Assembly: GCA_964626665.1 (NCBI GenBank)
Contig: CAZVGK010000036.1
Span: 1-27,735, forward strand
Length of the DNA stretch: 27,735 nt
Direction of reading: 5' to 3'
From: an uncultured Gemmatimonadota bacterium
GTDB taxonomy: Bacteria > SM23-81 > DAOVCL01
Both the position numbers and the translations under genes were made by a program. The notes beneath the pieces were generated by a model. The model had not been told where the DNA came from. It ran no database searches and worked only from the letters and a program-made list of their open reading frames with translations. Every line of letters starts with the position of its first letter. Position 1 is the stretch's first letter. Positions 1 to 27,735 of the stretch are shown piece by piece.

Positions 1-51
1 ATCAGCAAAGTGTCCAAAAAAGTGGCACAATTTTGAGCTAATTTGACGAGG

Positions 52-126
52 TCTGGATTTACAAAAATTATCTTGCAAGATCAGCGTCCATCTGCGTTCA
101 AAATAGAAGTTGTCACAGTGTGAACT
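52..126 (+). repeat. Dispersed intergenic repeat, family A, copy 1
   Basis: CTGGATTTACAA..AATTAT...ATCTGCGTTCAAAAT.GAAGTT is shared with 7100-7162 and 7258-7332. Confidence 0.85.
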
Positions 127-380
127 TAGCTGTCTGGGATGAGGATTTTCTGACGGGATGAACAGGATTTTTAAGAAAGCATCGAGGGACACCAAACACA
201 TAGAAAGATTACATTCTACATTCTTCCTTAGCATTCTTATATCCAGTGGTTTTCAGCGTTTAACGAATGTTGTCATCCTGATCATCTTGTCAATCCTGTC
301 TAAAAATGGAAGTCCTTCTCCGTCAGGGTAGAGCCCTGACGGTACATACAAGTAATCAAAAAAGGAGGTAGGATTTTACA

Positions 381-3326
381 ATGGGGAAGGACGCCAAAGT
401 AAGGAAGAAAGCTCAAAGGTACGAGGAGAAGGGCAAATACAACAAGGCTATTAAGCTCTACGAAAAAATTAAGGACGATGGAGCAATAGCGAGATGCTAT
501 GAAAAAGCGGGCAATATCATAGATGCCTTTGAACTCTATGCTAAGCTTAGTGATAAGGATAATACCCAAAAGCTCAGACCGATATATGTGGAGAAGCTTA
601 AAGCCCTTCCTCCTTCTGTTAAGATTGCAGAAAAGTTTGAAAGACTGAAATTATTCAAGGAAGCGGCACAAATCTATGAAAGCATTGGTGCTTTTGAGCC
701 CAAGCTGCTCTGGGAATATGAAACTGGGGATTCAGTATTGGGTGTAGCCATTTCTGCGGATGGGAGTCGGATCGTCGCTGGTTCCGATGATTATAAGGTA
801 TATCTGTTTAACTCTGAAGGTGAACTGCTCTGGGAGTATGATCTGCCCCTTGGATCTGGGTTGTTACAGTGTGTGGGGATTAGTGCGGATGGGAGTCGGA
901 TCGTCGCTGGTTCCTTTGGTGAGGTATATCTATTTAACTCTGAAGGTGAACTGCTCTGGAAATATGAAACTGGGGATTCAGTATTGGGTGTAGCCATTTC
1001 TGCGGATGGGAGTCGGATCGTCGCTGGTTCCGATGATTATAAGGTATATCTGTTTAATTCTGAGGGCGAGCTGCTCTGGGAGTATGAAACGGGGAATATA
1101 GTATGGCGTGTAGCCATTTCTGCGGATAGGAGTCGGGTTGTCGCTGGTTCCGATGATCATAAGATATATCTATTTAACTCTGCGGGCGAGCTGCTCTGGG
1201 AGTATAAAACTGGGGATTCAGTAGAAGGTGTAGCCATTTCTGCGGATGGGAGTCGGATCGTCGCTGGTTCCGGTGACCATAAGGTATATCTATTTAACTC
1301 TGTGGGTAAGCTGCTCTGGAAGTATAGAACTGGGGGAGAGGTATATCCAAGTGTAGCCATTCCCGCGGATGGGAGTCGCATTGTGGCCAGTTCCCTGCCT
1401 GATAAAATATATCTACTTGGTTCTGAGGGTGAGTTACTGCGGGAATATGAAACTGGAGATATGCTCTTCCATTTGGGAATTACTATGGATGGAGACCGTG
1501 TTGTGGCTGGTTCAGACAATGTTGTGGCTGGCGTTATGGCTGGTTCAGACGATGGCGAGGCTGGCGTTGTGGCTGGTTCAAACGATGGTAAGGTATATTT
1601 GTTTGACACATTCTCCTCTCCTTCTTTACGGGCCATTGAGCTCTATCTCCTGCATTTGATAGGATCCCCGGAGGAACTGGAGGACAAAGCACTCGTTGCT
1701 CACATTAAACAGATTCTTAAAGAGTTGGATACAAAGAAAGCACTCATTGGTCACGTTAAGCAGATCCTCCCAAAGGTAAATACAAAACCCACGCTCAATA
1801 CTCTTCTTTCTGAAAGTAAAGATTATGCCACTATCTTTCGGATATGCTCTCGCTTAGGCATTGAAAGAGATGCTATTGATATATTGATAAAAAGAGGTGA
1901 ATACGAAGAGGCTCTCCAGTTATTAGATAGCATACCTGCGTCACAGTGGAGTCAAGAGGATCACCTCACTTCTCTCAGTATCTCTCTCAAGTTGCACAGG
2001 GATGACCTGGTTGAGGAAAGGCTTGTAAAGATATGGAAAAGGGGAGATTATAAGTCCATCTTTGGAGGCTTAACTGCTGAGGAACGTCTGCAAGTTATTG
2101 ATTTGCTGATGGAGAGAGGTCATGATGAAGAAGCACTAAGGGTATTAACCTCAAGGCCTGAAACTGAATGGGGGATGAAGGAACAGCTCACCCAGTTAAA
2201 GCTTTATGTAAGGCTTAACCTGACCGATATGGCGGAGAAGAAACTCTCCCAAATAAAGCAAGCAATAAGCGTCGATAGATCACCTGAGTTCTACTATGAA
2301 TTTGCTGCTTTCTGTGAAGAGGTGGGCAAATACCGCTTGGCGTTAGAGGTGTATTTACAGTTTATTGCCGGAAACATCATATACAAAGATGTATTGGACA
2401 GATATCGCCATCTTCAAGAGACCATTAGGCCTGAGGGCAAAGAAGCTTCGGGGGTTAAGCCTCGCAGACCAGTTGTAACTACGAGAGGGACGGTTACAGG
2501 GGGAGGAGAGGAACCCACTGGTCTTCACGCTGGTAAGTATGAGCTCTTGCGGCAAATAGGCAGTGGAGGTATGGGTATTGTTTATGAGGCGTTAAACAGG
2601 CAATTAGGAAAGAAGGTGGCGATCAAGAAGATGCGGGAGGAGATAAGGATTAGGCGGAGGGAGAGAGAAAGGTTTTTGAGGGAGGCACGCACAGTTGCAG
2701 AATTACACCACCCCAATATCGTTGATATTTATGACATCATTGAAGAGAATGATGAGATTTATCTTGTCTTTGAGTACATTGAAGGGAAGACGGTAGAAAA
2801 GATTCTTGATGAGGGATCAATTGGTTGGGAGGAGGCTGTCCAGATAATAGGGGATGTCTGCAAGGCATTGGGGTTTGCCCATAAGAATGGAGTTATCCAT
2901 CGTGATCTTAAGCCATCGAATATAATGGTTTCAAGGGAAGGGTATGCCAAGGTTATGGATTTTGGTATTGCCAGGGAAGCGAAGGAGACGATTTCGTCTG
3001 TCACTGGTCAAAGGGACACATCGGGCACACTTGCCTATATGCCACCTGAGCAACATCTGGGAAGGTGTGATATAAGGGGTGACATCTATGCTCTTGGGGT
3101 AACCTTTTATGAGATGTTGACTGGCCAGTTGCCCTTCAGGGGAGTAGATCTCTATGAGCAGAAGAGGCAGATGGTGTATGTCCCACCTTCCGAGCTTGGG
3201 GTTGAACAGCCGCAGGGGGTTGATGAGGTAATCAAGAAATGTCTGGAGGCGGAGAAGGAGAAAAGATACCCCTCGGTTGATGAGTTTGTGGAGGAGATTA
3301 AAAGGATTAAGTCAAGGGATGCCTGA
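381..3326 (+). CDS. Multidomain Hanks-type Ser/Thr protein kinase with N-terminal helical region, 7-blade WD40/PQQ-like beta-propeller and TPR-like region
   Basis: RBS GGAGG upstream. Seven ~40-aa repeats (LLWEYETGDSVLGVAISADGSRIVAGSDDYKVYLFNSEGE). C-terminal kinase motifs GSGGMG, VAIK, HRDLKPSN, DFG, MPPE, DIYALG. No signal peptide or TM segment seen. Confidence 0.92.
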   Translation: MGKDAKVRKKAQRYEEKGKYNKAIKLYEKIKDDGAIARCYEKAGNIIDAFELYAKLSDKDNTQKLRPIYVEKLKALPPSVKIAEKFERLKLFKEAAQIYESIGAFEPKLLWEYETGDSVLGVAISADGSRIVAGSDDYKVYLFNSEGELLWEYDLPLGSGLLQCVGISADGSRIVAGSFGEVYLFNSEGELLWKYETGDSVLGVAISADGSRIVAGSDDYKVYLFNSEGELLWEYETGNIVWRVAISADRSRVVAGSDDHKIYLFNSAGELLWEYKTGDSVEGVAISADGSRIVAGSGDHKVYLFNSVGKLLWKYRTGGEVYPSVAIPADGSRIVASSLPDKIYLLGSEGELLREYETGDMLFHLGITMDGDRVVAGSDNVVAGVMAGSDDGEAGVVAGSNDGKVYLFDTFSSPSLRAIELYLLHLIGSPEELEDKALVAHIKQILKELDTKKALIGHVKQILPKVNTKPTLNTLLSESKDYATIFRICSRLGIERDAIDILIKRGEYEEALQLLDSIPASQWSQEDHLTSLSISLKLHRDDLVEERLVKIWKRGDYKSIFGGLTAEERLQVIDLLMERGHDEEALRVLTSRPETEWGMKEQLTQLKLYVRLNLTDMAEKKLSQIKQAISVDRSPEFYYEFAAFCEEVGKYRLALEVYLQFIAGNIIYKDVLDRYRHLQETIRPEGKEASGVKPRRPVVTTRGTVTGGGEEPTGLHAGKYELLRQIGSGGMGIVYEALNRQLGKKVAIKKMREEIRIRRRERERFLREARTVAELHHPNIVDIYDIIEENDEIYLVFEYIEGKTVEKILDEGSIGWEEAVQIIGDVCKALGFAHKNGVIHRDLKPSNIMVSREGYAKVMDFGIAREAKETISSVTGQRDTSGTLAYMPPEQHLGRCDIRGDIYALGVTFYEMLTGQLPFRGVDLYEQKRQMVYVPPSELGVEQPQGVDEVIKKCLEAEKEKRYPSVDEFVEEIKRIKSRDA
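705..1610 (+). repeat. Intragenic ~120-bp tandem repeats encoding propeller blades
   Basis: Units start at 705, 825, 951, 1071, 1191, 1311 and ~1434. Units 1 and 3 are nearly identical at the DNA level. Confidence 0.95.
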
Positions 3327-3366
3327 GGGGAGGAAGTTCCCGCTACATCTGAGGGGAGTATGAACT

Positions 3367-4800
3367 ATGAGGGGATTATATTTATTCTTTGTGCTCATTA
3401 TCTTTACAGGTTCTTGCACATCCTTTAAGAGACCGACCCTTAAGCAGATAGAGAAATCTGCTAAGATCGAGCAAAACAAGAGGAAGGTCAGTGAAAAAAA
3501 GCGAGATCCAAGGCTTTTCGTAGGTGAAGGCGTAGTAAATACCCACAGGTTTAAACTTGATGAAGCGATCAAGAACGCAACGGAAGATGCAAGAGCCGAT
3601 TTAGCTAAAGGGATTCGTGTCAAGGTTAAAGCAACGATTGTATATGAAGTAAGCGAAAAAGCTGATGTAAACACAAGCTGGTTTAATAGCCACATCGACT
3701 CCTATACTGATATGGTTCTGCACGAAGTTAAGTGCAATTATTACTATCCTTATCCTGATCAGGGCTATGTAACTGGGCTATGCTGGCTTAGTAAAAGAAA
3801 ATACGATGAATATGTCACTGAAGACTTACGGAGGAAAAAGGCAAAGGTTCTTGGATTCTTAAAGCCTGGATTAGAGGCAATGACTGGTAAGAACTTCGCC
3901 CTTGCACTTAATAATCTAATAGAAGCGAGAAATCAGATTAAAGAATTCTTTGGGGGAACGCCTGTAGAAACGGAAATCAATGGTGAAAAGTTAGAACTCA
4001 ATTCCTTTACTCAAAGTAAGATTGCCACTCTCATTAACAACCTTGAAATCAAGCCACTTGACAAAAAAGTCAGCTACGATGCAGAGGGCAAGCCAAGTGT
4101 AAACCCTCAGGTATATGTAGCTTACCGAGAAGAAAGAGAATCGGAAACGAGGGTTGCAAACATTCCCCTTGTTGTCAAGATAGTGTATCCTACTGGGGGA
4201 GAGGAAATTATCACATACGGAATAAAAACATCCACTGATGGCTTAGCAGACATAGTAATTGAGCACATAGACGCATCAAAAGACCATGCAGTCCTGGAAA
4301 TCAAACTTGATGCAAAGAAGATCGGAATACCACCAGAGCAAAAGTCTATAATGCCTATATGCCATATTTACCTCCACAAGATACAAACCATAGCGGTATC
4401 AGTAGTGTTCCTCAACAACCAACAAAGGATTATACCTTCAGGGTTTGTAGATGAGATAAAGCAAATACTACTTGACAAAGGTTATGACACAATTGACCAT
4501 GCGATTCAAGGTCAGAAGGTTACCAATCAAGACAAAAAAGCGGCTCAGGTTCTAAATGCAGACTATCTGCTATCAGTAGAAATAAATGCTTCCGGTGGTG
4601 GGCCGGACATGTATGGAATGTGTTGGTCAAGGGCCTCAAGCAGGATTGCCTTTTACTCTATTCCGCAAGGGAAAGAACTCTTCGCTCTTCCAGGTCCCTC
4701 AGCAAAGGGTGAGCATGTCACTATATCAGGGGCAGGCTGGGACGCTTTTAGCAAAGTAGGGCCAGGTTTGATTAAAATCCTGAAGAGTAAACTCAAATGA
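3367..4800 (+). CDS. Putative lipoprotein with LPP20-like N-terminal domain
   Basis: Signal peptide with lipobox-like TGSC. LPP20-like segment GEG..A...A...ARADLAKGIRVKVKA. RBS GAGGGG. Confidence 0.7.
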   Translation: MRGLYLFFVLIIFTGSCTSFKRPTLKQIEKSAKIEQNKRKVSEKKRDPRLFVGEGVVNTHRFKLDEAIKNATEDARADLAKGIRVKVKATIVYEVSEKADVNTSWFNSHIDSYTDMVLHEVKCNYYYPYPDQGYVTGLCWLSKRKYDEYVTEDLRRKKAKVLGFLKPGLEAMTGKNFALALNNLIEARNQIKEFFGGTPVETEINGEKLELNSFTQSKIATLINNLEIKPLDKKVSYDAEGKPSVNPQVYVAYREERESETRVANIPLVVKIVYPTGGEEIITYGIKTSTDGLADIVIEHIDASKDHAVLEIKLDAKKIGIPPEQKSIMPICHIYLHKIQTIAVSVVFLNNQQRIIPSGFVDEIKQILLDKGYDTIDHAIQGQKVTNQDKKAAQVLNADYLLSVEINASGGGPDMYGMCWSRASSRIAFYSIPQGKELFALPGPSAKGEHVTISGAGWDAFSKVGPGLIKILKSKLK

Positions 4801-6815
4801 GTAGGCTGAGAATTATAGTTCCTATAGGCCTGATGGTTCTTTGCATGGGGATTTTTACATACTCCCGCTATTATATTAACGCAAACAAGCCTATCCCATG
4901 TAAGGAATCGGTTGAGCGGTTGATGAATAGTCTTGTCAATCAATGCCGTGCCAAGAATTTTCGGGGTACGATATCCGAGACAGTAAATATGTCAGGTCCA
5001 CGAAAAGATGAAGACCTTGAGAGAATCGTTATACCTGAGATTCATATCGGTCTCTTAAATCCAGATAGCCCTTTTACAGTGATAGTTAATCCAAAAGAGT
5101 ACGCTCAAGAGGTAGACAGTTTGAGAAATGAACTACTCATCAGAGGTCGAATGAACCCTGAGAAGGTCAAATTTATTATCCTCAAAAAGGTGAAAAAGGC
5201 GGTAACCGTGCCAGACTACCAAATACAATTAAACTGGAAAAGTGTTGAAGGCAATAAGGGGTTGGTACAACTCACCACAGCAGTTAGAAATGTGGCGATA
5301 GTTGAGTCAACAGCAGTCTTCACTCATCCATCTCGAGAAATCTCTTATAACATAAAGAAGGAGAAACTCACTCAAGCAAATCGTATTTCAGGCGGCATCT
5401 TTGGTGCTTCCTTCATTTACCTTGTAATGGGAATCGCTATCACCAGCCGGAGGAGAAAGAAGATTATGGTTAGGAAGGCTGAAATCCTCGAACAGCTCCA
5501 ATTGCTGGTCAGAGGTGGTAGTTTTGAATCTGCGAGAAAACAACTTACAAAGGCGTTGCTCTATCTTAAAGATGATCCTGAGTTTAACGCGATAAACGAT
5601 AGGTTGAATATAGTGACCAAAGGCAATCCAATCCAGGCAGAGCGTGCATTTGTAAAATATCAGAATTTCAAAAGCAGAATCTTAGGAGAAGGAAAGCTAA
5701 AAGCCCACGAGTATCTTGAGCTCCAGGATTTACCCAGGTATTTGGAGTCCCCGGAAGTCAACGAGTTCGTAGCACAATATGACGAATACATTAAATTTCT
5801 TGAGCTGGCTGAAAAGTTTAGATCAAAGATTGAAGAGTCCAAGATGCTCATAGAGAGGGGAGAACTAAAAACTGCAGCATTCAAAATGAAACAGTTGAAT
5901 GAAGATCCTGACTGGCACAAATATCAATTCCTTACCCATAAGGTTGGTGGAGCTAAAGCTGTAATTGAGCCCCCTAAGTTGCCAGCACCAGACAACATCG
6001 GCGCTTTACAGGGAGAAATTGAAAAAAGGTTGGAAACAAGCAGTGCCTACTTTGGGGAGGCAAAAAAGCTACTACAGACCGGTGAGGTCAAGCAAGCGGA
6101 GACTTTGCTGATTCAATCAGTAGAAGTGGATAAAGGTCTGAATGAAGCTAAGGAGTTAATTAAGGAAATAAAAGAAAACAGAAAGTTCAACTGCATTAGA
6201 TTTATCCCAGAAAAAGTAGGAAAGGAAATATATCTTTTTAAGAAAGACAGTTTGATCTTTGGCAGGTATGGTTCAGGAAAGGGGTATGACATTGGCATCA
6301 AAAATCCAAAAATAAGTGGAACCCATCTGCGGGTTAGTCTCTTGGAGAACAGAGTAGTCGCCGAAGACTTAGAAAGCAAGAACGGAACAAAACTAAGAGG
6401 TAAGAAAATAAAACTGTCTGAAATAGAGGACGGTGATATAGTCAACCTTGCAGGCGTATATCCGATGACTATACATATCCCGGAGAGAGAAGTCCCTTTG
6501 GCAAGAACCCTCACTGGAACTGAAACCACTGGCCTGGGGAAGAGTCCTCATCCTCGATTATCAACCCCAAACGGGTTCTCTCACAAGGGGATTCTCCAAT
6601 CGGTAATCTTCGAAGCAGAAGATAGGTTCTATGTAATGCTTATAAAGGGGGTGGGAGTATCTTTTACATCAGTAGGAATTCAGTTTAAGGAGGGGACTAG
6701 TTATGAATTTGTTATCCGGGAGGAAGTATTTCTCATTAAGGATAAGGAGGGATACAGAATCCTTTCTCCTGGTGTTCTGATAGAGCAACACGGGGTGAGA
6801 TACAAGGTGACATAG
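4797..6815 (+). CDS. Membrane protein with two TM segments, TPR-like cytoplasmic region and FHA domain
   Basis: ATGA overlap with the upstream gene. Hydrophobic segments near aa 6-23 and ~198-217. FHA motifs FGR, ISGTH and DLESKNGT. Confidence 0.8.
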   Translation: MSRLRIIVPIGLMVLCMGIFTYSRYYINANKPIPCKESVERLMNSLVNQCRAKNFRGTISETVNMSGPRKDEDLERIVIPEIHIGLLNPDSPFTVIVNPKEYAQEVDSLRNELLIRGRMNPEKVKFIILKKVKKAVTVPDYQIQLNWKSVEGNKGLVQLTTAVRNVAIVESTAVFTHPSREISYNIKKEKLTQANRISGGIFGASFIYLVMGIAITSRRRKKIMVRKAEILEQLQLLVRGGSFESARKQLTKALLYLKDDPEFNAINDRLNIVTKGNPIQAERAFVKYQNFKSRILGEGKLKAHEYLELQDLPRYLESPEVNEFVAQYDEYIKFLELAEKFRSKIEESKMLIERGELKTAAFKMKQLNEDPDWHKYQFLTHKVGGAKAVIEPPKLPAPDNIGALQGEIEKRLETSSAYFGEAKKLLQTGEVKQAETLLIQSVEVDKGLNEAKELIKEIKENRKFNCIRFIPEKVGKEIYLFKKDSLIFGRYGSGKGYDIGIKNPKISGTHLRVSLLENRVVAEDLESKNGTKLRGKKIKLSEIEDGDIVNLAGVYPMTIHIPEREVPLARTLTGTETTGLGKSPHPRLSTPNGFSHKGILQSVIFEAEDRFYVMLIKGVGVSFTSVGIQFKEGTSYEFVIREEVFLIKDKEGYRILSPGVLIEQHGVRYKVT

Positions 6816-6836
6816 CGAGGAAGGGGGAAAGCAGAG

Positions 6837-7040
6837 ATGAAGTTCAAGGTGGTGTTAGAACCCAGTGACGAAGGAGGATACACCGTCTATGTTCCCTCCC
6901 TCCCCGGTTGTATCAGTGAAGGAGACACGCTCGAAGAGGCGATGGCAAACATCCGGGAGACGATAGAACTCTACCTTGAGCCGGTGGAGGATGACTGGGT
7001 TGTCGAAGAAGGTTCGGTCGTGCGGGAGTTGGTGGTGTGA
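6837..7040 (+). CDS. hicB: HicB-family antitoxin, copy 1
   Basis: MKFKVVLEPSDEGGYTVYVPSLPGCISEGDTLEEA is a typical short HicB-like sequence. Confidence 0.9.
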   Translation: MKFKVVLEPSDEGGYTVYVPSLPGCISEGDTLEEAMANIRETIELYLEPVEDDWVVEEGSVVRELVV

Positions 7041-7056
7041 CCAAAATTCCGAGTCT
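7037..7056 (+). pseudogene. hicA: 20-nt stub of hicA
   Basis: GTGACCAAAATTCCGAGTCT is identical to 7615-7634, then the sequence diverges. Confidence 0.85.
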
Positions 7057-7085
7057 GGCCGACAGTGGGGCAACCATTGCTTAAC

Positions 7086-7332
7086 TGGACCGCAGATCCT
7101 CTGGATTTACAAGAATTATCTGGCAAGACCAGCGTCTATCTGCGTTCAAAATGGAAGTTCCTTGTGCTGTCAGGGCTCTGCCCTGACAGAAGACTAGCCG
7201 AGGGTGCCACTGAGGTGGCAGAAGCCCTCTTCATGGAACGCAGATTACCGCAGATTCTCTGGATTTACAAGAATTATTTGGTCAAATCTGTGTCTATCTG
7301 CGTCCAAAATGGAAGTTCCTGCGGTGTGAACT
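7086..7332 (+). repeat. Two tandem family A copies separated by short hairpins
   Basis: CGCAGAT...ATCTGCG inverted arms. Hairpins GTCAGGGC-TCT-GCCCTGAC and TGCCAC/GTGGCA lie between the copies. Confidence 0.85.
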
Positions 7333-7414
7333 CTTGTTTTAGTCTGAATTTTATCAACACTTGGTACCTTTGTGGCATAGGAGCATTGGTTCCACAGGAA
7401 GGAGGAAGGCAGAA

Positions 7415-7618
7415 ATGAAGTTTAAAGTGGTGTTAGAGCCCAGTGATGAAGGAGGATACACCGTCTATGTCCCCTCGCTTCCCGGTTGTATCAGTGAAGG
7501 AAACACGCTTGAGGAGGCACTGGCGAACATCCGGGAGGCGATAGAACTTTACCTTGAGCCAGTAGAGGATGACTGGGTTGTCGAAGAAGGTTCGGTGGTA
7601 CGGGAGTTGGTGGTGTGA
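7415..7618 (+). CDS. hicB: HicB-family antitoxin, copy 2
   Basis: Near-identical to copy 1. ATG at 7415 follows GGAGG. Confidence 0.92.
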   Translation: MKFKVVLEPSDEGGYTVYVPSLPGCISEGNTLEEALANIREAIELYLEPVEDDWVVEEGSVVRELVV

Positions 7619-7842
7619 CCAAAATTCCGAGTCTACCCTACACTCGAATCATCCGCGCCTTACAGAGGAATGGGTGGATCGTCGTCCGCCAGCGAGGTAG
7701 CCACATTCGATTACAAAAGCACATTGGGGATGAAGTGTTCAAGTCGACCGTTCCTGCCCATCGCCCGGTCAAGCGCTCCACACTCGCTCACATTTTAAAA
7801 CAAGCTCACATAGATTTCGAGCGATTCTTGGAATTGCTGTAG
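7615..7842 (+). CDS. hicA: HicA-family mRNA interferase toxin
   Basis: LQRNGWIVVRQRGSH motif and VPAH. GTGA overlap with hicB. Confidence 0.92.
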   Translation: MTKIPSLPYTRIIRALQRNGWIVVRQRGSHIRLQKHIGDEVFKSTVPAHRPVKRSTLAHILKQAHIDFERFLELL

Positions 7843-7905
7843 ATCTATTACACGGATGGCATATAGCACCTTTTAACTGGATCCATTTATAAGCCACTGT
7901 TTAAT

Positions 7906-7991
7906 TGGAACGCAGATTTTTGTTGATAAACACAGAGAACTGATATTTGAAATCTTGGGCATCTGCGACTATCTACGTCCAAAAGAGGAAC
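7906..7991 (+). repeat. Degenerate family A copy
   Basis: TGGAACGCAGAT...ATCTGCG..TATCTACGTCCAAAA. Confidence 0.6.
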
Positions 7992-8179
7992 TCTTTATTA
8001 AGTATGAAACCTCGGGTTCGATAAATCGAACCCCTACAGAGGCTTGAGATATAGGGGTCTGATTTGTCCGGCCTGGACGGAGCGAAAATTGAGGGTGATA
8101 GCAAAAACTGCGGTCTGGAATCCATTATGGGATAAGAGGTTTCAATGTGCAATTAAATTAGACAAAGGGGGTGAATGTA

Positions 8180-8338
8180 ATGGCTACTTGTCCAACATGT
8201 AAAGGAGAAGGGATAATCACTTGCCCTCGTTGCAAGGGGAGTGGAAGCACGGGCACAGTGCTTCCCACCAAGTGTACTCAATGCGGCGGGTCAGGCAAAA
8301 TCCAGTGTCCCAATTGTAAAGGTAAGGGCAAAGTGTAA
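8180..8338 (+). CDS. 52-aa stand-alone DnaJ-type zinc-finger protein (4x CxxCxGxG)
   Basis: Manual translation MATCPTCKGEGIITCPRCKGSGSTGTVLPTKCTQCGGSGKIQCPNCKGKGKV. RBS GGGGGTGA. Missing from the ORF track because it is short. Confidence 0.88.
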   Translation: MATCPTCKGEGIITCPRCKGSGSTGTVLPTKCTQCGGSGKIQCPNCKGKGKV

Positions 8339-8399
8339 ATGCGTTGACAAGGTTAACCAGGAATATTAAAGGATCCTGGCAAAGGGGTAGGTTAGCCAG

Positions 8400-8598
8400 A
8401 ATGTTCACCTACTTCTTCCTCAAGGGCTTGCAGGGGGCTGCGGATTTCAACGGAGACAAACAGGTAACTGTAGGAGAAATGCAAAGGTATCTGACTGATC
8501 CCAATAATGGTATCCCTTACTGGTCAAACCGCAAATTCCAGCGCCCCCAAACCCCAGTGGTGACGGGGGATAAAAATAGGGTACTGGTGAGGTATTGA
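8400..8598 (+). pseudogene. C-terminal remnant of a caspase-domain protein paralogous to the next gene
   Basis: FTYFFLKGLQGAADFNGDKQVTVGEM...QTP...GDKNRVLVRY aligns with FSYFFLKGLKGIADTNGDKKIIVGEL...QTPQLLGRDKGRVLVEY. The catalytic His and Cys are absent. Confidence 0.8.
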
Positions 8599-8658
8599 GT
8601 GCTTAGGGGGATAGATAGCACGAACTCAAAACCGAAAACTTTGAGAAAGGAGGTGGCG

Positions 8659-11600
8659 TTGATAAACTATAGCCGGTGGTTAATAGGGGTGCTCCTTTTG
8701 TGTGCTATTGTACAAGGAGTATCGACTAATGTTAGTGCGCAAGGAAATTGCTTGAAGTTGAATGGGCACGGAGATTATGTTGAAATTCCGCACAGTAGCT
8801 CTCTAAATCTTAGCCAGGAAGTTACAATCGAAGTATGGGGACGAATGGAGACATCGGGTTCAGACGTGATAATAGGCAAACGCGGAAATGGGAATCGCGG
8901 TTACGCCTGCGCGGGCAGCGAAAAGTCTGTTCGAGGCACAGTTTTTGGAGTGTTTGATCACATATCCCGATCAAGGTGGTCCCGCAAAGAATGGCGTCAC
9001 ATCACCTGGACTTACACCGGGTCCACATCCCGTCTGTATGTCAATGGAGATCTTGTCTCCAAGAAAGGAAAGCGTTCCAAGATTCGAACAACATCTAAAG
9101 CTTTGAGAATTGGTACAGGTGTTAATGGTGATGGCACGATCCGTAGTTATTACCCTGGCATCTATGATGAAGTCCGCGTCTGGAATAGGGCATTATCCGA
9201 GAGAGAAATCAAGGCGAATATGAACAAAGAATTGACCGGCAATGAACGAGGGCTTGTTGCCTATTACAAGTTCAACGAAACATCAGGGCGGATCGCTCAC
9301 GATTCTTCACCCTATGGTAACGATGGCAGACTTTATGGAGATGCAAGATTTGTCTCCTCAAGTGCACCTGTTAGACCTCCCTATCATCCTGACCTTACTG
9401 CCACTGCCTCGTTCACCGGAGAGAATGGCAAACTTAAAGCAGATGGGAAGGGTGTTATTACGGTCAATGTGATAAATAACGGCAAGGGGGATGCCAGAGG
9501 TGTCAGCGTGTCCCTTTCTACAGACAACTGGAATATGTCCTTTGACAAGGCCCTACGCATTGGCAACCTGTCAGCAGGGAACTCAAAGAGCGTGAGATTC
9601 AGCTTGAGGGCAAATAAGAGCCTCAAAGCAAGTGAGATGGACTTTACCATACATGTAAGTGCAGAAGGTGGTTACACTGCGCCTACGGTCTTCTTGGCCG
9701 TCCCAATCAAACCGCCATATCCCCCAGAGCTTTCCGCTACTGCTTCTTTTACCGGAGAGAAGGGCAAGCTCAAAGTTGGCAAGAAGGGAACGATTGTGGT
9801 GAAGGTGAAGAACAGTGGCAAGGGCACGGCAGATAATGTGAGCATAGAGCTTTCTACCCCAATTACAGAGTCCCACATCTTCTTTGACACCCACCAGAGC
9901 ATATGGCAGATTTCACCAGGCGACTCCCAGACCGTCAGTTTTACCCTTCATGCCTCAGAGAACCTCAAGGCCGGTGAGGTTCCCTTCACCATAAAGGTAA
10001 GCACGGAGGATGGATACACCGCCTCTCCTGTTTCCATAACTGTTCCTACTCAGGGGATATTCGTTATGCCTTCTTTCCCTGCTGATCTGCATATTGAGAA
10101 TGTGAAGCTGGTTGAGCCATCGGGCAACCAGGCCCTGGATGGATATGAATCCGGTGAGCTGCAGTTTGTCATTCACAACAGAGGTCGTGGTGTGGCCCAG
10201 AACCTGCAGATCACCATCTCCCCTCTCTCCTCAGATAAGGGACTCACCTACCGCAAGAGCAAAACCATTGAAAGGTTGGAAGGAAAATCCACCGTTCCGG
10301 TGAGCTTTCCCATAGCCGCAGATGGGAAGGTGGAGAGCCTATCCCGCAAATTCCGCATCCAGGTTACAGAGGAGTTTGGCTTTGATCCCAATCCGGTGAT
10401 TGTCAGCTTTGCTACCAAGGCATTTGAGCCCCCTGATCTGCAGATCAAGCAGATTGCCATCAATGATAGAACTGAAGAAGGGAGTGATGCCTATGGCAAT
10501 GGCAACTCCATCATCGAGCCCAATGAGTCTATAGTGGTCACTTGCTTTGTGCAGAACTTTGGCACAGGCAAGGCTGAGGATGTAAAAGCGACGATAAGGC
10601 TGGAGACCTCAGATCGGTACATCTCCTGCCCTGATGCCGGGAAGACCTTTACCTTAGGTGATGTTGCACCTGGTGATTACAAGCCTGTGAATTTTTACTT
10701 CTATGCTACTAGCCGCTATTCCGCTGAGCATATCCCCTTGAAGGTGCAACTGACCGAGGCTAGGGGCGATTTTGGCAAGATTATTGACCTGGGCCTGAAG
10801 ATGAATGTGCGCACCCAGAACATCGTGGATGTGAGGATTGCCAAGATAGAGGCTCCTAAGCCAACCATCAAGCCCATCGCCGAGGTGGCCAAATCTGATG
10901 TGGACAATATTCCCACCAATTCCCAGACCAAGCGTCCAGATGGCTTTGCGGTGATCATTGGTATAGAGGATTACAAATATGCCCCCAAAGCAACCTTTGC
11001 CAACAGGGATGCGGAGGCCTTCTATGGCTATGCCACCAGGGTGCTGGGCATACCAGAGAGGAACACCTACTATCGGGTAAACGATGGGGCCACAGCAGGG
11101 GAGTTTAAGAAGTTATTTGAGCTAGATGGCTGGTTGGCCAGGCGGGTGACGGCAAACTCCGATGTTTTCATCTACTACAGCGGACACGGGGCACCAGACA
11201 TCAAGACCAAATCCCCTTATCTCATCCCCTATGACATCGATCCCAACTATGCCAACACCGGATTCCCCCTGGATCAACTGTACAAGAATCTGCATAGCCT
11301 CAAGGCCAAGTCGGTAACGGTGATTGTGGATGCCTGCTTTTCCGGGCAGAGCAGGGAGGAGAAGATGATGCTGGCCAATGCCCGACCGGTAGGGATCACC
11401 ATTGAGAGTCCCTTGGCCTATGGGGACATTACCGTCTTTGCCGCCGCCTCGGGCAGGGAGATAAGCTCCGGCTACCCGGAGCAGAGGCATGGACTTTTCA
11501 GCTACTTCTTCCTCAAGGGACTCAAGGGGATAGCTGATACCAATGGGGATAAGAAGATTATCGTTGGGGAACTATTCAACTATGTGAAGACCAATGTCCC

Positions 11601-11682
11601 CCGGTTAGCCGGTCAGATGGATCGGGAGCAGACCCCCCAGTTGTTGGGCAGGGATAAAGGGAGGGTGTTGGTGGAGTATTAG
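8659..11682 (+). CDS. Secreted LamG-like / CARDB-Ig-like repeat / peptidase C14 (caspase-family) protein
   Basis: Likely TTG start after AGGAGG. Signal peptide. LamG motifs WRHITWT, LYVNG and DEVRVWNRALS. About four Ig-like repeats. Catalytic dyad YSGHG and DACFSG. Confidence 0.88.
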   Translation: MINYSRWLIGVLLLCAIVQGVSTNVSAQGNCLKLNGHGDYVEIPHSSSLNLSQEVTIEVWGRMETSGSDVIIGKRGNGNRGYACAGSEKSVRGTVFGVFDHISRSRWSRKEWRHITWTYTGSTSRLYVNGDLVSKKGKRSKIRTTSKALRIGTGVNGDGTIRSYYPGIYDEVRVWNRALSEREIKANMNKELTGNERGLVAYYKFNETSGRIAHDSSPYGNDGRLYGDARFVSSSAPVRPPYHPDLTATASFTGENGKLKADGKGVITVNVINNGKGDARGVSVSLSTDNWNMSFDKALRIGNLSAGNSKSVRFSLRANKSLKASEMDFTIHVSAEGGYTAPTVFLAVPIKPPYPPELSATASFTGEKGKLKVGKKGTIVVKVKNSGKGTADNVSIELSTPITESHIFFDTHQSIWQISPGDSQTVSFTLHASENLKAGEVPFTIKVSTEDGYTASPVSITVPTQGIFVMPSFPADLHIENVKLVEPSGNQALDGYESGELQFVIHNRGRGVAQNLQITISPLSSDKGLTYRKSKTIERLEGKSTVPVSFPIAADGKVESLSRKFRIQVTEEFGFDPNPVIVSFATKAFEPPDLQIKQIAINDRTEEGSDAYGNGNSIIEPNESIVVTCFVQNFGTGKAEDVKATIRLETSDRYISCPDAGKTFTLGDVAPGDYKPVNFYFYATSRYSAEHIPLKVQLTEARGDFGKIIDLGLKMNVRTQNIVDVRIAKIEAPKPTIKPIAEVAKSDVDNIPTNSQTKRPDGFAVIIGIEDYKYAPKATFANRDAEAFYGYATRVLGIPERNTYYRVNDGATAGEFKKLFELDGWLARRVTANSDVFIYYSGHGAPDIKTKSPYLIPYDIDPNYANTGFPLDQLYKNLHSLKAKSVTVIVDACFSGQSREEKMMLANARPVGITIESPLAYGDITVFAAASGREISSGYPEQRHGLFSYFFLKGLKGIADTNGDKKIIVGELFNYVKTNVPRLAGQMDREQTPQLLGRDKGRVLVEY

Positions 11683-11899
11683 CAAAGCTATGCCTTTCCA
11701 GCTCGGGACGGGCAAACCGATGAGGCACGAAGCCGATAAGGAAATCCGAATATCCAAATCCGAAACAGGTTCAATTACCAGAGATTCAACCCAAAATATG
11801 CACGAACGCAGATGAACACAGATTTTCACAGCGCAGCAAAACCGCAACCAAAAGGTCATCGTAGATCGTTACCCGTGGCTCGTTATCCCCGCACCATAC

Positions 11900-12044
11900 A
11901 CTTCTACCCGGCTTTAGCCGGGGTTGCGAGGGCTTTAGCCCGTTTGGAGTGCTGTGACCGTGTCACAGCATGCGTCAACAGGAGTTGACGCACTCCATAT
12001 AGGGGCCTAAAGGCCCTGAACCCGCACTAAAGTGCGGTAGAAGT
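11900..12044. repeat. Nested palindromic (REP/BIME-like) hairpin cluster
   Basis: Outer IR ACTTCTACC/GGTAGAAGT encloses two TTTA-loop hairpins, a central branched hairpin and two TAAA-loop hairpins. Confidence 0.8.
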
Positions 12045-12095
12045 TGGCTACTCAGGGAACCCAAGAAAGTCTCCCCCGTCAGGGCAGGAGCCCTA

Positions 12096-12275
12096 CCTGC
12101 ACATTCTCAAAAAGCAATTAGAGGTCGCGGAAATGTGTAAAAAGGCAACCCGCAAAGTCGTAAAATTGATTGGGGCATCCCGACTTATCGGGATGCCCCA
12201 ATCAGATCAGGGGAGCTAACCGCTCAGCTACGGGTAATTTAAAGCTACTGTGCAGATTTTTATGAATAATGCAGG
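12096..12275. mobile_element. Possible MITE related to the element at 17924-18097
   Basis: Right end TTTATGAATAATGCAGG is identical to 18081-18097. Imperfect left end CCTGCACATTCTCAAAAA. Central palindrome GATTGGGGCATCCCGA-CTTA-TCGGGATGCCCCAATC. No TSD. Confidence 0.55.
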
Positions 12276-12298
12276 CACTTAAGGGCTCAAAAAATCCC

Positions 12299-12327
12299 TT
12301 GACTTATTTGGAGGGGCTTGGTATAGT
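12299..12327 (+). promoter_or_regulatory. sigma70 promoter of the lipoprotein operon
   Basis: TTGACT-17 bp-TATAGT with an extended -10 TG, about 60 bp upstream of the start codon. Confidence 0.8.
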
Positions 12328-12385
12328 TGGGAGCGTTGTGGTTATCGAACCCCTCGTTAGTGAAACCTAAACTTAGGAGGTGAAT

Positions 12386-12949
12386 ATGAAGGTATGGAAG
12401 CTTTGGCCTATCCTTCTCATCTGGGGAGGGATGGCCTTGGTTGTGGGCTGCTCCCACCATCCGAAATTTGGCGAGGTTAAGGAGCCCGGGTGGGTGCTTA
12501 AGGGATCAGGCGCCTTCGCCGGGGACAAAACCTTCCATGGAGTTGGTATGGTCTCAGGGGTAAAAAATAAGGCCTTAGCTATCACTGCGGCAGATAACCG
12601 AGCGCGGGCGGAGATTGGCAAGGTCTTCGAGGTCTATACCGCTTCCCTGATGAGGGATTATATGGCCTCCACCACTGCGGGCGACTTCTCGGCCACCTCC
12701 GAGGAGCAACATATCGAACAGGCAGTGAAGACCTTCTCCTCGGCCACCCTCTCCGGGGTGATAATCGTCGACCATTGGACGGACCCCCGAGATGGAACTA
12801 TCTACTCCTTGGCTAAGCTCGACCTCGACCATTTCCAGGCCAGCCTGGACAAGATGAAGGAACTAAACGCAGAGGTGAGGGACTATGTCAGAAGAAATGC
12901 AGAAAAAACCTTTCAGAAACTATCGGCAGAGGAAAAGAAAAGGCAATAG
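12386..12949 (+). CDS. LPP20-family lipoprotein
   Basis: AGGAGG RBS. Lipobox VVGC. Motifs PGWV, GVG, A...ARAEI and YSLAKLD. Confidence 0.8.
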   Translation: MKVWKLWPILLIWGGMALVVGCSHHPKFGEVKEPGWVLKGSGAFAGDKTFHGVGMVSGVKNKALAITAADNRARAEIGKVFEVYTASLMRDYMASTTAGDFSATSEEQHIEQAVKTFSSATLSGVIIVDHWTDPRDGTIYSLAKLDLDHFQASLDKMKELNAEVRDYVRRNAEKTFQKLSAEEKKRQ

Positions 12950-13544
12950 TTGGTTGGTGGTTACCCTTTTCCTATTGCCACTCTTCATTTTGGGGTGTGG
13001 CACATCTCGGAAGGTAACCAGGATAGCGTTGGAGAAAACAGTTGACCTCAGTGGCCGCTGGAACGACACCGACTCCCGCCTGGTGGCCGAAGAGATGATC
13101 AAGGATGCACTTTCCAGGCCCTGGTTGGAGGATTTCGTCTCCCAGAAGGGAAAGAAGCCAGATGTAATAGTGGGTAAGATAAGGAACGAAAGCTATGAGC
13201 ATATCAGCGTGGAGACCTTTGTCCAGAACTTGGAGAGGGAGTTGACCAATTCAGGAAAGGTGAACTTCGTGGCCGGAAAGTCAGAAAGGGAACAGATCAG
13301 GGAGGAAAGGCTGGACCAGGCCCAGCATGCCTCTGAAGAATCGGCCAAGAGGCCAGGAGAGGAGGCCGGGGCAGATTTTATGCTCATCGGTTCCATCAAC
13401 TCCATACTTGATGAATCCGGAGGGAAGAAGGTCATCTACTACCAGGTGGATCTGCGACTGGTAGATATGGAGACAAACCGTAAGGCCTGGCTGGGGCAAA
13501 AGAAGATAAAAAAGCTCCTCACCCGCAAGAGGGTCATCTTTTAA
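12885..13544 (+). CDS. lpoB: Penicillin-binding protein activator LpoB-like lipoprotein (COG3417); start uncertain
   Basis: Lipobox ILGC. Motifs DLSGRWNDTDS, IRNESYEHI and GADFMLIGSINSI...YYQVDLRLVD. Confidence 0.8.
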   Translation: MSEEMQKKPFRNYRQRKRKGNSWLVVTLFLLPLFILGCGTSRKVTRIALEKTVDLSGRWNDTDSRLVAEEMIKDALSRPWLEDFVSQKGKKPDVIVGKIRNESYEHISVETFVQNLERELTNSGKVNFVAGKSEREQIREERLDQAQHASEESAKRPGEEAGADFMLIGSINSILDESGGKKVIYYQVDLRLVDMETNRKAWLGQKKIKKLLTRKRVIF

Positions 13545-13547
13545 GGA

Positions 13548-14870
13548 ATGAGCAGCCCGAGAGCGATTCCTCTTCTTCTCCTCCTCCTCTTTCTGGGCTG
13601 TGCCACTCCTCTGAGGCATTACCGCCTTATTGAGCAGCAGATGGATAAGGGGGATTGGCTGGGAGCCGAGGGGGCGGTGGCCAAGAGTTGGTCCAAAGGA
13701 TATGGGGAGAGGAATAGGGTCCTCTTCGATTTGGATAGGGGGTTGCTTCTCCATTTTGGAGGGAAGTTTCCGGAGAGCAACTCCTTTTTCTTTGAGGCGG
13801 AGGAGAAGATGGAAGAGCTCTATACCAAGAGGATTAGGGACGAATCTGCCTCACTTCTGGTCAATGATAACCTCTTGCCCTATGAGGGGGAAGATTTTGA
13901 AAAGGTCCTCACCAACTTCTTTGCCGCCATAAACTACCTTCAGCTAAGGAACCTTGAAGATGCCCTGGTAGAAGCCAGGAAGATCGGCCACAAACTCTCT
14001 GTCTTAGGGGACAAATATGAGGGGAAGGGGAGGTACCACCAGGATGGCCTAGCCCAATACCTCTCAGGTTTTATCTATGAATTGATGGGAAAGTGGGATG
14101 ATGCCTATATCTCTTACCACAAATCCTTTGAAGCATACAAGGGCCAACCTCAGATTTATCCCTTCCCCCTTCCCTCCTTCCTGGCTAAAGACCTCCTCAG
14201 GCTTTCCCAATACTTGGGGAGGGAGGATGATTTCCACCGACTGCGGGCTAAATTTGCTCCCATAAAATGGAGGAATCAGGAGGAAATAGAAAGGGGAGGG
14301 GAGGTCCTTGTCCTCGCCTTCTCTGGTCGGGGACCGGTGAAGAAGGAGTTCAGCCTCACCGTGGAGAAGAAGGACAAGAAGGGCAATGGATATACATTTA
14401 AACTGGCCCTTCCTCGCTTTGCCCCCCGCCCCTCTCAGATAGCCTCTGCAGAGGTTCTCATCGATGGGGAAATCCAGCCCCTGATCCTGGCCGAAGACAT
14501 CGAGGTCATCGCCCGTAAGGTTTTGGAGGACAGACTTCCCCTGATTGAGGCCAAGGCTGTAGCTCGATCCTTAGCCAAGGCCAAGGCGGATCAGGAGGTA
14601 AAGAAGAAGATGGGAGGAGGGGGTTTTAACCGATTGTTGAAATTCGGCTTGGATGAGGTAGTTAAAGCCTCGGAGAGGGCGGACCTGCGTTGTTGGCGGA
14701 CCCTTCCGGCCAAGATATACTTGGGAAGATTTATCCTCCCCCCTGGTTCCCATCGGGCGGGGTTGCGGTTCATCTCTTCGAGAGGTCAAATCCTCCAGGA
14801 ATATACCTTTGCAAAGTTTAATTTAGAAAAGGGTGGTTATCGGGTTTTAGAGGGCTATTGCCTCAAATAA
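13548..14870 (+). CDS. COG3014-family lipoprotein (TPR-like)
   Basis: Lipobox FLGC. Motifs LPYEGEDFE, ALVEARK and ADLRCWRTLPA. This family typically neighbours LpoB. Confidence 0.8.
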   Translation: MSSPRAIPLLLLLLFLGCATPLRHYRLIEQQMDKGDWLGAEGAVAKSWSKGYGERNRVLFDLDRGLLLHFGGKFPESNSFFFEAEEKMEELYTKRIRDESASLLVNDNLLPYEGEDFEKVLTNFFAAINYLQLRNLEDALVEARKIGHKLSVLGDKYEGKGRYHQDGLAQYLSGFIYELMGKWDDAYISYHKSFEAYKGQPQIYPFPLPSFLAKDLLRLSQYLGREDDFHRLRAKFAPIKWRNQEEIERGGEVLVLAFSGRGPVKKEFSLTVEKKDKKGNGYTFKLALPRFAPRPSQIASAEVLIDGEIQPLILAEDIEVIARKVLEDRLPLIEAKAVARSLAKAKADQEVKKKMGGGGFNRLLKFGLDEVVKASERADLRCWRTLPAKIYLGRFILPPGSHRAGLRFISSRGQILQEYTFAKFNLEKGGYRVLEGYCLK

Positions 14871-14879
14871 GGAGGGAAG

Positions 14880-15893
14880 ATGAGGATGGACTTGAGAAAC
14901 CTGTTTTTGTTCCTTGCCTTTGTTGGGTTAGGTTGTGGAACAACTCAGCTAAAGGGTTCTGAACCCCCTTCCTGGATAGGCGGTTCCTCCCCCAAATACC
15001 CTTCCAGCTTCTACCTCACCGCTGTGGGAGAGGGAGAGACGGCCAAGGATGCAGAGGCCAGTGCCTATGCGGGCATCTCCAAGATATTTCAGGTTGAGGT
15101 AAAATCTCAAGAGGAGATCAGGGAGAGATATGTCCAGAGAAACAACCAGGTGAAGGAGGAGAGATTCTCGCTAAAATCCTCCATCGATCTCTCCACCCAG
15201 AAGGTGCTCAGTCAGGTAAGAATAGCCCAGGTCTACCAGAATCCCCAATCGGGGAGATGGTATGCCCTGGCAGTCCTGGATAGAGATCAGGTGGGGACCT
15301 CCTTGCGGGAGAGGATCAAGGGCTTAGACCAGGAGATCGAGCAGCTCCTGGCTACCAAAGCCCAGGGGAAACTGCCGCGGATAAGAACCTTGAAAAAGGC
15401 AATGGACAAATTAGACCTACGGGAGGCACTAAACTCCGACTTGAGGGTTGTTGATTCCCAGGGGCAAGGGGTGAAACCGGGATATGACCCAGGGCAGTTG
15501 ACCCAGAATTTCGCAGAGGAGTTGCAGGGGATATCCATAAAGGTAAAGATAGAAGGAGATTACGGGAAGGAGCTATCCGCAGCCTTGACTGAATCGCTGG
15601 TAGGGCAGGGGCTTTCCGTGGCCCCCCAGGGAAAACCTGAGGATATCCTTGTCAAGGGAAGGCTCCAATGGGAGAAAAGCGGAATCTCCGACCAGAGATG
15701 GAAGTTTGTCCGCTGGATCTTCAAGCTTGAGGTCTGGGATAAGCTCAACAACCAGCTCATCACCTCCTTGGACAAGGAGGGAAGGGAGGGCCACCTCACC
15801 TACCAGGAGGCAAAAAGAAGGGCCCTGCGCACGATAAAAGCTGATCACCTAAAGAAGCTAAGCCAGGAGATAACCGATTACATCCTAAAATAA
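14880..15893 (+). CDS. LPP20-family lipoprotein
   Basis: Lipobox GLGC. Motifs PSWI, YLTAVGEG and AYAGISKIFQVEV...YALAVLDR. Confidence 0.8.
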   Translation: MRMDLRNLFLFLAFVGLGCGTTQLKGSEPPSWIGGSSPKYPSSFYLTAVGEGETAKDAEASAYAGISKIFQVEVKSQEEIRERYVQRNNQVKEERFSLKSSIDLSTQKVLSQVRIAQVYQNPQSGRWYALAVLDRDQVGTSLRERIKGLDQEIEQLLATKAQGKLPRIRTLKKAMDKLDLREALNSDLRVVDSQGQGVKPGYDPGQLTQNFAEELQGISIKVKIEGDYGKELSAALTESLVGQGLSVAPQGKPEDILVKGRLQWEKSGISDQRWKFVRWIFKLEVWDKLNNQLITSLDKEGREGHLTYQEAKRRALRTIKADHLKKLSQEITDYILK

Positions 15894-15966
15894 AAGGAGT
15901 GGGGTCAGGCTGAAAAATAGAAATTATGTTTGATAGAGCCGATAAGATGTGGCACAATATTTAACG

Positions 15967-16095
15967 ATGGCAAGGAAACCGAGAATAGAATATCCTGGTG
16001 CGTTCTATCATGTGATAGCACGGGGGAATCGTAGGGAACCTATATTTGGAGATGCTCAGGATAGAGAAAGGTTCTTGAGCAAACTCTCAGGATAC
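15967..16095 (+). pseudogene. 5' fragment of a Y1/HUH (RAYT/IS200-like) transposase
   Basis: MARKPRIEYPGAFYHVIARGNRREPIFGDAQDRERFL is a typical N-terminus. Truncated before the HUH motif. Preceded by TGGGGTCAGG at 15900-15909. Confidence 0.85.
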
Positions 16096-16137
16096 TTGGT
16101 AGTTATTTCTATTTCTTGGCTCCATCTTAACATCAAA

Positions 16138-16350
16138 TTATGACGAGGCCCCTGTTGGGACCACTTGATACTCTATCCGCTGGGGCAATTCAACCCGTCG
16201 CGAAGCGTCAAGTATCTCCAGCGAAACCAGGTTCCCCGATGCATCATAATCAAGAATTATCCCCGGTTTGCCTTCATCGCTCTCCGCCACTGGCGTATCA
16301 GCAAAAATAACCGTCAACGTGTCTGTGTCGTTATCATAAACCACCTTCAT
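16138..16350 (-). CDS. DUF2283-family protein (putative antitoxin)
   Basis: MKVVYDNDTDTLTV...ESDE...ILDYDASGNLVSLEILDAS. Confidence 0.85.
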   Translation of the reverse strand: MKVVYDNDTDTLTVIFADTPVAESDEGKPGIILDYDASGNLVSLEILDASRRVELPQRIEYQVVPTGASS

Positions 16351-16634
16351 TTCCTTGCCCTCCAATACTTCTCAACTTTACTGGTCCAGTACGCTGTCAC
16401 GACTTCCGGCGGTTCCCGGCGAACATCTACAAAGACCCGCAACAGGTAGACCTTGGGTGGGCCCCCTCGCTCAAATCGTGATTGGTAGACCACTCGCCCG
16501 GGGCGTAGGATTTTAGCTTGCTCAGGCGCTGACAAAACATAGCCAACTTCATTCTCCTTGATGTTACGCCATCCCATCTCAAATCGGGCGTGCGCTGTCA
16601 AACGGTATTCTTTGACCGGCGGTATCCCCGCCAT
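16347..16634 (-). CDS. DUF4258-family protein (putative RelE-fold toxin)
   Basis: LTAHARFEM...LLRVFVD...VVTAYWTSK. ATGA overlap with the DUF2283 gene. Confidence 0.8.
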   Translation of the reverse strand: MAGIPPVKEYRLTAHARFEMGWRNIKENEVGYVLSAPEQAKILRPGRVVYQSRFERGGPPKVYLLRVFVDVRREPPEVVTAYWTSKVEKYWRARK

Positions 16635-16784
16635 ATCCTACCAAATTATATGGAATTGTGGCCCTACTTCACATCCCCTATCCATTATGCCTATACGATC
16701 TCCAGATAAACCGCTCTTGGCTACACCCAAGTCGTTCCAACATCCTATGGGAAAAATAGAAGTTCTTATCTTTCCCCAAAATAA

Positions 16785-16824
16785 TACGCCGCCGGGGAAT
16801 CGAACCCCGAACCTACTGATTAAG
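16785..16824 (-). repeat. att direct repeat: duplicate of the tRNA-Lys(CTT) 3' half
   Basis: 40-bp exact match to 22974-23013, ending in the anticodon loop. Confidence 0.95.
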
Positions 16825-17100
16825 GATCAGGGAAACAGGGAACAGTGGTCCAGAGAGTGCTTTAATTCTTCCCTTTTTTCTCGGCTATAATGCGATTGCT
16901 ATATGAGTTAGTTGCGCCTAATGGCGGGCAACTTCTGCCCCCTACCCATCCCTAACTACTCCACAGCCACTTAAGCCACATTTCCCTCGCTGCGTTGGCC
17001 TAAAGCTAATGTCTCATAGCAGCCGTCGCTGAAAGACTTTTCCTTCAAATCCTTACACACTCTCGGCACCACCGGACCCTATATCTCCGTTAGGCTCACT

Positions 17101-17391
17101 CTATATGCGGTCTTTCCAATAATCTGGCTTTCTGTGGAGGTTCGCGATTGCGACTATCAGAATTTCGTCTTTTCGGGTTTGGTAGATGATTCCATAGGGG
17201 AAACGCCAGGTTTGACACCTTCTCGTTCGCTTTGAGTAAGGATACCATGCTTCGGGAAATTTCCCTATTCTATCAAGAGCCTTCAAGACTTCAGTCTGAA
17301 ACACTTCTCCGAGTCCGGGGGCCTCACGGTTGTAATACTCGATAGCCTCATCCAGTTCGATCTGGGCGATCTCTAAGAACCGAATCCGCAC
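17101..17391 (-). CDS. RelE/ParE-family toxin
   Basis: AQIELDEAIEYY...GLG...FPEAW...RFPYGIIY...IVAIANLHRKPDYW. Confidence 0.9.
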   Translation of the reverse strand: MRIRFLEIAQIELDEAIEYYNREAPGLGEVFQTEVLKALDRIGKFPEAWYPYSKRTRRCQTWRFPYGIIYQTRKDEILIVAIANLHRKPDYWKDRI

Positions 17392-17399
17392 CTTTAAAC

Positions 17400-17612
17400 C
17401 TACTTATATTTTTTAAGAACCTCTTCCAAAGTAACAGCCTTAATCTTTCCTTGTTCGTAAGCATCGATTCGGCTCTCGGCCTCCTTGGCCCATAAATCGT
17501 CAATTTCTTGATCAGGTTTATCAAGGCTATAAAGTAGCTTGTCAATTAACTCTGCTTTTTCTGCAGGCCTTAAAGTTAATGCTTCTTCTAAAATTTTGTA
17601 CGGAGCACCCAT
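17400..17612 (-). CDS. Addiction-module antitoxin (TIGR02574-like)
   Basis: ALTLRPAEKAELIDKLLYSLD...WAKEAESRIDAYEQG. Directly upstream of the RelE/ParE gene. Confidence 0.88.
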   Translation of the reverse strand: MGAPYKILEEALTLRPAEKAELIDKLLYSLDKPDQEIDDLWAKEAESRIDAYEQGKIKAVTLEEVLKKYK

Positions 17613-17667
17613 TCTTACTTCCCTTCTATCCATAAGCGTTCACATACTCTTTGTCTGAAATCATTTA

Positions 17668-17730
17668 GCCTAATAGCAAAGCTCAGCGAGGGCGGATTTA
17701 TCTGCCGTCCGTTGCAACGATTGGTTAGGT
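17668..17730 (-). other. attC site (core ATT instead of GTT)
   Basis: Minus strand ACCTAAC CAATCGTTGCAACGGACGGC...CGCTGAGCTTTGCT ATTAGGC. It overlaps the stop codon of the DUF2442 gene. Confidence 0.8.
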
Positions 17731-18141
17731 AGTCTTCTCCGCTGCAATTTCTTGTTCTATCCATTTTGGTAGCGGTTCACAAGTTGCTTTGGAGTAAAGA
17801 GTTTCAGGGGCTATGTCTACATCTTCTCCCCAGAAGAGTGTCCCCAAATCACGGTTGGCTTCAAACCGTTTGAAGTATTCCGGATTTTTGAGTTTCCCAA
17901 AGATACCACCTTTCTGTGTATAGCCCAATCTATTCATAAATTAGGGTGAGGATCTCCGATACTCATAGATTTTATGTTGTAGGGACAGGGCTTCAGCCCT
18001 GTCCGGGGAGAACGGACAGACATAAATGTCTGTCCCTACGGAATGACCAGATAACCTCTGGATAATGGGGCCGTCATTAGTTTATGAATAATGCAGGATA
18101 GGGGAGAAAATCGATTACGCCTGTCTTCCCATTCTCAAATT
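17725..18141 (-). pseudogene. DUF2442-family gene interrupted by a MITE and 5'-truncated
   Basis: Removing 17924-18097 plus one ATAG restores FENGKTGVIDFLPY-TQKGGIFGKLKNPEYF...GTLFWGEDVDIAPETLY. Confidence 0.85.
17924..18097. mobile_element. 174-bp MITE with 4-bp TSD (ATAG)
   Basis: TIRs CCCAATCTATTCATAAATTA and (reverse complement) CCTGCATTATTCATAAACTA. ATAG at 17920-17923 and 18098-18101. Internal GTAG...CTAC REP pair at 17978-18039. Confidence 0.9.
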
Positions 18142-18250
18142 TCGAGAAAGATCGAGGTTAAACCTTCAATTGACAATCTAAAGTTGCCTGGCACTTGCCC
18201 TGAGCTAAGAGTCTCTCACCATAATTGGTATTTAAAGGTTTGACCCCAAA

Positions 18251-18295
18251 TGTGCTTGCGTGTGAAGCGCTGTCGGCTCCAGCGAGCTGTTAGCG
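18251..18295 (-). other. Truncated attC (left half)
   Basis: CGCTAAC AGCTCGCTGGAGCCGAC... is complementary to the cassette core GTTAGCG at 18724-18730. It is cut off at a TGACCCC motif. Confidence 0.7.
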
Positions 18296-18299
18296 ATTA

Positions 18300-18683
18300 C
18301 TATTGTGAAGCCAAAAATCCTCCGATGACTGCTAAAATTGGTTTCAGTTTCTTTTGAATTGGATCTACCTCCACACCGAAATTTTCCAAGGCTGTAGCTC
18401 CTATCAGGAATAGTGAGCCTTTTCGCGCGAAAATCACCGGGCAAGGAATAATACCTTCTAGACCTTCAATCTGAAAATTGCAAAAGCCAAGCAGTCTCGT
18501 ATCTTTTCGTCCATCTGCAAGTATAAGATTCCGCTTAACGGATGGCTCCACACCTATCCTTTCAAGGTAATCCTCAGGAACAAAGGAATAAAGAGCTCCT
18601 GTATCCACCCAAAACTCCTCTTCAAAAAATTGATCAGGGTCTTGGCTGTTGGAGACTTTTACCTTTTTCTTGAACATGCCCAT
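18300..18683 (-). CDS. Clan AA (retropepsin-like) aspartyl protease, gene cassette
   Basis: VDTGA catalytic motif, LADG and LIGATALE. Confidence 0.88.
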   Translation of the reverse strand: MGMFKKKVKVSNSQDPDQFFEEEFWVDTGALYSFVPEDYLERIGVEPSVKRNLILADGRKDTRLLGFCNFQIEGLEGIIPCPVIFARKGSLFLIGATALENFGVEVDPIQKKLKPILAVIGGFLASQ

Positions 18684-18723
18684 ATTGTTGCTCCTCTTTA
18701 TTACAATATTTCCTTGTCATTAT

Positions 18724-18782
18724 CGCTAACGCTTGAGTTCAGCCGCCGCTGTAAAGCGGTCGGCTGGAATGAATGGTTAGGC
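18724..18782 (-). other. Canonical 59-bp attC site
   Basis: GCCTAAC CATTCATTCCAGCCGACCGC TTTACA GCGGCGGCTGAACTCAAGC GTTAGCG. Confidence 0.93.
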
Positions 18783-18821
18783 CAATCATGTATCAAGTCA
18801 AGACCTGATATTATGAAAAAG

Positions 18822-18850
18822 TTGCACATCTCGCATTTTGGTTGTATAAT
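18822..18850 (+). promoter_or_regulatory. sigma70 promoter for the IS transposase
   Basis: TTGCAC-17 bp-TATAAT. Confidence 0.7.
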
Positions 18851-18891
18851 GAGGGTTAGAGGAAGAAACCTAAAGCAGAGGGGGTGCAACT

Positions 18892-19935
18892 ATGTTATAT
18901 GTCGGTGTTGACTTTCATAAGAAGTATTCACACATCACTGAGATGGATGAAAGGGGTACCATCAGCCGACAATTCAGGTTATCTAATGAGCGGGAATCTC
19001 TCATCCAATATGTAGACTACCTTCCCTCACACAGCGGAGTGGCTGTAGAGGCGACTTATAATTGGTACTACTTCTATAAGCTGCTTGAAGGGCATGATAT
19101 TGATGTCTCCCTTGCTCATCCTGCTAAGACCAAAGCGATAGCCTCTGCCAGGATAATGAATGACAAGATCAGTTCAACTATACTGGCAGACCTTTTGCGC
19201 ACCAACTATCTGCCCACTGCCTATATCCCCCCCAGAGAGGTGAGAGATACCAGAGAGGTCCTTCGCTCCCGTGCCTTCCTGGTTGCCATGCGCACCCGGT
19301 TGAAGAACAGAGTCCATGCCATTCTCTCCAAGAATGGGCTGGAATCCCCATATACCGATATCTTTGGCAAAAAGAGCCTTAAGTGGCTTAAAGGGTTGGA
19401 ACTACGCCCCTGCTATCGCCAGCCCTTAGATAGCTACATCCGCCTGGCAGACTCCTTCGGCAAGGAGACAGAGCTGATCACCCAGACTATTCAGTCCTTG
19501 GCTATAGAAAGTCCTCAGGCCCGACTACTGGACACCCATCCGGGCATTAGTTACTACTCTGCCCTACTGATAGCCACAGAGATTGGCACTATTGATCGTT
19601 TCCCTACCCATGGACAACTCTGCTCTTATGCCGGGTTGGTGCCCTCGGTTCATTCCTCTGGGGGGAAGACTCGTCTGGGCTCTATCACCAAACAGGGCTC
19701 TAAGTGGTTAAGGTGGATACTGATTGAGTGTTCCTCCCATGCGGCAAGGGGCTCAGCACGGTATAAGTCCCTGTATGCCCGGGTAGCTTATAGGCATGGG
19801 AAGGCAGTGGCCAGAGTTGCAGTGGCCAGGAGCATGCTTAGGGTGATGTATTACATGCTCAAATATAACAGGCCGTTTCAAGAGCACCCCGTATTGGGCG
19901 GTCTCCAGTTAGCACCATGGGGTCATAACCTTTGA
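18892..19935 (+). CDS. IS110-family DEDD recombinase/transposase
   Basis: YVGVDFHK, VEAT, NDKIS, PGI, YAGLVP..HSSGG and ITKQGSKWLRW. Confidence 0.95.
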   Translation: MLYVGVDFHKKYSHITEMDERGTISRQFRLSNERESLIQYVDYLPSHSGVAVEATYNWYYFYKLLEGHDIDVSLAHPAKTKAIASARIMNDKISSTILADLLRTNYLPTAYIPPREVRDTREVLRSRAFLVAMRTRLKNRVHAILSKNGLESPYTDIFGKKSLKWLKGLELRPCYRQPLDSYIRLADSFGKETELITQTIQSLAIESPQARLLDTHPGISYYSALLIATEIGTIDRFPTHGQLCSYAGLVPSVHSSGGKTRLGSITKQGSKWLRWILIECSSHAARGSARYKSLYARVAYRHGKAVARVAVARSMLRVMYYMLKYNRPFQEHPVLGGLQLAPWGHNL

Positions 19936-20035
19936 GGTTCTCGGTTTGATTGCGCGGCTGGTGTCCAATAATATACTGTGCCTTGAGCACGTATAGGTGA
20001 CTGACAAGTAGTCCTTAAGACTCTATTGGACAGTT
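19905..20035 (+). ncRNA. Putative bridge/seek RNA of the IS1111 element
   Basis: Two stem-loops, each with two guide segments flanking a small hairpin. The guides match the target flanks and the element's own ends. Boundaries are approximate. Confidence 0.75.
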
Positions 20036-20171
20036 ATTTAATCTCAAAGAACAAAGGAGGGAAAACTTTACGGCACAGAAAAACTACCATAATACCCAGG
20101 GGTGAGTGGCAACTTTTTCATAGGTGACCCCATTATCCTTTCGATTCGCCGTTTCGCGCGCGGGTCATCAA

Positions 20172-20516
20172 TTACTTCCCCTCATCCAGGATACGGTCGA
20201 GTACCTCGATAAGTTCAGGAAGATTTGTCTGAACCGTATCCCATAGGATGTCGTAATCCACAAAGTCGTATCCGTGAATTAAGCGATGGCGCATGCCAAT
20301 GACTTCCGGCCAGGGGATTTGCGGATACTGCGCCTGTACGTCAGCGGGAACTTGACTTGCTGCCTCTCCCACCAATTCCACCAAGTGGGTCAGGGCCAGC
20401 CGGAGCATCTCGTTCGAATCCAGATCCTCACGTCTCTGCCCCTGGATTATATCGACGGCTCTGCGTGCATAGTCCCGCATGTGCTGCAACCGCACCTTCG
20501 GATCACGCCTGGACAT
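20172..20516 (-). CDS. HepT-like (DUF86/HEPN) ribonuclease toxin
   Basis: VGEAA...[15 protein letters not shown] contains the R-x4-H HEPN motif. Confidence 0.9.
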
Positions 20517-20808
20517 ACTGTACCTCTGCCTCTTGCATAACTTCATCGCGGAAATACTTACTCAGGCTCTTCGGCGTGTTCATATCCACTTTCCGGCCTC
20601 CCAGAAGGCGCGAGAGCTCCTGCTCCATATCGTAAAGCTCGAAGAACCCCACCCGCGCACCTGGCTCAAACTCCACCAGCACGTCCACGTCGCTGCCGGA
20701 GGTGAAATCTTCGCGTAGCACCGATCCGAACAAGGCCAGACGGCGAATCCGATTGCGGCGGCAAAAATCAGCAAGTTTTTCTTTCGGTATCTCTATTTTT
20801 GCTTTCAC
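20503..20808 (-). CDS. Minimal nucleotidyltransferase (MNT) antitoxin; start uncertain
   Basis: [24 protein letters not shown] (GS-x10-DxD). Overlaps the HEPN gene. Confidence 0.9.
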
Positions 20809-20824
20809 GCCTGTATGTGAGAAA

Positions 20825-21129
20825 GGGGACACCTTTTGTAAGCCCTTATAAGCCAGAGATATAAATATTTTCCCCTCGATTGAACATCAGACCCTATGGC
20901 CAGAAAATAGTTACGCTATCAGAGAAGCAGATAAGAGACGGCTTACAGAACAGTTGCCGGAAGAGGAGAAATCGTTTAGGAGCAGCAAAGAGGTTGTTGG
21001 TGGGCCCCAGTTGCTGGGAGAGCTTTTACGGAGGCCGAGCCGCTTTCTGCGTCAGGAAAGGGTCGGAGATTCAAAGACTTAATTAGTTCCTAATATACTA
21101 TAACAAAAGGGATTGTAAAATGTGTCCCC
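20825..21129. mobile_element. 305-bp MITE-like element with GGGGACAC terminal inverted repeats
   Basis: Left GGGGACACCTTTTGTAAGCCCTT versus right (reverse complement) GGGGACACATTTTACAATCCCTT, 19/23 identical. No clear TSD. Confidence 0.75.
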
Positions 21130-21164
21130 CAAACGCCCATCTTTGATGCCCCACGTTGCTAACT

Positions 21165-22112
21165 CTACAGAGATAGCCTTCCCGGTACCTTCGGAAAGTG
21201 CGTCACATCCCTAATCCTCTTCCGCCCACATACAAATCTCGTCATCCGCTCCATCCCGATCCCGAATCCAGCTGATGGCGGAAGACCCCGCGCCGCAAAC
21301 TCTAGATACAACATGAAGTCTTCAGGATCCAGGCCCGCAGCCTCGATTCTCCTCACAATCCGCTCGTAGGTGTGCTCTCGCTCGCCTCCCGATAGCGCCT
21401 CTCCATATCCCTCTGGATACAAGAGATCCATGTCTATCAGCGTCCCTGGCCACTTATCATCCTCCCGATCATAGAACTCTCGCGCTTCCAGTGCCACATC
21501 CACTATCCAGACCGGCTCCTGGTGTTGCTGCGAAATAATCACCTCAAAGCTTCCTCCATACTGATCGTATGCCTCACGGTACGGTATCCGCCGGAATGGT
21601 TTGCTGGGTACGACAAGCTCCCGCTCGAAATATGCCAGTTCCTCCACGCACCGCTCCCTCACCTCCGACAGGGTATAGATGATCAGATCCTCACCCAGAT
21701 CCATCACTTCATCTCTGGTTGCCTCCTTCACCTCCAAATCTAGCTGCGTGAACTCCGCCAGGTGACGCCCTGTATCAGCCAGCTCTATTGGCTCCAACCG
21801 GATGTTCGGTGAAAAGGCGAAGATCTTGCGATGCCCGAGAAGTATCATCTGCTTGTGGAGAATCATACTCCTGGTGAGCTGATACCGGTGTTCGTAGTAC
21901 TCTACCTCTGCCTTCCCCGTCGCGTGACGGAGTGGATCAGTCACCGGCGACATAATCACGGGCAAAATCTCCATGAAATCTTGCTGACGCAGGAAATCGC
22001 CCGTGGCTTTCAATATCTCACTCTGCACCCTGAGGGCGTGTCCCAGTGACTCCGACCTCAAGCGTTCATACTGCCTTTCAACGAAATCCTTCAGCTTCGG
22101 ATCGTGCATCAT
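21165..22112 (-). CDS. Archaeal-type asparagine synthetase A (AsnRS catalytic-core paralog without the anticodon-binding domain)
   Basis: 315 aa. SPVTDPL, LTRSMILHKQ, SPNIRLE..TGRHLAEFTQLDLE, GEALSGGERE and PSAGFGIGMER. AGGAG RBS. Confidence 0.85.
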   Translation of the reverse strand: MMHDPKLKDFVERQYERLRSESLGHALRVQSEILKATGDFLRQQDFMEILPVIMSPVTDPLRHATGKAEVEYYEHRYQLTRSMILHKQMILLGHRKIFAFSPNIRLEPIELADTGRHLAEFTQLDLEVKEATRDEVMDLGEDLIIYTLSEVRERCVEELAYFERELVVPSKPFRRIPYREAYDQYGGSFEVIISQQHQEPVWIVDVALEAREFYDREDDKWPGTLIDMDLLYPEGYGEALSGGEREHTYERIVRRIEAAGLDPEDFMLYLEFAARGLPPSAGFGIGMERMTRFVCGRKRIRDVTHFPKVPGRLSL

Positions 22113-22135
22113 GTCTCCTCCTTAACGAACGAGCA

Positions 22136-22214
22136 GTCTAACGCCGAGCTAAGCCGCAAGCGATGTCGGCGCGAAGCGCCGACGTAGCGAGTCGGCTTGA
22201 GCGCTATGTTAGGG
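22136..22214 (-). other. Canonical attC site (79 bp)
   Basis: CCCTAAC ATAGCGCTCAAGCCGAC...GTCGGCGC TTC GCGCCGAC...GCGGCTTAGCTCGGC GTTAGAC. Confidence 0.93.
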
Positions 22215-22217
22215 AGT

Positions 22218-22670
22218 TTACACAACTAGCCACATTCCCACGATCACAAGTGCCGTAGTCACAGCCACTATGTAGACATAAAGGCCCCAACCAAGAAAGC
22301 GCTTCGAAGCACGCACTTCAATAGGCCTAAACCAGTCCTCAGGAAGGCCAAATTCTTCCTTTCTATCCTTCAGGAATTTTTTCTGATTAAAGATTTGTAA
22401 ATTTCGGTACGTCAAATAATTTTTGTGGTTATTCCAGAGAACTTGCACTACCCAAGAAGCGAGAATTGAAAAAAGGATCGTGATAATCGTTTTTGCAATA
22501 CACGGAAGCGCAAACGAAGAACTATTGTTTTTTAGAGCGATCAAGACGCCTACCAATCCGAAGTTAATGGCAACGTAGAACGCCATGACCTTGGTTGGCC
22601 ATGATCTGTTGTGCTCGACCTCTATGTTCGCTTGGTCTAGAATGTATTTCTGAATATCTTGCTCTTCCAT
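22218..22670 (-). CDS. Hypothetical membrane protein (about 3 TM), first cassette
   Basis: 150-aa AT-rich ORF with three hydrophobic stretches, lying between GTTAGGGA and the complementary TCCCTAAC. Confidence 0.75.
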   Translation of the reverse strand: MEEQDIQKYILDQANIEVEHNRSWPTKVMAFYVAINFGLVGVLIALKNNSSSFALPCIAKTIITILFSILASWVVQVLWNNHKNYLTYRNLQIFNQKKFLKDRKEEFGLPEDWFRPIEVRASKRFLGWGLYVYIVAVTTALVIVGMWLVV

Positions 22671-22683
22671 GGGGATTCTTTTC

Positions 22684-22831
22684 TCCCTAACTATTGTTTA
22701 TATGGTTTCCAGATAAGACCACTTTCCGGTATCCCTTCAGTATAAGCCACCACAAGGAAGTTTCGCTAAGCTGTTCCATCTCAAAGCCTTATGACTGCAC
22801 AGGAGTTGTTCCAGCGTTTTATATGGTTTCC
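22684..22831 (-). other. Putative attI site with upstream direct repeats
   Basis: TAAACAATA-GTTAGGG core with no attC-type hairpin. The 14-bp repeat GGAAACCATATAAA occurs at 22697-22710 and 22818-22831. Confidence 0.6.
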
Positions 22832-22973
22832 GCATAATACGCTTCGTCGATTTTTTTCACAGAATTTCAACCGGGACGCATACACAGCACCAGCCTCAGC
22901 CCATTTCATGCGTATAGATTATGATGACCCGCAGATCGTTATGCTCCAAGAGCTCTTTGACCGTTCAAGATAG

Positions 22974-23046
22974 TACGCCGCCGGGGAATCGAACCCCGAA
23001 CCTACTGATTAAGAGTCAGTTGCTCTACCAATTGAGCTAGCGGCGC
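22974..23046 (-). tRNA. tRNA-Lys(CTT)
   Basis: Cloverleaf GCGCCGC TAGCTCAATTGGTAGAGC..CTGA CT CTT AA TCAG..GGTTCGATTCC. CCA is not encoded. Confidence 0.96.
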
Positions 23047-23049
23047 ATA

Positions 23050-23122
23050 TGAGGGCGGAAGGGATCGAACCTTCGACCTACGGCTTAAAAGGCCGTTGCT
23101 CTACCAACTGAGCTACGCCCCC
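23050..23122 (-). tRNA. tRNA-Lys(TTT)
   Basis: GGGGGCG TAGCTCAGTTGGTAGAGC..CGGC CT TTT AA GCCG..GGTTCGATCCC. Confidence 0.96.
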
Positions 23123-23315
23123 CCCAAAAAAAACAGCTTACAGCAGTCAGCAATCAGCGGTCAGCTAATTTTAATGGTAACGGATTTCCCCCTCATCCCT
23201 GAAAACTAACCCCCTAGAACTTAGCTCCCTTGCGGTCGCTAACTTCTCCAGAGGGCCTCACGACCCTATGGCGCTCCACAATCCTACGCCAGCTCGGATT
23301 GCTCCGCTGTCACCC

Positions 23316-23339
23316 TTGAAGGGGGCATGCCCCCTTCAA
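23316..23339. repeat. Perfect 24-bp palindrome downstream of purA
   Basis: TTGAAGGGGGCATGCCCCCTTCAA. It could be a terminator or a REP-like element. Confidence 0.7.
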
Positions 23340-23387
23340 ACAATCCCCACATTTCGAAATTTCTTAGAAATTCCGAAACGTCAACTG

Positions 23388-24593
23388 TTACCCCATCTCC
23401 ACCACATTTCCCCGTTGGGGGCCGGTGAAAACCCAAGCCATCTTCACCCCAACATAGGTGGAAATTTTATCAATATATGCCTTGGCCTGGGGAGGAAGCT
23501 TCCCAAACTCCCTTATCTCCTTGGTGGGATTCTCCCATCCCGGGAGCCCTTCATATACGGGCTCACAACGCTCCAAGTTGGGAGGAAATTCCTCTATCCT
23601 TTTTCCATTATGCAGATAAGCTATACATAACTTAATCTCTGGCATTTCATCTAAGACATCCAGCTTGGTTAAGGCCACTCTTCCTACCCCATTGACCCGA
23701 CAGGCATATCTTAAGGCCACTAAGTCAAGCCAACCACAGCGCCGGGGACGGCCGGTGGTGGCCCCATACTCCTTCCCTTTCCTCTGCAAGAGTCTTCCCC
23801 AATCGTCCTTTAACTCCGTGGGAAATGGTCCATTCCCCACCCTGGTGGTATATGCCTTGGTCACCCCGATCACCTCACCTATCTCCGTGGGTCCCACCCC
23901 AGTGCCCAAACAGGCCCCACCTGCCGTGGTGTGGGAGGAGGTGACAAAGGGATAGGTCCCCTGATCGATGTCCAAAAGGGTCCCTTGTGCCCCCTCGAAG
24001 AGGAGGCTCTTCCCCTCCTGCCAGGCTTGGTTTAGAAATAGCTCCACATCCTTAACATAGGACCTTATCCTCTCCCCCAGCCCTTGCAACTCCTGGGTCA
24101 ACCCCGGCGAGTTTTCCCCCGCTAACGAGAGCCTCTCTTCAAGACTGTCCTCATAGAGGTCTCCCACCCTCAATCCCAATCTGGCATACTTCTGGGCGTA
24201 GGCGGGACCTATGCCTTTAAGGGTCGTCCCGATCCTCTTCTCCCATGGGCCTTCAAAACTTTTGTGCTGGGGGAGGACTAAATGGGCCCTCAGGGAGAGG
24301 AAGAGACGTCCTTGGGTGTTTATCCCCCTACGATTTAACCCATCTATCTCCTTAAGGAGGGCGGGGAGATCCACCACCATCCCCCCTCCTAAAACGCAGA
24401 TCGTTCCCGGATGGAGAATGCCACTGGGGATGAGATGGAATACATATCTTTCGTTGTCAACCCAGACCGTATGTCCGGCGTTAGCGCCCCCCTGATAGCG
24501 AACGACAATATCGGCCTCCTCGGCCAAAGAGTCTATCACCCTACCCTTCCCCTCATCCCCCCACTGGAGCCCCACCACTACCCGGCTGGGCAT
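23388..24593 (-). CDS. purA: Adenylosuccinate synthetase
   Basis: GLQWGDEGKG, GGANAGHT, EGAQG, GTYPFVTSS and GATTGRPRRCGW. Confidence 0.98.
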   Translation of the reverse strand: MPSRVVVGLQWGDEGKGRVIDSLAEEADIVVRYQGGANAGHTVWVDNERYVFHLIPSGILHPGTICVLGGGMVVDLPALLKEIDGLNRRGINTQGRLFLSLRAHLVLPQHKSFEGPWEKRIGTTLKGIGPAYAQKYARLGLRVGDLYEDSLEERLSLAGENSPGLTQELQGLGERIRSYVKDVELFLNQAWQEGKSLLFEGAQGTLLDIDQGTYPFVTSSHTTAGGACLGTGVGPTEIGEVIGVTKAYTTRVGNGPFPTELKDDWGRLLQRKGKEYGATTGRPRRCGWLDLVALRYACRVNGVGRVALTKLDVLDEMPEIKLCIAYLHNGKRIEEFPPNLERCEPVYEGLPGWENPTKEIREFGKLPPQAKAYIDKISTYVGVKMAWVFTGPQRGNVVEMG

Positions 24594-24596
24594 CCC

Positions 24597-25847
24597 CTAT
24601 GCCCTCTTCTTTCTCCTCTTAGACTCCATAGTGTAGATGGGCTCTGCCCCCTTGACCACAGCATCCTTGGTTATCAGGCACCCTTTCACCCCGGGCATGG
24701 AAGGGAGCTTATACATAATACCTTCCATAACCCTTTCCATCACTGACTTCAACCCGCGGGCTCCCATCTCCTTCTTCCTGGCTAGGTTCACTATCTCCTT
24801 GAGGGTATCTGGGGCGAATTTCAGCTCCACCCCTTCCATCTCAAAGTATTTTTGATACTGCTTAACCAGGGAGTTCTTTGGCCTCACCAGGATGCGAATC
24901 ATCGCCTTCTCGTCCAACTCATCCAGGGTGGTTACCACGGGAAGCCTACCGATAAGCTCAGGAATAACTCCATAGGCCAGGAGATCTTCCGTCTCCACCT
25001 GGGAGAGTACCTCCCCTATGTTCCTTTGTCCATTCCTCAATGGGGCAGCGAAGCCGACCACCTTTTGGCCTACCCTCTTCTGAATTAGTTTCTCCAACCC
25101 ATAGAAGGCTCCCCCACAGATAAAGAGGATATTTCTGGTGTTGATATAGACCAGGTTCTGCTCCGGGTGTTTTCTCCCCCCACGAGGAGGGACTCCGGAG
25201 ATGGTCCCCTCTAAGATCTTGAGCAAAGCCTGCTGCACCCCCTCACCAGAGACATCCCTGGTGATGGAAGGGCTATCCTGTTTCCGCGCCAACTTGTCGA
25301 TTTCGTCGATGTAGATTATCCCCTTCTCCGCCTTGGAGACATCGTAGTCTGCCGCCTGCAGGAGCCTGACCAGGATGTTTTCCACATCCTCGCCCACATA
25401 TCCCGCCTCGGTAAGGGGAGTGGCATCGGCAATGGTAAAGGGGACCTGGAGGAACTTAGCTAAGGTTTGGGCAAGCAGGGTCTTACCCGTCCCAGTGGGG
25501 CCAATGAGCAAAATGTTGCTCTTTTCCAGCTCTACATCGCTCTTCCTGCTCCCGTATCTTATCCTCTTGTAATGATTATAAACGGCCACCGATATGGCCT
25601 TCTTTGACCTATCCTGGCCGATGACATAACCATCCAGAAAGGCCTTTATCTCCTCCGGAGTGGGAAGCTTCTGTTTCTCCCAAAAGAGGGCATCGTTCTC
25701 CTCCTCGGCATCAAGGATCTCCACACACAGCCGGACACATTCATTGCAGATATGGGCCGAGGGACCGGAGATCAACCTCTCCACCTCACCTGGCCCCCGA
25801 CCACAAAAGGAGCACCTTGGTCCGGGAGGGAGTGTTTTCTCTTTCAT
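24597..25847 (-). CDS. clpX: ATP-dependent Clp protease ATP-binding subunit ClpX
   Basis: CSFCG..ICNECV zinc finger, GPTGTGKT and [15 protein letters not shown]. Confidence 0.98.
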
Positions 25848-26429
25848 CTATTTCCTCCCCTTCTCGTAAATCTCATCGATCAGCCCATACTCTTTGGCCT
25901 CCTCTGCGGACATAAAGAAGTTCCTGTCGGTGTCCGCAGTAATCTTCTCTAGAGACTGCCCAGTGTGTTTGGCGAAGATTTCGTTCAACTTCTGGCGGAG
26001 GACCAAAAACTCCTTGGCATGGATTTCGATATCGCTTACCTGTCCACTGACTCCCCCCGCAGGCTGATGGATCATTATCCTGGAGTTGGGAAGGGCTGCC
26101 CTCTTCCCCTTAGCACCTGCAGCCAGTAGCAGGGCCCCCATACTGGCCGCCTGCCCCATACAGGTAGTGGAGATATCTGGTTTGACAAACTGCATCGTGT
26201 CATAGATGGCCAAACCCGATGAAACAATCCCACCCGGTGAGTTTATGTAGAGATAGATGTCCTTATCTGGGCTTTCCGCCTCCAAGAAGAGCATCTGGGC
26301 TATCACTAAATTGGAGACCATATCGTCAATGGGAGGGCCGATAAATATTATCCTATCCTTGAGAAGCCGCGAGTATATGTCGTAGGCCCTCTCTCCCCTT
26401 CCTGTCTTCTCCACTACAAACGGAATCAT
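25848..26429 (-). CDS. clpP: ATP-dependent Clp protease proteolytic subunit
   Basis: [27 protein letters not shown] and MIHQP. ATG at 26429 follows AGGAGG. Confidence 0.98.
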
Positions 26430-26449
26430 ATCCCCTCCTCGAGCCAATC

Positions 26450-27685
26450 TCAAATGGTAACTGTAGTTATCTCCCCTTCACTAATGAGAAAGTTAAAGAC
26501 CTTCTCCTCCCGCAGCCTCTGCACCAACCCCTTCATCTGATCTGTCTTAACCAGCCAATCCCTGGCCTCATCCTCCCCCATATTATAACGTTTGGCCATC
26601 TCCTTCACCTTGGCTTCTACCTCCTCTGGGCTGGTCTCTATCCCTTCCCTCTTCGCTATCTCCTCCAAGATAAGGGAGAAAGTGATCTCCCTGATAGCCT
26701 GAGGGCGATACCTGTCCCTGACCTGCTCCTCATTTACCGCCTTATTTCCCTTCTTGGCCTGGCTGACCAGATAGTCCAAGTAAGTTTTGATCATCGACTC
26801 GGGCACCTCCAAGGAGGCCTCCTCAATCAATCGATCCAAAATCCCTTCCCTGAGTTCCTTCTGGGCCGCCACCTCAGCCTGAGCCTGCAGGTCAGCCCTT
26901 ATCCTCTCCTGCAACTCCTCAAGGCTACGAAAGTTCCCCACTTCTGCCAAGAACTCCTCATCAAGCTCCGGGAGCTTCCTCTCCTTCACCTCCATTACCC
27001 TCACCAGAAACCTCACCCTCCGCCCCTGGTAGCGGGCATCCGGGTAGGTGGCCGGATAGTCCACATCAATCTCCCTCTCCTCCCCTTTGGCCATCCCCAC
27101 CAGTTGGGACTCAAACTGGGGGAGAAGCTTCCCCTCACCCAAATCCACCTCTAGCTCCTCCTCAGCTCCTCCTTCCTCCCTCAACCCGATGTTCAGAAGA
27201 TCACCCCCCTCTGCCCCCCGCTCCACCGGGGTAAGGATGGCCTTTTCCCACCTGAGACTCGCTAAGGCTTCCGCGACATCCTTATCGGTTATTGCCTTTA
27301 ACCTCTTGGCAACCCTCAGCCCCCGATAATCTCCTAACTGCGGCTCTGGCTTTACCTCAACGACGGCCTTGAAGCGGAAGGGTGCTCCCCTCTTAAACTC
27401 CACATCGCTAACCCGCGGGCTCTCAATGGGGGTAAGCTGCTCTTGCTGGGTTGCCTCCTTATAGGCCAGGGGAAGCAGTTTGCCCAGAACTTCGCTCTCT
27501 ATCTTGGGGCCAAACCTGGCCTGCAGAACGGAGAAAGGGGTTTTCCCCTTGCGAAAACCAGGGACAGCAAGCTTCTTCCTGTAGCTATTATATACGGAGC
27601 CAAACTCCTCTTCCACCCTCTCGGCCGGCACCTCCACTTCCAACACCCTCTGCCCGGGCCTGGGGTTCTCTATCCTTACCTTCAT
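26450..27685 (-). CDS. tig: Trigger factor
   Basis: PGFRKGK ribosome-binding motif, FKBP-like middle domain and tig-clpP-clpX synteny. Confidence 0.96.
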
Positions 27686-27735
27686 CGGATCTTCCACTTA
27701 AGGATGTGATATTTTTAACATCTAACTATTTGTTT

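What the first reader, a model, noticed from the sequence alone, without database searches (positions are those of the whole stretch)
15900..20133. IS guide appears wobble-tuned to a dispersed (R)RYY|TGACCCC motif, with two empty targets in this window
Seen: the left-target guide GGTTTGA differs from the occupied site GACCTGA at three positions, all compatible with G:T or U:G wobble pairing. It matches exactly the unoccupied GGTTTGACCCCA at 18237-18248. A third copy, AGCCTGACCCCA (reverse complement of 15900-15911), sits just upstream of the Y1/RAYT-like transposase fragment and is also wobble-compatible. Known: some IS1111 members target attC sites, REPs or transposon ends. Inferred: this IS parasitises the ends of a Y1-transposase-associated element family and uses a G/U-rich guide to read variant copies. 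I am not aware of this target class or wobble strategy being described.
Basis: partly seen in the sequence, partly recalled or inferred. Interest (0 to 1): 0.8.

Follow-up and report, generated by a model that had tools for sequence, protein, structure and literature searches.

The report
Insertion sequence that targets TIRtron repeat tips
This is an RNA-guided IS1111-type insertion sequence whose guide is written for the tip of a repeat family that flanks Y1 (TIRYT) transposase genes; this copy sits in a sister repeat that differs from the guide only by G·T/U·G wobble pairs, which is a tidy natural example of a known kind of element rather than a new mechanism.

Summary
The element at 18806-20124 is an IS1111-family IS with a 3' seekRNA (bridge RNA). 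Its right-target guide TGGGGTCA (19918-19925) matches the right flank TGACCCCA exactly. Its left-target guide GGTTTGA (19943-19949) differs from the occupied left flank GACCTGA at three positions, all wobble-compatible.

The target is now identified. It is the outermost 12 nt of the terminal inverted repeats of TIRtrons, which are Y1 "TIRYT" transposase genes with a DnaA-like C-terminal domain and a GGGGWSAS repeat tip, and of their solo copies.

More than 50 relatives from many phyla sit at the same position. Their right guide is near-constant and their left guide co-varies with the flank.

The "wobble-tuned" reading is only partly supported:
- Three of 3 left junctions of the closest relatives, in two sister genomes, are exact GGTT sites. 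GGTT is therefore the cognate target and this copy is the exception.
- Across 59 unique left junctions, mismatches two and three bases from the core are 14 wobble-type, 0 non-wobble transitions and 1 transversion.
- One identical multicopy IS occupies exact sites (3) and single-G·T sites (5) only.

Wobble tolerance in bridge-RNA pairing is already published for IS110-type elements. I found no published IS110/IS1111–TIRtron link (one 'TIRYT' search).

The parts
18806..20124 (+). IS1111-family insertion sequence, 1319 bp. One copy of the TG core is counted at its left end.
   Evidence: The junctions were read. There is a single full copy in the genome. The 14-nt subterminal inverted repeats are 100% complementary (I7). 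The terminal extensions are 7 nt on the left (TGATATT) and 3 nt on the right (AGG), as given for the family in PMC11187229.
18892..19935 (+). DEDD transposase gene, 347 aa
   Evidence: PF01548 scores 6.1e-18 and PF02371 scores 1.3e-21. NF033542, IS110 family RNA-guided transposase, scores 218 bits against a cut-off of 140.
18812..18825 (+). Left subterminal inverted repeat TATGAAAAAGTTGC
   Evidence: I7.
20109..20122 (+). Right subterminal inverted repeat GCAACTTTTTCATA
   Evidence: I7.
19902..19964 (+). Target-binding loop of the seekRNA. The outer stem pairs 19902-19915 with 19952-19964 and encloses the RTG, a small hairpin and the LTG.
   Evidence: RNAalifold on 39 relatives predicted 21 pairs, 16 of them with compensatory changes.
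19918..19925 (+). Right-target guide TGGGGTCA, complementary to the top strand of TGACCCCA. It lies inside the last codons of the transposase gene.
   Evidence: It co-varies with the right flank in relatives: L046 has AGGGACA with flank TGTCCCT, and L104/L106 have GGTGTCA with flank TGACACC.
19943..19949 (+). Left-target guide GGTTTGA
   Evidence: It follows the RTG, which is the IS1111 order (top-strand match 5' of bottom-strand match; PMC11187229 section 9).
19967..19974 (+). Candidate right-donor guide AATAATAT, complementary to the IS left end ATATTAT
   Evidence: Read from the sequence. One co-varying position was seen against L005-type elements. This is an inference.
19993..20000 (+). 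Left-donor guide ATAGGTGA, identical to the IS right end plus core (ATAGG+TGA at 20120-20127)
   Evidence: ATAGGTGACTG is conserved in the 27-sequence alignment.
18784..18807 (-). Interior part of the occupied TIRtron-type repeat (...TATCAAGTCAAGACC+TG). It is the left half of the target.
   Evidence: It resembles the repeats flanking TIRYT genes in L005.
20125..20132 (-). Core TG plus ACCCCA: the tip of the occupied repeat and the right half of the target
18221..18248 (-). Unoccupied family-A repeat tip, ATAATTGGTATTTAAAGGTTTGACCCC plus A. It matches LTG and RTG exactly over 12 nt.
   Evidence: The same repeat family carries the IS in sister genomes.
15900..15926 (+). Family-B repeat, TGGGGTCAGGCTGAAAAATAGAAATT. 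It is unoccupied and would need three wobble pairs with the LTG.
15967..16098 (+). N-terminal fragment (about 44 aa) of a TIRYT-type Y1 transposase gene
   Evidence: tblastn gives 55% identity to C2:90372 (E 4e-10) and 45% to the intact TIRYT on C58 (E 8e-6). Pfam finds nothing in the 58-aa fragment.

Best explanation
The element is an ordinary IS1111-family insertion sequence that selects its target with a 3'-encoded seekRNA (bridge RNA).

The right-target guide reads the near-universal tip of TIRtron inverted repeats, GGGGTCA (TGACCCC on the other strand). The left-target guide reads the next four, family-specific bases. Recombination at a TG core places the IS 5 nt inside the repeat tip, always in one orientation.

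The cognate site of this lineage is GGTT|TG|ACCCCA, the tip of repeat family A. The window copy lies in a different TIRtron-type repeat, GACC|TG|ACCCCA. It most likely got there because G·T and U·G pairs in the left guide are tolerated, helped by a perfect 8-nt right guide.

Shown: the IS anatomy, the guide positions, the identity of the target and the clade-wide wobble bias.
Inferred: that this particular insertion was made with the present guide, and that the RNA is expressed.
For: Family features are met.

Guides co-vary with flanks. In 59 unique left junctions, 209 of 236 positions from -1 to -4 are identical. In 48 unique right junctions, TGACCCC dominates. The loop architecture is supported by 16 of 21 pairs with compensatory changes.

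The target is the TIRtron repeat.
- The C58 gene carries Y1_Tnp plus Bac_DnaA_C and is flanked by inverted GGGGTCAGGTCTTCATTCTACA repeats.
- L005 and L075 show the same arrangement.
- The motif fits the published GGGGWSAS tip (PMC3733652 and PMC6006769, passages read).

Cognate site. The left junctions in sister genomes G001 (2) and G002 (1) are all ..TTAAAGGTTTGA| in family-A repeats. Five of 5 right junctions there read TGACCCCA. A metagenome contig of a relative (depth 355 and 196) shows no change in either guide.

Wobble.
- At -3 and -2 the counts are 14 wobble-type, 0 non-wobble transitions and 1 transversion.
- Over -1 to -4 they are 17, 4 and 6.
- Without the window, a binomial test against guide G/U content gives p = 0.07 for 4 positions and p = 0.009 for 3 positions.
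- In genome G041 an identical IS with guide GGCC has 8 left junctions: GGCC 3, GACC 4 and AGCC 1.
- None lies in the 67 listed unoccupied RRYY sites that would need a C·A pair. Fisher's test of 5 of 32 against 0 of 67 gives p = 0.003, with 100 of 107 sites listed.
Against: This junction is an outlier.
- No other of the 59 junctions has more than one wobble at -1 to -3.
- Its U·G next to the core is the only wobble at -1.
- In G041, 0 of 9 double-wobble AACC sites are occupied.
- In ISPpu10, an IS110-type element, the position next to the core tolerated no mismatch.

All 7 exact GGTTTGACCCCA sites in this genome are empty, one of them 560 bp from the IS.

No empty copy of the occupied site was found in sister genomes or in metagenome contigs. 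The pre-insertion sequence is therefore inferred.

The junctions are not independent: related IS lineages share guides. Repeat families differ mainly by transitions, which inflates the transition count.
Confidence: 0.5

Rival explanations
1. The guide changed after insertion. A sibling IS with guide GACC inserted at this GACC site by exact pairing. The guide later became GGTT, either by gene conversion from a co-resident GGTT-guided copy or by three transitions. On this reading the mismatch says nothing about how the site was chosen.
For: - A sibling remnant, L044, is 93% identical over the last 296 nt of the IS. It carries LTG GACCTGA and sits beside a GACC|TGACCCC repeat.
- Close relatives differ in the four guide bases (GGTT, GGTC, GACC) far more than in the surrounding RNA.
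- A decayed second element with the GGTT guide exists in this genome on C2.
- The triple wobble is unique among the 59 junctions.
Against: - Only one full copy is present now.
- The GGTT guide is the one shared with the C2 remnant and with the abundant metagenome relative.
- Differences between the window IS and L044 are spread along the RNA, with no conversion patch around the guide (reading output).
- Three random changes would all be wobble-compatible in only about 1 in 8 to 1 in 27 cases (my arithmetic, no call).
Confidence: 0.28
2. There is general mismatch tolerance in the distal left guide, not wobble-specific pairing. The perfect 8-nt right guide and the core do most of the work. The transitions simply reflect that TIRtron repeat families differ from each other by transitions (RRYY).
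For: - Positions -4 and -5 show transversions: 4 of 59 and 9 of 59.
- Four non-wobble transitions exist (L054, L083, L104, L106).
- ISPpu10 tolerates any substitution at distal LTG positions.
- The three commonest 4-mers before TGACCCC in this genome are all RRYY.
Against: - The direction is one-sided at -3 and -2: 14 guide-G/U cases against 0 guide-A/C cases.
- In G041 none of the 67 listed C·A-requiring RRYY sites is occupied.
Confidence: 0.15
3. The left flank is not the original one. Homologous recombination between two IS copies, by inversion or deletion, joined this IS to a foreign repeat.
For: The region is a mosaic of toxin-antitoxin cassettes, repeat tips and a truncated TIRYT gene.
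Against: - It would still need an IS at a GACC site in the first place.
- There is only one full copy in the genome.
- Both flanks together reconstitute a normal repeat tip, GACC-TG-ACCCCA.
Confidence: 0.05

Closest known systems
ISPa11, ISKpn4/ISPst6 and ISEc11 (IS1111 family with seekRNA; PMC11187229)
   Same: - DEDD transposase, subterminal inverted repeats and 7/3-nt extensions.
- The non-coding region lies downstream of the transposase gene.
- The top-strand match lies 5' of the bottom-strand match.
- Insertion is in one orientation into a repeated genomic sequence (REP or attC).
- Natural reprogramming occurs among relatives.
   Different: - The target here is the tip of TIRtron inverted repeats, not a REP hairpin or an attC site.
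- The right guide overlaps the end of the transposase reading frame.
- No RNA or transposition data exist for this element.
ISPpu10 and IS621 (IS110-type bridge recombinases)
   Same: - Two-loop guide logic with LTG/RTG and LDG/RDG.
- A U·G or G·T wobble is accepted at the LTG-LT interface, with position-dependent tolerance (preprint 10.64898/2026.03.19.712850, passages read).
- ISPpu10 also targets a Y1-associated repeat, the REP.
   Different: - Those RNAs are encoded upstream, with the guide order reversed and a CT core.
- One wobble is reported there. Here three wobbles in four bases would be needed.
TIRtrons / TIRYT (Di Nocera et al. 2013, PMC3733652; subclass 2.1 of Quentin et al. 2018, PMC6006769)
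   Same: The target element has a Y1 HUH transposase with a Bac_DnaA_C-like C-terminus, terminal inverted repeats with a GGGGWSAS tip, and solo and clustered repeat copies.
   Different: - Those papers mention no IS110/IS1111 insertions. The terms have 0 occurrences in PMC3733652.
- Family A here has GGGGTCAA, with A instead of S at position 8.
IS4321/IS5075 in the 38-bp inverted repeats of Tn21-type transposons (recalled, not read here)
   Same: An IS1111 member sits at a fixed position and in a fixed orientation inside another transposon's terminal inverted repeat, which also begins GGGG.
   Different: The host element is different (Tn3 family with a DDE transposase), and so are the position and the sequence.

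Membership tests
IS1111 family (within ISfinder 'IS110 family') | DEDD (RuvC-like) transposase with the IS110-type C-terminal domain | tested here: met
   PF01548 and PF02371. NF033542 scores 218 bits against a cut-off of 140.
IS1111 family (within ISfinder 'IS110 family') | Subterminal inverted repeats of about 11-13 bp | tested here: met
   18812-18825 and 20109-20122 are 14 nt long and 100% complementary. The feature is conserved in relatives.
IS1111 family (within ISfinder 'IS110 family') | Asymmetric terminal extensions, 7 bp on the left and 3 bp on the right | tested here: met
   TGATATT precedes the left repeat and AGG follows the right repeat, counting the repeat as ATGAAAAAGTTGC. The rule comes from PMC11187229.
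IS1111 family (within ISfinder 'IS110 family') | The long non-coding region lies downstream of the transposase gene and holds the target matches, top-strand match first | tested here: met
   There are 189 nt downstream (19936-20124) against 66 nt upstream. The RTG at 19918-19925 precedes the LTG at 19943-19949.
IS1111 family (within ISfinder 'IS110 family') | A seekRNA is produced and is needed for transposition; a circular intermediate forms | not testable with these tools
   Only assembled contigs of DNA runs were available. No circle junction or empty-site joint was seen. No Rfam family matched the region.
TIRtron / TIRYT (the target element) | Y1 HUH tyrosine transposase related to RAYTs | tested here: met
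   For the C58 protein, PF01797 scores 1e-9 and NF047646, REP-associated tyrosine transposase, scores 84 bits against a cut-off of 80.
TIRtron / TIRYT (the target element) | The gene is flanked by terminal inverted repeats rather than REP hairpins | tested here: met
   C58 has GGGGTCAGGTCTTCATTCTACA at one end and TGTAGAATGAAGACCTGACCC at the other. L005 and L075 are likewise flanked.
TIRtron / TIRYT (the target element) | Repeat tip fits GGGGWSAS | tested here: inconclusive
   Families B, C and D fit (GGGGTCAG and GGGGTCAC). Families A and E read GGGGTCAA, with A at position 8.
TIRtron / TIRYT (the target element) | C-terminal HTH of Bac_DnaA_C type (subclass 2.1) | tested here: met
   PF08299 scores 3.1e-12 over residues 235-286.

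The most novel reading that the evidence does not exclude
A widespread IS1111 clade is a dedicated hyperparasite of TIRtrons across many bacterial phyla. It keeps one guide fixed on the universal repeat tip. G·T/U·G wobble in the other guide serves as the stepping stone that lets it hop between repeat families and then re-write its guide.

In addition, copies that landed by wobble pair poorly with their own guide during excision, so they are retained. This would explain why the only full copy here sits in a triple-wobble site while all 7 exact sites are empty.
Probability: 0.3. Interest if true: 0.6.

Novelty: new member of a known kind. Interest (0 to 1): 0.42.

Why it matters
It adds a new target class, the tips of TIRtron inverted repeats, to the list of repeats used as landing pads by RNA-guided IS1111 elements. 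It also links two poorly studied mobile systems.

The comparison of 59 natural junctions gives a position-resolved picture of what the left guide tolerates:
- strict next to the core,
- wobble only at the next two bases,
- loose beyond that.

This picture agrees with mutagenesis of an IS110-type element and is relevant to off-target prediction for bridge and seekRNA editors.

For this window itself the finding is ordinary: one IS in a toxin-antitoxin and repeat island.

Tried and rejected
- **Integron reading.** Imperfect palindromes ending in GTTAGG/GTTAGC near the cassettes looked like attC sites. No integron integrase reached the family cut-off in the genome: the best hit was 140 bits against 265, and control genomes ring too. 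I did not pursue it.
- **Tn3-family repeat tips.** These also begin GGGGTC. I dropped the idea once the repeats were found flanking Y1/DnaA_C genes.
- **Promoter reading of TTGACC.** The spacing to a -10 box was not consistent (reading output).
- **Empty site in sister genomes.** Neither flank of the IS has a match in G001 or G002.
- **Empty site, circle junction or other insertion sites in public runs.** Only Logan contigs were served. No contig skips the IS, and one unrelated joint (18005 to 18222) was listed.
- **Rfam.** Only two tRNAs were found in the window, and no family covers the seekRNA.
- **Guides of the sister-genome copies.** No contig of G001 or G002 holds the guide region. Their guide is therefore inferred from a metagenome contig.
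- **Earlier findings of this scan.** These were closed to the session.
- **Right-junction extraction.** It was unreliable for L004 and L108, whose rows probably reflect mis-placed ends.
- **Supplementary files.** The supplements of the seekRNA and TIRYT papers were not seen. They may list targets or repeat tips that bear on the novelty claim.

Full report
**What is there**

The window holds one insertion sequence at 18806-20124.
- Its 347-aa gene (18892-19935) matches the two Pfam domains of IS110-family DEDD transposases. It also matches the NCBIfam model "IS110 family RNA-guided transposase" at 218 bits against a cut-off of 140.
- It has perfect 14-nt subterminal inverted repeats at 18812-18825 and 20109-20122.
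- Beyond these lie 7 nt on the left (TGATATT) and 3 nt on the right (AGG).
- The long non-coding region (189 nt) lies downstream of the gene.

These are the features that the seekRNA paper gives for the IS1111 family (PMC11187229, introduction and section 9 read). The genome (63 contigs, 3.17 Mb) has this single full copy plus two decayed right-end remnants on C1 and C2.

**The guides**

I aligned the 3' regions of relatives fetched from genome and metagenome collections. There were 41 loci from the first and 80 kept of 233 from the second.

The alignments show a conserved stem enclosing a loop. The loop carries a segment complementary to the right flank, then a small hairpin, then a segment identical to the left flank, followed by TTGCGCG. 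RNAalifold on 39 sequences predicts 21 pairs, 16 of them with compensatory changes.

In the window the guides are as follows:
- The right-target guide is TGGGGTCA (19918-19925), an exact complement of the flank TGACCCCA.
- The left-target guide is GGTTTGA (19943-19949).
- A second loop carries AATAATAT (19967-19974), matching the IS left end.
- It also carries ATAGGTGA (19993-20000), matching the IS right end plus core.

The shared dinucleotide TG is the likely core. In L046 the flanks share only TG, and both of its guides follow the changed target GGTC|TG|TCCCT.

**The observation**

- The occupied left flank is GACC+TGA (18802-18808) against guide GGTT+TGA. The three differences are all of the type guide G or U against bottom-strand T or G.
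- GGTTTGACCCCA at 18237-18248 and AGCCTGACCCCA (reverse complement of 15900-15911) are present as described.
- Two matches to RRYYTGACCCCA occur in the window, where 0.14 are expected.
- Genome-wide, TGACCCC alone is barely enriched: 534 copies against a 7-mer median of 322.
- The 4-mers in front of it are dominated by GGTT (13), AGCC (12) and GACC (12).

**What the motif is**

These sites are the last bases of several distinct repeat families. Each family is conserved up to TGACCCC and unique beyond it.
- For GGTT, 10 of 13 sites share ..TAAATTAGTAATTARA (family A).
- For AGCC, 9 of 12 share ..AATTTCTATTTTTC (family B).
- For GACC, all 12 lie in two repeat types.

Read on the other strand, the repeats begin GGGGTCA.

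On contig C58 such a repeat lies 66 nt upstream of a 323-aa gene with Y1_Tnp and Bac_DnaA_C domains. The inverted copy lies just behind the gene. Relatives L005 and L075 show the same arrangement, with the IS sitting in one of the two repeats.

This is the TIRtron/TIRYT class described by Di Nocera et al. 2013 (tip consensus GGGGWSAS). Quentin et al. 2018 placed it in TnpA-REP subclass 2.1, which has DnaA-like C-termini (passages read). The Y1 fragment at 15967-16098 is the start of such a gene, and 15900-15926 is its upstream repeat.

The element family has a name.

**How general it is**

In the junction listing, the majority of relatives down to about 45% protein identity sit at ..AG[R][Y][Y]-TG-ACCCC.., 5 nt from the repeat tip and in one orientation. 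They come from assemblies labelled Gemmatimonadota, Anaerolineales, Syntrophaceae, Nitrospirota, WOR-3, FCPU426 and others. The right guide is almost invariant (GGGGTCA). The left guide changes with the repeat family (AGATT, AGGTC, AGACC, GGCC, GGGC and others).

**Cognate target of this lineage**

- The two sister genomes carry copies that are 80-92% identical in DNA.
- Their three recoverable left junctions are all ..TTAAAGGTTTGA| within family-A repeats.
- Their five right junctions all read TGACCCCA.
- Their own guide region is not assembled.
- A metagenome contig of a relative, whose tail matches the G001 type, shows no listed change in either guide.
- A sibling remnant (L044), 93% identical over the last 296 nt, has guide GACC and lies next to a GACC repeat tip.

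The guide is therefore written for family A. The window copy is the one exception among 4 left junctions of the close group.

**Is wobble real?**

Among 59 unique left junctions, positions -1 to -4 from TGA show:
- 209 matches,
- 17 wobble-type mismatches,
- 4 non-wobble transitions,
- 6 transversions.

At -3 and -2 the counts are 14, 0 and 1. At -1, 55 of 59 match. At -4 and -5 transversions appear.

Without the window, and allowing for guide G/U content, the one-sided binomial p is 0.07 over four positions and 0.009 over three. These junctions are not independent.

The cleanest case is genome G041. One IS with guide GGCC has 8 left junctions: GGCC 3, GACC 4 and AGCC 1. The unoccupied RRYYTGACCCC sites listed (100 of 107) comprise:
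- GGCC 6,
- GACC 13,
- AGCC 5,
- AACC 9,
- 67 sites that would need a C·A pair.

Fisher's test of 5 of 32 against 0 of 67 gives p = 0.003.

This pattern agrees with mutagenesis of ISPpu10: strict next to the core, wobble only at the next position, loose distally. The same preprint states that a G·T wobble occurs at this interface in IS621 (passages read).

**Against the wobble reading of this copy**

- No other junction has more than one wobble at -1 to -3.
- The double-wobble AACC sites in G041 are unoccupied (0 of 9).
- All 7 exact sites in this genome are empty.
- No empty allele of the occupied site was found.

A change of guide after insertion remains a serious rival, given that GACC-guided siblings exist.

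**Novelty**

- The element is a new member of a known kind.
- Wobble tolerance is in print for IS110-type elements.
- The words "wobble" and "mismatch" do not occur in the IS1111 seekRNA paper.
- A search for "TIRYT" found 3 papers, 2 of them listed; I read passages of those two. "IS110" and "IS1111" have 0 occurrences in PMC3733652, and I did not search PMC6006769 for them. TIRtron tips as an IS1111 target class therefore seem undescribed in the library searched.

Noticed in passing
window 17979-18039: A doublet of hairpins with GTAG heads (GTAGGGACAGGGC... and ...GTCTGTCCCTAC) resembles a REPIN-type REP pair. Metagenome contig depth there is far above its surroundings, up to 627 against about 5.
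   Followed up: partly
L046 and L065 (metagenome loci): Relatives 87-90% identical in protein have both target guides re-written (GGTCTGA and AGGGACA). L046 sits in the stem of a GTAG-type REP hairpin (..ACAGACCTGAAGGTC|TG|TCCCTAC). L065 shows the same right flank (its left junction is not in the locus). Close kin thus switch between the two kinds of Y1-associated repeat.
   Followed up: partly
L131/L134 (G041:C28, about 109617-111088): One IS copy is followed directly by ..CATAGG|TGATTGAGCGGCCGG.., the sequence just after the left guide of the same IS. A copy therefore appears to have inserted into the guide-coding DNA of another copy, a self-targeting event.
   Followed up: no
G000:C58, about 3250-3350 (reverse strand): The right end of the intact TIRtron is tandemly duplicated together with 20 nt of flank (..GACCTGACCCTATGGATTTTGTGTGGATT twice). 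L044 shows a similar duplication of 16 nt of target flank around an IS fragment.
   Followed up: no
window 16138-20832: This stretch is an island of small minus-strand cassettes: DUF2283/DUF4258, ParE-like toxin with Unstab_antitox, DUF2442, an aspartyl-protease-like ORF and HepT/MNT. TIRtron-type repeat tips sit upstream of two of them and contain TTGAC-like boxes that read into the genes.
   Followed up: partly
window 17649-17715 and 18722-18795: Imperfect palindromes bounded by GCCTAAT...GGTTAGG and CGCTAAC...GGTTAGGCC resemble attC sites. No integron integrase above cut-off was found in the genome.
   Followed up: partly
window 19913: The base next to the right guide is A where relatives have G (agcAcc against agcGcc). 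This is a synonymous change that puts an A·C mismatch in the stem closing the target-binding loop.
   Followed up: no
window 22974-23122: Two tRNA genes lie on the minus strand (Rfam scores 72 and 77 bits).
   Followed up: no

Follow-up and report, generated by a model that had tools for sequence, protein, structure and literature searches.

An IS1111-group insertion sequence from an uncultured Gemmatimonadota bacterium with a predicted two-loop, four-guide RNA in its right end

The locus at positions 18806-20124 of this stretch of DNA, which was analysed over its whole length of 27,735 nucleotides and is called the window here, raises the question of whether an insertion sequence carries, next to its transposase gene, an RNA that specifies both the target and the ends of the element itself. 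Based on the sequence of the window and of its homologues, the locus is very probably an intact IS1111-group element (IS110 family) that is RNA-guided through a two-loop, four-guide RNA. Its anatomy, the conservation of the RNA structure, and the covariation of four guides with flanks and ends are established here. The element and its parts, apart from the RNA, are as follows.

18806-20124, plus strand: whole insertion sequence, 1319 bp with one TGA/TG core copy counted, delimited by the core repeat at both ends
18809-18812, plus strand: 4-nt left extension TATT, preceding the left subterminal inverted repeat
18813-18825, plus strand: left subterminal inverted repeat ATGAAAAAGTTGC, a perfect 13/13 match to 20109-20121
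18892-19935, plus strand: transposase/recombinase gene, 347 amino acids (D7, E53, D91, S94; S256-G257), from the open reading frame, Pfam and NCBIfam
20109-20121, plus strand: right subterminal inverted repeat GCAACTTTTTCAT, 13/13 with the left repeat
20122-20124, plus strand: 3-nt right extension AGG, directly 3' of the right subterminal inverted repeat

The boundaries follow from direct reading of the sequence. TGA stands at 18806-18808 and again at 20125-20127, so that excision of 18806-20124 fuses CAAGACC to TGACCCCAT and restores the target, as claimed in an earlier note made from the letters of this DNA. An alignment to sister copies in genomes of the same genus begins precisely at 18806. 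Among the 50 homologues whose ends were resolved, 46 have TGA on both sides, most of them at RRYY/TGA/CCCC; on the right side the remaining four read TGT or TGC instead. The element shows three features of the IS1111 group. Its inverted repeats are subterminal, fall within the 7-17 bp of the group (13 bp here) and carry short extensions (TATT and AGG); the non-coding stretch that follows the transposase gene (189 nt at 19936-20124) is longer than the left end (86 nt at 18806-18891); and insertion occurs at a single, specific sequence with no long duplication of the target. The ATGAAA start of the left repeat is kept in homologues.

The encoded protein matches PF01548 (E 6e-18) and PF02371 (E 1e-21), in each case exceeding the gathering score, and the NCBIfam equivalog NF033542, "IS110 family RNA-guided transposase", with 218.4 bits against a cut-off of 140. 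Together with the 13-bp repeats and the long non-coding right end, these matches support the IS1111 assignment that had first been made from the sequence. The motif GL-P----S(T)G, defined for the group in PMC11187229 in its account of these transposases, is present as GLVPSVHSSG and includes S256-G257. In a residue alignment to IS621 (8wt6), to which identity is low (E 1.9e-9) and only the C-terminal domain aligns well, S256-G257 falls on the nucleophile Ser-Gly, and D7 and D91 align to the first and third acidic residues. A family alignment places E53, within the conserved motif VAVEAT, as the second. Three residues of the DEDD tetrad are therefore present, D7, E53 and D91, and the position of the fourth Asp is occupied by S94, to which we return below.

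The non-coding right end is predicted to contribute to a compact RNA of about 110 nt with two internal loops, in which four guide segments can be read.

19905-19961, plus strand: target-binding loop (loop 1), from covariance-model alignment with covarying stems and from RNAalifold
19917-19925, plus strand: guide 1 (right target), ATGGGGTCA, which pairs with the top strand TGACCCCAT at 20125-20133
19943-19949, plus strand: guide 2 (left target), GGTTTGA, in the sense of left flank plus core and pairing with the bottom strand
19962-20006, plus strand: donor-binding loop (loop 2), from covariance-model alignment, its inner hairpin also from RNAalifold
19968-19974, plus strand: guide 3, ATAATAT, complementary to the left end of the element, A+TATT+AT (18808-18814)
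19993-20000, plus strand: guide 4, ATAGGTGA, identical to the right end of the element plus core (20120-20127)

We sampled homologues from 41 loci of species genomes of many phyla and from 80 metagenome loci. To build a covariance model, R1, the sequences that follow the stop codon were aligned with MAFFT for 12 diverse elements (A1), and a four-helix structure was drawn on the alignment, in which each of the two loops has one outer stem and one hairpin. R1 gave 83 matches over 98 sources, and 85 over 98 sources in a second set. All lie on the transposase strand directly after the gene, except in L116 and L117, in which the RNA is upstream. The window contains one match, which scores 110.9 bits, and this is also the only match in the whole 3.17-Mb genome. 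In an alignment of 71 distinct RNAs, itself fitted to R1, 92.6% of cells pair, versus 75.8% after shuffling and 23-43% after a shift of the partners by 1-3 columns; compensatory changes, with both sides changed, occur in 22 of the 23 stem pairs. RNAalifold applied to the unfitted 12-sequence alignment A1 recovers the stem of loop 1 and the hairpins of both loops.

Loop 1 comprises an outer stem (19905-10/19956-61 and 19912-15/19952-55) and an inner hairpin (19927-31/19935-39), and the covariance-model alignment agrees with the extent of about 19905-19961 proposed for it in the earlier note. The AACCT/AGGTT hairpin named there is this inner hairpin, and the GTGC/GCAC hairpin is that of loop 2, at 19978-81/19987-90. 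Loop 2 had been drawn to about 20031, which does not hold: an outer stem at 19962-65/20003-06 closes it, so that it ends at 20006. The stop codon of the transposase gene, TGA at 19933-35, lies inside the hairpin of loop 1, and consequently the last 10 codons share their sequence with the 5' stem, guide 1 and half of that hairpin, which is the overlap with the final codons that had been predicted. Single-sequence folding, also proposed in that note, was an uninformative check, as the minimum free-energy fold of 19890-20124 alone is no better than those of shuffled sequences (z = -0.50) and does not show the two-loop structure. A search of Rfam over 18500-20500 returned no relevant family, its sole match being a chance snoRNA hit (E 0.56) on the other strand.

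For the three guides described in the earlier note as exact words, reading against the flanks and ends gave the same result: ATGGGGTCA is the exact reverse complement of the right flank at 20125-20133, ATAATAT that of 18808-18814, and ATAGGTGA is identical to 20120-20127. Against its own right flank, guide 1 forms Watson-Crick pairs at 9 of 10 positions. We then compared guides with flanks and ends across homologues, placing the ends of each by its own inverted repeat and not by the guides. An inverted repeat was found in 58 of the 83 RNA-bearing loci of the first set. In the second set, 52 of 85 loci had both ends and enough flank, and 50 were kept after L113 and L115 had been dropped as spurious. 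L019 was left out of this 50-element test; a second, partial copy abuts its right flank, which for this reason fails to match guide 1. Mean numbers of Watson-Crick pairs with an element's own sequence versus those of others were 7.38 versus 6.60 for guide 1, 7.78 versus 6.11 for guide 2, 6.22 versus 5.09 for guide 3, and 8.06 versus 7.83 for guide 4 (n = 50). For each of the four guides the own score was reached in 0 of 5000 permutations, a test that overstates independence because the homologues are related and most share one target.

Individual elements illustrate this covariation. Guide 1 changes together with the right flank in L028, L029, L048 and L086-L088: the right flank TGAGACCAT is accompanied by guide 1 ATGGTCTC in L028, TGAAATAAGT by ACTTGTTTC (with one G:T) in L029, and TGTCCCTA by ATAGGGACA in L048, which has 85-87% protein identity to the window element. 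Guide 2 was inspected by eye in 12 relatives and is identical to the element's own left flank over 8-9 nt in 11 of them, the exception being L023 with one wobble and one mismatch. Mismatches between guide 2 and the left flank comprise 28 wobble-compatible transitions versus 4 in the reverse direction, a bias expected if the RNA pairs with the bottom strand; for guide 1 the two kinds are equal (13 versus 13). What is found is a predicted, structured and covarying RNA with segments of its first loop (guides 1 and 2) that pair with both target strands and segments of its second loop (guides 3 and 4) that pair with the donor junction, the support being weaker for guide 4. The covariation of all four guides in homologues, which the earlier note had named as the check, together with RNA conservation through compensatory changes, supports its reading of a complete bispecific guide RNA.

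Two further details of that reading required revision. The core had been given as TGA, and TGA is indeed repeated at both ends. In L048 and in L086-L088, however, the right core copy is TGT and TGC, respectively, with TGA as the left copy in all four, and guide 1 pairs with the right-hand third core base in each of them. Since the right third base varies and guide 1 follows it, donor and target most likely have only TG in common as their core, and the A of TGA would belong to the left end of the element.

The second detail concerns guide 2. GGTTTGA is in place at 19943-19949, but it is not identical to the element's own left flank, which reads GACCTGA. Over 10 positions, 5 are Watson-Crick pairs and 8 pair when G:T and U:G are allowed, and at the three positions where GGTTTGA departs from GACCTGA, pairing with the bottom strand is by wobble (G:T, U:G and U:G). 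In L046, whose RNA is otherwise nearly identical to that of the window, GACCTGA itself stands at the place of guide 2, and L048 and L067 have GGTCTGA there. The sister copies, of 81-91% nucleotide identity in two genomes of the same genus (G001 and G002), have left junctions of the form ...AAAGGTT/TGA in 3 of 3 cases, which GGTTTGA matches exactly. Given a guide 2 that is exact for the sister-copy junctions and pairs only through wobbles here, the element looks programmed for GGTT/TGA sites and appears to sit in a near-cognate one.

These observations, together with S94, suggest an alternative in which the element is correctly built but dead or dormant, its guide 2 no longer fitting the flank and its fourth catalytic Asp being absent. 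We regard this as rather unlikely, yet it survives better than the other alternatives. Its guide 2 has three non-Watson-Crick positions against its own flank, and S94 sits opposite the fourth acidic residue of IS621, D105, the mutation of which abolishes recombination according to the mutational results of Hiraizumi et al. 2024 (PMC11208158). There is one full copy only in the 3.17-Mb assembly (genome completeness 99.65%), alongside two decayed right-end relics. The stretch occurs in 24 DNA runs, all listed as salt-marsh or vent metagenomes, as judged from contigs, and no RNA run containing it was listed; contigs in X19 and X20 span the left junction (18756-19437), and in the contigs of 4 runs none skips 18806-20124 and none joins 20124 to 18806, which is weak evidence for dormancy, as contigs drop rare forms. 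Against these points, the open reading frame is full length, the subterminal repeats match at 13/13 positions, and the RNA scores 110.9 bits. The three differences of guide 2 from that of L046 all preserve pairing by wobble, and guide 2 is exact for the sites of the sister copies.

The serine, moreover, is shared. NDK(I/V)SS is present in 23 of 23 fully readable loci between 62% and 85% identity (down to L036), of which at least 18 are intact elements at different sites and in different phyla; more distant loci carry TDKIDS. Among the best 120 homologue clusters, 46 of the 114 proteins in which the motif could be read have the Ser variant. By this comparison of sequences, the replacement of the fourth DEDD residue by Ser characterises the clade and is not a private lesion, and because many Ser-carrying elements are intact at different sites, the clade is presumably active with D-E-D-S. 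We tentatively entertain a further reading, which we consider possible but rather unlikely, in which the clade uses a D-E-D-S metal site and the window element a GGUU guide that is deliberately degenerate and can wobble with all of the RRYY variants GACC, GATT, GGTC and GGCC. If true, such a guide would widen the target range without loss of site specificity.

According to a second alternative, only loop 1 guides, as a short seekRNA, and loop 2 is structural or protein-binding, its likeness to the ends being a matter of the DNA. An 82-nt seekRNA alone supported movement of ISEc11, as reported in the experiments on that element in PMC11187229. In addition, guide 4 is nearly invariant across homologues, so that few events underlie its covariation: L028 and L029 have the right end CATAAG together with guide 4 ATAAGTGA, and L073 is a counter-example, with guide 4 ATAAGTGA though its right end is AGG. 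Guide 3 tolerates a one-position mismatch in many elements, those with TAAT and TAGT keeping AATA with the third extension base unpaired. The 4-bp outer stem of loop 2, finally, was missed by RNAalifold on the unfitted alignment and rests on the fitted one, in which 87% of its cells pair. By contrast, the left extensions TGTT, TAAC, TAGG, TATC, TACT and TAGC are each accompanied by an exactly complementary guide 3, the own score of which was reached by none of the 5000 permutations. The hairpin and stem of loop 2 covary, and loops complementary to donor and target have been reported in the right ends of IS1111 elements, in the survey part of PMC11208160. We consider it improbable that loop 1 guides alone.

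That the matching words arose by chance, or are left-over target duplications in a non-coding region with no RNA function, is hardly credible: the three exact words occur 15, 425 and 103 times in 20000 mononucleotide shuffles of 19896-20108 (425 for the AT-rich ATAATAT) and the single-sequence fold is unremarkable, but all three together occur in 0 of 20000, and across phyla the stems change in a compensatory way, G:U pairs are strand-specific and guides covary with flanks.

In the mechanism that we favor, with four guides in two loops, the 3' non-coding end, starting within the last 10 transposase codons, would encode the RNA of about 110 nt. In loop 1, ATGGGGTCA would guide to the top strand of the right flank and GGTTTGA to the bottom strand of left flank plus core. 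In loop 2, ATAATAT and ATAGGTGA would recognise the donor, that is, the joint between right end and left end of a circular intermediate. By analogy with ISEc11 and IS621, the complex of transposase and RNA would synapse the circle junction with an RRYY-TG-(A)CCCC target, and strand exchange would occur at the TG core. We infer that the RNA is made and binds the protein, that a circle arises, and that the present copy is active. Designation of the element as a candidate programmable recombinase seems reasonable on its sequence. Two sequences may serve transcription.

18823-18850, plus strand: promoter-like TGCACA-16-TATAAT upstream of the transposase gene, 10/12 consensus matches, a candidate
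20106-20111, plus strand: GTGGCA, a possible -35 element that would be completed only in the circle, 4/6 matches to the -35 consensus

Promoter-like sites number 2 in the region, not above shuffles (mean 2.1), so that the left-end promoter is only a candidate. In the computed right-end/left-end junction, a candidate extended -10 element, TGnTATTAT, follows GTGGCA after a 16-nt spacer.

Both the mechanism and its occurrence in the right ends of IS1111 elements had been published in 2024 (PMC11187229, PMC11208160), and the window element fits the descriptions given by Siddiquee et al. and Durrant et al. in their accounts of these RNAs. Siddiquee et al. 2024 (PMC11187229) describe seekRNAs from the downstream non-coding region in which the match to the top strand is 5' of that to the bottom strand, the guide order observed here, and for 93% of IS1111 elements a bridge RNA was predicted in the right end by Durrant et al. 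2024 (PMC11208160). Like ISEc11, ISKpn4, ISPa11 and ISPst6, as these are described in PMC11187229, the window element has subterminal inverted repeats, a transposase within the range of 330-350 amino acids with the GL-P----SG motif, and a long non-coding region downstream of its gene. It differs from these four, as described there, in the fourth DEDD residue, which is Ser, in its target, RRYY/TGACCCC, and in the hosts of its clade, which are uncultivated bacteria of many phyla. Whereas the relevant passages of PMC11187229 describe target matches, a second loop fitting both ends of the element is resolved here by covariation. As for a named relative, databases returned only the generic name "IS110 family transposase"; the supplementary lists of the 2024 papers may include the clade.

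With IS621, as presented in the main accounts of that element (PMC11208160, PMC11208158), the window element shares an RNA of two loops that each hold two guides, a left guide that pairs with the bottom strand and a right guide that pairs with the top strand, a short core common to donor and target, and a Ser-Gly nucleophile loop. The natural IS621 complex is also described there as tolerating non-canonical G:T pairs. In IS621, however, the RNA is located in the left end, upstream of the gene, and not in the right end; the order of guides is left then right, which is reversed here; the core is CT and not TG; and D105 corresponds to S94 of the window transposase. A further similarity is to ISPpu9/Ssr9 of Pseudomonas putida, an IS110-family element in REP sequences with a small-RNA gene downstream of that for the transposase, and with additional copies of the RNA region standing alone elsewhere in the genome, according to the description in PMC12288879. 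These solo copies are comparable to our relics L002, L003 and L046, but unlike them the relics are decayed or truncated, loop 2 being deleted in L002.

Our results leave the known working of IS110/IS1111 elements unchanged. They add to the RNA-guided recombinases of this group an unnamed, environmentally widespread clade, with hosts in Gemmatimonadota, WOR-3, FCPU426, Nitrospirota and Anaerolineales and also among archaeal MAGs. The interest of the element lies in the clean covariation of four guides, the Ser variant of the tetrad and the left-target guide that pairs only by wobble. As all four guides are unusually readable and backed by natural covariation, the element could serve as a starting point for testing donor recognition of the IS1111 type, about which less is on record than about target recognition. 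In the clade-wide Ser, nature offers an experiment on a residue described as essential in IS621, and in the wobble-only guide of the window copy one on guide tolerance.

The target itself has the form RRYY/TGACCCC. RRYYTGACCCC occurs 78 times in the genome versus about 23 expected from composition, and most copies terminate short repeat families in which conservation stops exactly after CCCC. The genome contains 13 unoccupied GGTTTGACCCC sites, one of which lies in the window.

18235-18247, plus strand: unoccupied cognate target AAGGTT/TGACCCC, exact to guide 2 and over 8 nt to guide 1

This site is 560 bp left of the insertion sequence, and a single match in the window is not above chance (at least one in 31 of 100 shuffles). 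Insertion into repeated elements is usual in the group, with REP sequences for ISPa11 and attC for ISKpn4 in the target descriptions of PMC11187229, and the repeated target observed here is of the same kind. A known IS1111-type element likewise has a fixed insertion point in the terminal repeat of another repeated element; the repeats here differ in being short and apparently non-coding. A reading of them as Tn3-family terminal repeats was rejected for this genome because PF01526 has no match in it at 99.65% completeness, that is, the genome has no Tn3-family transposase. For a reading of them as REP/RAYT systems there are 8 Y1_Tnp matches, but of 9 Y1-type loci checked, the truncated gene of the window among them as the ninth, only 2 have the motif just upstream. 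An attC-like site at 18722-18785 was considered as the target and rejected, since the insertion lies about 20 nt further on and the remaining target copies lack such a site nearby. In 41 related genomes no orthologous empty site was detected; the flanking HepT/MNT region gave only weak matches of 75% there.

The repeats show some further features. The RRYY variants GACC, GATT, GGTC and GGCC are found at the ends of repeat families with the TGACCCC terminus. One repeat family adjoins, just upstream, truncated Y1-transposase-like genes, one of them in the window at 15967-16140. Elsewhere, two target copies that face opposite ways enclose about 430 bp of non-coding sequence, and another target-ended repeat family forms a tandem array.

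Serine occupies the fourth position of the DEDD tetrad (S94 of the transposase encoded at 18892-19935) across the clade of proteins at least 62% identical to the window transposase. The comparison, which covers loci L006-L066 and proteins P0001-P0045, gives the motif NDK[IV]SS in this clade and TDKIDS in remoter relatives. Mutation of the residue equivalent to S94 has been reported to inactivate IS621 (PMC11208158). In two relatives with 46% identity, the match to the covariance model of the two-loop RNA lies upstream, not downstream, of the transposase gene (L116 519-640 and L117 1341-1462).

A related right end, aligned to window 19825-20068, is carried by a contig at 196-355x depth in metagenome runs X20 and X21. 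It has 14-20 differences from the window sequence and identical guides. These samples therefore include a far more abundant organism that hosts an element closely related to this one.

Alignment of the right ends of many relatives, L007, L011, and L036 among them, revealed a conserved, outward-facing TTGACA followed, about 17 nt on, by a TATA-rich hexamer. The window holds a weak version of this pair, TTTACG...TAATAC, at 20067-20095. The pair may constitute an outward promoter that would read over the circle junction.

Three loci are solo right-end relics of related elements, the first two in the same genome as the window:
L002, contig C2, about 52226-52360: loop 1 and right end retained, loop 2 lost
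L003, contig C1, 81529-81584: last ~56 nt only
L046: last ~330 nt, with an 18-bp direct repeat of its own right flank on both sides
In L019, an FCPU426 copy, a right end directly abuts the 3' part of loop 1 of another copy (3484-3752), and the flank starts with the bases found after the left-target guide. The arrangement looks as if recombination had used the DNA copy of the guide as a target.

The target motif RRYYTGACCCC occurs 78 times in the genome, compared with about 23 expected occurrences. Several short repeat families have it as their outer end. An inverted pair of such ends flanks a non-coding segment of ~430 bp on contig C12, and one repeat family forms a tandem array on C18. Both MITE-like and REP-like elements are candidates for the nature of these families. 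The following features lie in this part of the window:
15901-15911, minus strand: RRYYTGACCCC-type site
15967-16140: truncated gene of 58 codons, directly downstream of one RRYYTGACCCC repeat end
17660-17730, 18250-18300, and 18722-18785: imperfect hairpin repeats with ...CTAA(C/T) and GTTAG(G/C) at their boundaries
17950-18045: palindromic element, at which metagenome contigs reach a very high summed depth (maximum about 515)
18235-18247: RRYYTGACCCC-type site
18800-18805 with 20125-20131: RRYYTGACCCC-type site

The N terminus encoded by the truncated gene appears to resemble IS200/RAYT-type Y1 transposases; a Pfam search of this gene gave no match. The palindromic element, which recurs within the repeat-bounded segment of C12, is probably a widespread REP-like repeat.

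The hairpin repeats, which resemble integron attC sites, sit between small toxin-antitoxin genes (DUF4258, ParE, and HepT/MNT). The region from 15.9 to 21.1 kb has the appearance of a small cassette island flanked by housekeeping genes. At 18728-18785 contig depth is raised, and contigs from other samples part ways on either side.
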